This document shows positions 1 through 64,000 of a DNA stretch of 64,000 bases, one piece after another (the first letter of the stretch is position 1; each line of letters begins with the position of its first letter). The notes beneath the pieces were generated by a model. That model was not told the DNA's origin and made no database searches. It saw only the letters and a program-made list of their open reading frames with translations. The position numbers and the translations under genes were made by a program. The stretch covers positions 86,516 through 150,515 of the forward strand of contig JAHQWK010000019.1 in NCBI GenBank assembly GCA_029856145.1, written 5' to 3'. Origin of the DNA: Promethearchaeia archaeon (GTDB taxonomy: Archaea; Asgardarchaeota; Lokiarchaeia; Sigyniarchaeales; SOKP01).

Positions 1-1727
1 CTAAACCATTCTTTAAAATATTTATTGAAATGTTGAGCGCTGGTTGAGATTATTTCTCTTTCAATATCTCTGATAAGAATTTGAAATTCTTCAGTAATCC
101 ATTTTTTTAGGCTAGTTACATATTCACTTTTTTTTTCTAAAATTTTTTTTTTTCTAAGATTATTCTCTAACTTATTTAATTCTCTTTCTATTAAATTCAA
201 ATTAGCTTGTTTAGTATTAAGTTCCTTTTCAAAACCTGATTTTTCTTCTTTTAACTTTTTTATTAAATTCTTTTGATTAGTTAATTTTAACTTTAATTTA
301 TTTTCAAATTCCTTGAAACTTTTAAAATCTTTAATTTCATAATTTTTTAGAATAAACATAATTTGATTTTGATTATTCTTTATTTTTTCATTTAATTGAG
401 TAATCAAATCCTTTAATTCAATTCCTCTCTTTTTCTTTTCTTCAACTAACTTATTTAAAGCATCTTTTTTTGTTTGGATCATATTATAATCCCTTAAATT
501 CTTTAGATCTGCTTCAGCTTTAGAAATTGCTGAAATTAATTTTTTAATTTCTTTTGATAATTGTTCTATTTCATCATTTGTGTTTTTAAGTTCAGAATTA
601 AACCGCTTTTTTTCATGCAATTCTTGCCCGCATAAGGAACACTTCCCTTCTTTTAAAAGCTTATTTATATTTTCAATTTTATCATCTAATACAGCTTTGA
701 GCTTAACTTTCTTTAATTTAATCTTTCGATTTTTATCTATTTGTTCTTCAAGTTGTTTTTCCGTTAAATCACTTTTAAGTTCGGTTTTAGGTAAATCTTT
801 GATTTTCTTTAATGAATTTGAAATATCTATTACTAAAGACTCCAAAGATGTTTCATTCTTCTTTTTAGATACATTTGACTCATCTACAATTGTTAGAGAA
901 TTTTCAATTTTAACTAATTTTTTTGAATATTCACTTAATTCAGACTGAATTCTGTCAACTTTTATTTCTTCTTTTTCTATTTCTTTTTCCTTTTCTCGTT
1001 TATTTTTTTCTATTATTTCAATAATTTCATTTTGTTCCTCTATTTCTTTTTCCTTTTTAGGGATGAATTCTTCGGGTTTTCCAATAGTATTAAGCTGGAT
1101 TTTAATTTTTTTTTTCTTATTTTTTAAAAATTCATTTAAGACTCCAACATTCTTTAGAGCAATCTCATATTTTTCTATACCAAAAACTTCTTTTAAAATT
1201 TCAAATCGCTCATCTGGTTTTGCTTGTAATATCTCTTTCACTTGTTCTTGCGGAGTATATACAGTATATCGAAATAGAGGAATTTTTTGTGCCTTTTCAT
1301 ATCGAGTTATTGAATAATTTAAAATTTCTAGGATTTTTTTTCTTAAATCTGTAGGAGCATATGATGTCTCTACTGATTCATTTCCTAAATGCTCTATAAA
1401 TGATCCAGTTTCTTGTGAAACAATAACTCTCTTTTTTCCTGCTTCTTTTCTCCTAGTTCTTTTCAATCCACGCTTGATTGTATATCTCTTTCCATTAATT
1501 GAGAATGTTAATTCAACAAACCCTTTATTTTCACCTCTTCTTAAAAGTGAATCTCCACTTAAATCTGCTGCAGTTAAAGTACCAAATAAGCAGAATTCTA
1601 TTGCCTTTAAGACTGAGGACTTACCGCTTCCAATATCTCCAAAAAAGAGAATTATTGAGGGAGGGAACTTAATTTCTAAATCTATAATGCTTCTAATATT
1701 TTTTATTTTCACAGATTCAATAATCAT
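1..1727 (-). CDS. rad50: DNA double-strand break repair ATPase Rad50 (3' part runs off the window)
   Basis: Not in the ORF track. Manual translation from ATG at 1727 gives MIIESVKIKNIRSIIDLEIKFPPSIILFFGDIGSGKSS (Walker A), a Q-loop region YTPQEQVK, a long coiled coil and the Zn-hook CSLC at 630-641. Lies directly downstream of mre11. Confidence 0.95.
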   Translation of the reverse strand, partial: MIIESVKIKNIRSIIDLEIKFPPSIILFFGDIGSGKSSVLKAIEFCLFGTLTAADLSGDSLLRRGENKGFVELTFSINGKRYTIKRGLKRTRRKEAGKKRVIVSQETGSFIEHLGNESVETSYAPTDLRKKILEILNYSITRYEKAQKIPLFRYTVYTPQEQVKEILQAKPDERFEILKEVFGIEKYEIALKNVGVLNEFLKNKKKKIKIQLNTIGKPEEFIPKKEKEIEEQNEIIEIIEKNKREKEKEIEKEEIKVDRIQSELSEYSKKLVKIENSLTIVDESNVSKKKNETSLESLVIDISNSLKKIKDLPKTELKSDLTEKQLEEQIDKNRKIKLKKVKLKAVLDDKIENINKLLKEGKCSLCGQELHEKKRFNSELKNTNDEIEQLSKEIKKLISAISKAEADLKNLRDYNMIQTKKDALNKLVEEKKKRGIELKDLITQLNEKIKNNQNQIMFILKNYEIKDFKSFKEFENKLKLKLTNQKNLIKKLKEEKSGFEKELNTKQANLNLIERELNKLENNLRKKKILEKKSEYVTSLKKWITEEFQILIRDIEREIISTSAQHFNKYFKEWF

Positions 1728-1737
1728 TTTATAATGC

Positions 1738-3027
1738 TCATTCTTCTTCTAATTGAAAGATTTTTTTGAAATTATTAACTAATTCTTTATCATATTCTTT
1801 TACTTTTGTTCCCTCTTCTCTTTCTTTACCTATGACTGATAATAAATCGTGAATCTTATTCTCAACGTTTTTTTTATCGATATTATTAATTTTTATTTTC
1901 TGTGCATGTTCATAAATAAGAGTGTTTTCAATTTCTTCATTTGTTTTTCCAACCACAACACTAATAGGAGTATATTCTTTTGAAGTAAGACTCGATTTAT
2001 TTACTAATACTTCATAAGCCCCTTTTTCTTGTATTTTTTGAATAATTTCATTCGTTTTTAATTCATAAGTTCTCCCAGAAGATAAAGTCCCATATATTCT
2101 GATAGTGACTGTTTTATCATCAAAATTAGTTTCATTAATTTTTTCTTTTAATAAATCTTGAACTTGGGTTATTGATTTATTATTGCAATCAATAAGTAAT
2201 GAAATAACTTCCTTTACTTTAATTGGAATATATCTAACATTTAAATTCGATATTTGAGATTCTTTATCAATATCACCAGATATTATGCAAAATCCACCAA
2301 ACTTATATTGTTCAAGTTCACGAAAATTTACTGGTGCAAGAGAACCAGGATATACTATCTTAGTCTTGTCATCAATCTTAAAAGATCTTTCATCTTTTCT
2401 TAATTTTTCAGGAACTGTTTTATGAAGATGCCCACCAGCATAATATTCAAATCCTTGGGGTAATAGGGATTTAGGAGTAGATTCCATATCTTTAAATTCT
2501 TTAGGTTTCAATTCATATAACATAGTATGAAATATGAATATCTTTGGACCTTTTTCATCTTCTAGAGATTTTCTATCTAAAATATGATATTCCTCAATTT
2601 CTAAACCACGTTTTCTAGCTCTTAAACCTGTTAATTTAATTTTGGTTTTTGGATCTATGTAAAAATTTAATTTTATTTTATTTTCTTCTGTTAACTCCGC
2701 GTTCCATACATCTTTAAATAATCCTGCTGAAATAAGTGGTCTAATCATTGATTTTTCTGAAGGGGAAAAGTCATGAGAACCCATTATTCCATACACAGGG
2801 ATTTCATGATCCTTCAACTTCTTTAATTCTCTTGTCGCTAAATCTATGACTTCTACTTTTGGATTACTGACATCGTATAAGTCGCCACTTATTATAACAA
2901 AATCAACTTCTTCATTAACAATAGTATTCACTGCTATTTTGAAAGCTTTATACCCTAACTCATTTAAACGTTCATTACGCCAGGCTCCTAAGTGAACATC
3001 AGAAATATGGGCAAATTTAACTTTCAT
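1738..3027 (-). CDS. mre11: Mre11 nuclease
   Basis: Metallophosphoesterase motifs HISDVHLG, SGDLYD, GSHD, FHT and GGHLH; located between herA and rad50. Confidence 0.95.
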   Translation of the reverse strand: MKVKFAHISDVHLGAWRNERLNELGYKAFKIAVNTIVNEEVDFVIISGDLYDVSNPKVEVIDLATRELKKLKDHEIPVYGIMGSHDFSPSEKSMIRPLISAGLFKDVWNAELTEENKIKLNFYIDPKTKIKLTGLRARKRGLEIEEYHILDRKSLEDEKGPKIFIFHTMLYELKPKEFKDMESTPKSLLPQGFEYYAGGHLHKTVPEKLRKDERSFKIDDKTKIVYPGSLAPVNFRELEQYKFGGFCIISGDIDKESQISNLNVRYIPIKVKEVISLLIDCNNKSITQVQDLLKEKINETNFDDKTVTIRIYGTLSSGRTYELKTNEIIQKIQEKGAYEVLVNKSSLTSKEYTPISVVVGKTNEEIENTLIYEHAQKIKINNIDKKNVENKIHDLLSVIGKEREEGTKVKEYDKELVNNFKKIFQLEEE

Positions 3028-3050
3028 TTTTGAAATCTTTCTAACATTTT

Positions 3051-4631
3051 TTATTTTATTCCTGGAAAGGCTTTTCTAATTTTTATATTGGATTTAGTTT
3101 CATCGTTTTTTCCTTCTAATAAATCCTCAAACTTTGGTATCTTAATTGGAATAGCAAATTTTGTAAAATTAGATGTGACTATAGCTTCACCAATATCTAA
3201 ACTTGCAATTGTTTGACTATCATCTGATAGATCTTGAGCTGAACTTTCAATTAGGGTCCTTCTTTCTGGACCCATTTCATTTCCAAGGATAATTTTGGTA
3301 TTCATATTTGCTAAAATTTCTCTCTCTATTAAACTTGGTAATTGTGTTATTCCTATTAATCCTATATTGAATTTCCTCCCCTCTCTTGCGATTTTTCCAA
3401 ATACATTATCTCTTGTTTCGAGTACTTTTTTTCCTATAACTCTAGGCGCCTCTTCTAAAACAATAGCAATAACAGGCTTATCTTCTAATTCATCTCTGAA
3501 TTTAAGGTATTTATATTGATCAAATATATTGTCTACTATAATTGTTGCAACAAATATTTCTTCTGCTCCCTCAAATAAAGAAGTATCAACAATAACAGTT
3601 CTCCCTTCCATTAATGAGTTCTTAATATTATTTATTATTGATTCATATCCATTTAATGTATAGATACCATTTTCAATTATATTATTCTCATCATCAAAAC
3701 CAAAATGTAATAAAATTGATAATCTTCTTCTCAGAACATCTAAAGTACTCTCATGAAGTCCCTGAGGGCGTGGATAAGCAATTATATCATCGCTAAAAAT
3801 TGCTTGAATCCAATTTTGTCTATGTAATCGATAAAAACCTATTAAAGCATCTAATTGAGGTGGTGTGAAGCTAAGAGTTCCTATAGCATGCATTGGTTCT
3901 ATTAACTTCACATTTAATTTTAAGTCAAGTTTCCCAGGAATGGATCTTATAGAATAATATTCAATATATTTGGAACTTTCAGGATGTTCCTTTAATCCTT
4001 TTTGCGTCGCAGTACCGTAATATTCATTGTGAGGATCAAACACTAATTTTCCACAATTATCGTTTTCCATTAAATTATACAGAATTGTTTTAACTAAATT
4101 TGATTTACCTCTACCTGTAGTTGCTGGAATTAGAATATGGTGTCTAATTACCTTTGTTGCTTCAAGAATCACTTCTGTTCTTAAAACTTTAGACCCCGAG
4201 CGAATATTACCTAAATTTAAAGGATTTTGGATTTTTTCTTCTTTAAAAAATTCTAAATGAGTATCATCAATATCAAATATATCTGAGAAAAATGTAGGTA
4301 ATTTCTTTGGCAAGAAAAGTTTATTATCCTTGACGAATATTAAAGGTCTCGCTAGAGCTAACACATAGTTACGTAATTCAGATTCATATATTTTTAAATC
4401 AGACTTTTCTCTTTCTAAACCATACCCTGCCATTAATTCAAGAACCTTATCTGGAATCTGACTTCCATAAAATAGATCCTTTATTTGAAAAATGCTATAC
4501 TCATTTCTATCTTTACCAGCAATAAAAAGCTGTCCTAACTCAAATTCCTGATCTGATTTCTGCCTTAATATTAATTTAACCAAAGAACTACCGGTAACAA
4601 AACTGCCAATTTTTTTTCCTAAATCTACCAT
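3051..4631 (-). CDS. herA: HerA DNA translocase/helicase
   Basis: N-terminal HAS-like barrel, Walker A ATTGRGKS, Walker B LEEAPR, and [19 protein letters not shown]. Confidence 0.93.
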
Positions 4632-4641
4632 ACTTTTCCAC

Positions 4642-5799
4642 TTATCTTCTTATTATATTTAATAAATCATGTGCGTTCACGGAACGTAAACGAGGTAAGA
4701 TATATTTTTTATAATCCTCTTCATCAAATTCTGCAATTAATTGAATTTTTTGAGGTTCTAATTCTTTAATACTCACTGCTGCAAGTTGATCTGCTTTTAT
4801 AAGACCATAGGGATATCCTGGATATGATAAATCATTAGAATTATTTGCTATATTAGAAATAACTATTTCACACTGATCTTCAGACATCTCTTTTGCTTGA
4901 TCCAGTAAAATATCGAATCTAAATGAATATACTGAATTTTTATTTAGTTTTACGAAATATAAATCTGCTTTTTCTTGAGCTTTTGTAATTCTATAGATAG
5001 GATGATAATACCACGCGCTACTTGGAAATTTTTTATTTCCTACATAGTTTATTAAAGAATTTAATGAATTTCCATTTTGTGTAATTAATCGACAAGTTTT
5101 AGAAAGTCCAGATACGACTACTCCTTTTTTAATTGCTGTATTATACAATTTTTCTGCTAATATCGTTTCTCCAGTATACCCTGTTTGAAGTGAACCATCT
5201 CTGACAAAAATACTCCCTTCATCTAATTCATTTAAAATAAATTTATTTGCGTAAGTCCATTCAGCAAATCTCATTGCGATGCCTCCAAAAACTTCAATAT
5301 TTGGCAGGCTGAACCATCTCTCTCTAATAGTAGGATCATTAATTGAAAATTTTAAATCATCTTTAGGGAGATATTCTCTAAATTCTGATTCTAAAGGAAA
5401 GAAGCGTGTAATATAACCTAAAGTATCATCATCAAAAATATCTAATACTGTTACGCTATAAAACTCAATTTTAACTGGTGTTTTTTTTAATTGAGTCCAC
5501 TTATTAGTAGTAAATAAAACCCCTGAAACCCTATTTAAACTTACATTGAAATCTGCACTTCTGATTATCGGACCATTTCCTCCATCAACAAACCCAATAC
5601 TCTTAACAAAATTACATTTTGGAATTTCAAAAATTTTATCTTCATAAATCTCAAATGCTTCTTCTTCTGAACTAGAAATGAATGGTTTGTCTTCTTTAGG
5701 ATATCCCAATTTATGATTCTCTATGAATTTTACACATTCCTTCAATGGATTTTTTCTTTTTTCAGCACTCATCTTATTAAAAAGATGCTTATTTTTCAT
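4642..5799 (-). CDS. nurA: NurA 5'-3' nuclease
   Basis: FVDGG, VRDGSL and [13 protein letters not shown] motifs; operonic with herA. Confidence 0.9.
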
Positions 5800-5910
5800 T
5801 AAATATTTTTATAAATAATAAATCAATTAGAGTCAACAGATTTAACAGTTTTTATATTAATATTAAACTTTTTATTAATAGTATATTGAAATAATCAACG
5901 GAATTTCTTA

Positions 5911-8091
5911 TTATTTCTTACTACTACTCTTTTTTCTTAATGGTTTGTCTTCTTCTAATAATTCACTTGCAGTTTTAAAAAGAGTCTCTTTATTGGAAAG
6001 AATTTTATCTACATTAATTTTAGATTTGAATTGAACTGAAGACTTCCTATAGACATCAGGGTTCAATTCAGAAACAAATTGAGAGACTCTTACTATTTGA
6101 GGCCCTCGATATGTATTTTTAATCGAAGGAGATATAAGATATAGCTGGTCTTTTGCTCTTGTTATTGCGACATAAAATACTCTACGTTCTTCCTCGAAAG
6201 CATCCAGGTCACCTACGCTTCTGCTGGAAGGGAATGAATCTTCACATAACATAGGGATAAATACCACACGCCATTCAAGTCCTTTTGCTCTATGTACAGT
6301 AGACAAAATTAATGGTTTCTCTTCCTCTGTTTCGTTACCAGCATGAACCGTTCTGGATTCTAAATTAGATAGATTTAGACTCAAATTTTCTAAGAATTTC
6401 CGAATAGTAGGAAAATTCTGCGCATAAACACTTAGTTGCTTTAAATCATCCATACGTTCTTGCCAATTATCAAATTTTGATTTTAAATGATCTTCAAGAA
6501 CGGTTATTAAATTTTGGATAACTTCTGATGGATTATCCTCAGGTGTAAAATCAATTAATTTTTTTACATAAGAGATTAAGTTTTTTATTCCCTCCTTAGA
6601 TATACGAGATCCTTTTAATTTTTCAGCATAAAACATCTTATTAATTAAAGCATCAATTGGATGTTCTATTATAGAAATCGCTTCAAAAATTTTTGAACCA
6701 GATGATGTTCCAATGCCTTGGATGATTGAAAAAATTCTAGACCATGAAACTTCGTCATAGGGATTCTCGATTATTCTTAAATGAGCTAAAATATCCTTAA
6801 TATGTGCTCTTTCAAAAAAAGCAACACCTGCTCGAACTTCATATGGTATGTTTTTTGCTCTTAATTCAAGTTCTATTCTTAGTGAATGAGAACCTGCTCT
6901 AATTAATATTGCTATTTCATCTAAATCAAATCCATCTGAACGTAATTTTAGAATTTGGTTCGTGATAAATCTTGCTTGATCCATATCATCTCCTAAATTT
7001 ACTTGGAATGGGATAGTTCCTTTAGGGCGTGTGGTGTGCATAGATTTTTTAAATTGTTTTTCATTATGCTCTATGGAGTTATTTGCTAGTTTTAAAATCT
7101 CAGGTACACTTCTATAATTATAAGTTATTGTATATCTCTTACAATTTTTATATCTCTTTTCAAAATTGATAATGTTTTGAAAATTAGCACCTCTAAATGC
7201 ATAAATACTTTGAGCATCGTCACCCACAGCTATAACATTCTGTTCTGGATTCTGTTTAACTATTTTATATATAATCTCATCTTGGATGTAATTGGTATCT
7301 TGGTATTCGTCAACAAGGACATATTTTATATTCTTCGCAATTAGTTGAGCAACTGCTCTTTCATCCAATAACTGATTCCAATAAATCAATAAATCATCAA
7401 AATCTACTAAATTATCTTGAGCTTTCTTCTCTCGATAAATCTTGAAAACTTCTTCTAATTTTTTAATGACATCCTTACTATCAAATTGAGAATATTTCCA
7501 AAGGATAACATCTCGAATTGATTTATTGCAATTAATGGAAAATGACAATATAGCTTTTGCCATCCTAGAATTTGGAAATCTTTCTTGGATTTCTTTAATA
7601 TTTCCTTTCTCAATTGAAAGTTTCATCAAACTTCTTGCGTCAGTTTCATCCATTATGGTATAATTTGCTTTTAAACCTAGTATTTTTGCATATCTTCGAA
7701 TAAAACGATTTGCTATAGAGTGAAATGTACCCCCCCAGATCCCTTTTGGTCGTTTTCCTAAAAGGATTTCTACACGTTTAATCATTTCATTAGCTGCCTT
7801 ATTCGTGAATGTTACAAGCATGATTTCATTTGGCTTTACTCCTGATAATAATAATTTCGCAACTGAATAAGTAATTGTCCTTGTTTTACCACTTCCTGCA
7901 CCAGCGATAACTAAAATTGGTCCTTTAATATTATTAATGATTTTCAATTGTTCCTCGTTTAAATCTTCTTCAAACGATATTTCATTATAATCCTCTATAA
8001 CAACTGGTAATTCTTCTAAAGATTCAGCATAGGCCTCATCGTAAAACTCAAATATATACTCCTCTTCGGAATTGTCTTTCTTCTGATTCAA
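5911..8091 (-). CDS. UvrD/PcrA-family SF1 DNA helicase
   Basis: AGAGSGKT, TFTNKAA, TFHS, DEYQD, VGDDAQSIYAFRGA, NYRS, STVHRAKGLE and EERRVFYVAITRA motifs; TTG start. Confidence 0.95.
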   Translation of the reverse strand: MNQKKDNSEEEYIFEFYDEAYAESLEELPVVIEDYNEISFEEDLNEEQLKIINNIKGPILVIAGAGSGKTRTITYSVAKLLLSGVKPNEIMLVTFTNKAANEMIKRVEILLGKRPKGIWGGTFHSIANRFIRRYAKILGLKANYTIMDETDARSLMKLSIEKGNIKEIQERFPNSRMAKAILSFSINCNKSIRDVILWKYSQFDSKDVIKKLEEVFKIYREKKAQDNLVDFDDLLIYWNQLLDERAVAQLIAKNIKYVLVDEYQDTNYIQDEIIYKIVKQNPEQNVIAVGDDAQSIYAFRGANFQNIINFEKRYKNCKRYTITYNYRSVPEILKLANNSIEHNEKQFKKSMHTTRPKGTIPFQVNLGDDMDQARFITNQILKLRSDGFDLDEIAILIRAGSHSLRIELELRAKNIPYEVRAGVAFFERAHIKDILAHLRIIENPYDEVSWSRIFSIIQGIGTSSGSKIFEAISIIEHPIDALINKMFYAEKLKGSRISKEGIKNLISYVKKLIDFTPEDNPSEVIQNLITVLEDHLKSKFDNWQERMDDLKQLSVYAQNFPTIRKFLENLSLNLSNLESRTVHAGNETEEEKPLILSTVHRAKGLEWRVVFIPMLCEDSFPSSRSVGDLDAFEEERRVFYVAITRAKDQLYLISPSIKNTYRGPQIVRVSQFVSELNPDVYRKSSVQFKSKINVDKILSNKETLFKTASELLEEDKPLRKKSSSKK

Positions 8092-8452
8092 TTTTACATA
8101 CTACTCTTATTTTAATCTTTCAGGAAAATTTCCTTTTTTCTACTAAATAAATTTTTTACTGTTGAAGGAAATAAATTTCTTTCGATCTTTTATAATAATA
8201 AATTAAATAATTATATTTTAATTAAAAAGATTAAATTAAAAACCAGAAAAGTGGTATTTTTTAATTTTCTTTTAATTATTTTGCACAAATATTAAATAAT
8301 ATTTATTTATTTCACGATAGTATAAGACCCATTTGCTTAAAACTTCAAAGACTTGAATGCTGGATGATTGAACATTTATTAAAAATACAATTTTCAATTA
8401 AATTGATGTAGTAAAAAAAAAATAAAGTAAATTAAAAAAAAATTTGATTTTA

Positions 8453-9913
8453 TTATATAGATATACCTAATTCTTTTGACACCCTTTCGCCCCAAGTTGA
8501 GTCCGCTTTAAAAAAGTGTTTAGCCATTCGTTCTTGAATGAACTTAGGTACAGTTTTTAGACTATTAACTAGATTCTGAATTAGGCGATCTTGCTCATCT
8601 GGAGGCATTAATCTATAGAGATTACCTGGTTGAATGAAATCAGCATCAACTCTTGGTTGATTATATCTATCGGCATCTCCAGAAATTTTTAGAGGTGGTT
8701 CTTTAAAAGCGGGGTTTTCTTTGGGTCCACCAAAACTGTTTGGTTCATAAACCACAGAGTTTCCAAAATTACCATCAAACCGCATAAAACCATCACGATG
8801 ATATGTGTTTACTTTTGCAGCTTTTGGTTGATTAACAGGCAGTGATTGATAATTAACTCCGAGCCGATATCGATGCGCATCAGCATAAGAGAAGAGTCTA
8901 CCTTGGAGCATTTTGTCGGGTGAATAAGAAACACCTGGAACGCGATTTGATGGATCAAAAGCCGCTTGTTCAACTTCTGCAAAATAATTTGATGGATTCC
9001 GATTTAGTTCCATTATCCCCACTTTAATTAATGGATAGTCTCCATGAGGCCAAACTTTAGTTAAATCAAACGGATTCCACTCATAAGTTTCAGCTTCAAG
9101 CTCTGGCATTATTTGTACGAATAACTCCCATTTTGGAAAATCTCCCCTCTCAATTCTCTCGTATAGATCACGAGTTGCCCAATCTGGATCGGTACCAGCA
9201 AGTTTATCCGCTTCTTCTTGCATGAAGTTTTTAATGCCTTGCATAGTTTTAAAATGAAATTTTACCCAGAAACGTTCATTATTTGCATTAATAAAACTAT
9301 AAGTGTGACTTCCATAACCATTCATGTGTGGATGACCTCTAGGTATACCTCGATCGGAAAAAAGTATGGTTACTTGATGCAACGATTCAGGAACTAAAGA
9401 CCAGAAATCCCACCACATGGTTTGTGATTTGAGGTTTGTTTGAGGCATGCGCTTTTGAGTGTGAATGAAATCACTGAATTTTAATGGATCTCTTACAAAA
9501 AATACTGGAGTATTATTGCCAACTAAATCCCAATTACCCTCTTCTGTATAAAATTTTATTGCGAACCCTCTGACATCTCTTACTGTATCTGCGGAGCCTC
9601 TTTCACCTGCCACTGTTGAAAATCGAATAATAAGCTCGGTCTTTTTTCCTACTTCAGAAAAAATTTTGGCTTTGGTATATTTTGTTATATTATTTGTTAC
9701 AGTGAAAGTACCATATGCTCCTGCTCCTTTAGCATGTACTACACGCTCAGGTATTCTTTCTCTAGCAAAGGTTGCCAATTTCTCTAGCAAATGTACGTCC
9801 TGCATGAGAACTGGTCCTTTTTCACCAGCAGTTATTGAATTTTGATTATCTGCTACTGGTGCACCTCCAGCTGTTGTTAGTAATTTCTCTTCTTTTTTTT
9901 CTTTTTTTTCCAT
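8453..9913 (-). CDS. katA: Monofunctional small-subunit heme catalase
   Basis: Distal His motif [19 protein letters not shown], and proximal Tyr motif RLFSYADAH. Confidence 0.97.
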
Positions 9914-10003
9914 TTAAGTTCTCTCTTTCAATTATTAATTACAAATGTGTTAAATAATGATGTTAAATTCACATTTAAGAATTCTTTTTATATCTTATAT
10001 AAT

Positions 10004-10018
10004 TAAGAATCATTCTTA
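10004..10018. promoter_or_regulatory. Candidate PerR/Fur-type operator
   Basis: Perfect 7-1-7 inverted repeat TAAGAAT-C-ATTCTTA between divergent katA and the Fur-family gene; overlaps the palindromic TATA-like TCTTATATAAGA (10014-10025). Confidence 0.7.
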
Positions 10019-10122
10019 TATAAGAACAAATATTAGACAGTAACAGTTATTAAAATACCTTATGTTTTTATTTTAAAAGTACTTTAAATTTTTTTAAATA
10101 TTTATAGAACCAGTGATTTTGA

Positions 10123-10551
10123 ATGAATACTAAAGAATTAATCACAATTTTTCGAGAAAAAGGGTATAAACTAACCTCTCAACGTTTAACAATATGTAAA
10201 TTTATACTTTCACGTAAAGATCATCCTACAGCTAATCAAATATATCAAGCACTAAAGGAAGAATATCCCACATTAAGTTTGGGAACGATTTATAAAACTT
10301 TACATCTTCTAAAAGAATTAGGTTTATTACAAGAACTAGGTTTCAATGAAGGAAGTATCAGATATGATCCAGATATGGAACTCCATGTGAATATGGTTTG
10401 TTCCAAATGTGGAAAAATTTATGATTACAAGACTGAAAATGTAAAGAATTTATGGGATGCAATTCTATCTGAGTTGAATATTAAACCTGAGGGTCAACTT
10501 ATTGATATTTACTATGAATGTGATGATTGTAAAAATATTAATTCTAATTAA
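10123..10551 (+). CDS. perR: Fur-family regulator, PerR-like
   Basis: LTSQR, HPTA, SLGTIYKTL, RYD, CxxC...CxxC structural Zn site; divergent from catalase. Confidence 0.88.
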   Translation: MNTKELITIFREKGYKLTSQRLTICKFILSRKDHPTANQIYQALKEEYPTLSLGTIYKTLHLLKELGLLQELGFNEGSIRYDPDMELHVNMVCSKCGKIYDYKTENVKNLWDAILSELNIKPEGQLIDIYYECDDCKNINSN

Positions 10552-10753
10552 ATTCTTAAGCCTAAATGGAATATAAACAATACGATATTTTCAGAACATT
10601 TTATTTATTAGGTTGTATAATATAAAACGATTCAAAAACTGACAAAACAGAGAAACAAATTAAAAGAAAATTAAAAAAATATAATTAAATTTTTAGAAAC
10701 TATGATTCTTATGATATAAATATCTAATGATTACTCGAGAATATAAAACTAAC

Positions 10754-11047
10754 TTATACAAGACCAACTAATATTTTAAAGGCAGCAGTTTCTTCACCAT
10801 CATCTACGGATGTAATCGTAAAAGATATATCATGTTTATCCCTTATATTAGGTGCTGCTTGTACCGAAATAAATTTCATTCTAGGATTTGTATTTGCTCC
10901 TTGCCAAATCCAGACCTTACTATCGCGGCGATCTACAAAAAGCAGAATTTTATTTAAATCTAATAATTCAAACAAAGGAACATTTTCCTTAACTTCTACT
11001 TCTTCAAAATCTTCTAATTCTTTGCTAAATTGATATACAACTATCAA
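10754..11047 (-). CDS. Single-domain gelsolin-like protein
   Basis: ILLFVD...VWIWQGANT...KF...AA...VDDGEETAAF fits a gelsolin repeat; TTG start. Confidence 0.8.
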   Translation of the reverse strand: MIVVYQFSKELEDFEEVEVKENVPLFELLDLNKILLFVDRRDSKVWIWQGANTNPRMKFISVQAAPNIRDKHDISFTITSVDDGEETAAFKILVGLV

Positions 11048-11192
11048 ATTATACTCGCTTGAATTTCTTCCTTATATTATAATATTTCATCTTATTGACT
11101 TATAAACTTTTAACATTTCAATCAAATTTGTCTTAAAACCGTAAATTAATTTGAGAATTGTAACCTATGAAGATGTAAAAGGATTAGTAATC

Positions 11193-11561
11193 TTAATAAT
11201 CGTTTTGGAATCTTCTTCTTCTTAATGTTGAAATAAGGTGTCCTCTTGAGAGTAATTGAAGTCCAAATTGTGAGCTATACTCTCGGGAAAAATCAGTAAT
11301 AACATTACAAACCATAATTCCGCCTTCAATATTTGTGTCAATACATGCTTTATGTAATTGCCTCAATTGAGTAATTGAGATTTCTCTTTTCCAATCTCGA
11401 ACAAAAACTCCAAATGTATTAAGTTTATTTTTTACAACAGCATCAAAAGTCCAAGACTTACCCGATTTACCTTTAAATTTTACTGGACCTTCAGCAAAAT
11501 CATATTTTTCAGAAAAAACATTTTTGGCTAATTCAATTAAATTTTTATCTCCTAATGACAT
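11193..11561 (-). CDS. Mrr-like PD-(D/E)xK restriction-endonuclease-fold protein
   Basis: GKSGKSWTFDAVV and GIMVCNVITDFSREYS pattern; the catalytic ExK appears replaced (FVRDW). Start taken at ATG 11561. Confidence 0.6.
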   Translation of the reverse strand: MSLGDKNLIELAKNVFSEKYDFAEGPVKFKGKSGKSWTFDAVVKNKLNTFGVFVRDWKREISITQLRQLHKACIDTNIEGGIMVCNVITDFSREYSSQFGLQLLSRGHLISTLRRRRFQNDY

Positions 11562-11725
11562 GAATACACACAATTTATGTAATATATATATATTATTTCT
11601 ATATGGATCTGAATATTATTTAAGCTGATATATTACCAACGTAATATGGCTCTATCTTTTTTAGAGAAATTAGTGATAAATTTGACGACAAAAAAGACAT
11701 CAAAGTCACTTTAAATTAAAAGATT

Positions 11726-12529
11726 TTACTTTTTACTAAATTCAGTTAATTTAAGAAATGAATATTCTCCATCAGTATCAGGACCATTTTTTTGTATGTA
11801 CTTAAACATATTTTGTTGTAAAAAGTCTAACAAACCTTCAAGTACTTTATCACAAATGGACTTACATTCCAAATAGTTTGAATCACAATTGTTCTTAAAT
11901 TGTCTACAAAATTTTTTCATCTGTAATGATAATCCTTGAGCAGATAAAGTTGTTAAACTATCCCAAGTATCTTTAAATCCAGCTAAATGACTGGGAGGAG
12001 TTTGTTTTAATAAATCTATTAAATTATTCTTAGAAGAACTATTATTTAATCGATTTTTGAACACTTTAGCTTCTTTTTTAGCTTCAAGTTGACATAGAAA
12101 AACGTAATATTTAAGTAATTTTTCTGCTTCCTTTGTTTTTTCAGAATCAACAATCCTCCAACCATTAGCTCTTTTACAGCTTATGTCTTTATCTGATGAG
12201 CTAGAAAAGTTCGTAGGATAAATCCAGCATTGTGGAGGTTTAATTCCTGAGTTGTGGACTGAGCACCCTTTTATCTTATCATCGAATAAAAAACATTTTC
12301 CTTTTTTTTCGTCAAATCTTAATTTAAAACTGAATACATCACTTCTAATAAAATCTCTTCTATCAGCATAGCCTCGTTTAATATATTCCTCAGCTAATAC
12401 TTTTGGAACATTAATCTTGATCGAACAACAATCACCATTACATATATTTAAGCAATTTGGGCCCTCAATTGCTGATTTCATAAGGAAGTTAAATCTTCTG
12501 ACAACTTTCCAAAATATGTCGTTAACCAC
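11726..12529 (-). CDS. YkgJ/CxxCxxCC cysteine-cluster protein
   Basis: CLNICNGDCC ... CFLFD ... CSVH...KPPQCWIYP. Confidence 0.75.
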   Translation of the reverse strand: MVNDIFWKVVRRFNFLMKSAIEGPNCLNICNGDCCSIKINVPKVLAEEYIKRGYADRRDFIRSDVFSFKLRFDEKKGKCFLFDDKIKGCSVHNSGIKPPQCWIYPTNFSSSSDKDISCKRANGWRIVDSEKTKEAEKLLKYYVFLCQLEAKKEAKVFKNRLNNSSSKNNLIDLLKQTPPSHLAGFKDTWDSLTTLSAQGLSLQMKKFCRQFKNNCDSNYLECKSICDKVLEGLLDFLQQNMFKYIQKNGPDTDGEYSFLKLTEFSKK

Positions 12530-12713
12530 AGTATTTTTTCTTAATTTAATTATGACTTTAAATTAATAAGAGTGATTAAAATTTAAAAATGATATTTAAA
12601 ATATCTTTTCATCTACTAAAGTATAAAAAGATCAACTTTATTTTTTTATTATTACAAATTTTGTATAAAATTATTTCTAAATCTTAATAATACAAATATG
12701 AGAAGAGTATCGA

Positions 12714-14825
12714 ATGTCGCAAAATCTTATAGTTATAGATATTACCGATGAGGAACACATAATTCTTGATGGTTCGCAGAATCTAAAGGAAATTAAGGGA
12801 AATGGAACGCTTACTGTAAAAAATCCAACCCAAAGAAGTAGATTATGGAATTTATTATGTGATGTTAAAGAATATGTTAATACATCTATCGATTCAAAAG
12901 AATTAACAGTAGGAACATTGAATCCCACCCAGGAATTTGTTAGAGAATATGAAATAAGAGAGCTAAAAGACTCCTCTTTAAAAGTTGAGGAAATCTTTGA
13001 TACAGATAAATCCGATTCTGGTAAGGTAAATAATATATTTCTATATAATACAGATAACAAATGCAGTTTAAAACTCATACTTACAAATCCTTTGAATTTA
13101 CCTATCCTAGATATTAAAGTTAAAAGGAACATGCCAGCGTTTATTCAAGAAATCGAAATGAGGAATCCAAGTCACGGCGATGCAAATTTGAAAGAAGAAG
13201 AAGGTAATCGAGTCCTCTCTTGGGAGTTAACATCTTTAGATCCAGAAAGTAAAGCCGAGCTTGAAATATTCTTTACAGTAAATATAAAAGAATTGGCTAC
13301 TCAAGAGCTTGGAGTGTTAAATGTTAGTTATTTAATTAATAACTACAAATTAACAATGATGACCCCTGTTGTAAGAGGGTTAACAGATTCTATGAGTGGA
13401 ATTGATAGAGATGAGGGTTCTCAACCTGGTATGTGGGATTGTAATGTTGAATTTATTAATGAATCTGAATTCCAAGTAAAACTCGAAGATGCAAAGGTAA
13501 CTCAAAAGATTGCTACAGGTAGTGAAGTTGTTGTATCTCAAACACCGGATAGAGTTTTGAATCCTGATGAGTCTTGGGATTATGATTTTCAGGTAGAAGC
13601 AAAAGATGTCCCTGAACTAAGCTCGGAAATTGGCTCTACACCAATGTTTGTAGTGATTCCAAGAGTTGTTGGTGAAATTATAAAAGAATCCACTATATAC
13701 AATGTTTTATGTGCAACTATTGATAAAGAGATAAATCCGCCTGAAGTAGACGCATACGCTAATACTAATATGACAATTCAAAATGTGATAATAAATAATG
13801 GTTCTTCAACAATTGAGAAATTTTTCTTATCAGATGAGATTCCTACCGATTTTATTCCCCCCTTAGTTAAGGAAATTAAGATCCTATTAGGAGATATAGA
13901 TATAAGCTCAAGAGAAGAATTTGTTCAAAAAATACTAATTGATCCAAGTGATCAAGATTTTTCTAAAAAACATCAAATTTATGTTGAATTATTTAATCTT
14001 TCAAATGAATTTCTACCAGAGAAAAAGATGGTAATTTCATATCCTCTTTTAGCAAGAAATCCACGACCACCTACTGAAACAAACTATATGACCCCAGTAA
14101 AAATTGATATTAATAGTCCAGTGGAAGGTAAATCTTTCATTAAAATGCCAGATGAAGAGCCAGAACTAAAAGTTAGATACGTAAAACGTAAATTAAAGAC
14201 ACTTAAAAGCATTAAACCTGGATTATCCGAAGGAGAGTTCAGTATTGGAGTACGAGTTCAAAACAAAGGAGATGTTGAATTAGAAAATGTACTAGTTAAA
14301 GATATTATCCCTACTGGATTTAGTTTAACTGAATTTACACCTCCTGTTGGTGCCACTCATGAAGTCGTGCAAGTAGGTGATCTATCAGAATTACATGTAA
14401 AGGTTACTGAGATAAGTGGGGGTGCTTCTGTAAGTATTAACTATAATTGCTCTGGATCGGGTGATTATCCTAGGTCAGAACCTGTTATAATTGTTTTAGG
14501 GAGAGGTGGAGGAGAATCATCGAGTTCATCATCAGCTCCTCCAGCAGGCACAGAAACCCCAAAAGCTCATGTAGCAGATTCTCAAGCGGGAAAAATACAT
14601 GATCTATTCATTGAGTTTTATAAAGCTGTTGATCGCGCACCAACTGCTCAATCTTTTGGAGATATACTTGAAAGAAGAAGGGATGAATTACCCCCTGGAC
14701 CAGTTCTTCATCAAATTCTAGCCTATTCTAAGGAATTAAAAACTCTTGGCGATAAAATTATTGTTGGTTCATTATATGATGAAGTAATGAATAAGTTAAA
14801 GGAATTTAAAAGCAAATATGCCTAA
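12714..14825 (+). CDS. Large cytosolic multi-beta-sandwich protein; N-terminus resembles a mu-homology domain, later repeats are DUF11-like
   Basis: No signal peptide or TM segment. Repeated V.N.G...L..V.V.D.IP.GF strands, a Ser/Pro-rich linker and a helical C-terminal domain. Confidence 0.5.
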   Translation: MSQNLIVIDITDEEHIILDGSQNLKEIKGNGTLTVKNPTQRSRLWNLLCDVKEYVNTSIDSKELTVGTLNPTQEFVREYEIRELKDSSLKVEEIFDTDKSDSGKVNNIFLYNTDNKCSLKLILTNPLNLPILDIKVKRNMPAFIQEIEMRNPSHGDANLKEEEGNRVLSWELTSLDPESKAELEIFFTVNIKELATQELGVLNVSYLINNYKLTMMTPVVRGLTDSMSGIDRDEGSQPGMWDCNVEFINESEFQVKLEDAKVTQKIATGSEVVVSQTPDRVLNPDESWDYDFQVEAKDVPELSSEIGSTPMFVVIPRVVGEIIKESTIYNVLCATIDKEINPPEVDAYANTNMTIQNVIINNGSSTIEKFFLSDEIPTDFIPPLVKEIKILLGDIDISSREEFVQKILIDPSDQDFSKKHQIYVELFNLSNEFLPEKKMVISYPLLARNPRPPTETNYMTPVKIDINSPVEGKSFIKMPDEEPELKVRYVKRKLKTLKSIKPGLSEGEFSIGVRVQNKGDVELENVLVKDIIPTGFSLTEFTPPVGATHEVVQVGDLSELHVKVTEISGGASVSINYNCSGSGDYPRSEPVIIVLGRGGGESSSSSSAPPAGTETPKAHVADSQAGKIHDLFIEFYKAVDRAPTAQSFGDILERRRDELPPGPVLHQILAYSKELKTLGDKIIVGSLYDEVMNKLKEFKSKYA

Positions 14826-14924
14826 TTTTTTTTAATTTCAATTTAAAGATTTTTTTATTTTTTTCTCTTTTTTTAGTACTCCTAATAATAAAAATATAAA
14901 AAAATATCAAAAATAGGTTGAGAG

Positions 14925-15278
14925 TTATAAATACATATTTAGCTTATCGATATCCTCCTGAATTCGTGATATACGCTTCTTTTTTCCACCTTCTTCATCA
15001 AATCCTTGTATATCTTCTTCTAAATTCAACTGTTCTTCTTCATATGCTTTTTCAACTTCCATTCCGTACCTCATGGCAAATGCTACTAATTCCGGAATTA
15101 GAGAAACCATAGCTCTAAAACTAAAAATCCCTGCTAATACTGACAGTCTATTTATCATTTCACCAAAAGGTTCTAAATTCATTTTGGGGTTTCTCATGAT
15201 ATCCATTATCCTTTTAAATAACACTTCGTAGAATAATTCCTGTTCTTCTTTACTTAAATTTTCTTCTTCCTCTTCCAT
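14925..15278 (-). CDS. Acidic hypothetical protein
   Basis: 117-aa ORF with protein-like composition and an upstream AGGT site; no recognised motif. Confidence 0.7.
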   Translation of the reverse strand: MEEEEENLSKEEQELFYEVLFKRIMDIMRNPKMNLEPFGEMINRLSVLAGIFSFRAMVSLIPELVAFAMRYGMEVEKAYEEEQLNLEEDIQGFDEEGGKKKRISRIQEDIDKLNMYL

Positions 15279-15439
15279 TATAATTACCTTGAGTTTTATA
15301 TAATATTATTAAATTAAGAAATAAATTTAATTGATTTTAATCAGCATTATCCTATATAAAAATTATCTTAATTTTTTTTGAATTATAAAATAGAATCGAT
15401 ATTCATTAAAAGTAGTTTAACCTTGTATTAATTAACATT

Positions 15440-16078
15440 ATGCTTTTAATAACGATTATTCTACTAGTAATTTTCTTATTTAATCTTGTAGTTTATTGGG
15501 TAATCTTTCTTAAAGTAAAGAAAAAAGAAAAAAAAATAGTTAAATTATTTTATAAAATTTTTCCTCTGATTTGGACATTATCTTTAGTACCAGTACCTAT
15601 TATCAATTCAAGCTTTTTAAAATTGTATTTCCCTAATAATTATAGTTATTTTGATCAATATTGGCTTTTATTTGCTTTATTTGGTATTGCACTAATTATT
15701 ATTGGTATAATTTTTGCTAGAAGAGCAAATAAAGTATATAAGGTTAAATCAATGGATAAAAATAGCTCTAACTTAATTACTAAAGGAATTTTTAAATTAA
15801 TAAGACATCCTGTATATTCAGCATGGGGAATTATCTTTTTAGGAATTGCTATCATCTCAGATTCACTTATTTCTTTGATAATTAGTTCTTTAATTTTTAT
15901 TATTTTAGAAATAAACGCTATAATAGAAGAAAAACTAATCCTAATCCCAAAATATGGTAAAACCTATGAAAACTACAAAACAAAAACACCAAATCGGATA
16001 ATACCAACACCTCTAAATCTTTTTTTAATAATTATCACAATTATAATTGTGTATGTAGGCTTTCTAAATTTTAATTAG
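15440..16078 (+). CDS. ICMT/PEMT-family membrane methyltransferase
   Basis: Multiple TM helices; LITKGIFKLIRHPVY, EEKL and YENYKTKTPNRIIP. Confidence 0.85.
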   Translation: MLLITIILLVIFLFNLVVYWVIFLKVKKKEKKIVKLFYKIFPLIWTLSLVPVPIINSSFLKLYFPNNYSYFDQYWLLFALFGIALIIIGIIFARRANKVYKVKSMDKNSSNLITKGIFKLIRHPVYSAWGIIFLGIAIISDSLISLIISSLIFIILEINAIIEEKLILIPKYGKTYENYKTKTPNRIIPTPLNLFLIIITIIIVYVGFLNFN

Positions 16079-16154
16079 AACTCATGATTAGTATAATAAA
16101 TATTCTATAACATATAATATGAAAAAGGAAATACCCTATAGTATATTAGGTTAT

Positions 16155-17378
16155 TTAATATAAGGTTTTAATCTGACTTATATCCTCTTTAAGGATTTCT
16201 AAGAATAAGTTTATCTGGTCTATTTGTTTATTAATTATCTCTATTTTTTTATCTATAATCTCTGAATCTAATAAATTCTTTTTATCTAATTCTTTTCTTA
16301 CAATAGTATACGATCTTATTTGATTTAATATATTTTGCATTCTTTTTATCTTAATTTGAAATAATTTCTTATATTTTTTCAGATCTTCGAGCTTTATTTC
16401 AATACTTTCAATATAATTGAAGCATTTTTCAATATTTTCTTCTTTCTTTAAATTTTTAATAATTAATTTAATACTCATTAAATATGTTAACACTAACTCT
16501 TTTTGTTTTTTATCAATTGATTCAATTTCAATATCGGATCCTGGACCTACTTCATCTAGTATGTCTGAAGTATATTTAATGTTAATTTTATTTGGAAATT
16601 TATTTAAAGCCTCGGATGATTTATTTGATTCTTTTAATATTTCAGTTTCATCAAAATCAGTTAATAGTTCTAATTCATCCACTTCTACTTTTGTAATTAA
16701 TGGCGAAAATTTTACTTGAAGCTGTTTTTTACCAAAATATTCATCCTTTTGTCTTAAAATTTGAGTATATATTTGGATAAATTCTTGCCCAATCGGAGCG
16801 AATAAAACTCCTCCGGTTTCATCAAGTTGATTTAATAGAGGGTTAATTTTCGATTGCTCAATTGCTCCAGTTATTAAAATTTTCTGCCAAGGACTTAATT
16901 CTGGCATCCCTTGTAAAGGGTTTTTAACAACAATAGAGATGCTATCATTTAATTTTAACTTTTTAAGATTTTTAGAAGTAATTTTAGCAATTTCAGAATT
17001 TGCCTCAAGAATAATAATTTCTCCCTTAGGGGCTAATTTATGCGCTAATGCTGCGATATACCCACTTTTCGCGCCTAGTATTAATAAATCATCATTATCA
17101 GTTAAAGAAAGTCCTTGAAGCATAATTGATATCATATGAGGCGCAGAGATAGTCCTATAATTATTAGGATTTTGCTCATCATAATAAAATAGGTTTGGTA
17201 CATCTTCATAAAGTTTGACGATGCTGAAGAATTTATCAGGGATAAACTTTTCTAAAGGAACTTCCATAAAAGCCTTTATTAATCGCTTATCTTTTAAAAT
17301 GTCATTTAAAACTAAAGAATCTACGAGACGTTTCTTCTTTAATTTTAATTTTTCATAGAGTCTTTCGTTTCTGTCCAA
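16155..17378 (-). CDS. Protein-L-isoaspartate O-methyltransferase-like protein with C-terminal helical extension
   Basis: VPLEKFIP, TISAPHMI, LILGAKSGYIAAL, PWQKILITGA, GGVLFAPIG and VKFSPL, followed by about 150 aa of K/E-rich helix. Confidence 0.8.
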   Translation of the reverse strand: MDRNERLYEKLKLKKKRLVDSLVLNDILKDKRLIKAFMEVPLEKFIPDKFFSIVKLYEDVPNLFYYDEQNPNNYRTISAPHMISIMLQGLSLTDNDDLLILGAKSGYIAALAHKLAPKGEIIILEANSEIAKITSKNLKKLKLNDSISIVVKNPLQGMPELSPWQKILITGAIEQSKINPLLNQLDETGGVLFAPIGQEFIQIYTQILRQKDEYFGKKQLQVKFSPLITKVEVDELELLTDFDETEILKESNKSSEALNKFPNKINIKYTSDILDEVGPGSDIEIESIDKKQKELVLTYLMSIKLIIKNLKKEENIEKCFNYIESIEIKLEDLKKYKKLFQIKIKRMQNILNQIRSYTIVRKELDKKNLLDSEIIDKKIEIINKQIDQINLFLEILKEDISQIKTLY

Positions 17379-17475
17379 AATTATATCAACTTTTTATGCT
17401 AAAAAAATAATATAAAAACAAATTATTATATTTTGTTATAATTTTTTTTAACTATTTTAATAGGTCTCTTTCAAT

Positions 17476-18060
17476 ATGATGGTACTAGATGCTGAGAATT
17501 TGAAAGATGCAAAATTAACACTTACTTTAATCTTCATTAATGTTATTCTTTTTTTCTTCATTAATTTTGCTCCGCCAGAAATTTTCCTAGCTCTTGTACA
17601 AGATAATAGAAATATCATTGAAAACTTTGAAGTCTGGAGGTTAATCACCTCAGTTTTTGTTCATGCTGATCCGATGCATCTTTTTTCTAATATGATTGCT
17701 CTCCTATTGTTTGGTGCTACTGTTGAAACTAATACTAATATAACTAAAATATACTACTTAATTATTTATTTTGTCTCAGGGTTAATTGGTAGTATATTTT
17801 CATTATTGCTGCTTCCAATAAATTCAATTAGCTTAGGTGCTTCAGGGGCTATTTTTGGATTAATCGGAGTTGCATTTATAATTGTAGCAACCGATTATCG
17901 CCCTCTCTTAATTTTTGCTCTATTTTATGTTGGGTTTTTCATTATAACCTCTTTTTCACCAGGTATTAATTATTGGGCTCATATATTTGGTTTATTAGGG
18001 GGACTTCTATTTGGTTATTTATTCTATACACGTAAAAGAAAAATCAAATTCGATTATTGA
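17476..18060 (+). CDS. Rhomboid intramembrane serine protease
   Basis: WRLITSVFVH, HLFSN, GASGAIFG and AHIFGLLGG. Confidence 0.93.
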   Translation: MMVLDAENLKDAKLTLTLIFINVILFFFINFAPPEIFLALVQDNRNIIENFEVWRLITSVFVHADPMHLFSNMIALLLFGATVETNTNITKIYYLIIYFVSGLIGSIFSLLLLPINSISLGASGAIFGLIGVAFIIVATDYRPLLIFALFYVGFFIITSFSPGINYWAHIFGLLGGLLFGYLFYTRKRKIKFDY

Positions 18061-18112
18061 CTATATTTAGATAAGATTTTCTTCTAAAGAATTCGTTTTA
18101 GTTCAATATCAT

Positions 18113-18778
18113 TTATTCTTTTTTCTTTTTCTTTTTCTTTGCTAATTCCATACTAAAATCTTTTGGACAAATATCTTTGATTACACATATCTCACATTTT
18201 GGGCGGATCGATACACATATTTGTTGTCCAAACCTTACAAATAATCTGTTTAATTTTAACCAAAGTTCCTTTGGAACTGTTTTCTTTAATGCTACTTCTG
18301 TTTGTAAAGGATTTTTTGTTTTTACCCAACCTAATCTGTTGCTTATACGGTTTACGTGAACATCCACTGGAATTGCTGGTATTTTAAAAGCGTAAACCAA
18401 AACACAATTTGCTGTTTTGCTTCCTACACCAGGTAAATCGATTAAGTTCTCATAATTTTCAGGCACTTTACTGTTGTATTTTTTAATTAAAACATTCGAG
18501 ACTTCTTTTATTCGAGCAGCTTTAACCTTATAAAAACCTGAGCTTTTTACAAGCGGTTCAATATCTTCAATATCTGCTTCAGAGAGTGATTTTGGATTGT
18601 TATATTTAGCAAATAATTTTTCAGTCGCTATTCTTGTATTTGCATCTCTAGTGCGTGCTGATAATATAGTTGAGATTAAGATTTTAAAAGGATCTTGCTT
18701 CTTATTAGCTAACTCATCTAAATGAGCTTCTCCTTCCAGTTGTGTCTCAATTTTATCTAAAATCTCTTTATAACTCAT
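18113..18778 (-). CDS. nth: Endonuclease III
   Basis: HhH motif LPGVGSKTA, PVDVHVNR, and C-terminal [4Fe-4S] C-x6-C-x2-C-x5-C. Confidence 0.95.
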   Translation of the reverse strand: MSYKEILDKIETQLEGEAHLDELANKKQDPFKILISTILSARTRDANTRIATEKLFAKYNNPKSLSEADIEDIEPLVKSSGFYKVKAARIKEVSNVLIKKYNSKVPENYENLIDLPGVGSKTANCVLVYAFKIPAIPVDVHVNRISNRLGWVKTKNPLQTEVALKKTVPKELWLKLNRLFVRFGQQICVSIRPKCEICVIKDICPKDFSMELAKKKKKKKE

Positions 18779-20190
18779 TTTTCTTCAATTTTTTCTAAGA
18801 CATATAGTTTCCTTTTTATTATTTGTCCTTTTTTAGCATCAATAATACTTTTGATATGTTGTTTGCGAAACTTAAGTTTCTGATTAAATTTATTAGGAAT
18901 CCTATTGAGGTCTAATATTGGTACGAGTCTAAAGTTATTTTTATTAGCAATTTTTTCAATATTAACTTGCAAGTTATTTCCATCCAAAGTGCTAATAATG
19001 GGAGAAATAAAACATATTCTAGAATTAGTTTTTATTATTTTATACGCTTCTCTGAAAAACTCATCATATAGAGGAGTCAATTCTGTATCTATTAATTCTT
19101 TAACTTGTGAATAATATGGTTTTTCGGTGTAAAAAGGTGCGAATTCTGGTTCAGTGCATATACCATCAAAAAAATAAGGTTCAAAAATACTAGATATCTT
19201 TCTCGCATTCTGTTTTAAAATTCTTTGATGAGTAAACGGAGGTATTTCTTCTTCTAAAAACTCTAATAACCAATGAATATTGCGAATGGTATTATTCACT
19301 TTCTGAATGTCTTTATCCGAGCCATATATTTGAAAATCTTGTATTATAGCGAATAAAGTAATTGTTCCATTTCCAACAAAGGGATCAAGAATCTTCTTGC
19401 TTTGTCTATTTTCAAATAAATTCAAAAAATTTAACATAATTAAAGAAAGTTTAGGAGAAATTGCACTTTTAAATTCTTTATGGGGTTTTTCCTCATCAAT
19501 TTGCTTTTTAAAATTAGGGTCATCTGTAGTAAATGTTCTTGCAATGTATAAACCTTCTTCTGTAAAGCCAAAAATTATTTCTGCTCTATTTTCTTTAAGA
19601 AGCTCAAATCTAATTACATGATGTGGAAATATTGGATTCAAATTGCCTGATTTGATGTATTTTTCTGGATACTGATAATATAAGGCTTTTACGGCTCCCT
19701 TTTGTTTAAGTATTTCCATTATTTCTTTATTTAGAAATGGTAAAAGATGCTTAACTAGAACTTCCGAATAATATTCATCATCATAAAGATTAGGATAAAT
19801 TGATACAGCAAAAAACATACTTTCATAAACTTTCGGAAATATTCCCTTTTTCCCAATAATGATGTTATCAATAATAGCTAGGATCTTCTTTCTTATTTTT
19901 TCAACATATCTAAATTCACTAATTTGAACTGGAAAAGCATCTTGAATTGTATTAATGTCAATGAAATCATAAATTTGTGCAATCTTTTGGCATCCTCCCA
20001 AAATAAATTGGATTTCCATGAGTTTATTAATGTAATGTTTGTCTTGATGTAATTTTTCGAACTCTACTATTGCTATATTAGCAGAATAATCTATAATCTT
20101 CCCTTGATTTGAGGAATATTTGAGATAATTATCTAATTCTGCAATTGAGAGTTGCCAATTTGAACCTAAAACAAAAATAAATCTTTCCAT
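18775..20190 (-). CDS. Trm11-like SAM-dependent RNA methyltransferase
   Basis: AISPKLSLIMLN, ILDPFVGNGT, YGSD and DGICTEP; long N-terminal region. Confidence 0.7.
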   Translation of the reverse strand: MERFIFVLGSNWQLSIAELDNYLKYSSNQGKIIDYSANIAIVEFEKLHQDKHYINKLMEIQFILGGCQKIAQIYDFIDINTIQDAFPVQISEFRYVEKIRKKILAIIDNIIIGKKGIFPKVYESMFFAVSIYPNLYDDEYYSEVLVKHLLPFLNKEIMEILKQKGAVKALYYQYPEKYIKSGNLNPIFPHHVIRFELLKENRAEIIFGFTEEGLYIARTFTTDDPNFKKQIDEEKPHKEFKSAISPKLSLIMLNFLNLFENRQSKKILDPFVGNGTITLFAIIQDFQIYGSDKDIQKVNNTIRNIHWLLEFLEEEIPPFTHQRILKQNARKISSIFEPYFFDGICTEPEFAPFYTEKPYYSQVKELIDTELTPLYDEFFREAYKIIKTNSRICFISPIISTLDGNNLQVNIEKIANKNNFRLVPILDLNRIPNKFNQKLKFRKQHIKSIIDAKKGQIIKRKLYVLEKIEEK

Positions 20191-20247
20191 AATTAGAAAA
20201 AAAATTAATTAAATAGTAAAAGAACAGATTAAATTTCTATTTTATTG

Positions 20248-21507
20248 TTAACTTTTATACTTCTTTTCTATCCATTCTTTAAAAGCTATTGTAGCTTTTC
20301 CGTGCCATATGGCTTTCTTCGGGAAGCCTTTTTCAAAATCAATAATGTCCTGATTCGTGTAGTCTAACGAATCTATTTCATTACCCTCCTCAATCTCTTC
20401 TTTGTCTAAATCTATAGAAATCTCATACTTCTCTCCAGTAATATCCTCTAAAGCACTCATAATATCTTCAAGATCTTCTCTCTTTCTGACATCAACAGGT
20501 ACTTTTTCCAATACTTTATCTTCAACAATTTCTTCTTTTTCTGCTTCTTTAATAGTTTTTTCATATGCTTTTCGTTTTTCTAATCGCTCTAATCTTAATT
20601 TTTTTATTTCCTCAATAATCCCATTATAATTATCCTTGAAGTATTTTAAACTTACATTAATGAGATCTGAAACATTGTCCCATTTTTCCTTTTTAACAAT
20701 ATCTTCCACCCAATAATATAAATCCATATTTAATTCGACTGTTACGGGTTTACCTTCAGAATCTAAGCTCCCTATCAAAAAACTCAGAATACTAGCTATT
20801 AAAATATCATTATCAAGAGCAGAAAAACCATACTCACGAGCAAGAGACGAGAATATACTAAAATTTCCAAACCCAACGACTTTACCTTTATAATATTCTA
20901 CAACAACCATTAATGGAATTTTAGGACTATCTTCTTCAATCCAATATTCTCCATTATACCGTTTACGCCAACAGTTTAATCCAGACTGTAATAACCAATC
21001 TATTTTTATATTCTTCTCATCTTCAACAAAATCTAAGATTTGAGTTGAACAAGAACTTGAAAACACTACTTTTTTTAAATTTTCTGTTATTACATGAGGT
21101 TTAAATGCATTTATTAATGGTCTTTTTTGAAGATTTATATAATTCACAGAGTCTTGTATCTCGTCTGAAACAAACTCGAATCCGAATTTTCTCGTTAGCT
21201 CATTTAAATTAGTGCTATTCGTATAATCTCCTCCCGTTGAGCTAACAACTAAAAGACTTCCTCCATTTTTTACATAATTTTCAAGAATTTTAATCTCATT
21301 TGGCTGTAATTTTGTGTTTTTTGGTGTTGAAAGAATTATCATATTATATTTCTTCAGCTCATTTATAGAATTAAATCCTGATTCTATTTTCCCTAATTTA
21401 TATCCAGAAGTGAATAAAAACTGTGTAAATTCACCGAAACTGGGTGATTCTAAGGTTAAAATATTATTATGAGAATAATCAAAGGCAATACTAGTCTTTC
21501 CATTCAA
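20248..21507 (-). CDS. GIFT (DUF4350/IFT52/GldG-like) domain protein with RHH-like and acidic C-terminal regions
   Basis: FDYSHNN, YVKNGGSLLV, LNELTRKFGFEF, KGKVVGFG and DNDILI, then VTVELNMDLYYWVEDIV...NVSDLINVSLKYF. Confidence 0.7.
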   Translation of the reverse strand: MNGKTSIAFDYSHNNILTLESPSFGEFTQFLFTSGYKLGKIESGFNSINELKKYNMIILSTPKNTKLQPNEIKILENYVKNGGSLLVVSSTGGDYTNSTNLNELTRKFGFEFVSDEIQDSVNYINLQKRPLINAFKPHVITENLKKVVFSSSCSTQILDFVEDEKNIKIDWLLQSGLNCWRKRYNGEYWIEEDSPKIPLMVVVEYYKGKVVGFGNFSIFSSLAREYGFSALDNDILIASILSFLIGSLDSEGKPVTVELNMDLYYWVEDIVKKEKWDNVSDLINVSLKYFKDNYNGIIEEIKKLRLERLEKRKAYEKTIKEAEKEEIVEDKVLEKVPVDVRKREDLEDIMSALEDITGEKYEISIDLDKEEIEEGNEIDSLDYTNQDIIDFEKGFPKKAIWHGKATIAFKEWIEKKYKS

Positions 21508-21602
21508 TTTTGTTCATACTCATTAATTATATATTTAAATAAAAATTAGTGCACTCTTCTTATTTCTATATATGATATATTTCTTCTATTCTATAAATAA
21601 AA

Positions 21603-22463
21603 TTATCTAAATTTTAAACACAAAATATCTAGAACAACATGAAATAAATGAGGGCCATAACTTTTTACCGTCCTATGTGATTTTAATTCACAATTATAAC
21701 CTTCCTTAAAAGCGATTTCGTTAAATCCTTTAAATAGAACACTAAAATTATCTTTCTCTACCACCCCTTCATAATGAAACATCGTTCCTTTATCTTTCAC
21801 TAAAATTAAAGCTTTTTTTATGTAATCTTTAGGTGCAGGAAAAACACCCATGATTACCCTGTCAGCTCTAATTCCAGATTCACTAAGTTTTTCAACCTCA
21901 ATCTTACAATTTCCTTTTATTGGTATAATTTTATCAATTAAATGATTTATTCTTATATTTTCAACTAAGCATTTATATGATTCAGGGTTAAGCTCAATAC
22001 TATAGATTTTTTTTACTGAAGAATGTTTCGCTATTGGTAGTGAAAAATATCCCATACCTGCAAACATATCTATGATAACTTCTCCACTTTTTACAAGTGT
22101 TGCGAGATATCTTCTTTCATTAATATTACCTTTACTAAACATAAGTTTAGTTATATCGAACTTATATATCACATTATGCTCTTTATGCTCGACAATAGGA
22201 TTATCTTTTCCTCCTATTAATTCAATTTTTTCTGGTTCTCTAAAGGCCCCCACTATTTTACCTCTGTTTACATAAACCGATCTTACTCTTGGCAACAATT
22301 CTAGGTATGCCTTAGCAATACAGCTTTCCTTATTAAATAATTTCTGATTCAACTTTAAGATTATAATATTTCCCAAAGTCTGGAAGCCACGTGGAAGAAG
22401 CGAGAGTTCTTCTTCCTTTAAAAAATCTTTTAAACTTTCTTTCAGCTTCTTTTTAAAGTTCAT
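21603..22463 (-). CDS. Trm5/TYW2-family tRNA-modifying SAM enzyme
   Basis: EHKEHNVIYKFD, MFSKGNINER, DMFAGMGYFS, ELNP, ADRVIMG and VKSYGP. Confidence 0.88.
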   Translation of the reverse strand: MNFKKKLKESLKDFLKEEELSLLPRGFQTLGNIIILKLNQKLFNKESCIAKAYLELLPRVRSVYVNRGKIVGAFREPEKIELIGGKDNPIVEHKEHNVIYKFDITKLMFSKGNINERRYLATLVKSGEVIIDMFAGMGYFSLPIAKHSSVKKIYSIELNPESYKCLVENIRINHLIDKIIPIKGNCKIEVEKLSESGIRADRVIMGVFPAPKDYIKKALILVKDKGTMFHYEGVVEKDNFSVLFKGFNEIAFKEGYNCELKSHRTVKSYGPHLFHVVLDILCLKFR

Positions 22464-22602
22464 GATAATTATGTCTAAAAAAGTATATAATAATTTAAAA
22501 TTTGAAATATTAAATTCATTATTACTTCTTATGAATAAATCAAGTTAAGTTATTATAATAACAACAAACCAATCATAATTGAAATAAAAAAAGTGAATTA
22601 AT

Positions 22603-24462
22603 ATGCCGAGTTTAAATGATCCAGAATTTTTAGTTGATGAGAATAAAGTATGGTTTACAGGGGGATATTGGCCCGAAGGTATGCCCAAACAATTAAGAGA
22701 TATTGAAGATGTTGATATTTTACCAATGTGGGAATATTTTCTGATGGCTGCTGATTTATATGGGACTTGGGATAATGATATTTGTGTCTTTGTATATGGT
22801 CCATATATGGAGCGCGTAAAACTAAGAACTTTATTTGATTATGCAAAACGATTTGGAACGTTTCTCTATGAAAAACTGGGAATAAGAAAGGGTGATGTTG
22901 TTGCTATTGATTTACCGAATTCTATTAATTTTGTAGTTGCTTATATGGGCTGTCAATATATAGGTGCAATTATGCAAGGTATTAATCCAACTTACCGACC
23001 AATGGAGCTTTTACATTCTTTAAATATGACAAAAGCGAAAGTCTTTGTTATGATGGATATGCTATACATTGCAGGCCCGAAAGATATACTACCAAAAACT
23101 GATGTAAAGTTTGTAATACCTACTAATTTTGTAGATTTTCTGACTGCTGATGAGGCTATGCTTGAAAAATTGGGCATTCCAAGTGCCAGAGACAAGATAC
23201 CAGAAGAAACAGAACACTATAAAATATATTGGATGGACAAAATTATAAAGGAAACACAACCAGAAGATATCAAAACTCAGATTGATCCTTGGGCGGATCC
23301 AGCAATATATCTTATGACTGGAGGGACTACAGGGTTACCTAAAGTTGCAATGCTTTCACATGCAAACTTAAGTACCAATCTTAATATGGCTAAACCTTGG
23401 ACGCAGCTTGAACCAGGAATGTTAACTATTGGCTCTCTTCCCTTTTTCCATAGCTTTGGTATGACTTGTGTCATGAATGCTGCTCTTGGCCTAGGAATGG
23501 TTATGCTACTTTTCCCCAAGCCACCTTCTGATGATATTCTATGTGAAACAATAAACAAGATTGATACTCCTAAAGGAATAATGTATACAGGAGTAGAAAT
23601 GTTGTTCAAAAGACTAACAGATTTTGTAAATGATATGGGCGTAGAAGAATTCAAGAAAAAATATGACTTTTGGAAGAAATTAAAATATGCTACTCAAGGT
23701 GCAGGCCCATTACACGATTATGTGAGAATCCCATTTGAAGAGATCTTTTGTCCAATACGTTCTGGTTATGGATTGACTGAAACCTCTCCTATTCAGAGTA
23801 TTGCACCCTTTTGGGGGCCAACGAAAACTGGAAAATTAGGATTACCCATTCCTGGAGCTGATTGGGCCATTTTTAATTCAGAAGATTTCGACGCAGGACC
23901 TATTTGTGATGGAACTAAAGAAAGAGGAGGTTTTGGGATAGAAAATACAGGAGAAATTTGTTGTGCTGGGCCACATATCATGTTAGGATATTTAGGAAAA
24001 CAAAAAGAACAAGAAGATAATTTGAAACATTGGGGTGGGAAACGTTGGTTGCTAACTGGTGATATAGGTTTTATGGATGAGCATGGATGGGTTGAGATAC
24101 GAGATCGTAAAAAATCTTTGGTTAAGGTTTCAGGGCATTCAGTTTTTCCAAAAGAAGTTGAGGAGTTATTAGGAAAGCATACGGCAATTGATGAAGTTGC
24201 TGTTGCGGGTATACCCGACAAAATGACGGGTGAAGCGGTAAAAGCGTGGGTTACTCTTAAAAAAGGATATAAAATCGATAAGAATATAACAATTGAAGAA
24301 ATAAAAAAATGGGCTATTGAGAATATGGCAAAGTGGAAGTCGCCACGATTTATAGAGGTTGTACGAAAAATGCCAGTTAGCATGACTGGTAAAGTTCAGA
24401 GACGTGAATTACAAGAAAAAGATTTAGCTAAACTTGAACAAGGAAAATCCATTAAAGGTTAG
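22603..24462 (+). CDS. Long-chain fatty-acid-CoA ligase (ANL family)
   Basis: MTGGTTGLPK, GYGLTE, TGDIG, DRKK and GKVQRR. Confidence 0.9.
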   Translation: MPSLNDPEFLVDENKVWFTGGYWPEGMPKQLRDIEDVDILPMWEYFLMAADLYGTWDNDICVFVYGPYMERVKLRTLFDYAKRFGTFLYEKLGIRKGDVVAIDLPNSINFVVAYMGCQYIGAIMQGINPTYRPMELLHSLNMTKAKVFVMMDMLYIAGPKDILPKTDVKFVIPTNFVDFLTADEAMLEKLGIPSARDKIPEETEHYKIYWMDKIIKETQPEDIKTQIDPWADPAIYLMTGGTTGLPKVAMLSHANLSTNLNMAKPWTQLEPGMLTIGSLPFFHSFGMTCVMNAALGLGMVMLLFPKPPSDDILCETINKIDTPKGIMYTGVEMLFKRLTDFVNDMGVEEFKKKYDFWKKLKYATQGAGPLHDYVRIPFEEIFCPIRSGYGLTETSPIQSIAPFWGPTKTGKLGLPIPGADWAIFNSEDFDAGPICDGTKERGGFGIENTGEICCAGPHIMLGYLGKQKEQEDNLKHWGGKRWLLTGDIGFMDEHGWVEIRDRKKSLVKVSGHSVFPKEVEELLGKHTAIDEVAVAGIPDKMTGEAVKAWVTLKKGYKIDKNITIEEIKKWAIENMAKWKSPRFIEVVRKMPVSMTGKVQRRELQEKDLAKLEQGKSIKG

Positions 24463-24512
24463 GCACATAAGGTTATATCAACTTGATTTTTTTTAACTTA
24501 TTAATTCTTTTT

Positions 24513-24878
24513 TTAAAAACTTTTTAAAATACCCCCATTTATTAATTCAGTTAATTCTATACTTTTCGTTTTACCTGAATTCTTATAATCTGCCATTGTT
24601 ATAGAAAATAAATAGGCATCTGTGGTTTCAACTTCTACAACAAAAATTTTTCCTTTTTTTATTTGTGACACTTTATTAATTTTTAATAAGGGAATCTTAA
24701 ATCCTTCATTGAATTTATCAACGGAGGTGCCTATTTCTGTTAAACTTATATTAGTTTTTTTTATAAGTAATAATTGATGATTTGTTAATATTATTCTTCC
24801 TAATTTCATATCAAACTGCCAATTCTTACCCACTTCTCCTTCACAGAAATACCCTTCTGAATTAAAAAGCAATGACAT
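24513..24878 (-). CDS. GRAM/PH-like domain protein
   Basis: GRIILTNHQLLL...FKIPLLKINKV pattern with a C-terminal helix. Confidence 0.55.
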   Translation of the reverse strand: MSLLFNSEGYFCEGEVGKNWQFDMKLGRIILTNHQLLLIKKTNISLTEIGTSVDKFNEGFKIPLLKINKVSQIKKGKIFVVEVETTDAYLFSITMADYKNSGKTKSIELTELINGGILKSF

Positions 24879-25062
24879 GATTATTACATTTTCTTCTTTT
24901 TGTATTGAATTAATATAATCAGTTTTTTTATTTTTAATTTATTTTCTTTTACGGGTATATTACATGAAAAGTTTTTTAGATGACATCATCAATTAAATTT
25001 ATAAGAATAAATTAGTACTAAAATTATTATACATATCAAATAAATTACAATTCAGAAAAAAA

Positions 25063-25593
25063 ATGTCGTTACAAAAAACTCGAGAATTTATGCTTCAAGA
25101 AAAGATGATCTCTTTAAGGGATAAAGGTAAGATAATGAACTTAAATAAAGAAGTTATTGGCACTTTCGCTGGTAAAATAATAAAAATTGGTAATACTTAC
25201 CGTATAAGAGATCTTGATGAGAATCCTGTATTAACTGTTCATGAAAAAGTAATTTCAATGCGTTCCTCTTATAAATTCTATAAAGGTGGGGAAGAGGATG
25301 AAGACAAATACATCGGGAAACTGAAAAGAAAACTTGTGTCTATTAAACCAAGTTACTGGTTTGAGGATCCAAATGAAAATAGAGTTTTTACAATGAAGGG
25401 AAATATCTGGACTCTGAAATTTAAGATATTAAAAGACAACAAGGTTGTTGCTGAAATTCATAAAAAACTATTTAAGAGTCTAATCAAAGGAACATATGGA
25501 ATAAAAATGCCTCCTGACTTAGATGATGATTCAGCTATGCTCGTATTAGGTATAGTTTTGATGCTTCATCATGAAAAGGAAGAAAATAGATAA
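25063..25593 (+). CDS. LURP-one-related/scramblase (tubby C-terminal-like) protein
   Basis: Repeated EK.IS.R..Y beta hairpins, KGNIW..KF.I, VAEIHKK and a terminal hydrophobic helix. Confidence 0.8.
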   Translation: MSLQKTREFMLQEKMISLRDKGKIMNLNKEVIGTFAGKIIKIGNTYRIRDLDENPVLTVHEKVISMRSSYKFYKGGEEDEDKYIGKLKRKLVSIKPSYWFEDPNENRVFTMKGNIWTLKFKILKDNKVVAEIHKKLFKSLIKGTYGIKMPPDLDDDSAMLVLGIVLMLHHEKEENR

Positions 25594-25777
25594 AAACCAG
25601 TCTCTCTATCTTTTTTTTTATTTTTTTAAAGAAAGTAATACAATTTTATTTTGATTTTTTTCTTATATCTTACGGATATCACACTCATCTATTAATTTGG
25701 GATAAATTTATATTTATAAAATTTTATGTGTTGCATACAACTTTTTTATTATTTTTATCCTTTGTGGGGTATAAATT

Positions 25778-26641
25778 ATGCAAGTACAATGTAGATTGAT
25801 TAATATTGCTTGTCCAACCTGTGGTATAGAAAAAACTGTATCTATTCCAGAAACTCTATTTACAGAAAAAAAATTTGGTCATGTAAAAATCCAAGTTCCG
25901 CAGGGAGCAGTATGTCAAGATCATGTATTTGTTGTATTATTAGATGTTAAGGGAAGAATTCTTGGATACCAAACTGTCGATTTATCAGTATCATCCACAG
26001 TTGATGCAAAACCAAAAGAAGAAGTTCGTTTAGAAGAAGATGAGACATTAGGTTTAATGAGATTTATTAAGATGTTTGGATTTAGATGTTTCGCGGGATT
26101 AATTCATGCAAAATTATTTAATTACCAACTATATGTTATTATAAAAAAAGATTTCCAAATGAATATGGATGAAATAAACAATGTTCTTGATGATTTTGTT
26201 CCCGAGAAGTATAAAAATAAAAGAATTTTAAAACACGTTGAATATAATGACTATGTTTTTCCTACTGCTACCTATTTCTATGCATTGGTTAAGAACCAAA
26301 GAAAAACCGCTTTCCTTATGAATCTCCATAAACATATCATTCAAATGCCTTGGCAAACCGGTTTAGATCTTGAAAAAGGTTTTATTACTTCTGCATTAAA
26401 GAATGAGGATCCAACTGAGCAGATGAGATATATATCATTTTATATTTCCAAGTTTTTAGAAGATATTGATAAAACGAAGATAATCTTAGAACCTAAAAGG
26501 AAGATCTCTAAAAAGGATTTAATCAAAAAACTAAAAGAAATTGCAATTACATCGACTGTGACGAGGGAATATGTTACCTGTATAAAAGAATTTGTTCATA
26601 GACGAGTTTCTCCCCAAATAGCAAAGAAAATCCACGATTAA
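25778..26641 (+). CDS. Hypothetical protein with N-terminal Zn-binding module
   Basis: CPTC ... CQDH followed by VLLDVKGRILGYQTVD. Confidence 0.65.
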   Translation: MQVQCRLINIACPTCGIEKTVSIPETLFTEKKFGHVKIQVPQGAVCQDHVFVVLLDVKGRILGYQTVDLSVSSTVDAKPKEEVRLEEDETLGLMRFIKMFGFRCFAGLIHAKLFNYQLYVIIKKDFQMNMDEINNVLDDFVPEKYKNKRILKHVEYNDYVFPTATYFYALVKNQRKTAFLMNLHKHIIQMPWQTGLDLEKGFITSALKNEDPTEQMRYISFYISKFLEDIDKTKIILEPKRKISKKDLIKKLKEIAITSTVTREYVTCIKEFVHRRVSPQIAKKIHD

Positions 26642-26675
26642 AAGAGAGATAATAAGGTTAATTAAAAAAAATACT

Positions 26676-28298
26676 TTATTCATTCAAACGTTTAAAGGTT
26701 TTTCCCATTATTTTATAGATATTTAAATACTCTTTAAAGAGGTTATCATAGATCTCTCTATTTTCTGGATTAGGTGTAAAAATGTTAGATATCTCACAAC
26801 ATCTCTGGATCTCATCCCACTTAAGGTATCCCAATCCTACTGAAGCAATAAACGCAGCTCCTCGAGCATTTGCCTGAATTGGATCTTTTACTTGTTTTAT
26901 ATTTCTATCTAGAACGTCTGCGAATATTTGACACCAAATATTACTCTGAGCCCCGCCACCGATAATATTAAGTTCTGGAATAACAATATCTTTTTTTGTC
27001 ATACCAGGAGTCTCTTTTATCTTCCATTTTTGAATGAACTTTTCAATGTAGGTGAATAACCATTTGATATTATATGCTACCCCCTCAAAAATCGCTCGGA
27101 TGATATGTTCACGAGACATTTCTAAAGAAATATTATATAAACCCCCTCTAATAGTATGATCATCAATAGGTGCTCTTTCTCCAATTAACCAAGGAGTAAA
27201 AATTAAATTATTTGAACCTGCTGGTACATTCTCAACTATTCTATCAAATATTTTATATACATCAGGTACAGCTTCTTCTTTTAGCAATTCATCTTTATGA
27301 TATAAGATTTTGTCTCTAAGAAAAGTTAAAGCGCCTCCTGCCATTTCTTGCTCATTAGCAATAATATATCTGCCTGGTATTGCTGAGGGTACACTTGCCA
27401 TATTATGAGCAATATCCGTTTTTTTATAAGGTACGTGGCATGTTAACCAATCAGAAGTACCAATATAAATATAACTTTCATAATTCCCTACAGCACCAGA
27501 ACCTACTGTAGCACATGGTACATCTGGAGCACCAACAACAACTTTTGTATCTCTATTTAGTCCTATTTCATCAGCTACGTCATTTTTTAATGTTCCGAGT
27601 ATATCAACTGACGTCTTTAATTCTGGTAATTTATCTGAATCAATCTTTAAACCCTTAATTAGTTTTTTAGAATATTTTACATTTTCAATATCTCTAATAT
27701 CTGTAACCCAATGGAGGTGAATAGAACTATATGAAGCAGCATATTTCCCCGTGAGTTTTAAATTTATAAAATCTTGAGGTTCTAAAAATTTAAATGTTCT
27801 ATTATAAATCTCAGGAAGTTCATTCTTGATCCATAATATATGTGCAATAGGATCCTTACCATTATGAGATGGTCCTCCTCCAGTTCTTTTTATCCATTTT
27901 AAAATTTTACTTAAAGCATATCCTGAAACTTGGAATAAACTCTTATAGAATTTTTTAATATACTTAGCACCCCTTGTATCCATCCATATTATAGAATTCA
28001 TTAGATGATTCCCATCCCTGTCAGTTGCAACGGTTCCACTCCATTGACTAGTATTACATACTCCTACTATATCATCAATCGATACCCGTCCACTATCAAT
28101 TACTTTTTGAGATGTTTTAATAATAGCATTCCACCAGTCATCTGGATCTTGCTCTACAGCCCCTCCTTTAAACACATGTAAAGGAACTTCTTGAAAAGCC
28201 CATTCAAGAACTTCTCCTTCTGTAGACACTATAGCTGATTTTGGACCACCAGTCCCGTGATCTATTGCTAAAATGTATTTTTTTTGTGAATTAGACAT
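26676..28298 (-). CDS. FGGY-family carbohydrate kinase (xylulokinase-like)
   Basis: AIDHGTGGPK, EQDPDDWW, IIWMDTR, PWLIGERAP, RAIFEGVA and IGGGAQS. Confidence 0.92.
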   Translation of the reverse strand: MSNSQKKYILAIDHGTGGPKSAIVSTEGEVLEWAFQEVPLHVFKGGAVEQDPDDWWNAIIKTSQKVIDSGRVSIDDIVGVCNTSQWSGTVATDRDGNHLMNSIIWMDTRGAKYIKKFYKSLFQVSGYALSKILKWIKRTGGGPSHNGKDPIAHILWIKNELPEIYNRTFKFLEPQDFINLKLTGKYAASYSSIHLHWVTDIRDIENVKYSKKLIKGLKIDSDKLPELKTSVDILGTLKNDVADEIGLNRDTKVVVGAPDVPCATVGSGAVGNYESYIYIGTSDWLTCHVPYKKTDIAHNMASVPSAIPGRYIIANEQEMAGGALTFLRDKILYHKDELLKEEAVPDVYKIFDRIVENVPAGSNNLIFTPWLIGERAPIDDHTIRGGLYNISLEMSREHIIRAIFEGVAYNIKWLFTYIEKFIQKWKIKETPGMTKKDIVIPELNIIGGGAQSNIWCQIFADVLDRNIKQVKDPIQANARGAAFIASVGLGYLKWDEIQRCCEISNIFTPNPENREIYDNLFKEYLNIYKIMGKTFKRLNE

Positions 28299-28425
28299 AT
28301 TTTATATAAATGATGTTAATGCAAATAAAGATTTATTTGACGTAAATTCATCAAAATTTTTACAGATTATTTGATTCTTGAAAAAATAAACTTAATTTTT
28401 GATGGAATAATTTAGTAATTAATTT

Positions 28426-28459
28426 AGTTACCAATATAACGTAAGTTACCAATATAACG
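28426..28459. repeat. Tandem 16-bp direct repeat AGTTACCAATATAACG (period 18); candidate operator
   Basis: Exact copies at 28426-28441 and 28444-28459, each containing GTTA-N6-TAAC; 16 nt upstream of the aminotransferase start. Confidence 0.75.
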
Positions 28460-28475
28460 CTAATTTTGATTTATC

Positions 28476-29882
28476 ATGAGTAGTATGAAATATGAAGAAA
28501 TGAAAGCCAAGATAGAAAATATCGTAAATCAACCAATTAGAAAATTTAAGCCAGAGGAATTGAAAGGGATTATTGATAGGTATCATAAAAATCACCCAAA
28601 ATCTAAAAAAGCATATGAAAGAGCACGCAAAATCATTCCTGGGGGTGTTGAGCATAACCTTGCTTTTAATCACCCCTTTCCATTAGCAAGTAAGAGAGTG
28701 TATGACTGCTATATGGAGACTGTTGATGATGTCATTTTAACAGATTATTTAATGTGTGGTGGTCCTATCATTTTAGGTCATCAATATAAACCATTAATCG
28801 ATAAAGTTGTTGAAGTTGTCCAGGAATCCGGACCGAGTCATGGAATAACTAGTGAATATGAATATTTAGCAGCTGAAGAGCTACAAAAATATTTTCCTTC
28901 ATGTGAAATTATAAGATGGCTACAATCTGGGACTGAAGCAGATATGCTTGCCATAAGAATTGCCAGAACTTTTACAAATCGTAAGTGGGTAATCAAGATT
29001 GGCGGCTCTTATCATGGTTGGTCAGATCAACTTGTGTATGATATGCATGTTCCCGGTACTAAACTATTAGAATCTCATGGAATTCCAAAGACAGTTTTTA
29101 AATGGATTGATTCATGCCCTCCAAACGATATTGACACTTTGAAACAAATGTTTAAAGAAAAACGTAAAATAGCTGCTGTTATCGTTGAACCTATGGGTGG
29201 AGAATCAGGAGCAAATCCTGTAAGGCCAGGTTTTAACAAAGAAGTTGAAGAATTGTGCCATAAAAATAAAGCTTTAATGATTTCAGATGAAGTTGTCTGT
29301 GCCTTCAGGCTACACATGGGAGGAGGTCAAGCCTATTTTGGATATAAGCCTGATTTATCCGTATTTGGGAAGATTGTCGGTCACGGATTTCCTTCTGCTG
29401 CAGCTATCGGAGGAAGAGCTGATGTAATGAGTGTGTGTGCCGCTGGACATGGTGGAGGTAAAAAGGCTTATTCTGGTGGAACTTTAGCGGCTAACCCATT
29501 AACATGCGCAGCTGCTTATTATGCTATTAAATTTGTTAAAGAAACAAATGCAACAGAAAAAGTTACAAGGGCAGGTATGAAATTATCTAATGGATTAAAT
29601 AAAGTTTTTGAAAGCTATAATCTACCATGGTTCTCTTACAATTACGGAGGAACAGTTCATTTCCATACAAGTTGCTTATTTGGAATTAATTTAAATGATC
29701 CAAAACAAGCAGGACAAATACCAATAAGGAAAGACTTTATGGGTGAAATGGGGGCGGCATTAGTAGATCAAGAGATCATTTCTGTTGCAGGCAGCAGGTT
29801 CTATACATGTATACTTCATTCTGATGAAATTGTTGATGAAACTATAAAGAAAATTGATAATATATGCCAAAAAATCGAATGA
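28476..29882 (+). CDS. Class-III PLP aminotransferase (glutamate-1-semialdehyde aminomutase-like)
   Basis: IIPGGV, SGTEA, GSYHGW, IVEP, SDEVV, FGKIVGHG (PLP Lys) and GGTLAANP. Confidence 0.88.
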   Translation: MSSMKYEEMKAKIENIVNQPIRKFKPEELKGIIDRYHKNHPKSKKAYERARKIIPGGVEHNLAFNHPFPLASKRVYDCYMETVDDVILTDYLMCGGPIILGHQYKPLIDKVVEVVQESGPSHGITSEYEYLAAEELQKYFPSCEIIRWLQSGTEADMLAIRIARTFTNRKWVIKIGGSYHGWSDQLVYDMHVPGTKLLESHGIPKTVFKWIDSCPPNDIDTLKQMFKEKRKIAAVIVEPMGGESGANPVRPGFNKEVEELCHKNKALMISDEVVCAFRLHMGGGQAYFGYKPDLSVFGKIVGHGFPSAAAIGGRADVMSVCAAGHGGGKKAYSGGTLAANPLTCAAAYYAIKFVKETNATEKVTRAGMKLSNGLNKVFESYNLPWFSYNYGGTVHFHTSCLFGINLNDPKQAGQIPIRKDFMGEMGAALVDQEIISVAGSRFYTCILHSDEIVDETIKKIDNICQKIE

Positions 29883-29885
29883 GCT

Positions 29886-31148
29886 TTATATCTTAAAAGC
29901 CCATTCCCCATTTCTCATAATAGACTCGCTTTTTCCATTTTTTGTTATCCCATCAACATTCATTTTTTCTGAGCCAATCATAAAGTCAATATGTGTTTTG
30001 CTAATATTACCCCCTGCATTAGAAAACTCCTCGTTAGACATATTTTTACCATTTTTCAAAGCAAATTGAAACCCTCGACCTATAGCAATATGTGACGAGG
30101 CATTTTCATCTATAAGAGTATTATAATAAAGCATTCCTGATTGTGAAATAGGTGAACTGTGTGGAACAAGTGCAACTTCACCTAATCTTCTTGCTCCTTC
30201 ATCTGTTTCAAGTACTTTATGCAACATTTCTTCTCCTTTTTTAGCAGTTGCTTCTATAACCCTCCCATTGGAAAAAGTTAGACTAATCTCATCAATTATA
30301 ACATCTGTATGGCGAGGTTTTGTAGAAGCTACCACTCCTTCTGTCTCATCCTTATGGGTTGTTGTGAAAACTTCTTCAGTAGGTATATTTCCTACAAAAT
30401 CAATTCCACTGTGAGTTTTAAATCGTGCACTCCCCCAAATATGACCCTTAGGTAACCCTATTGCGAGATCTGTCCCAGGGCCCTCTAATTTTAATGATAC
30501 AAATTGTTTTTGATTTAAATATTTACTCCTAACTGCGAGTTGCCTGATATGTTCTTCCCAAGCAGCAATAGGGTTTTCATTTTTAACCCTGCAAATTTCA
30601 AAGATCGCATCCCAAAATTTACTTTTTTGATTTTCTTTAGGAACATCAGGAAATACTTTTTCTGTCCAACCATCAACAGGAGCACTAATCGCAGTCCAAT
30701 TTACAGCACTTTTTGATATTAAATCACTAAAAGGTTTTCTATGTTTAGCATAAGTGTTAAAAGCAGTTGCCATTAATTCTGGATCTTGACCATCGAGTAA
30801 ATCAGGATTATAAGCAACAAAGAGAAGAACAGCATCTCCTCCTGTTCCAAATTCGAATTGGCAATCCATTCGCCAAGTGGGGTATTCTTCAAAAGAATCT
30901 CTTGGAGCGTGTTCAAATCGAGTTTTCCGTAATTGATCATCTTCCCAGAAAACTTCTACATATCTTGCTCCAATTTGATATGCTTTTTTAGTAATTAGCC
31001 GTACTAAAGGAGCCAATTCTATAGGTGTTCCATAAGAATATGCAGTAGGTCCCCCTATCAGTAGACGTTGTCCAGGTTGCAGATTAAGACCAATTCTTAC
31101 AATAACTTCTGCGTATTTTTCTAAATTTTTTCCAAATTCCGAAGACAT
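29886..31148 (-). CDS. M29 aminopeptidase (AmpS/aminopeptidase T type)
   Basis: NIPTEEVFT, LGEVALV, LIDENASSHIAIG and HIDFMIG. Confidence 0.93.
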   Translation of the reverse strand: MSSEFGKNLEKYAEVIVRIGLNLQPGQRLLIGGPTAYSYGTPIELAPLVRLITKKAYQIGARYVEVFWEDDQLRKTRFEHAPRDSFEEYPTWRMDCQFEFGTGGDAVLLFVAYNPDLLDGQDPELMATAFNTYAKHRKPFSDLISKSAVNWTAISAPVDGWTEKVFPDVPKENQKSKFWDAIFEICRVKNENPIAAWEEHIRQLAVRSKYLNQKQFVSLKLEGPGTDLAIGLPKGHIWGSARFKTHSGIDFVGNIPTEEVFTTTHKDETEGVVASTKPRHTDVIIDEISLTFSNGRVIEATAKKGEEMLHKVLETDEGARRLGEVALVPHSSPISQSGMLYYNTLIDENASSHIAIGRGFQFALKNGKNMSNEEFSNAGGNISKTHIDFMIGSEKMNVDGITKNGKSESIMRNGEWAFKI

Positions 31149-31451
31149 TCAATTCACAATGACATTTTATATTTTATACTATATATTTTATTTTGTTCTA
31201 TCTCTTTTAATAGCTATCGATTTAAAACATTTAATTATAACTTTAGCATATTTTTCTAAAATTATTTCAAATTCATGAGACATTGGATTCATCTTTAATT
31301 TTTAATTGTACCCAAATACAATTAAGATCTTGTATTGGATAATGGTGAAAAAATAGTTATTAAAGATATGTTAGGGCACGCTGAGGATATTTACTGGCGC
31401 TGGTGAATCTATGATTCTATGGTGAAATTATTGTTTATAGTGTTGTGAAAT

Positions 31452-32099
31452 TTATTTAAGGAGATCCAAAGCTTTTTTAACTGCTAAAGGAGCTGTGAGA
31501 GCCCATCCATCAGCACCTTGTTGAAATGCTATATTCTCTGTAACAGGTCCACCACCTGCCATAATTTTTACTCCTTTTGCTTGCAAGTTTCTCCCTTTAG
31601 CTAATTTAACGATTTTTCCGATTTCAGGGAACATAGAGCTTAACATTACTGAAACTAGAATAAGGTTTGCATTATTTTTTTCTGCCTCTTCGATAAATTT
31701 TTCAGCGGGAACATCAAATCCCAGATCAATAATTTCGAAACCTTCTGCTTCGAATAAGTATTTAACCATATTCTTGCCAAGATCATGGATATCTCCTTTA
31801 GCAACACCAAGAACAGCAATACCTTTACTAATTGCTTTAATTTTCTCTGGGGCTATTTTAGATTTTAAAATATTTGTGCCAGCGTAAAAAGCATCTGAGG
31901 CTAAGATCATATCTGTTAAATAGACAGTTTGCTCATATTGATCTGCAATTTCTTTTAAGCCTGGATATAAACCGTTTTTTATTGCTTCGAGCGGGTCAAT
32001 CCCCGCATCTAATGCTTCCTTAGCAGCTTTTATGGCGGTTTCTTCATCAAAATTTAAAACACTTTGCTTTAGTTTATATAAAATTTCTTTTTCTGACAT
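31452..32099 (-). CDS. Corrinoid (B12-binding) methyl-carrier protein
   Basis: N-terminal four-helix cap, GDIHDLGKN (DxHxxG), DLGFDVP and MAGGGPV. Confidence 0.93.
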   Translation of the reverse strand: MSEKEILYKLKQSVLNFDEETAIKAAKEALDAGIDPLEAIKNGLYPGLKEIADQYEQTVYLTDMILASDAFYAGTNILKSKIAPEKIKAISKGIAVLGVAKGDIHDLGKNMVKYLFEAEGFEIIDLGFDVPAEKFIEEAEKNNANLILVSVMLSSMFPEIGKIVKLAKGRNLQAKGVKIMAGGGPVTENIAFQQGADGWALTAPLAVKKALDLLK

Positions 32100-32104
32100 G
32101 GTTG

Positions 32105-33232
32105 TTAACCTCCTCCTTCATCTGCATAATTTGCACCCATACCAGTTTGAAAATTTTTACCATATGTTCTGGCGGCTTTCACAACTGCCATTGCATTATA
32201 CAGAGGTGCATAGGGGGGATATTCACATGATGCCCCAAGAATATACCCAGCTGGTGACTTTCCAAAGACTTCGAGTTGTCTTTTACATTCTTTTATAACT
32301 TCATGAGGATTTGCCCACGCAAGTAATGAAACGCTTAAAAATCCTAAGAAAATTAATTTTTTACCATATTTTTCAACCATTTCCTGTTCAGTTTTTACAC
32401 CATCGGGCAAGAATGCGTTCTGAATTAAGACTGGTCGAAGATGCTCGATTAAAAGATCAAAGTAGGGACCTCGACCACAAGTATGAACCATGTAAAATGC
32501 TCGTTTTTTCCGCACAAAATCAGCAATCTTCTTTTGATAGGGCATATCTAATTCTAACCACATTTCTTTACTCATAAGCTCTCTCTCGGCTAAAACAACG
32601 GGAACCATAATTGTTTGAGCCCCCGACTCAATCTGTTTTTCGATATATTCTATTTGAATATCAGTTATAATTTCTAGTGCATCATGAAGCTTATCTTTAT
32701 GATGTACGAAATCTCTCACGAACTCATTAACATTGCGAAGACGACTTAATAATCCTAATGGGCCAATTGTCATCCCTCCAATCATTAAATCAGGTAGTTC
32801 TTCTTTAATAGTTTTAACAACTTTTATTTGGTTATTCATCCTGTCAGCATGGGACCAATCAAATAATCTCTCTATGTTTTTGTAATCATTAGGCGTTTTG
32901 ATTATTGGATTATATGGATCTGGATAAGCAGCGTTGTCTGGCGGATATATAATTTTAGCTCCAAAACCTTGCGCCTCAACGCAAAGATCTGGCATTGCTG
33001 TAATACCATCATATCCAAAAAGCTGTTGTGCTTCTATTTGACATCTTAAAAATAAATCTGGTTTAGTAGCATATTCTCCATAGTTTAACCTTCTTATTTG
33101 AGCCGCTGCTGCTGAAACAAAGGGAAAGCACGGAACTCTATCAAGTTTCTTTCGCGTTAAAAGACCTGTTATTCTTTCCATTGGAGTCATATATTCTTCG
33201 CATTCTTTTGGCATTTTTTCTATTTTTGACAT
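32105..33232 (-). CDS. MtaA/CmuA-like Zn methyltransferase (UROD family)
   Basis: DLCVEAQGFG, GPLG, HTCG and ASCEYP Zn ligands. Start placed at ATG 33232 behind GAAGTGA; 5 nt from the corrinoid gene. Confidence 0.85.
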   Translation of the reverse strand: MSKIEKMPKECEEYMTPMERITGLLTRKKLDRVPCFPFVSAAAAQIRRLNYGEYATKPDLFLRCQIEAQQLFGYDGITAMPDLCVEAQGFGAKIIYPPDNAAYPDPYNPIIKTPNDYKNIERLFDWSHADRMNNQIKVVKTIKEELPDLMIGGMTIGPLGLLSRLRNVNEFVRDFVHHKDKLHDALEIITDIQIEYIEKQIESGAQTIMVPVVLAERELMSKEMWLELDMPYQKKIADFVRKKRAFYMVHTCGRGPYFDLLIEHLRPVLIQNAFLPDGVKTEQEMVEKYGKKLIFLGFLSVSLLAWANPHEVIKECKRQLEVFGKSPAGYILGASCEYPPYAPLYNAMAVVKAARTYGKNFQTGMGANYADEGGG

Positions 33233-33529
33233 ATATTTCACTTCTTTTCTGAAAAAGGTTTTAAAAACAATATGAATTTTGAAATATTTATAATTAAAAT
33301 AAGGGAATCCCAAGGTTTTAAAACTTTCACCCAAAAGCACGATCTTGTTATAAAATTTTGTTATAAAAATATAGTATATTAACTATTTTCAAGAGAAAAA
33401 ATTTAATTTATTGTCTTCACGTTAAAATTTTTATTTATGTAAAATATTTATAGGATATTGATATTTAGATTTTCAGATTTTATTTAAAAATGTTATTGCA
33501 CCCTAATTTAATGCGACGCAACAAGTAAA

Positions 33530-35659
33530 ATGCATGAAGTAAATTTAGAATTAAAAAAATTGCTAACAGACGACCAAAAGTATATTTTCATCGCTGGGGC
33601 TGGTTGTTCTATTAATTCACCTTCTAATCTTCCAAGTAGTAATGAAATAATGGAAGAAATAATTAAATTTACATGTGCAAAATCAGAAATTGAAAATATT
33701 TCTATATTGGAAGGATTAAGATTTGAAACATTATTAGAAATTATTAGAAATCAATTAGATAATGATTTGAAAATAGTAGAATATTTTGAACAATGCAATA
33801 GACCTAATATTATTCATTTTTTTCTGGCAGAAATGGTAAACAAGGGTCATGCTGTTATTACAACAAATTTTGATTTTTTGATTGAGCATGCCCTAATTCA
33901 ATCTAACATTGGTAAGGATCATATCTTTTCAGTAATAACTGAAAAAGACTATAGAGAATTTAAAAATATTTTAGAAGAATTAGACACTGGGAAAAAATTT
34001 TTATTTAAAATTCATGGATCGATGAAAGATATATTGACTGAAAGGAATACTAAAGAATACTTTCTTTCATTAATTAAAAAAATTGGTTCTTTTAAATCCG
34101 AATTTGATTTGTTTTTTGTTGAACCATATAAAGGAGTTTTACTTAATAAGCTGTTAAATAATGCCATTTTAATTCTGATAGGTTATTCTGGACAAAATGA
34201 TTATGATATAATTCCCATCTTAAAGAAATATCATAAATTAAAAAGAATCCTGTGGGTTAATCATATTACAAACGATCAAGGGAATAATAACATTCTTGAG
34301 ATTGGAAAAAAAAGTAAAAAACCTCCCAAAGATATGGACGACTTAGATAAAATCCTTTTTCAGATCAAGAACCAGAATCCCAATGTTGAATTATTTAGAA
34401 TAAATACAAATTCAATAAAATTTATAAAAAAGATTACAGATATTGAATATGATCTTAATACTAATGACTTTTCTATAGAATTTAGAGATTGGTTACACCA
34501 AAATGTTGAAATTCCTAATATGATGATGAAATATTTGATTCCCCATGTACTGTACTTTAATTTTGATAGATTTGATGATTCTTTCAGATGTGGTATAAGA
34601 GCACTAGAATATATTAATGAGAATGATGATCAAAATCATAAACTCTTAATTTTAAATAATATTGCATGGTTTTACTTTAGAATGGGAAATTATTCTGAAG
34701 CAATTTTAAATTTTGAAGAAGCACTTAAAATTTCTCAGAAATTAGGTTATAAAGATCGAGAAATTATTTATTTAAGTAATTTAGGAGAAATTGATGAGAG
34801 AATAAAGAATTTTCCTAAGGCGCTGCAAAGATACAAGGAAGCAATGAAAATACTGGAAGAAATTGGTAATCTCAGTGAAGAACTTAGAATTATTAATAGC
34901 ATTATTGAAATATATGAAACAATACAAATTTATTCTGAAGCATTATTATACTCTGATAAGGCAATTAAAATTTCTGAAAAATTGGGTGATTTAAAAAAGA
35001 AAGCAATTATATCAAACAATATCGCATCAATTCATCATAAACTTGAAAATCTTAATTTATCTTTAGAATATTTCCAACAATCAGAAAAAATTTTCAGAAG
35101 ATTAAATGATATTAGAAACTTAGCGATATGCTTGAACAATATTGGAACAATTTATCAAAATTTTGGAGATTTTTCGATTGCTTTAGAAAAATTCGAAGAG
35201 GCTTTGGAATATGATGAAAAATTGAAAAATAAAGAAGGAAAAGCTTGGCACTTATCTAAGGTAGGAGAAGTATATTTTAATCAAAAAAACTATATAGAAT
35301 CCTTAAAATATTTTATAGATGCTATTAAAATATCCCAAGAGTTAAAAGATTTTAGAAGTGAAATGAAATTTCACAATTTGCTCGGAAAATCATATTATTA
35401 TTTAAGGGATTATACAAATGCTATGAATTCATTTAATAAAGGGATAAAAATTGCAGAAATGTTTAAAGATTTACCAACAAAGGCAGATTTTCTTAACAAT
35501 ATTGCTGGATGTTATTTTATGCAGTTAAATTATGAAAAGTCTTTAAAATCTGCTGAAGAGTCACTTTTAATTCTTAAATTAATTGGATTGGGAAAATCTA
35601 TAAAAGCAATAACTTTAGAAAAGAAAATAATGAATATGAAAAATCAAATTAAACTATAG
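33530..35659 (+). CDS. SIR2-like domain fused to TPR repeats
   Basis: AGAGCS, ITTNFD, KIHGS and IGYSG motifs, then about 8 TPR-like repeats (LNNIG..Y...G...AL). Confidence 0.88.
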   Translation: MHEVNLELKKLLTDDQKYIFIAGAGCSINSPSNLPSSNEIMEEIIKFTCAKSEIENISILEGLRFETLLEIIRNQLDNDLKIVEYFEQCNRPNIIHFFLAEMVNKGHAVITTNFDFLIEHALIQSNIGKDHIFSVITEKDYREFKNILEELDTGKKFLFKIHGSMKDILTERNTKEYFLSLIKKIGSFKSEFDLFFVEPYKGVLLNKLLNNAILILIGYSGQNDYDIIPILKKYHKLKRILWVNHITNDQGNNNILEIGKKSKKPPKDMDDLDKILFQIKNQNPNVELFRINTNSIKFIKKITDIEYDLNTNDFSIEFRDWLHQNVEIPNMMMKYLIPHVLYFNFDRFDDSFRCGIRALEYINENDDQNHKLLILNNIAWFYFRMGNYSEAILNFEEALKISQKLGYKDREIIYLSNLGEIDERIKNFPKALQRYKEAMKILEEIGNLSEELRIINSIIEIYETIQIYSEALLYSDKAIKISEKLGDLKKKAIISNNIASIHHKLENLNLSLEYFQQSEKIFRRLNDIRNLAICLNNIGTIYQNFGDFSIALEKFEEALEYDEKLKNKEGKAWHLSKVGEVYFNQKNYIESLKYFIDAIKISQELKDFRSEMKFHNLLGKSYYYLRDYTNAMNSFNKGIKIAEMFKDLPTKADFLNNIAGCYFMQLNYEKSLKSAEESLLILKLIGLGKSIKAITLEKKIMNMKNQIKL

Positions 35660-36994
35660 CTCTTTCATTGTTATATCTCGCTCAATTTTTACCTTTATAT
35701 TATGTGGGTCATCGATATGTATTATATTTATTGGAGTCATTTCTCTTTTACCAAGTAAATATGCAGGTTCTTCAGTTAGCTGTTTTTCTTCTTTAGAAAT
35801 AATTTTTCTCACAAATACATCTGGAAAAACAGGTGTTGAATAGCAATAATGGCAAAAGGTCCTTTTTTTCGCGAGTTCGAGAATTTCTATGAGTTCTTCA
35901 TCTGGAACATTACTCTCAACCTTTAATTCAATTTCGAAATTATCAATCATAGAGACACCATCTTCAATACCAAATCCCGTGGTTAAATCTATACACATTT
36001 TTGAATGAGTTTCTAATTTCTTAAGTTCAATACCGTGTAAACCCGCTAAAGTTGCAAAGTGTGTAGCAAAATCACCACTAAAACCTGCAATACAGAGCGC
36101 TACGGGATGAAAAGATGTTCCACCACCACCTAATATTATGGTTTCATCAGTTTGAACTGTTATTTCTCCTGCTGTTTCTGTGGGTAACTTAATTTCGAAT
36201 TGGGGGCCATATTCTACATTTAATCTCCAGCGGCCTTCCGCTTCAATAAATCTTTTACATAACGAGCGATTTTGTTTGAATACCTCAACAGTATCTTTAT
36301 ATGTTTCTAAATTTATTCTATTGAGTATTTTTTTACCTTTTATATTTGAATTATTATGATAAAGGGATGGTTTTCCATCATTTTTTAAAATAATTTTAGG
36401 GATGGTTGAGGTTGCTATACAATAATAACAAAAACAACGCCTTTTTGTAATATCTGAAATTCTATATAATTCTTCATAACTGGCATCACTTTCAATAAAT
36501 AATTCAATTTGGTAATGATCAACTATGGGTATGTTTTCTTCAATATTTAATACTGAAGAGAAATCTAAATCACCCTTAACTCTTATCATTAACTTTTTTA
36601 ATTCAATCCCTTCCATTGCTGCCCATTTTGCATATGCTGCACAATAACATCCACAAAATCCTGCCATACATAAAGATATTGGATGGAGTGCTGTACCTCC
36701 TCCTCCAAAAAGAGTTAACTCATCCATTTGCACTGTGATTTCTCCTGCTCTTTCAGTTTTTAACCTTGTTTCAAATTGTGGCCCATATTCCAAATCTAAT
36801 CGCCATATGCCTTTTACTTCCAAAGTTTTTTTGCAAAGACTGCGATCTTTCATATATTGATCCACAACCTCTCTAAATCCTTTTAAATCAATGCGATTTA
36901 ATAATATATGCTTTGGTACAGCGAGATCATTTACCTTTTCTTCTATTCTATCAGCAAGTTTCTTCAGAACATCTGTAAAATTTCCAAATCCCAT
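35654..36994 (-). CDS. Tandem double OsmC-like domain protein
   Basis: Two internal repeats sharing WRL..EYGPQFE, DE...GGGGT..HP..LC.AGF and GIELKKL. Confidence 0.78.
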   Translation of the reverse strand: MGFGNFTDVLKKLADRIEEKVNDLAVPKHILLNRIDLKGFREVVDQYMKDRSLCKKTLEVKGIWRLDLEYGPQFETRLKTERAGEITVQMDELTLFGGGGTALHPISLCMAGFCGCYCAAYAKWAAMEGIELKKLMIRVKGDLDFSSVLNIEENIPIVDHYQIELFIESDASYEELYRISDITKRRCFCYYCIATSTIPKIILKNDGKPSLYHNNSNIKGKKILNRINLETYKDTVEVFKQNRSLCKRFIEAEGRWRLNVEYGPQFEIKLPTETAGEITVQTDETIILGGGGTSFHPVALCIAGFSGDFATHFATLAGLHGIELKKLETHSKMCIDLTTGFGIEDGVSMIDNFEIELKVESNVPDEELIEILELAKKRTFCHYCYSTPVFPDVFVRKIISKEEKQLTEEPAYLLGKREMTPINIIHIDDPHNIKVKIERDITMKEL

Positions 36995-37162
36995 GATAGC
37001 TTTTATGAAATAGTTAAGTTTTTAAAAATATAATAATATAATCTTATTTGATACCTTAAATATGAAAGAACAATTATTTCAATCTTTTGTATCAAAAATG
37101 TAAAGATAAAAAATATCTAAGAATAAATAAAAAAAAATAAATTGAATTTTAATTGAAGGTTT

Positions 37163-37561
37163 TTATATATCGCTCATCCTAAAATATAAATCTATTTTAT
37201 GCTGGAAATCTTCAAAAAAAGATATATCTCCATTCCACTTTATAATATCTTCAATTGAAAACATTTTTTCAAACATAGTACCAATCACCGAGCAAATTTT
37301 TTGAATTTTTTTCTTATTCGCATCTAATGGTGATCTACATACTAATACAAGTTGGTTTTCCAGGCAATGAATACAAGAATATTTATTGTTACCAATATTG
37401 AATCCTTTCAATTCTCTTCCTGAAACTTTTTGACTGAATGTTTTTATCGCAGAAATAAAGAATCCTAAGAAAGTTTTCTCAACATTCTTTTCTCTTGAAA
37501 AATCAACTATAGGAACACCTGCCTTAGAAAAAACCCAAAGCTCATCAAGTAATGGAGACAT
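37163..37561 (-). CDS. Longin/roadblock-like small protein
   Basis: ELWVFSKAGVPI ... FISAIKTFS ... F...F ... WNGDISFFEDF pattern. Confidence 0.7.
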   Translation of the reverse strand: MSPLLDELWVFSKAGVPIVDFSREKNVEKTFLGFFISAIKTFSQKVSGRELKGFNIGNNKYSCIHCLENQLVLVCRSPLDANKKKIQKICSVIGTMFEKMFSIEDIIKWNGDISFFEDFQHKIDLYFRMSDI

Positions 37562-37592
37562 ATTTTAATTATAATTTTTTTCGATTTATATT

Positions 37593-37925
37593 TTATTTTT
37601 TAGAACTGGAGCCCATAAGAATTTCTTTATAGGTCTTATAGCTAAGATTAACAATTATTAAAACAAATAATCCGCCGAAGATGTAAACAATTGCAACCAT
37701 AATGTTGGTAATTGCCGTCATTTCAAGAGCTAAAAATATGATGTTAAAAATATATCCACCTAAAAACAAAACAATCAATATTTGTATCATTACCCATTTT
37801 TTAACTAATTTTGTTGCAGGAAATAACTCTTTTATTCTAATGACAATCAGTAGACTAAAAATGAAAAATATTATTCCTCCAATCGAACAGAACAAACTAA
37901 AATAGAAATTCAAATCTAAAACCAT
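37593..37925 (-). CDS. Small 3-TM membrane protein
   Basis: Three hydrophobic segments; lies between the two longin-like genes. Confidence 0.7.
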   Translation of the reverse strand: MVLDLNFYFSLFCSIGGIIFFIFSLLIVIRIKELFPATKLVKKWVMIQILIVLFLGGYIFNIIFLALEMTAITNIMVAIVYIFGGLFVLIIVNLSYKTYKEILMGSSSKK

Positions 37926-38053
37926 AATAATACCCTCATTTGTATAATTATTTATTTATTAATTTTGAATATTTTCTAATTGTTTTTATCTGTATATAAC
38001 TTTTTTCTTATAGTAATCTTCAAAATGGTAAGTATATTTTTAATATTAATGAT

Positions 38054-38446
38054 TTAATCAATTAAATACTTAATTTCTGAAAGGAATCTCTGTTCACTAT
38101 TTGAAAACACGCTTCTATTTCCCTCAAAATCTTCTATCAGGATTTTAGGATAAATCTCAAAAAATCTCTTAGATACAATATCTAATTCTTCATTTACTTT
38201 ATCCTCTTTAACATTACTATCACAACATGCTAAAAATATAATTTCTTCTTTTTTCTTTATTGTTATTAATTTGTCCCCCCATTCTATATTTGATAATTCT
38301 CCATCTGCTATGTGTTTAGTTAGCGCATTAAAAGCAACTAAAACTTGTCCAAAGAATTCAGAACAAAACTCTTGATCATTTATACGGTCAAACAAAATAT
38401 TGTTCTTTTTATCTAAAATAGCAAAATTTTCAAATAATTTTCCCAG
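38054..38446 (-). CDS. Longin/roadblock-like small protein (probable CTG start)
   Basis: Frame is open upstream of the TTG at 38395 to CTG 38446, adding GKLFENFAILDKKNNI (first strands) behind AGGCGA; paralogous to 37163-37561. Confidence 0.65.
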   Translation of the reverse strand: MGKLFENFAILDKKNNILFDRINDQEFCSEFFGQVLVAFNALTKHIADGELSNIEWGDKLITIKKKEEIIFLACCDSNVKEDKVNEELDIVSKRFFEIYPKILIEDFEGNRSVFSNSEQRFLSEIKYLID

Positions 38447-38874
38447 TGAAATCGCCTACTAAATATTTTCTTTAAAATGCAATTTTTGTTAAATAAATAT
38501 TGATAATTCTTATTAAAATACTTATTAAAATCGTATTAATGAAATTATTTATTTGTATGTTCTCTCTAATCAATAATCATAAATTTAGATTATTTTTAAT
38601 TTCCAGTCAAAATTGTCAATTTATTGAAAGACAAATAATTTGATATTTATTCTTTTATTTTTTATTATATTTTCCATTGAAAGAAGGTAAATTAATAAAT
38701 ACTAATTAAATTTATTTATTCAAATATAAATTGATTAAAATTGAATAAAATTAACTAAAATAAAAAATAATAGTTAAATCTTAAGAATATTTTTATAATA
38801 AAACTCAAAAAGCTTTATCAATTTTTAAAATTCTAAAACTCACGGATAATTAAATAATTTTGAGGTGAAATTCT

Positions 38875-39567
38875 ATTAGTATTGATTGGCTTAAAGTAGA
38901 AGAAGAACCAGAAAGAACTTTTAAAGTAGAAGGTAGGTTTCTCTTAGATCTCTATGCAAAGACTAATGATTTAGAAAAAAGTATAATGAATTATAGGGAA
39001 ACAGCGAGAAAAGCCATTGAAGATTTTGAAGAAGCCAAAACAGAATTAACAGAATTAGATAAATTAAAAGAGGAATTACCCGTTGTTAACAAGAATCTTG
39101 ATGAATTAAAGGGAAAAAATAGAAAATTAGAAGATGATTTAAATAATAATCAGCAAATTATCAATGAATTAGAAGCAAAGTTGAAAGAATCAGAAACTAA
39201 AATAAAAAGTTTAGAAATTGAATTTAAAAATCAAAAAAACCATAGTGTTAATAAGGAAAAGGAGTTAGAATCATTGAAAAATGATTTAGAAGCTAAAATT
39301 GCGAAAAATCAAGAAAAACTTGATTTAGCTGAAAACAATTTAGCTAAGAAGGCTAAGGAAAATGAAAGTATTAAGGCGGAATATGAGGAAAAAATTGAAG
39401 ATACTAAAAAAAAACTTGTAGATTTAGAATCCAGAAATCGAACATTGGAAGCTCAGATTTTAGATGCTGTTAGATTACCTAAAATATTAAAAGATATTAG
39501 AAATATATTGGTACATAAAGGTTTTATCTCAGAAAAAGAATTTGAAGATATTATGAAACAAAAATAA
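38875..39567 (+). CDS. Coiled-coil protein (probable ATT start)
   Basis: GAGGTGA at 38862-38868, 6 nt before an in-frame ATT that adds SIDWLKVEEEPERTFKVEGRFLLDLY; long heptad region ending HKGFISEKEFE. Confidence 0.7.
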   Translation: MSIDWLKVEEEPERTFKVEGRFLLDLYAKTNDLEKSIMNYRETARKAIEDFEEAKTELTELDKLKEELPVVNKNLDELKGKNRKLEDDLNNNQQIINELEAKLKESETKIKSLEIEFKNQKNHSVNKEKELESLKNDLEAKIAKNQEKLDLAENNLAKKAKENESIKAEYEEKIEDTKKKLVDLESRNRTLEAQILDAVRLPKILKDIRNILVHKGFISEKEFEDIMKQK

Positions 39568-39858
39568 TAAAATTAAAGAAAAAAATTATTGGTATTTCAA
39601 TACGATTTAATAATTTTTCTGATAGGCTTATAAAATCCTATTTTTCTAGTTTTTTTAAAAAAGATATGATTAGGTATTTTGAAATATTGATTTTATCTCT
39701 ATTAATCCCCTCAACCTATTATTCATTTTGGTATTTAAAAAGATATATATAAAACTTCTAATACTACTGATTTAAGAGAGATAAAAAAGTATTTTAGCCC
39801 TCGAAAGAGGTTTAATTTTTATTTAGATTTTTTTCAGATCTTTAAATTTGAAGAAGGG

Positions 39859-41298
39859 ATGGGTATTAAAATAAATAACTCTAAGAATATTAAAGAAGAT
39901 GATGATAACGACATCGTAAATTTAAAGGAAGAAACCAAGTTCCTGTTAAAAAAATTAAAGTTAGCATTATTTCTTTCAATTATAATAATTCTAATGATCT
40001 ATACTTTAATTGATGTTTATGTTCATCATGGGGGGGATTTACAGAAAACAATTTTTACATTAAATTTTCACGAATTTTGGACATATCTAATTATATTGAC
40101 TTTCTTGGTCTTTATTTACATTTTTGGTTATTTTATTATTAAGAAACTAGTTTCTCTTGATCATATAATTAAAGAATCCGAAGAACGATATTTAAGGTTA
40201 ATAACTGGAGCATACGATTTATTTACAAGTATTCAAGATGGAATTGTCGTACTTGATAAGCATTTCAATATTATTCACGTGAATCCTACTATTGAAAAAT
40301 GGTATTCTCATAAAAATCAAATTATTGGGAAAAAATGTTATGAAATCTATGAAAATCGATGTGAAATATGTGAAGACTGTCCAAATTTAAGCTTAATCGA
40401 AGATAATATCATTAAGAGTAAAATTCATCTTACTTATGATAAAAATAATAATCAAAATGGTTGGTTAGAAGTATACTCTTTTCCTCTATTTTATCAGAAT
40501 ACTTCTAAACTGGTTGGATTCATTAATTATTGTAAAGATAAAACTGAATATATTAAAGCACAACAATTGATTATTGAGGAAAATAAAAAATTATTAGAAC
40601 TTAATCAATCCAGAAAAAATATGATTACAAGGGTTTCCCATGAATTCAAAACACCATTAAACTCTATTCAAAGTGCAACCCAACACATTCTCACTAATTA
40701 TAGTGATCTAATAGATCCTAAAATCTCTCAATTTTTTGATATAATTCACAAAGGAGGATTAAGACTAACAGCATTAGTTGAAAATATTTTAGATATCTCA
40801 ATGATAGAATCGGGAAAATTTATATTGAATAAAGAAAAAATAAATATTTGCGAAACTGTTCACAAGTGCATTGATGAGATTATCCTTTTAGCCATTAAAC
40901 GTAATTTAACTTTTAAATCAAATTTATCTAATACATTTTTTTTAGAAATTGATCCTATTAGAATAGAACAAGTAATTTTAAACTTATTATCAAATGCTAT
41001 TAAAAATACTCCTCCAGAAGGGGAGATCTACATCAATATTTTTGATAAAAATAATCATGTTGATTTAGAAATTAAAGATACTGGTATAGGCCTAAAAAAA
41101 GAAGAAATAAATCAATTATTCCTTCCGTTTGGCAAGATTGAACGGTATGGAAAAAATTTAAATGTAGATATTGAAGGCACAGGGATTGGACTCTACTTAT
41201 CGAAAGAAATTGTTGAGTTACATGGTGGAAAGATTTTAGTAGAATCTCAAGGGAGGGATCAAGGCTCCACTTTCACTATAAGACTTTATAGAAATTGA
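39859..41298 (+). CDS. Membrane PAS sensor histidine kinase
   Basis: Two TM segments, a Cys-rich PAS (CYEIYENRCEICEDC), H-box SHEFKTPL, NLLSNAIK, DTGIG and GTGIGL. Confidence 0.93.
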   Translation: MGIKINNSKNIKEDDDNDIVNLKEETKFLLKKLKLALFLSIIIILMIYTLIDVYVHHGGDLQKTIFTLNFHEFWTYLIILTFLVFIYIFGYFIIKKLVSLDHIIKESEERYLRLITGAYDLFTSIQDGIVVLDKHFNIIHVNPTIEKWYSHKNQIIGKKCYEIYENRCEICEDCPNLSLIEDNIIKSKIHLTYDKNNNQNGWLEVYSFPLFYQNTSKLVGFINYCKDKTEYIKAQQLIIEENKKLLELNQSRKNMITRVSHEFKTPLNSIQSATQHILTNYSDLIDPKISQFFDIIHKGGLRLTALVENILDISMIESGKFILNKEKINICETVHKCIDEIILLAIKRNLTFKSNLSNTFFLEIDPIRIEQVILNLLSNAIKNTPPEGEIYINIFDKNNHVDLEIKDTGIGLKKEEINQLFLPFGKIERYGKNLNVDIEGTGIGLYLSKEIVELHGGKILVESQGRDQGSTFTIRLYRN

Positions 41299-41299
41299 C

Positions 41300-42034
41300 T
41301 TATAATAGATTAAACAATTTTTCAAATTCTAAAAAATTAAAAGGTTTTAAAAAATATCCATCTGCCATTGTTTCCTTAATTTTTGCTCTAACTTCATTTC
41401 CAGGAACAGCAGTTATATAAAATACATAAATATCTTTATATCTATCGTCTAACTTTATTTTCCTACAAATCTCATAACCATTAACGTCGGGGAGAAGAAT
41501 ATCTAGTAGAATTAATTTAGGGCGATATACTTCTAATTCTTTAAATGTTTCTGAACCTGATACAACATCTTTACAAGTAAATCCTTTTATCTGAAAAAAA
41601 TCAAGTAAAACCTTATTTGTAGAAACATCATCATCAACTAATAATATATCATACTCAACGCTCTCTTGTTGATAATCACCTAGAGTATTTGCTATAATTC
41701 CTTCAAGAATTAAGCTTTGATCATACACTTCTTTTATTTTAGATAAAATACCCCAATCTAATTTACTCTTATAATTTTCAATTAACAAATGTGAGAATCC
41801 CTTAATAGCAGTTAAAGGTTGTTTTAAATTATGCGATAATTTTGAAATTGTTGTCACCGGACTTGGTCTTAAACTAGACTCAATATACGATTCAACAGAT
41901 TTTCTGATTAATTTCGATAAAGTGGAATAATTTTTATTTTTACTAAAATCCAACCATCTGTTCTTTGTATCCTCAGATACTAAAATTGTAATCCGTTCTT
42001 TTTCTTGTTTATCTTTATTATTTTTTTTTGCCAT
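41300..42034 (-). CDS. Response regulator with RHH, HisKA-like and REC domains
   Basis: RITILVSE...STLSKLIRKSV (RHH), SHNLKQPL (H-box), LLVDDD / LLDILLP / KPF (REC). Confidence 0.85.
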   Translation of the reverse strand: MAKKNNKDKQEKERITILVSEDTKNRWLDFSKNKNYSTLSKLIRKSVESYIESSLRPSPVTTISKLSHNLKQPLTAIKGFSHLLIENYKSKLDWGILSKIKEVYDQSLILEGIIANTLGDYQQESVEYDILLVDDDVSTNKVLLDFFQIKGFTCKDVVSGSETFKELEVYRPKLILLDILLPDVNGYEICRKIKLDDRYKDIYVFYITAVPGNEVRAKIKETMADGYFLKPFNFLEFEKLFNLL

Positions 42035-42295
42035 TCCTTTACTTCCCCTTTACAATTTAGAATTTATGTATTATATTTCTAGTTTTTCTAATTTTTTAGG
42101 AATTTTAGAATAAAAATTTGAAGATTATTATAATTTTAAGAAACCTTAATTTACAAAATTATTAAACCTATATTTAAATTTATTTTAAACCATACAAAAA
42201 AAGACATATTGCATATAACCAGTAATTATTTTGAAGATTTTAAGGATATAAACTTCAAATACCAGATTGTAAGAAAAAGTACAATACTTTTATTA

Positions 42296-42338
42296 AAAAA
42301 TAGGGGGTTTATCTTTAAGATAAGTTCCCCCTATTTTT
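42296..42338. terminator. Strong inverted repeat, likely terminator of the MCP gene
   Basis: AAAAATAGGGGG...CCCCCTATTTTT arms with an inner TTATCTT-T-AAGATAA; followed by a T-run on both strands. Confidence 0.6.
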
Positions 42339-42453
42339 GGAAGGGATTTTTAGGATTTGCTTTATTATTATTTACATAAAATTTTATTTATTCTATATCC
42401 ATTCTGATAATATTTAAAAAATATAAAAAAAAATTGATTTTTTTACCACCTAA

Positions 42454-44187
42454 TTATTCCATATTAATTTCGGTTTCTTTAGATTTTTTGAATGCATTTG
42501 TTACTTTTAGAATTCTACTCTTTGATTCTTTTTCAGGTTTCTGAGGTTTCTTTTTTGATACTGTACCATTTCCACCATGTTCAGCGAGTTGATTTTTTAA
42601 ATCTTCTGATAGTGTTCCTAATCTATTAGCAGTAGCAGTTATTTCTTCCATCGAAGCTGTTTGTTGTTCTGAAGATGCACTAATTCCTTCCAATGCTCGA
42701 GAGTTCTCTTCCCCTGCGGCTGTTGTGGATTCAATATCTTGTGTTATAGCTCCTATTAACTCAACTGTAGATTGGATACGATTTGTTATCTCCCGGATTT
42801 CTAATCCCGTCTGATCAACCGCACTTTTAGATTCCTCAGCAAGTTTCCGAACCTCATCTGCTACTACCGCAAAACCTCGCCCATGTTCACCTGCTCTTCC
42901 TGCTTCTATACTTGCGTTGAGCGCTAAAAGATTTGTTTGATCTGAAATACTTGTTATCATATCCATAATTCTATTAATATCCGTTGTTGATTTCATGGTT
43001 TGATGAGAAAGATCATTGATATTACTTGACATCTTACTGATATCTACAAGAGAATTTACTTGACTTTGAACATTCATAGATACTTCCTGAGTGGTTGAGG
43101 CAATTTCTTCAGATGCAGCATTTACTTCACTTGCACTCGCAGCTAATTCAGTGGCCATATTAGATACATTAATACTTGCATTAGAACCAGTAGCTAAAAC
43201 TCTCTCCATATTTTTGGTAACTCTTATAATCCCTCTAACTGTAGGGACTGCTATAACTATTCCTAATCCAATTGCTATCGCCAATGTTATTATCGTAATA
43301 GTTAATGCTGTAAGGACTGTGACATTAGCATTATTTACCGATTGTGCAACGCTAGCATCAAGTTGAACTACAAGATCCTCAAGATGTCCCGCCATTTCAT
43401 CATAATTTGCTTCAAGATCTTCACTCTCAATCCATGCTAGTTGATAATGAGTTATAAGCTCTAATATTCTGTCAACAGCGCCCTCACCGTCAATTCTCTC
43501 GTGCCAATATAATAAAGTATCGATCTCTGCTACTAATGAAGCATTTGTGTCACTTTTTAATGTTGGGATTAAAGCACTGAATTCGGATTCAGCATCCGTT
43601 ATAGGAGATGTACTAGCAGTACCATTTCTATTTAAAACATATTCATGCATATAATGTTCTTCTACATCCCTCCAATATAACATTAAATTCGCAGTTTCTC
43701 TAGATAGACTATCTTGAGCATTATTAATTATGTAGAAAAGACTATTTTCCCATGTTTCTACATTTTCATGAACCCAATGTATATCTTCAAATGCTTCTTC
43801 AAAAAGATCAAACATTCCCGTATCAACAGTTTTACAGTCGTTTACCATCAAACTAAAATGTTGTCGTACTTCCTCCAATTCCAATGTATACTCTGGAAGT
43901 ACTGCTTCAAGTTCCGTCAAATGTTCGTTCAATTCTGCAACTTCATCATCAAATGCAAGTTCTGTTCCTACAGTTTCTCCTAATTCAAATTCATGCATTA
44001 GATGAGACATCTGATTTCCATGATATTTGATTTCTCGAGAATCTTCTACTGCAACTAAATATTTATTAGTTATAATCTGAATATTAGCATTAACAGCAGT
44101 GATTTGGAAGATCCCAATAATTCCGATGATTGTACATAATATAATCAAAACAGAGAATCCAAAGACCATTCTTCTTCTAATATTCAT
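42454..44187 (-). CDS. Methyl-accepting chemotaxis protein
   Basis: Two TM segments flanking a helical extracellular domain; [35 protein letters not shown]. Confidence 0.95.
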
Positions 44188-44524
44188 ATTTTCACCTTAT
44201 TTGATTTAATTATGATTTTTGTATAAAATTATCATTTTTGTGTAATTTCTTTTTTTTTTATTAGATTCTTATAATTTATACTATGCGATCTTTTAAAAAT
44301 CATAATTATTTGATAAAACAAATATTATTTAAGTGTTAACTATTATAAGAAATTACTATAGATCATCACAATTATGATAACAAAAAATAATTAACCTAAG
44401 AAAAAGTATAATTAATCACTGATATGATAGAATTCATTATAATGAATAATGGATCTAAAACATTTTTAAGAATATAAAGAATTCAAACACATAATTCAAT
44501 ATATTTCTAAGATGGATTATACAA

Positions 44525-45286
44525 ATGGTTGATGAAGATAAGTTATTAAAGGCAGCACAGATTATAAAAGATTCTAACTATATTGTGGTATTTTCTGGAG
44601 CTGGAATTTCTACAGAATCGGGAATAGATGATTTTCGTAGTCCTGGTGGTCTTTGGGAGCAATATGATCCTAATATTTACGCAAGCTATCAGTATTTTTT
44701 GCAGGATCCTTCTCTTTTCTGGAAAATGCATAAAGAAGTTGAAGAATTAGTTGGTGAAGCAGATCCTAATCAAGCACATTTAGCTATTGCCGAATTAGAA
44801 AGAATGGGTAAAGTAAAAGCTGTTATAACTCAAAATATTGATATGTTGCATCAAAAAGCAGGAAGTGGGCAAAAGGGAGCGAAAATTTACCAACTACATG
44901 GAGAGTATGGAAAACTTCATTGTATTAAATGTGGAAATGAATACAATTTCGATGAGATAGACACTAATAGTGTAGATTACCCTGTATGTGAGTGTTCAGG
45001 ATATATCAAACCTAAAGTTGTATTGTTTGGTGAATCTCTCCCTCATGGTGTTTTGGAAAGTGCAATGAATGAGTGTAGCAATGCAGATTGTCTAATAGTT
45101 ATAGGAAGTTCTCTATTGATATCACCTGCCAATTTTATACCATCAATTGCTAAGCAATATGGTGCGAAGCTCGTATTTATAAATCGTGAAAATACTATAA
45201 TGGATGATCTTGCGGATGTTTTTTTAAAAGGAAGTGCTGGTGAGACTTTCACAAAATTACTGAAAATGGTAAAATCTAATATTTAA
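44525..45286 (+). CDS. cobB: NAD-dependent protein deacylase (sirtuin)
   Basis: GAGISTESGIDDFR, TQNID, LHGE, Zn Cys pairs and GSSL. Confidence 0.93.
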   Translation: MVDEDKLLKAAQIIKDSNYIVVFSGAGISTESGIDDFRSPGGLWEQYDPNIYASYQYFLQDPSLFWKMHKEVEELVGEADPNQAHLAIAELERMGKVKAVITQNIDMLHQKAGSGQKGAKIYQLHGEYGKLHCIKCGNEYNFDEIDTNSVDYPVCECSGYIKPKVVLFGESLPHGVLESAMNECSNADCLIVIGSSLLISPANFIPSIAKQYGAKLVFINRENTIMDDLADVFLKGSAGETFTKLLKMVKSNI

Positions 45287-45315
45287 AATTTAAGATTTTC
45301 AATAATCATATGAAT

Positions 45316-45471
45316 TCATTTAGATTTTTTGATTTCTCTACATTCTTTAGTTATCAAAAATCTAATGATTTCGGTTACGTTTTTTATTCCATAATAATCT
45401 TTGATGGATTCTAATTTGTCAAAGATTTCTTTTTCAATAGAGATATGGAATTCATGTTTTTCATTTTCCAT
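45316..45471 (-). CDS. Small ribbon-helix-helix DNA-binding protein (51 aa)
   Basis: Not in the ORF track. Manual translation: MENEKHEFHISIEKEIFDKLESIKDYYGIKNVTEIIRFLITKECREIKKSK. Confidence 0.75.
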   Translation of the reverse strand: MENEKHEFHISIEKEIFDKLESIKDYYGIKNVTEIIRFLITKECREIKKSK

Positions 45472-45514
45472 TAGTTATTTTTAATATTTTTCGTTAATAA
45501 GTTTTTTTTATTTT

Positions 45515-45551
45515 TGGACAGTCTATGGATCTCTTTGGATTGAAATTGGAT
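45515..45551. promoter_or_regulatory. Helically phased TGGA(T/C) array, candidate RHH operator
   Basis: TGGA at 45515, 45526, 45536 and 45547 (spacing 11/10/11), just upstream of the RHH gene. Confidence 0.45.
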
Positions 45552-45711
45552 AATTATTTATATATCCTTACCATTATAGAATGTGGAAGGTTATAACAAA
45601 AATTTTCTATGATACTATAATTTATACATTGGAGATACTGAGGGCTTCAATCATTCGCCTTAATTATAAATTATAGAGACAGAAGTAAAATTCAAAAGTA
45701 AGAAAAGAATT

Positions 45712-46680
45712 ATGTTTGAAATCATTATAGCAATTTACGTTCTTGTTGGTGGAATCGCTCTTATTATATATGCTAGTATAAAGGCCGTAAAACACTCTGC
45801 GATTTTAGCATTTGCTTTAGGAGTATCACCATTAATAATTGGTTTAACATTGGTTTCCATTGGAACAGATATTTCAGAAATTTTTAATTCTCTTGTTTCA
45901 TGTGCGTTAGGACATGGTGATATTGATGTTGGAGATTCTGTGGGTTCAGATTTAACACAACTTACCTTAGTGTTTGGGATATTACCATTAGTTACAGGAA
46001 TAATTTATATTCACAGAAAAGATATAATAACTTTAGGAGCTGCGGAAATTTTGTCATTACTTGTAATTTTTACAATAGTGGAGAAAGGATATATTACACG
46101 ATTAAATGCGCTTCTTATGGTTGGGAGCTTAGGTATTTATTTTTGGTTAATTTACAATGCTAATAAGGGGAGTATTTTAAGTAGAGTAGAAATGATTGAA
46201 AAGATAGAAACTCCTAAAAGTAAAAGATATCACCTCCTAATAGCTATTTTGGGATTTGGCGGGGTAACAATAGGAAGTTTTATGATTGTTGAATCTGTTA
46301 TAGTTATTTCAAGTGTCTTAAACGTTCATGAATATATCATAAGTTTTTTCATTGTTGCGTTAGGCACCTCGCTCCCAGAACTGGCTGTCGATATCAATGC
46401 ATTAAGATTAGGGCACCACCAAATCGCTATAGGAGATATTGTCGGTTCATGTATAGTAGATTCTACACTTTCAATTGGGATAGGGCAACTTATATTTAAT
46501 CAAAATCCTAATCCTGTTACAGCGTCTCTCGCCGTTCCCACAGTTTTGTATACACTAATAGCAAGTTTTATAGTTTTTAGTCTAATCGCTATAAGAAAGA
46601 AAGTAGATAAAAAAGCAGGAGTTTTATTTATTGGGCTATATTTTCTCTCTTATATCTTTCTATTTTCCTTTTGGATATAA
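45712..46680 (+). CDS. Sodium:calcium exchanger (YrbG/CaCA family)
   Basis: Alpha-repeats SIGTDISE...GDSVGSD and ALGTSLPE...GDIVGS; about 10 TM segments. Confidence 0.88.
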   Translation: MFEIIIAIYVLVGGIALIIYASIKAVKHSAILAFALGVSPLIIGLTLVSIGTDISEIFNSLVSCALGHGDIDVGDSVGSDLTQLTLVFGILPLVTGIIYIHRKDIITLGAAEILSLLVIFTIVEKGYITRLNALLMVGSLGIYFWLIYNANKGSILSRVEMIEKIETPKSKRYHLLIAILGFGGVTIGSFMIVESVIVISSVLNVHEYIISFFIVALGTSLPELAVDINALRLGHHQIAIGDIVGSCIVDSTLSIGIGQLIFNQNPNPVTASLAVPTVLYTLIASFIVFSLIAIRKKVDKKAGVLFIGLYFLSYIFLFSFWI

Positions 46681-46707
46681 TTCTGATATTAATTCTCAAA
46701 AGTCTCA

Positions 46708-47055
46708 TTAAATTGGCATATAGAATTTACATAATGCACATTGATTAGCCCGCAATCTCCTTTCTGGTCCTAAGATTATAAATTTTTCGGTTAGCTCTCC
46801 ACCACATTTTGGGCAACTTTTAGCAAAATTTTCTTTGATTGAATTTAATACTTTTTGTATTCCCTTCTCTAAATTAATTAATTCATTGGCATTCTGAATA
46901 ATTTTATCGGCTGATATCATCCCAATACCTTTAATCCATGCTAACTGTTCTGGATTAGATTTAGCAATCTCTTCTACTGTTTTTACTCCCGCATTTATTA
47001 GCCTTTCAGCTGCCGTTGGACCAATGCCCCGAACTCGTATTAATTCTTCAATCAA
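46708..47055 (-). CDS. HhH-domain protein with C-terminal Zn ribbon
   Basis: RGIGPTAAERL and KGIGMISADKI HhH motifs; CPKC...CALC. Confidence 0.8.
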   Translation of the reverse strand: MIEELIRVRGIGPTAAERLINAGVKTVEEIAKSNPEQLAWIKGIGMISADKIIQNANELINLEKGIQKVLNSIKENFAKSCPKCGGELTEKFIILGPERRLRANQCALCKFYMPI

Positions 47056-47160
47056 AAAAATCTTATTATAATGCTAATTTTGAATCTAATTATATATTAT
47101 AATGTTAACTAGTCAAAATAAAATTTAAGTTGAAAAAATAAAAATAAAAAAATTAGATAT

Positions 47161-47892
47161 TTATTTCTCTAGTTGTCGTCCTACCCCACTGTACATCATA
47201 TATCCACTGATGGCAGCTAAGATTATACCGATTGGGCCAATTAACATCCTAACTGTTGGATCGTTTAGGTAATTTGCAAAGAATATTGAATACATAAATA
47301 TAATTAAAGCGATAACACCGACTATAAAGGATTTCCATTTCTTTTTTAATTGTTCATCTTCAAATTTCTTATATATTTGAAATGATAAATACAATAAAGG
47401 TACAATTGTAAAGATCGTTACACCTAAGAATACATAGAGAAAGAAAGGTAGATGCCAAACAGGTGACCATTCTGTAGTAGCATTAAGTTCAACGCCCCAT
47501 CCTGGTCCGGCTATCACAAAAAAGATCATGCAAAACATATAAATGCCATATCCAATAAAGATCATCAATTGTTTTGTATGAGTTATTATTTTTTCTGATT
47601 TCAGTAAGATTAAATTAAACACTACGAAAAATATCGGAGCATAAAAAGCACCAAAATTAGTAAAATAGTTTAAGATTAGTACGACTTGCTCATCCGCAAT
47701 AGGTCCATATATAAAATTAAAAATAGTCCCTACTACCACAGATAAATAAAACCCAGAGAATATTAAATTCAACCTCTTTCTATCTCGCTTAAGAATTCGA
47801 TAGGCTAAATAAACAAAAAAAATAAAAATGAGTCCTTGTGCACCATAAATTGTTATTACTCGAATTGGATTTTCTAATGGATACAAAAACAT
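47161..47892 (-). CDS. Stand-alone 7-TM membrane protein
   Basis: Seven hydrophobic segments, WSPVW loop, no cytosolic output domain. Confidence 0.7.
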   Translation of the reverse strand: MFLYPLENPIRVITIYGAQGLIFIFFVYLAYRILKRDRKRLNLIFSGFYLSVVVGTIFNFIYGPIADEQVVLILNYFTNFGAFYAPIFFVVFNLILLKSEKIITHTKQLMIFIGYGIYMFCMIFFVIAGPGWGVELNATTEWSPVWHLPFFLYVFLGVTIFTIVPLLYLSFQIYKKFEDEQLKKKWKSFIVGVIALIIFMYSIFFANYLNDPTVRMLIGPIGIILAAISGYMMYSGVGRQLEK

Positions 47893-48110
47893 AAAAATTC
47901 ACGTTAAAATAGTTATTTTTATTTGTTATAAAAATGTGTTATACTATCTATTTATCATTTCATATTTATTATTGTTTTTTTTTCTTATAAAAAAAAGACC
48001 GTATCTCTAGTCTTAATTTGATAAAAACTAGAAAATACAAAATTTACTCAAGTTGGCGTCCTACGCCATAATACATTAAGCATAAAATATATTTTGGTTC
48101 TAAGAATATC

Positions 48111-48305
48111 TTATTTTTCTCGCCACTCCTGGCCACAGCGTCCGCAGCGGTATTTTTTCCCGTAAACGCGGGGATAATCACTAATTATATTTGTTTTATC
48201 TGTAGATTCATGGATCATATTCTTATTTTCTTCTCCGCAACTTGGACACTTTCTACGACCTGAAATCCTCTCAATTGTTAATAAACCGTTTGATTCTTCT
48301 CCCAT
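48111..48305 (-). CDS. Small Zn-ribbon protein
   Basis: RRKCPSCG...YGKKYRCGRCGQEW; ATG 48305 behind GGAGTTGA. Confidence 0.75.
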   Translation of the reverse strand: MGEESNGLLTIERISGRRKCPSCGEENKNMIHESTDKTNIISDYPRVYGKKYRCGRCGQEWREK

Positions 48306-48457
48306 TTTTCTTAATTCAACTCCAACTTTATAAAATATACACAATAGCATTTTTAATAATTATATTTTAATTTGTAAATTATTATTTTTATAACTTTTCG
48401 ATTTTCTATCTTTTTTTTGTACAAATAAGGTATTATTTATAAACCAAAAGTTTTAAA

Positions 48458-49057
48458 CTAGCTTATTAGCCATTTTCCATATTCTTTTGCCTTTTCAAAT
48501 AATTCTGGGCTCGAATATTGAAATCTTAAAATATAATCATTAAATAAAGTGTTATAAATCTCATTTATATCTCTCCCTCTGTTAAATACTTCAAAACAAT
48601 ATATCAAATTTAGATCTTTTGTAGTTTTTTCTAATTTAAATCTACTTATCTTAAAACTTTTAGAATGAGAATTGTTGATCAATTGTTCAATATCCATACC
48701 AACTAAAACAGATAATCCTTGGAATAAAAATGTCTCATTAAATTCTTCTACTAAATATTTATTTATGGTATTTAATGAATTTTTATCGTATAAATTAAGT
48801 GTGAGAATTATTATATCAAGTTTCTGTATATTTTCAAAATTCTTTATTATAGCTTCAAGGGTTTCTGTTATAAACACCTTAATCATAATGGGTATTTGTT
48901 TAAAAATAATTAAACATTCATAAAAGCCATCAGAAAAATTAGAATTTATAGCTATTTTATTTAGATTATCTAAGAAAATTTCTTTTATATATTCTAAATT
49001 ACCAATGATTCCAATCCTTAGGCTATAGCTAACTTTCTTCACTAAATTCCATTCCAA
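48458..49057 (-). CDS. Degenerate Rab/Ras-fold protein (pseudo-GTPase)
   Basis: Strand order RIGIIG / IMIKVF / DIIILTLNL.DKNSL / VLVG / YCFEV matches a small GTPase, but GxxxxGKS, DxxG and NKxD are absent. Confidence 0.6.
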   Translation of the reverse strand: MEWNLVKKVSYSLRIGIIGNLEYIKEIFLDNLNKIAINSNFSDGFYECLIIFKQIPIMIKVFITETLEAIIKNFENIQKLDIIILTLNLYDKNSLNTINKYLVEEFNETFLFQGLSVLVGMDIEQLINNSHSKSFKISRFKLEKTTKDLNLIYCFEVFNRGRDINEIYNTLFNDYILRFQYSSPELFEKAKEYGKWLIS

Positions 49058-49168
49058 AAATAATTATTATTGTACTTAATTTTCTATTATTAAATTATTT
49101 TAATATATCATTTTTATAGCATATTTTATTTAAATAATGAATATGACTTTATCACGATTAGGTTTAAA

Positions 49169-50128
49169 ATGCTTCGAGTTTATTTAGAATTAATTTTTAT
49201 GGTTATTATTTGGAGCTTTTCATTTGTAATTGTAGATATTGCTGTAGAATTCATCCCTCCTTTATCCATCGCATTATATCGATTTATAATTGCGTCGTGT
49301 ACTTTTCTACTAATTGATATTTATTTTAAAATCAGAAAAAAAAGGGAAATAAACTCAACTAATAACATTAAGAAAAAATTTTCAAAAAATGATTGGATGT
49401 TGCTGATACTTGCAAGCTTCACAGGAATATCATTTTTTTTCCTTTTTCAATATTCCTCAATTGAACTAATTGGTCCTTCGCTTCCTGCTTTATTTGTATG
49501 TTTAATAACACCTGTAATTATCACAATTCTTGCATTATTCTTTTTCAAAGAAAGACTAAATATTTTTAAAATATTGGGTTTTATCATTGCTACAATCGGA
49601 GGTTTTTTATTAGTAACAGGGGGGGACATTACCAACCTTGCTCCAGGTTCTATCAATTTTTTAGGATACTTATTTGCATTATTGACTCCAATTTTATGGG
49701 CAGTCTATTCTACAGCTACAAAAAAAATTTCGAAAACTAGTTCAAGCGCCACCATGAATAAATATATTGCATATATTGGTACTGCTGAACTTATCATTTT
49801 CGTGTTAATTAATGGAGAGTTTACTATTTTTATTCAAAACTTTTTAAATATTTCATTATTCCTCTGTGCCGTATATTTAGGATTGGGGTGTTATGTATTA
49901 GGCTATTATATTTGGCAGAATTCCCAAAAGGCTTTAAAATCATCAAAAGCCGCCTCCTTCTTATATGTTGAGCCCTTCTTTACACTACTCTTTTCTTTAT
50001 TACTTCAACGGAGTGAAACAATTGTCTTATGGAATATAATTGGTGGAATAATAGTATTAGTAGCTGTTCTGATTATTAATTATGAAAAAAAAAATGAGAC
50101 TTTCTCTTTTGTCTTGACGTCTTTATAG
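49169..50128 (+). CDS. DMT/EamA-family transporter
   Basis: WSFSF, YRF, KERL..FKILG and YVEPFF; about 10 TM segments. Confidence 0.9.
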   Translation: MLRVYLELIFMVIIWSFSFVIVDIAVEFIPPLSIALYRFIIASCTFLLIDIYFKIRKKREINSTNNIKKKFSKNDWMLLILASFTGISFFFLFQYSSIELIGPSLPALFVCLITPVIITILALFFFKERLNIFKILGFIIATIGGFLLVTGGDITNLAPGSINFLGYLFALLTPILWAVYSTATKKISKTSSSATMNKYIAYIGTAELIIFVLINGEFTIFIQNFLNISLFLCAVYLGLGCYVLGYYIWQNSQKALKSSKAASFLYVEPFFTLLFSLLLQRSETIVLWNIIGGIIVLVAVLIINYEKKNETFSFVLTSL

Positions 50129-50346
50129 ACAAGTTATTGCGACAGCCAAAAACCCAAAAATTCCAGATAATTGGGTTAAATCATCTAACACTACTTGAAA
50201 TATTAATAAATATAGTTAATATGACGATTATAATTTATTTACTAATATACTAATAACCATCTATTTAACAAAAAAACATATATAGAGATTATTTATACTA
50301 GAGTTAAAATAATCAAATATAATCAAAATTATGAGGTGAAAATGAA

Positions 50347-50835
50347 CTGCCAAGGCGCTACTATGCAAAATCTAAGAAAACTTACGCGAAAGATCAAAGC
50401 TTTGACCAAGATCAAGAAGGAGAAGAAAAGGAGAGATTTCTGATTAGTATAGAATTAATGAGTTTGAAAACTCTAAAAGATTATGATATTATGGGTTGGC
50501 GTGGAGAATTTTATTTTAAGATAGACGGTCCCAAAACCTTCAAGGCGAGATGGCCAAACAAGGGTTTCATGAAATTACAGAGGAATCAGGAATTCACCAG
50601 TAAAGCGGATATGTCTCTTTGGAGTCAATTTAAAACCGTTCGAGTAGGAAAACCTGCCATAGAAAAGATAAGAGTCATTTTAAGAGAACAGGATCACATG
50701 AAAAGGAATGAAACTATTGCTGAACAAGAATTTGAAATAAAATTACCCTCAAAAACGGAATATGTAGTTCTTCAAGACGAAAAAGAGAATACAAAAGCTA
50801 AACTTCGAATTCAAGCAACAAGAACAAGATATTAA
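50347..50835 (+). CDS. C2-like beta-sandwich protein (probable CTG start)
   Basis: GAGGTGA at 50333-50339, 7 nt before an in-frame CTG. ISIELMSLKTLKDYDIMGWRGEFYFKI and VILREQD...ETIAEQEF resemble C2 strands and loops. Confidence 0.55.
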   Translation: MPRRYYAKSKKTYAKDQSFDQDQEGEEKERFLISIELMSLKTLKDYDIMGWRGEFYFKIDGPKTFKARWPNKGFMKLQRNQEFTSKADMSLWSQFKTVRVGKPAIEKIRVILREQDHMKRNETIAEQEFEIKLPSKTEYVVLQDEKENTKAKLRIQATRTRY

Positions 50836-50884
50836 ATTAATTTGTAACTTTTTTCTTTTATTTAAAATAAAAAATTTGTATTAT

Positions 50885-51595
50885 TTAATGGAGTTTGTAT
50901 TTACACATATTACAGAATTTCCATGATGGATCTACCTTAATCCCACAATTAGGACACGTTTTTCCTTCTTCAGAAGAAATTGTTGAACTCCCAACAATTT
51001 CAGCAAATTTAATTGAAAATTCACGTATTCGCTCCCAGTCACGAAAATCATTAAACCCTTTCATATCAAATTCAAGTCCGGTCTTTTTCATAATTGGTTT
51101 AACAATCTTTTTCAATTCTTTCTTTGGATCCACTTTAAGCTTTGACTTACGAGAGAAGTCTACTACTGGACCGAATTGAGCACAAATTGATGGTTTAAAT
51201 CCATATTTCGTGATTATTTTTTCCTCAAGAGAATCACTTGCAGGTTCGGGGGTAAGAATTGCTTCTAAATTGAAAGGATCACTTCTAAATACGCCTAAGA
51301 TCTTCTTATTCTTAATTATTTCCTCTAATTTTAAAGTAAAGAAGTTTTTTAATTCTTTCCTTAAAACGGCGCCTTGCCATCGAACTCCCAAAACTGTCAC
51401 ATCTCCAGCAGAAGAACCTGTTAAAATTGCATCATATCCATCTAAAGATGGCCATTTACTACTTCTGATTTTTTTAAGATCAATAAGATGAGTAATCAAT
51501 CCATTTTCTTCTAAAATTTTTGAAATTTCAAGTGAAATTTCTGTTACATATCCATAAGGCGCTGAATAACAGATTAAAGCTTTTTTATCTGTCAT
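50885..51595 (-). CDS. Flavodoxin-like (HemG-type) protein with C-terminal Zn ribbon
   Basis: LICYSAPYGYVTEIS, YDAILTGS, DFRDWERIREF and CPNC...WKFCNMC. Confidence 0.8.
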   Translation of the reverse strand: MTDKKALICYSAPYGYVTEISLEISKILEENGLITHLIDLKKIRSSKWPSLDGYDAILTGSSAGDVTVLGVRWQGAVLRKELKNFFTLKLEEIIKNKKILGVFRSDPFNLEAILTPEPASDSLEEKIITKYGFKPSICAQFGPVVDFSRKSKLKVDPKKELKKIVKPIMKKTGLEFDMKGFNDFRDWERIREFSIKFAEIVGSSTISSEEGKTCPNCGIKVDPSWKFCNMCKYKLH

Positions 51596-51771
51596 AATTC
51601 TTTTTTTTCACCTACTTTTTGAATTTTAATATTTGAAGAATTATATTACTTTATGAAAATTTATGAATTTTATATATCTAACCTTTTATTTAATCATTTT
51701 GAAAAAAACTCTATATATTTATAGATTGTATGATTCTACAATACTTAAGTTTTCTAAAAAATTATACTAAA

Positions 51772-52524
51772 ATGAGTAAAATGTCGTTTGTAACATTAAG
51801 AGATAAGCAATATAAAGTAAAAAAAAATACATTATCTTTAATTAACCGAGGAATAGAAAGCATTGATGAGATTGTAGGTCTTGAGAATTTACCAAATTTA
51901 GTTAACTTAAATCTTTCAAATAATAATATAAGTGAAATTAAAGGTCTTGAAAATCTCTCAAATTTATTTGATCTAGATTTATCAGGAAACGCAATAACTG
52001 AAATAAAGGGACTTGATAATCAGGGGAAATTAAGATTTTTAAAATTAAATAAGAATAAAATATCAGAGATAAAAGGTCTAGATTCTTTGACAGATCTAAT
52101 GGTTTTAAATCTTGAAAGTAATCTGATTGGAGAAATTAAAGGGTTAGATAATTTGAGCAAAATTAACGCTCTATATCTTGCGAATAATAATATTACTGAA
52201 GTTAAGAATATAGAACATCTTCGAAATCTTAAGAGATTTGATTTAGGTACAACAACAAAAATTTCTCGCGAACAAGTTAAACAAGTTCAAAAAGCAGGGA
52301 TACATACAGAAGATCAACGTTATTGGCAAAAAAAGACAATGTGGAAAATAATTGGATTTTTTATTGCAGTTGCCATAGGTGATTTAATTTTGTCAGTTTC
52401 AATTGTTGTTGGTGCTCAATGGGATGCTGGTGCTTTTTTACCATTGTATGGTGGCTTATTTTTCCCTTGTATGATTCTAGGACCGTTTCTATATTGTGCT
52501 GCTAGAGCTTATTCAGGTTATTAA
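51772..52524 (+). CDS. Leucine-rich-repeat (Sds22-like) protein with two C-terminal TM helices
   Basis: Five to six 22-aa repeats L.L..N.I.EIKGL..L; hydrophobic C-terminus. Confidence 0.85.
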   Translation: MSKMSFVTLRDKQYKVKKNTLSLINRGIESIDEIVGLENLPNLVNLNLSNNNISEIKGLENLSNLFDLDLSGNAITEIKGLDNQGKLRFLKLNKNKISEIKGLDSLTDLMVLNLESNLIGEIKGLDNLSKINALYLANNNITEVKNIEHLRNLKRFDLGTTTKISREQVKQVQKAGIHTEDQRYWQKKTMWKIIGFFIAVAIGDLILSVSIVVGAQWDAGAFLPLYGGLFFPCMILGPFLYCAARAYSGY

Positions 52525-52970
52525 CTGTTGCTTTTAGGTTTAAATAACTTTTTAATTATTTTTTTTATATCTAAAATTTTTGCAAGATACAGACTTGTTA
52601 AGAACATGGTCAAATTTAGAAATAGTAATGTATTTATAACAAAAAAGATACCCCCAAAATGAGTAAACACTAAAGCTATAAATCCACCAAAGCTAAAAAA
52701 ACAAATATCCATTAAACAATTAATAAAACTATCTCTTCGTTGGGCAAACTTAATACCATAATGATGAAAAATTGAGTTTTCTATAGATTCCCAAATTATT
52801 GCAGAAAAAGAAGTATACATCAAACTAAAGATACCTAGAGGAACATTATACCAAGCTAATAATATTGCATTTAATACCAAAAAAATTAAAAATCCAATAA
52901 TCATATGACTAAAACTAAAAAAATCTATAGCAGAAATTCCGATATCTTCCTTACATTTTGCTATTATAAT
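52521..52970 (-). CDS. DUF2585-like membrane protein (probable ATT/ATA start)
   Basis: Upstream extension supplies D-FF-S-FS-H-MII-G; also WESIEN and DSFINCLMD; TGAGG upstream. Confidence 0.6.
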   Translation of the reverse strand: MIIAKCKEDIGISAIDFFSFSHMIIGFLIFLVLNAILLAWYNVPLGIFSLMYTSFSAIIWESIENSIFHHYGIKFAQRRDSFINCLMDICFFSFGGFIALVFTHFGGIFFVINTLLFLNLTMFLTSLYLAKILDIKKIIKKLFKPKSNS

Positions 52971-53042
52971 TATGATGCCTCACATTGCTGATTGATGAAA
53001 AAAATCTAAATTTATTTAATCAAAATTGGACTATAGAGAATT

Positions 53043-54191
53043 TTATAGTCTAAATTTCTCGTATTTCGAAGTGCAAGGATGGTCATCGGTAACCCAAAAC
53101 TCCCTTTTATTCGGAAGAACAATTATGGAACCTAAGGTTCCCGCTGCGGGGCCATGTGTACAGACAGTGAAATCATCTGGGTCCCTATTGTCATGATCAC
53201 TTAAAATCCTTTTCATTGTATCCATAGTAATTTGGCTTTTGTATTTTTCTAATAACTCAATTTCTCTCTCATAACGTCTTATTGGCGATTCAAGAGGATA
53301 AATATCCATATCATCCATTTTGAACCGTACATAATCAGGTAAATTTGCATCTTTAAGTTCTTCTGTCTGGTAATGGTTAGTGTGAGCTAAAATCCCATCT
53401 TCAGGTCGACGAATTGCATACCGAGTACTTGTAGTTTCAACTACACATGTATCTCCATAAGCGTCCATAAGCCCACAATGGAACCCATTTGAGCGACCAG
53501 TGAAAGTAGTAATAAAATCAATAACTTCTTGAGTTGTAGCACAAGTTTCTAAAGCTTCTTGTATGATGAAAGTGGCTGGAACACCTTTTAACCTAAAATC
53601 TAGAGGCTTTTTTTTCCAAGAACGGCCATAATTATACCCAATTGCTAATCCTTTTTCATTCAATCCCATATGACAACCTATTAGAGAATATTGTGTAAGG
53701 TTTAAATTTTTATAACCATTATCCGGTATTTCTTCACGAACTATTTGGAATGGTTGGAGAACATTGGGGAAATCATAATTCCGTCCAAATATCATCGAAT
53801 TATCCGAAGTAGCTCCTGGAAGTGCGAATATCATTGAACACTCTTGAACTGGAGGATTTTTATAAAGAGATTTTGGGTCTCCTGACATTACTTCTATAAA
53901 ATGACTTCCATAAATTAATCTTCCGTTTATTTCAGCTGCTTTGCTCAGAGCAATCATTTTATTATACTGGTTTGGAAGAAGTAATTGTAAAGATTTCTTA
54001 ATATTTTTTTTACCCATAATACCTAAAGCAAGCTTAATTATTGAAAGTGGAATTAATTTCGATGTGACTTCTGAAAACATTTTTGAGTGGAAGACAACAT
54101 CAAACATATTATGAATTTTATCTTTCAACTGTTCCCCTTGTTGGAAACCTCTCTCCGCAGGACTTCCCTCTATTCTTATAAAATCAACCAT
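53043..54191 (-). CDS. C45-family Ntn hydrolase / acyltransferase
   Basis: ERGFQQG, ECS nucleophile, GRNYD, GLNEKGL and HTNHY. Confidence 0.88.
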   Translation of the reverse strand: MVDFIRIEGSPAERGFQQGEQLKDKIHNMFDVVFHSKMFSEVTSKLIPLSIIKLALGIMGKKNIKKSLQLLLPNQYNKMIALSKAAEINGRLIYGSHFIEVMSGDPKSLYKNPPVQECSMIFALPGATSDNSMIFGRNYDFPNVLQPFQIVREEIPDNGYKNLNLTQYSLIGCHMGLNEKGLAIGYNYGRSWKKKPLDFRLKGVPATFIIQEALETCATTQEVIDFITTFTGRSNGFHCGLMDAYGDTCVVETTSTRYAIRRPEDGILAHTNHYQTEELKDANLPDYVRFKMDDMDIYPLESPIRRYEREIELLEKYKSQITMDTMKRILSDHDNRDPDDFTVCTHGPAAGTLGSIIVLPNKREFWVTDDHPCTSKYEKFRL

Positions 54192-54254
54192 ATTTAACCA
54201 TTATTTTTGTTATTTTAAATTTTTAATAAATTTCTAAAAAAATAAGAATTCAGA

Positions 54255-55658
54255 TTATAACTTCTTCTCTTGGATTCTCAATAATATAATTGCTATTACT
54301 ACTATAGATAATGCTACAACAATCTGAATGATACCAATATACGGAATATGTTCTGCGAAAATATCACCTAAAGCCAGTGAAATTACTAAAGTAGCTAATT
54401 CGAATAGGGCTAAGTAATTAAGTATCGCTAGAAATTTATTCTCTATTGCTGAAGATTTAGTATTGAGTGTATTTCTCTGTCTATTTAGAGTCTTTCTAAT
54501 CCTCGCAATAACATCATCAGTAGCTTTTGAGAAAGTAAATCCATCTAATTTATCGATTTGCTCATTAAACATGCTTGTCTTGAAGGTACTAGTAAACAAT
54601 AGTCTGGTGATTTTTGATATTATTATATCTTTATTTAATTCGAGAATAATTCTATTTAATTCTGTCTCCAATTCTTCAAGCCTATCAATTTTCTCCTTTA
54701 ATGTTAAATCTTCTTCCATTGCCCGAGTTTCTGAGATAACTCTATCAAATTTTTCAGCAACAACTAAAATATTTTCCATGTGCATTAATATAAGAAATCT
54801 TTGTACGTTTCCAACTTCAGGAGCAAATAAAGTGTCAATGAACAAATTTTTCATAGAATCAGGATCCAATAAACCTGGACCTGGGATTACTACATTTCCA
54901 GCATGAGTTATCATTACGAATTCATCTTTATAGGGACTTAGGTTTTTGAGATTAATTTGATCTCTATATGCTATTGGGTCCAATTCACGATATTTATCCG
55001 TTCTTAAAGTGAGACCAATCGAATAATGAGCATTTTTTCCTATTTCATTTCCAATAAAGCGATAATCAGCCCTATTAAAATCAGGTTTAGCATCCCATAT
55101 TATCCATGTATGATGCCAAGGTTCCAATACAGACTCCAATTTCGGCTTATCGGGAAAATCTCCTTTAGCAAGGAGATTGATTACATCGTCTCTTATTTCG
55201 ATGAATTTTTCAGTAATGGGTCTATTAATACTTCCAAGAATGATATTTGCTGGTTGTGAAATCTCTATAAAATCTTCGATAGTATGATAATTATCGAATA
55301 CTAATTCACAGTGAATCACAAGTACAGATCCATAGTGAATATGTCCCTCCAATCGAATCTTTCCTGTAATATTAGGATTAGAAGCGCAAGAAAATCTATC
55401 AGACTTTCCTATTTTAAAACATACTGGAGCATAGTTATGAGATTGACTTGAAATCCATTTCAACGGTTGGTGGCATTTTTGTCCTGTTATAGGATGGCTT
55501 AATTGGCAATGATATTTGTCGTATATTTTGTATGGACCTTCCTTTTGGAGGAATTCTCTCAGTTGAGTTTGCGTAAAGTATTCACCAACTTCGAAAAATT
55601 TCCAAAATACCAGAGTTACCTTAAATGTATATTCCTCTTCTGATGTCGAATATGTCAT
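54255..55658 (-). CDS. Membrane protein with large cytosolic domain, helical stalk and 2 C-terminal TMs (CorA/DUF155-like architecture)
   Basis: FFEVGE near the N-terminus, a long helical region and two terminal TM helices; no GMN motif. Confidence 0.5.
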   Translation of the reverse strand: MTYSTSEEEYTFKVTLVFWKFFEVGEYFTQTQLREFLQKEGPYKIYDKYHCQLSHPITGQKCHQPLKWISSQSHNYAPVCFKIGKSDRFSCASNPNITGKIRLEGHIHYGSVLVIHCELVFDNYHTIEDFIEISQPANIILGSINRPITEKFIEIRDDVINLLAKGDFPDKPKLESVLEPWHHTWIIWDAKPDFNRADYRFIGNEIGKNAHYSIGLTLRTDKYRELDPIAYRDQINLKNLSPYKDEFVMITHAGNVVIPGPGLLDPDSMKNLFIDTLFAPEVGNVQRFLILMHMENILVVAEKFDRVISETRAMEEDLTLKEKIDRLEELETELNRIILELNKDIIISKITRLLFTSTFKTSMFNEQIDKLDGFTFSKATDDVIARIRKTLNRQRNTLNTKSSAIENKFLAILNYLALFELATLVISLALGDIFAEHIPYIGIIQIVVALSIVVIAIILLRIQEKKL

Positions 55659-55788
55659 AAATGTCCCTTAAAAAGTTATATTATATACTAGTTTTTCAAA
55701 AATTTAAAATAATCTCATTTTATTTAAAACTAAAATCATTATTTCATTATAGAAAAACTTTGAACTAATTTTATCTATGGAGTAATAG

Positions 55789-56403
55789 ATGACCCAGAAA
55801 TTAACTATTAATGTTGTAAATGCTAGTTTGGAAGATGCATCTGGAATTCATAATGCACTAAAGCAAAATCTAGTAGAAATAAGAGATATTGATGAAATTA
55901 AAAAAAAAGAAAGAAAAGAATTAGAAGATAAGGGCTTTCTACGTAAAGAAGTAGGAATAGAATATTATGAAAACCTAATTAAAGATTTTGATACTCAAAT
56001 TTATATTGCCAAAGACAGTAGTGGAAATATCATTGGTTTTGCTAGCATTCATAGAAAAAAATATGATATAATAAAAGTACGGGATGTCATCGGTAATCTC
56101 TCTTTTGAAGATGATAGAACAAAAGAATTACTCCTTAATAAAGATACAGAATTCGCCTATTTAGACCAAATAAGCATATTGCCAGAGTTTAAACGTAAAG
56201 GAGTAGCTACTGCCATTTTTGAAAAAGCTTTAATAGAAGTAGATACCCCCATCGTTGCTTTTATTGTAGAAAAGCCTTTATTTAATAAAGCATCAATTTA
56301 TTGGCATGAGAACAATGGATTTGAATTCTCTGCAATAAGTGATGGTGAATACAAAGGAAAAACATTTAAATTCCAGATCTTTGTACATTGGAATAAAAAA
56401 TAA
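55789..56403 (+). CDS. GNAT-family acetyltransferase
   Basis: YLDQISILPEFKRKGVA and NKASIYWHENNGF. Confidence 0.88.
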   Translation: MTQKLTINVVNASLEDASGIHNALKQNLVEIRDIDEIKKKERKELEDKGFLRKEVGIEYYENLIKDFDTQIYIAKDSSGNIIGFASIHRKKYDIIKVRDVIGNLSFEDDRTKELLLNKDTEFAYLDQISILPEFKRKGVATAIFEKALIEVDTPIVAFIVEKPLFNKASIYWHENNGFEFSAISDGEYKGKTFKFQIFVHWNKK

Positions 56404-56447
56404 AAAATTATAAATACAAAGCAAAAAAATAACTCAAATCTGTTACT

Positions 56448-57143
56448 TTATTCTGTTTCCTCAATTTCAGGCCTTTCTTTAAGGGATTCAATAATATTTA
56501 TTATATCTTCAGCAAGTTCGTAGCGTTCATCTCGATGCTTCTCTCGATTTAATCTTTTTTCGATGCGTAAAGGTGATCCAATCTTTACTTTAATACCATC
56601 TCCTGTAAACATATTTAGAATCTTAGTCTTATGCGTAGAAATGGCAATTGGAATAATTGGAGCATCTCCAGCAATTGCAAATTTTATAATTGCTGCCATC
56701 GATTTCACCTGTACTTCATGATCATGTCTTGATTCGGGGGTCATGCCTACGAGATCGCCTTTTTCATTCAAAATCTCAAAAATCTTTTCGATTGGTTCGG
56801 TGTCTTCTTTGCTTTCAGTTCCCCGAATCATTCCAAGACTTTTTAAAACAGGACCAGCTATCTGATGTTTCATTAACTTTGGATCCAGCATGAAATGAAT
56901 CTTTCGACCTGATACTTGAGCTATTATTAACATATCTCGGATTATATTTGGTGTGATTGTAGTTAAAATAGCTTTTCCTCTCAAGGGAATATTTTCTTCC
57001 CCTTCAATTTTTAAATCCATAAAAGCCTTAAAAAATAAACCACTAAGTCCTTTTACCGCAGCATATAAGGCATCAAAAGCTATTATTTTTGGATTTAATT
57101 TATCTCCTTCTTCCTTTATTTCCGGACTTGTACTTTCACTCAT
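56448..57143 (-). CDS. PlsC-like lysophospholipid acyltransferase-fold protein lacking HxxxxD
   Basis: KIEGEENIP..G.AIL, IHFM, GMTPE (FPEG equivalent), APIIPIAI and VKIGSPL; the NH..xxD block is replaced by TITPNIIRD. Confidence 0.75.
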   Translation of the reverse strand: MSESTSPEIKEEGDKLNPKIIAFDALYAAVKGLSGLFFKAFMDLKIEGEENIPLRGKAILTTITPNIIRDMLIIAQVSGRKIHFMLDPKLMKHQIAGPVLKSLGMIRGTESKEDTEPIEKIFEILNEKGDLVGMTPESRHDHEVQVKSMAAIIKFAIAGDAPIIPIAISTHKTKILNMFTGDGIKVKIGSPLRIEKRLNREKHRDERYELAEDIINIIESLKERPEIEETE

Positions 57144-57160
57144 TTTTTTATTACCTCTTA

Positions 57161-57355
57161 TTATAATTTATCTATAAAATCATTAACTTCTTCCATTCTT
57201 TTTTCATAATATTCTTTTAAATCTTTTTCTGAAACAAATGAGGGGATAACTTTTTCTGTATAAAGGTCAAAAATTGTACTTAACTTAATTTTATGTCTAA
57301 CAGTTTCAAGGAACTCTTCTCCTAATTCCCTTAATTGTTTTAAAAATTCTGTCAT
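57161..57355 (-). CDS. 64-aa hypothetical protein in the activase operon
   Basis: ATG 57355 lies 4 nt after the activase stop; MTEFLKQLRELGEEFLETVRHK... Confidence 0.65.
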   Translation of the reverse strand: MTEFLKQLRELGEEFLETVRHKIKLSTIFDLYTEKVIPSFVSEKDLKEYYEKRMEEVNDFIDKL

Positions 57356-57359
57356 TTTA

Positions 57360-58382
57360 TTAGAAAACCTCCCATTTTCCGCATCTACTGCCCCAACGAG
57401 CAATAACCTTATTTTCATCCTGTGGCATTTTAACTTGAACAATAGTACAATTGTTAGGGCAATCCCCACAGAGGAATGCTGATGTTGTAAATTCGATGTC
57501 TCCAACATCTAATCCTCGAAATGACGTTTCTGTTGGATGTTCTAAGTAATAATCTCTAATTAAAATTGCCATCCCCAAAGCACCCATTAAAACATTATAT
57601 TTTGGAACAATAATTTTTCGCACTAAGTGTCTTTCAAAGGCCTCAATTATACCCTTATTATAAGATACTCCCCCTTGAAAAACTATAGGTTCGTCAAGTT
57701 CTTTGCCTTTTGTTAGATTGTTCATATAGTTACGTACTAAACTATCACAAAGCCCGGCGACAATATCTTCTCTAGAGTACCCAGCATTTTGCTTATGAAT
57801 CATATCAGATTCCGCAAACACGGTACATCTACCAGCAATGCTTACAGGATTAGTTGATTTTACAGCATAATCACCAAATTCTTCAATAGGTATTCCAAGT
57901 CTTGAAGCTTGATGGTCAAGAAAAGAACCTGTGCCTGCTGCGCAAACGGAGTTCATCGCAAAATCAACAATGATGCCATCTCGAAGGATTATTATTTTTG
58001 AATCTTGTCCTCCAATCTCTAAGATTGTCCTAACATCAGGATATAAAGATTGGGTTGCTACTGCGTGAGCTATAATTTCCGTTTTAGCGAGATCTCCACC
58101 TACAATAGCCTTTGTTAGATACCTTGCTGAGCCTGTTGTACCACAACTACGAATGGTATATCCTAACAATTCTTCATTTTGTTCAATTTTGGACTTTAAT
58201 TCCTCCATACCTGCTTTAGCAGATTCAATTGGAGATCCTCGGTTACGTAGAAAAACGCTTGTAAGTACTTTTCCATCAATATCCATTAGTACAAATTTGC
58301 ATGTAACCGAACCAATGTCAATTCCTAGGAAAGCATCCTGTTTTCCATCATTATTTATAATTTTATCTGAAACTTGGACCAT
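57360..58382 (-). CDS. ATP-dependent [4Fe-4S] activase (BadF/BadG/BcrA/BcrD, HgdC-like), copy 2
   Basis: GIDIGSV, EIGGQDSK, CAAGTGSFL, RCTVFAESD, FQGGV and C-terminal CGDCPNNC...RC. Confidence 0.92.
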   Translation of the reverse strand: MVQVSDKIINNDGKQDAFLGIDIGSVTCKFVLMDIDGKVLTSVFLRNRGSPIESAKAGMEELKSKIEQNEELLGYTIRSCGTTGSARYLTKAIVGGDLAKTEIIAHAVATQSLYPDVRTILEIGGQDSKIIILRDGIIVDFAMNSVCAAGTGSFLDHQASRLGIPIEEFGDYAVKSTNPVSIAGRCTVFAESDMIHKQNAGYSREDIVAGLCDSLVRNYMNNLTKGKELDEPIVFQGGVSYNKGIIEAFERHLVRKIIVPKYNVLMGALGMAILIRDYYLEHPTETSFRGLDVGDIEFTTSAFLCGDCPNNCTIVQVKMPQDENKVIARWGSRCGKWEVF

Positions 58383-58396
58383 GATATTCACTATTT

Positions 58397-59584
58397 CTAT
58401 GTGTGTAATAATTGAGTACATTCATTATAAAAATTATCTCCATAATGCGGATAAATCTTTTTATTATCATTTGCTTGAAATTTAGCATTTTTCATAATTT
58501 CTTGCTTCCGTCTATCAGTGATCAAATCTACAAATGCTTCGATCCGGGTTCTAAATCCACCTTCCGCATCTGCGTGCTCATCAAACGAAAAATAGATAAT
58601 CGGTAAATCATAAATTTTCTTTAATTTATTAGTTATGATCGTTCGGGCTGTTACTTCTGGCATGCAGGTAAATGGATACTCATGGACAAATCCATCGAAT
58701 CCCGCTTTTGCCTTATCTATGTATTCACCCAATACCCACACACATTCCCCTCCAATATCCATTGGAAGGTATGGATGGGATAAGTGTTCCAACCATTTTC
58801 GATGATAATTCAAATGAAATTTATGAACAACCCAGTCATATAAGCTTAAAGATTGGTGGATTTCTACTCCCATCTCACCCAGTTTACGCCTTATATCAAG
58901 GTTTACATATGGTTCCAAACTTATATGAATCTCTCCAGATAACCCTACTCGTAATGGACTTCGAGATTTATCAATGTCAAGATTATTGAAGTCTTCTTTT
59001 ATTACTTTTTTAAAATTTCTAAGCTCTGAGAGCGTATTAGCTTCGTCAAGTTTAAGTAGCATATCATTAAAAATCCTAGTTGTATCTCCTTGATTTCGCT
59101 CGTATGCTCGAAAAACACCCTCAGCTGTTTGAATATCGTTTAAGAGTTTAGCCTTTTTTAAGAAAAAGATAACTGCTTTTACAAATTTTGAATAAATGAA
59201 CAAATCTCTTCGACCACTTAAATCTTGGAGAGTTTTTACCCATTTAAATTCAAGTAAATCTGCTTGATCCAAAGGGATTACACTCACATTTTTGTATCCC
59301 ATATCGTGTAAGAGCCTTTCCTGAACTGCGTGATAAAACCCGAAACGACAAGGACCACAATCTATTGCCATTACGAGTGTGTCAGCTCCCTTCTTAATAG
59401 CGCTCACAAAATCTCCGAGAGTAGCTTTAAATGGGAAACAAACAAATTCTGGGCTATATTTTACTCCAATTTTAATAGCCTCACGATTTGTTGGATCAGG
59501 AACGACCACATCTAAATCAAGGCTTGTAAAGAGTGTTTTAAAAGCGACCCAATTGGGGCCCATATTAGGGAAGGAAATTAACAT
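58397..59584 (-). CDS. 2-hydroxyacyl-CoA dehydratase/reductase-like subunit, copy 2
   Basis: FPNMG, SPEFVCFPFK, GPCRFG, GEIH, DIGGE, PFTCMPE and TRIEAF. Confidence 0.85.
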   Translation of the reverse strand: MLISFPNMGPNWVAFKTLFTSLDLDVVVPDPTNREAIKIGVKYSPEFVCFPFKATLGDFVSAIKKGADTLVMAIDCGPCRFGFYHAVQERLLHDMGYKNVSVIPLDQADLLEFKWVKTLQDLSGRRDLFIYSKFVKAVIFFLKKAKLLNDIQTAEGVFRAYERNQGDTTRIFNDMLLKLDEANTLSELRNFKKVIKEDFNNLDIDKSRSPLRVGLSGEIHISLEPYVNLDIRRKLGEMGVEIHQSLSLYDWVVHKFHLNYHRKWLEHLSHPYLPMDIGGECVWVLGEYIDKAKAGFDGFVHEYPFTCMPEVTARTIITNKLKKIYDLPIIYFSFDEHADAEGGFRTRIEAFVDLITDRRKQEIMKNAKFQANDNKKIYPHYGDNFYNECTQLLHT

Positions 59585-59790
59585 TTTAATTCTAAGAAAT
59601 TTTACCTAGTTAAGTATTTGATCAAAACTATGAAATCAAATAACTCACTCTAAAATAAAAATTTACCGATTATAAACAGATTATCAATCGTATGATACTT
59701 TTAATAAAAATTTCAACAATATTTAATAATCTCCTCCAAAGAGATTTCACTAGATAACAGATCTAAGGTATGCCTTCTCATATTAACATC

Positions 59791-61127
59791 TCAAAGGTTA
59801 AAAAGAGATCCGATATCAAAAAACGAATTTCTTGAAAAAAACTCGAGTCCATTCTTAACGGCGAATCCTACATCTAATTTCTTTGATGGATTCAGCATTG
59901 TTAAAACCTTTGACATTGGTGTTTCAATACTAGACATAAAATATTCAAAATCGGATTTCGGCTTATTAAAATATATATTTTTTACTTCATCCGGGACCAC
60001 ATACTTGACATCTCTAAACAAGGGATTAGTTTTCTTGTTGCCAACCATTAAATCCTGAAATGCTTCGATTCTTGTTCTAAGTCCTTCAAAACCAGAACTT
60101 CCATCAAGACTAATATGAATGTGGGGCATATAAAACTTGTCCATGTTTTTCTCAGCTTCTAACATTCCCATGAAGGATATTTCGGGGAGGCAGGTAAACG
60201 GGAATACATGTACAAAACCATCAAAACCTTTTTCTTGCGATTCGAGATAACTTCCCATGTTCCATACTGCTTCTCCACCGATATCCATCGGTATATACTC
60301 TCTTGCGCTATGTTCAAGCCTTCTTCTTCGTTTGCTGGCGTCAAGTTTGTACATTACCCAATCAAAGACATCGTACTGTTTATGTACTTCTATTCCCATG
60401 ACACCTAATTCTCCCATTAGATCATAATTAACCCATTTCTCCAACATGACTTGGATCTCCCCAGTATAACATACCCTCAAAGGTTCCATTTCCTTGTCAA
60501 TAGGAATCTTGCGAAAATTTTCATCTATCGTTCTATCAAAATTAGATAATTTCATCAAATTATTTTCGTTATCAAGTAAATTCATCAAAGTATGAACTAC
60601 TTTGGTAGTCATTGCTTTGTTTTTTTCTCGACATCTAACAAGTCCTTCAATATGGCTTATTCTTTCAACATAGTATGCTTTGACCAAGAACAAGAGTGTG
60701 TTTCTTAAAACTTTATAGTCATCAATTTTTCTTCCTGTTCTTTTTTCTAAATCACGAAATACCCTTAGCCATTCAAGATTTCGAAAATCATCTTGACGCA
60801 GATAAAACATTCTAACATCCTTGAATCCCATGTTTTTCATGATTCTTTTCTGGACAACAGCATAGATTCCTGCTCGACAAGGGCCGTAGTCAGCAATCAT
60901 CGCAAAATCTTTAACATCATAATTACGATACAGGTTTATCATTTCACCAAGAATGACTTTAAATGGAAAACAAACGAATTCAGGAGAAACTTTGACTCCT
61001 TCACTAACGATTTCAGTGTTTACTAGAGGGGGTCAACAACTTCGATACCAGGAAGATCATGGAATAAACCTTTGAAAAAAATATAGCTCCAACCCATTCG
61101 TGAAAATGAAACTCTAACATTTACCAT
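59791..61127 (-). pseudogene. 2-hydroxyacyl-CoA dehydratase/reductase-like subunit, copy 1, split by a one-base frameshift
   Basis: ATG 61127 gives MVNVRVSFSRMGWSYIFFKGLFHDLPGIEVVDP, then stops at 61023-61025. One extra C in the C5 run (plus-strand G5, 61028-61032) joins it to PLVNTEIVSEGVKVSPEFVCFPFK and the 59791-60942 ORF, collinear with copy 2. Confidence 0.85.
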
Positions 61128-62152
61128 TTACCGCACCTACTATTCCATCGTGCAAATATCGCATCATCCTTTTCTCTTCCATTTACTCTACTTTTATCTT
61201 CTTGCCTGACAAGGTATTTAACTGTACATCTATTTGCACAATCAAGACAGCCAAATGAACCTTGAGCCAAGTTCATTTCACTAACTTTTAGGCCATGAAA
61301 AGAAGATATCTGTCCATTTACATGTTCCTTTGCCAAAACGGCTGAACCAAATGCTCCCATCACGTAAAAGTTTTCATGAATAATGACTTCATACCCCAAT
61401 TCTTCTTCAAAAGCATTTTTTATTCCGGAATTTGCTGCAACTCCTCCCTGGAATACGAAGGGAGGATACATTTTTTTACCCTTGCAAACATTATTCAAGT
61501 AGTTTCTAACAAGAGCTTTACACAATCCCTTGATAATTGATTCTTTAGAATATCCTTCTTGTTGTTTACTGATCATATCAGATTCGGCAAAAACTGTGCA
61601 TCGTCCTGCAATTGAAACCTCCTCTTCTGCCCGAAGAGCATAATCCCCAAATTCTTCAATTGGAACCTTGATCCGAATTGCTTGGTGATCTAGAAAAGAA
61701 CCAGTTCCGGCAGCACAAACACTGTTCATGTTAAAATCTGTTACGATGCCATTTTTCATCAATATAACTTTGCTGTCCTGTCCCCCGATTTCAAGAATTG
61801 TTCTCACGTCAGGGGTATAAGTTGAAGCTCCAATTGCATGAGCAATTATTTCAGGTTTTGCTATATCTGCACCGATAAGAGCTTTTATTAAATACCTAGC
61901 AGAACCTGTTGTCCCAACGCCACAAATACTTTTTTCTATGTTATCGGGAAGGACTTCTTCCATGTATTTTAGATTTTCTTGTGTAGAAACAATGGGAGAA
62001 CCGTCATTTCTGGTCCAGGTAGCAAATAATAATTCATTTCTCTCATTAATTATTGCCATTTTCGTGGAGACACTTCCGACATCGATTCCTAGATATAACT
62101 TGTCATCCACATGATCTGAAAGAATATTCTTGATAAATTCTGGTTCATTCAA
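61121..62152 (-). CDS. ATP-dependent [4Fe-4S] activase, copy 1
   Basis: GIDVGSVSTK, EIGGQDSK, CAAGTGSFL, RCTVFAESD, FQGGV and CLDCANRC...RCGKW. Confidence 0.92.
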   Translation of the reverse strand: MNEPEFIKNILSDHVDDKLYLGIDVGSVSTKMAIINERNELLFATWTRNDGSPIVSTQENLKYMEEVLPDNIEKSICGVGTTGSARYLIKALIGADIAKPEIIAHAIGASTYTPDVRTILEIGGQDSKVILMKNGIVTDFNMNSVCAAGTGSFLDHQAIRIKVPIEEFGDYALRAEEEVSIAGRCTVFAESDMISKQQEGYSKESIIKGLCKALVRNYLNNVCKGKKMYPPFVFQGGVAANSGIKNAFEEELGYEVIIHENFYVMGAFGSAVLAKEHVNGQISSFHGLKVSEMNLAQGSFGCLDCANRCTVKYLVRQEDKSRVNGREKDDAIFARWNSRCGKW

Positions 62153-64000
62153 TTGTATTTCTTCCTCCTTATCATTTCGATAAAAGATTCTACTCTTGTA
62201 GTTATTTGAGACTCTCCAGTGTGTTCATCTAATGTGAGATCAATATAAGGCTTATCTTTCTTGTCAAAATCCTGCATTACCAATTCTTGAATTAAAGAAT
62301 CAGGACCACATGCAAAAGAAATCAAGAAAATACCCCCATCAATCTCTTCATTATTGATAACGTAATCAGATAATTGCAACAATTCATCCTCATTATCCCA
62401 GAAATTGACAAGATTATCATCAATTTCAACCCTGTTTGAGAAGATTGCCTTTGGAGCATTTTCAACAGTAATAACATCAACAAAATTGGATTTGAGGATG
62501 TCCATTAATCCATGATTAATAATTGATTCATAAGTATTGTATGGATGACCAAGAACCATTAATTTAAGTGGATAATTTTCATAATCTTTGTTAAGTTTAG
62601 GTCGAAATCTTTTCTTAAACTTATAATTTGGATATTTTTCAAAAGGATACATTTTTAAAAGTGCATCAGGAACAATAATTCCATCCCCAATCAACTCATG
62701 GAATTCTTCAAGCTTTTTTTTTCCATTCTCATACGCAAGTTTTACTTGTTCTTTTGATTTATCTAATTTTTTTCCAAAATCTATTGCTGATTTCAGAACA
62801 GATTTTTCCCTGGCATTAAAAATCCATTCAATAACGGGAATATTAGAAACTGCTGAGTGTTGAGTGACATCAGGAAGGATCAGGAATTTCGGACAATAAT
62901 AATGATCATTACTATTACTAATGAGTCTTGGAACAAATATAAAATCTAGATCGGGGTGATTTCTCGATAAATAATTCACATGACCATAATGAATCTTGAC
63001 TGGAATGCATAAATCGGTTGCAGATTGATTAGATCCGTTGGTAAGAATTTCTTTGTTTGTTTCTGGACTCACAATAACTTCGCAACCAAGACTTGTAAGC
63101 ATTCCTTCCCATAATGGAAAATACTTGTAGAAATACAGGGAACGTGGTATACCTACCTTCAATCTTCTCGTCTTTTCAGTCTTTTTCTTATAATTCGTCT
63201 TTTCGTACAAGTTTCGAAATAGGTTCTTGGGATCCGTTCGTTCTTTCACTTTATCGTATAATTTCTTGTTATATATCTTCCAGAACAAGTCTTCCTCGTA
63301 GAAATTGTGAGTTATCAGGGTTTTCATTCCCTTGAGTTCATGAACCTTTTCTTCTAGCGCTTTATAGAAGTTAAATCCCTTTCTTTTTTGCTCGAACCCG
63401 TAGATGGCAAAATCTATGAATAGCTCATCCTCGATGGACGCGAACATGTCTTGATTGAGCCATGGGTAGAACTTGTACCCATCTAGTTTGTTTTTTTGCA
63501 TGCGGTAAGGGACAATCCAAACCGGGAAGTAATCAAATACCTCCAGGTACCAATTGAAAAATTCTTCCGCGTGAGTGATTGGTATGAATACATCAACAAT
63601 CACATCTGGTTCTCCCCCCTTCTTAGTTAAAAATGGCAATCGTTCGCTGATCTTAAGAATATTTGTCGATCCAAGTATAAAAGGCCCTACTAACCACCGG
63701 GCTACTTTATTTTCAAAAATTCCTCCAGCAACATTCCGTATCGACCAGTGGCAATCTGCGTCATACCTGAAAAAATAATCTATGGTGGAGAGGTAGTCTT
63801 GCTTTCTTTTCATCGCACTTTTGTAATAAATATCGTAGAAATATTTACTCTTGTAAGGAGCTTCCTCCTCATTAACGAAGCTGGCAACGCAGAGTACGTT
63901 CATATTCTCGGAGAAGATAAGCCCGTCCATCATTTCAATATCCTGCTTTTCGTAGTGTTGCTTGATAGCTTCCATGTATTCACTAAAAGTATCGTAACGG
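62149..64000 (-). CDS. FAD oxidoreductase (DHCR24/TmsA-like, N-terminus outside the window) in frame with a DUF2229-like activase-associated subunit (62149-63162)
   Basis: Frame is open to the window edge. FAD part: DYFFRYD, DVFIP, PVWIVP, LEEKV, KERTDP.NLF.NLYEK. Then KVGIPRSL, DLCIPVKIHYGHV, YCPKF, LGHPYN, FACGPDS and DEHTGE...TRVESF. Confidence 0.8.
   Translation of the reverse strand, partial: RYDTFSEYMEAIKQHYEKQDIEMMDGLIFSENMNVLCVASFVNEEEAPYKSKYFYDIYYKSAMKRKQDYLSTIDYFFRYDADCHWSIRNVAGGIFENKVARWLVGPFILGSTNILKISERLPFLTKKGGEPDVIVDVFIPITHAEEFFNWYLEVFDYFPVWIVPYRMQKNKLDGYKFYPWLNQDMFASIEDELFIDFAIYGFEQKRKGFNFYKALEEKVHELKGMKTLITHNFYEEDLFWKIYNKKLYDKVKERTDPKNLFRNLYEKTNYKKKTEKTRRLKVGIPRSLYFYKYFPLWEGMLTSLGCEVIVSPETNKEILTNGSNQSATDLCIPVKIHYGHVNYLSRNHPDLDFIFVPRLISNSNDHYYCPKFLILPDVTQHSAVSNIPVIEWIFNAREKSVLKSAIDFGKKLDKSKEQVKLAYENGKKKLEEFHELIGDGIIVPDALLKMYPFEKYPNYKFKKRFRPKLNKDYENYPLKLMVLGHPYNTYESIINHGLMDILKSNFVDVITVENAPKAIFSNRVEIDDNLVNFWDNEDELLQLSDYVINNEEIDGGIFLISFACGPDSLIQELVMQDFDKKDKPYIDLTLDEHTGESQITTRVESFIEMIRRKKYN

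Follow-up and report, generated by a model that had tools for sequence, protein, structure and literature searches.

Whether Asgard archaea produce any non-isoprenoid glycerolipids bears on the membrane switch during the origin of eukaryotes, and a cluster of seven genes at positions 56448-64000 of a 64,000-nucleotide stretch of a lokiarchaeial genome (hereinafter, the window) raises this question. An earlier note on this DNA had interpreted the cluster as a single plasmalogen synthase (PlsA) or glycerol ester reductase (Ger) split into separate genes. We found instead two separate three-gene units of different age, paralogous and arranged as a mosaic, each comprising a DUF2229 subunit (D), a dehydratase-like subunit (H), and a single activase (A); the two activases, A1 and A2, group together near the second activase domain of PlsA and away from the first. 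The reading that we favor, with roughly even confidence, is that the genes belong to two paralogous enzymes, each of three subunits and both in the PlsA/PlsR/Ger superfamily, that would catalyze ATP-driven reduction of acyl glycerolipids, with the adjoining flavoprotein as a candidate vinyl-ether reductase.

All seven genes are located on the minus strand, in the order and co-orientation described previously, and the Pfam assignments and the 64-aa open reading frame were reproduced on re-analysis. First in the cluster is a DHCR24/BfaA-like FAD oxidoreductase domain of the VAO/PCMH fold, of which the C-terminal portion is present (63196-64000); the rest is cut off by the end of the contig (C19), which coincides with the end of the window. 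This domain is the N-terminal half of a fusion (FAD::D') that continues through a Lys-rich linker into a D subunit (D', DUF2229/HGD-D; 62149-63195), which corresponds to reduction domain 1 of PlsA and in which three Cys are conserved. The FAD N-terminus was placed at the end of another contig (C29), with about 254 nt unassembled between C29 and C19; on C29, a truncated 78-codon copy of an H gene precedes the FAD start. The fusion proposed from the partial gene is borne out by full-length versions of 803-846 aa in other genomes and in databases, and its presence in many genomes rules out an assembly chimera. Next are activase A1 (BcrAD/BadFG ATPase; 61121-62152) and the PlsR counterpart H1 (59791-61127; 444 aa in relatives), which starts at 61127, overlapping the A1 stop, and not at 60942 as originally annotated. 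Beyond the 206-nt gap between H1 and H2, confirmed at 59585-59790, the resident unit in the window consists of H2, a resident-type PlsR counterpart (58397-59584; Cys49, Cys79, and Cys307), activase A2 (57360-58382), a conserved 64-aa protein (57161-57355) that follows the activase in acyltransferase-linked lokiarchaeal units, and a PlsC-fold protein (PlsC'; 56448-57143). The 64-aa protein has no Atlas match and no known family; its identity as a detached PlsA linker was rejected, there being no profile match. As first noted, A1 and A2 both retain the two cluster Cys (CAAG and GRCT motifs) and carry an additional Cys tail, CxxCxNxC...RC.

The earlier note had likened the genes to PlsA/PlsR and Ger, and D, H, and the Cys tail of the activases all agree in placing the subunits in the PlsA/PlsR/Ger superfamily and not with Hgd/Bzd. 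The units combine DUF2229 and PlsR-like subunits, with three conserved Cys each, and a BcrAD/BadFG activase followed by the Cys module. Profiles for the D and H subunits of Asgard archaea scored 93-159 and 33-75 bits (best domain), respectively, against PlsA-type reduction domains, compared with 8-23 bits against YjiM/Hgd/Bzd-like subunits, and the three Cys of both align one to one with those of the PlsA-type domains. In the trees and alignments, for which fused homologues from Listeria, Fusobacterium, and other bacteria served as proxies for confirmed PlsA/Ger (Listeria lmo0788 being a PlsA proxy by architecture alone), the D subunits cluster with Red1 of PlsA, and six Hgd/Bzd/YjiM-like rows lie outside this group (99/100). 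The Cys tail is common to the fused PlsA-type proteins and missing from YjiL/Hgd/Bzd activases. The best activase tree places the single activases as the sister group to PlsA domain 2 (94/88); an AU test did not reject the alternative in which they join the Hgd/Bzd group (p = 0.074), and the activase tree by itself is not decisive. A fermentative 2-hydroxyacyl-CoA dehydratase or aryl-CoA reductase with no lipid role, the alternative raised in the earlier note, would draw on this AU result, on common superfamily membership, and on amino acid fermentation in the host group. We consider it improbable, given that the genome has Hgd-like and Bzd-like operons of its own, with subunits that belong to a different clade, that no CoA-transferase or ETF was seen among the neighbors, and that linkage to PlsC, PlsY, DegV, and SCP2 recurs. 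The proteins also missed all curated Bcr/Bzd/Had cut-offs, and the reductase subunits form clades separate from HgdABC and benzoyl-CoA reductase.

Single-gene forms of PlsA/PlsR are present in Enterococcus, Lactococcus, and Listeria. The PlsA/PlsR system of Clostridium perfringens resembles the Asgard units in the Cys-tailed activase and in the DUF2229 and PlsR-like subunits with three Cys each, but has two fused activases, whereas each Asgard unit has one and consists of three separate genes. Identity between the Asgard units and PlsA/PlsR homologues (from Listeria, Fusobacterium, Collinsella, Acetoanaerobium, and Haliovirga) is 20-37%. Unlike PlsA/PlsR, the Asgard units are linked to acyltransferases, include a flavoprotein fusion, and reside in an archaeal host. 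The architecture of PlsA/Ger proper, in which DUF2229 is fused to a tandem pair of activation domains (BBD), was not found in the window; the two-activase PlsA+PlsR-type pair of this genome, including a BBD gene, is on C29. Ger (Tmari_0479 of Thermotoga maritima, and D. alkenivorans) has the same domain set as the Asgard units, and Ger homologues in Lokiarchaeota and Heimdallarchaeota have already been reported (PMC13159169). The three-gene D-H-A operons of Bacillota, exemplified by Monoglobus pectinilyticus, match the resident unit in architecture and gene order and include the closest bacterial match (52% identity for the activase and 33% for H); no acyltransferase adjoins the Monoglobus copy, and there is no FAD fusion. 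Single-activase PlsA-like homologues in Bacillota have been treated previously (PMC13274423), and the Ger authors call the ether-lipid role of single-activase units unclear (10.1101/2022.04.21.487849; PMC13274423). HgdABC/HadBCI, benzoyl-CoA reductase, and DCCP/YjiML are related through distant fold homology and an ASKHA activase with two cluster Cys but, unlike the Asgard units, lack the Cys tail and any DUF2229 match.

The association with an acyltransferase, on which the lipid reading was originally based in part, is conserved in Lokiarchaeia. The ancestral operon has the order HAD-PlsC/PlsC-D-H-A-peptide-PlsC', where HAD is a phosphatase, and an intact resident-type operon is present in several genera. 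In this genome, the resident D gene and the intact tandem PlsC are both on C29, and all PlsC-family domains found in the genome fall at the C29 locus and the locus in the window. PlsC' itself had been taken for a lipid enzyme; its fold stands, but the catalytic His of HX4D is missing, as in 18 of 19 orthologues, suggesting that it is probably non-catalytic. In another lokiarchaeal family, three acyltransferase domains are fused into one protein, and PlsC' corresponds to the third. Elsewhere among Asgard archaea, D-H-A units of Heimdallarchaeia adjoin DegV and PlsY (two genomes), the latter an acyltransferase family other than PlsC, or DegV; most Heimdallarchaeia copies have no lipid-gene neighbor, and the fatty-acid carriers SCP2 and DegV neighbor other Asgard copies.

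These carriers are also consistent with the possibility that the reductases linked to acyltransferases do not build ethers of the host's own membrane but serve to remodel or break down lipids acquired from other cells, or to reduce the acyl donor (acyl-CoA or acyl-phosphate). The host genome (97% complete) encodes a GGGP synthase, and neither GpsA nor a clear G1P dehydrogenase was found in it; in P. syntrophicum, a cultured relative, ether cleavage released isoprenoid chains only (PMC7015854). The dehydrogenase search and the P. syntrophicum lipids also weigh against our favored reading. However, HX4D and a motif resembling FPEGT are retained in both domains of the tandem PlsC, and the genome encodes PlsY elsewhere, which fits synthesis, and characterized members of the superfamily act on diacyl lipids; we therefore regard a remodeling or acyl-donor role as unlikely, although less so than fermentation.

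What the flavoprotein contributes is harder to define. It shows full-length homology to the DHCR24/BfaA family, including the FAD-binding signature and the C-terminal substrate domain; it aligns over its entire length with an actinobacterial BfaA-type protein (E = 1.6e-54), scores 0.97 with Delta24-sterol-reductase clusters, and forms a separate subclade nested among Spirochaetota-like sequences. Its identity to a BfaA-type protein of Tsukamurella, the gene of which is followed by a methyltransferase gene, is 29%. The DHCR24/BfaA family reduces unactivated alkenes in lipids. Its members BfaA/TmsA (10-methylene-stearate reductase) and DHCR24/DWF1 (sterol reductase) both reduce a lipid C=C, and for BfaA the reduction of an unactivated lipid alkene has been described (PMC7791843). 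In contrast to these enzymes, the lokiarchaeal FAD domain is fused to an Fe-S reductase subunit and lacks the BfaB partner: no Cfa-like methyltransferase adjoins it, and a genome search recovered no full-length Cfa/BfaB-type methyltransferase. Identity with alkyl-DHAP synthase (AGPS) was rejected, the match being weak and confined to the N-terminus (E = 9e-5 to 3e-3) and AGPS being absent from the top 50 fold matches.

The D-H-A units could act on lipids while the flavoprotein has a substrate of its own, such as a double bond in an isoprenoid, sterol, or other scavenged lipid, in which case the fusion would couple only expression or membrane location and would have no part in finishing ether synthesis. 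The known substrates of the family, sterol side chains and exocyclic methylene groups, point in this direction, as do a close homologue in an anaerobic protist and the stand-alone homologues, which are mostly orphans (1 of about 48 loci adjoins a PlsA-type gene) and the closest Asgard representatives of which adjoin MFS transporters. Conversely, every full-length copy read retains the fusion in frame and shows purifying selection; in one Myxococcota genome, a stand-alone homologue from another subclade lies directly behind a fused PlsA/Ger; and this genome has no full-length Cfa/BfaB-type methyltransferase to supply a methylene lipid. On balance, a separate substrate seems possible but somewhat doubtful.

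The anatomy, family placement, linkage, and lateral spread of these genes are established; substrate, product, subunit assembly, and the role of the flavoprotein we infer as follows. The single activase of each unit presumably dimerizes around a bridging 4Fe-4S cluster, in the manner of HgdC, as a homodimer, and would use ATP to send electrons of low potential into the three-Cys Fe-S sites of a D/H heterodimer, where a vinyl or alkyl ether would likely be formed from the acyl ester of a glycerolipid. That substrate could be supplied by two products of the ancestral operon, the tandem HX4D PlsC and the HAD phosphatase, together with PlsY. The flavoprotein would most likely reduce a C=C of the lipid product, the enol-ether bond being the best candidate because the family reduces unactivated lipid alkenes. 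Confirmed Ger, with two activation domains fused to DUF2229, does not need a flavoprotein, and T. maritima Ger alone yields saturated ethers in Escherichia coli (PMC13159169), so that such a partner is not generally required. The vinyl-to-alkyl ether step has been assigned to a yet-unknown enzyme (PMC13274423), for which FAD::D' is a concrete candidate. The strongest version of this scheme, in which Lokiarchaeia make fatty-acyl-derived ether glycerolipids through a single-activase PlsA-type enzyme, with the fused flavoprotein as the vinyl-to-alkyl ether reductase and the trait now passing from genus to genus as the cassette recombines into the resident lipid operon, we put forward only as a long shot. 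The conserved operon supplies a complete set of candidate genes for non-isoprenoid glycerolipids in Asgard archaea, and the PlsY/DegV linkage in Heimdallarchaeia extends the candidate set toward the lineage closest to eukaryotes. The units offer an unproven, testable candidate route to bacterial-type ether lipids in close relatives of eukaryotes and open a first functional test of the widespread single-activase PlsA-like operons.

The FAD::D'-A1-H1 segment is a cassette inserted into the resident H gene. Across genera, its copies differ by dS of 0.04-0.65 and dN of 0.02-0.08, whereas the resident genes of the same genomes show dS of at least 1.7, saturated between genera; by these comparisons, the cassette is foreign and has spread recently between genera. 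GC3 of the FAD domain is 0.49, against about 0.25 in its neighbors. The cassette was not found in the 26 other Lokiarchaeia genomes searched and is confined to one family; none was found in the families of cultured strains. Given this recent and narrow distribution, it has little bearing on ancient events. Matches in two bins were not counted as wider spread: the contig in an 'Ignavibacteriales' bin carries archaeal genes and was taken as misbinned, and the match in a 'Nitrosopumilaceae' bin lacks flanks. Unfused D'-A-H relatives at 55-64% identity are located behind an acyltransferase, and the closest found (70-77%) has a non-acyltransferase gene upstream. A foreign D'-A1-H1 unit would have become fused to a DHCR24/BfaA-type flavoprotein, the resulting cassette often recombining into a resident D or H gene, behind the resident promoter. 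The cassette ends are ragged, with variable remnants of donor D and H genes, and no recombinase was noticed among the annotated flanking ORFs.

This assembly carries a frameshift early in H1, where a base at about 61029-61034 that is present in all nine relatives read and in three sequencing runs is missing. Two frameshifts were ruled out, since the relatives share the 5' sequence and the upstream ATG start. The cassette could already be decaying here, with H1 a true pseudogene and the flavoprotein fusion or the resident unit working alone, and among close pairs D' is the least constrained (dN about 0.04 at dS 0.06-0.09). Outside the lesion, however, H1 is intact, with 85-95% identity to relatives, and the lesion itself adjoins a run of C and could stem from misassembly; decay is a serious contender that we rate slightly below an even chance.

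Contigs from RNA libraries cover the cassette and not the resident genes, in runs that were chosen by the cassette and with DNA carry-over possible, so that the pattern proves neither expression nor silence. A scan for sigma-70 promoters and terminators, a type ill-suited to archaea, gave chance-level results. Between the 206-nt spacer and its equivalent in a genome from a different genus, identity is 97-98%, indicating that the spacer arrived with the cassette. Within it lies a TATA-like element (59687-59663), which is found again ahead of the truncated H gene on C29, and this recurrence makes it probable that the stretch comprises two transcription units.

All open reading frames listed in the earlier note were found on the minus strand, in the order and with the gap claimed. 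Pfam searches identified DUF2229 and HGD-D in the C-terminal half of the first one, BcrAD_BadFG in both activases (A1 and A2), only traces of DUF2229/HGD-D in the dehydratase-like genes (H1 and H2), and a weak acyltransferase match in the last gene, PlsC'. H1 starts at 61127 and, compared with nine relatives and the contigs of three runs, lacks one base at ~61029-61034 in this assembly, reflecting either a sequence error or a pseudogene. The source genome is 97% complete, the nearest homologues are labelled Promethearchaeota/Lokiarchaeota, and the window is the terminal stretch of contig C19. Another contig of this genome, C29, ends with the 78 initial codons of a second H gene, with the FAD protein beginning immediately after them. 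When aligned to a relative, the two contigs leave ~254 nt unassembled at the C29-C19 junction. The window locus is real and conserved, and it consists of two separate units rather than one: a cassette encoding an FAD protein fused to a DUF2229 subunit, A1, and H1 (FAD::D'-A1-H1), and a resident unit encoding H2, A2, a 64-aa peptide, and PlsC'.

Gene maps drawn for ~100 related loci revealed the resident operon order HAD phosphatase, tandem (two-domain) PlsC, D (DUF2229 reduction subunit), H, A (single activase), short peptide, and PlsC'. Some genera have the operon whole; in the source genus it is divided into two nearby segments. The H gene is present in 50 of the 61 genomes of the source family with completeness of at least 80% and in all four genomes from a sister family. 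Two families with proteins labelled Heimdallarchaeota carry it in 31 of 34 genomes, and the remaining families sampled gave no match. On C29 (locus L032), a steroid-5-alpha-reductase-family gene (PF02544) and a conserved HAD phosphatase lie just upstream of the tandem PlsC (L032:3251-5041), and genes for PlsA (985 aa, two activases and DUF2229) and a PlsR-like protein (466 aa) are inserted after the resident D gene (L032:8591-12951), a two-gene pair with the architecture closest to Clostridium perfringens PlsA/PlsR. Two genes downstream of PlsC', at 53043-54191 (minus strand), is a C45-family Ntn-hydrolase gene conserved in many genomes of the genus.

Profiles built from 27 Asgard D and 27 Asgard H subunits matched the two reduction domains of PlsA-type fusion proteins, with YjiM, Hgd-like, and Bzd-like subunits matching much less well. 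Three Cys each in D and H align with those of Listeria and Fusobacterium proteins. In the phylogenetic tree, D subunits and PlsA Red1 group together, apart from the YjiM/Hgd-like/Bzd-like outgroups (99/100), except for one long rogue row. The CxxCxNxC...RC tail is common to PlsA-type proteins and absent in YjiL, Hgd-like, and Bzd-like activases. A1 and A2 belong to a single clade with single activases of Monoglobus and Heimdallarchaeia, sister to PlsA domain 2 (94/88); the AU test did not reject the alternative in which the window activases join the Hgd/Bzd side (p 0.074). The source genome also encodes separate Hgd-like and Bzd-like operons; a BzdNOPQ-like benzoyl-CoA reductase operon with ferredoxin lies outside the window (C19:10540-14759). 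Taken together, these results place the window genes in the PlsA/PlsR/Ger superfamily as three-gene units with a single activase each, rather than as halves of one split PlsA as had been proposed. Strict membership in PlsA/Ger fails, given that PlsA/Ger proper has a two-activase BBD architecture that the window units lack. There is about an even chance that these units function like PlsA/Ger. In Bacillota, plasmalogen occurrence correlates with single-activase homologues, themselves as yet unproven (PMC13274423), and only isoprenoid lipids were observed in Promethearchaeum syntrophicum (PMC7015854). Ger homologues in Lokiarchaeota and Heimdallarchaeota have already been published (PMC13159169). 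Fully fused, single-gene PlsA-type proteins of 1412-1482 aa occur in the sister family (Ca. Harpocratesius repetitus, L067:5081-9526, as well as L068 and L069) and are probably these reported homologues.

For PlsC', the PlsC-like gene of the earlier note, the catalytic His is absent in 18 of 19 orthologues; both domains of the C29 tandem PlsC retain HX4D. These two are the sole PlsC-family matches in the source genome. In another family, an 876-aa protein combines three acyltransferase domains, the third of which is of the PlsC' (His-less) type (L137:13863-16493, genome G316). Unfused D'-A-H relatives at 55-64% identity are preceded by an acyltransferase; a closer unfused relative on a GC-rich contig is not. 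In Heimdallarchaeia, DegV or DegV and PlsY are encoded upstream in 3 of the 19 loci read, with DegV - PlsY - D - H - A runs at L153:7818-13331 and L154 (genomes G310 and G242) and at L150:6681-10870, tying a second acyltransferase family to the same reductase. One paralogue in Lokiarchaeia lies behind a gene for an SCP2 lipid carrier. The source genome encodes PlsY and GGGP synthase, with a glycerol-kinase-like gene below the cut-off, no match for GpsA, and no clear match for EgsA. PlsC and PlsY in Lokiarchaeota have been published previously (PMC6737245); neither the fusion with the FAD protein nor the linkage in the operon was described in any paper found in the literature searched, of which coverage is incomplete.

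The FAD part of the fusion has a GC3 of 0.49 vs ~0.25 for D' and, within a mostly bacterial clade, clusters with an Anaeramoeba protein and with stand-alone genes on GC-rich Asgard contigs. The Anaeramoeba protein, P0020 from the anaerobic protist Anaeramoeba flamelloides, is annotated as 24-dehydrocholesterol reductase, shows 60% identity to the FAD domain, and could reflect gene transfer or contamination. The confident flavoprotein model (pLDDT 94.7) adopts the VAO/PCMH fold; none of the solved structures among the fold matches is a close relative (best TM ~0.66). Full-length homologues include clusters named Delta24-sterol reductase and actinobacterial proteins that precede a methyltransferase, just as BfaA precedes BfaB. 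With NADPH, BfaA reduces an exocyclic methylene group in the acyl chains of phospholipids (PMC7791843). No BfaB-like neighbour was detected in any cassette or in ~48 stand-alone flavoprotein loci. Adjacency to PlsA/Ger was observed in one of these ~48, in a Myxococcota bin (JBFFBT010000221.1, L262:1622-7314), where a fused 1435-aa PlsA/Ger is directly followed on the same strand by a DHCR24-like flavoprotein from another subclade; the Red1 domain of this PlsA/Ger groups with the C29 two-activase protein (100/98). Protonation of a vinyl ether and subsequent hydride transfer would be in keeping with the mechanism commonly attributed to sterol reductases. An as yet unknown enzyme has been postulated for the vinyl-to-alkyl step (PMC13274423); that the flavoprotein is this vinyl-ether reductase seems unlikely.

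The FAD::D'-A1-H1 block is present in ~23-26 of the 134 genomes of the source family, across seven genera, and, under a strict threshold, in none of the 26 other genomes of the class. Between the source genome and the others, cassette genes show dS of 0.04-0.65 and dN of 0.02-0.08; in the same genomes, dS is at least 1.7 or saturated for the D, H, A, and PlsC genes of the resident operon. Compared with a genome of another genus, the source locus is 93-98% identical across H1 and the 206-nt gap and 70-81% identical inside H2. The cassette ends are ragged, often retaining remnants of the donor D 3' end and donor H 5' end. Flanks could be read at ~30 loci; at about half of these, the cassette lies <1 kb from a resident gene for D, H, or a PlsR-like protein, and it often sits behind a truncated resident H, with breakpoints near codons 44, 48, 63, 79, 110, and 246. 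One TATA-like element is common to the regions upstream of the C29 H fragment and of H2. The cassette appears to have integrated repeatedly, in a homology-assisted manner, behind the resident promoter. A cassette was also observed alongside archaeal genes (PCNA-like and TFS-like) on contig JAFGID010000177.1 (L197) of an Ignavibacteriales bin, a contig that is probably misbinned.
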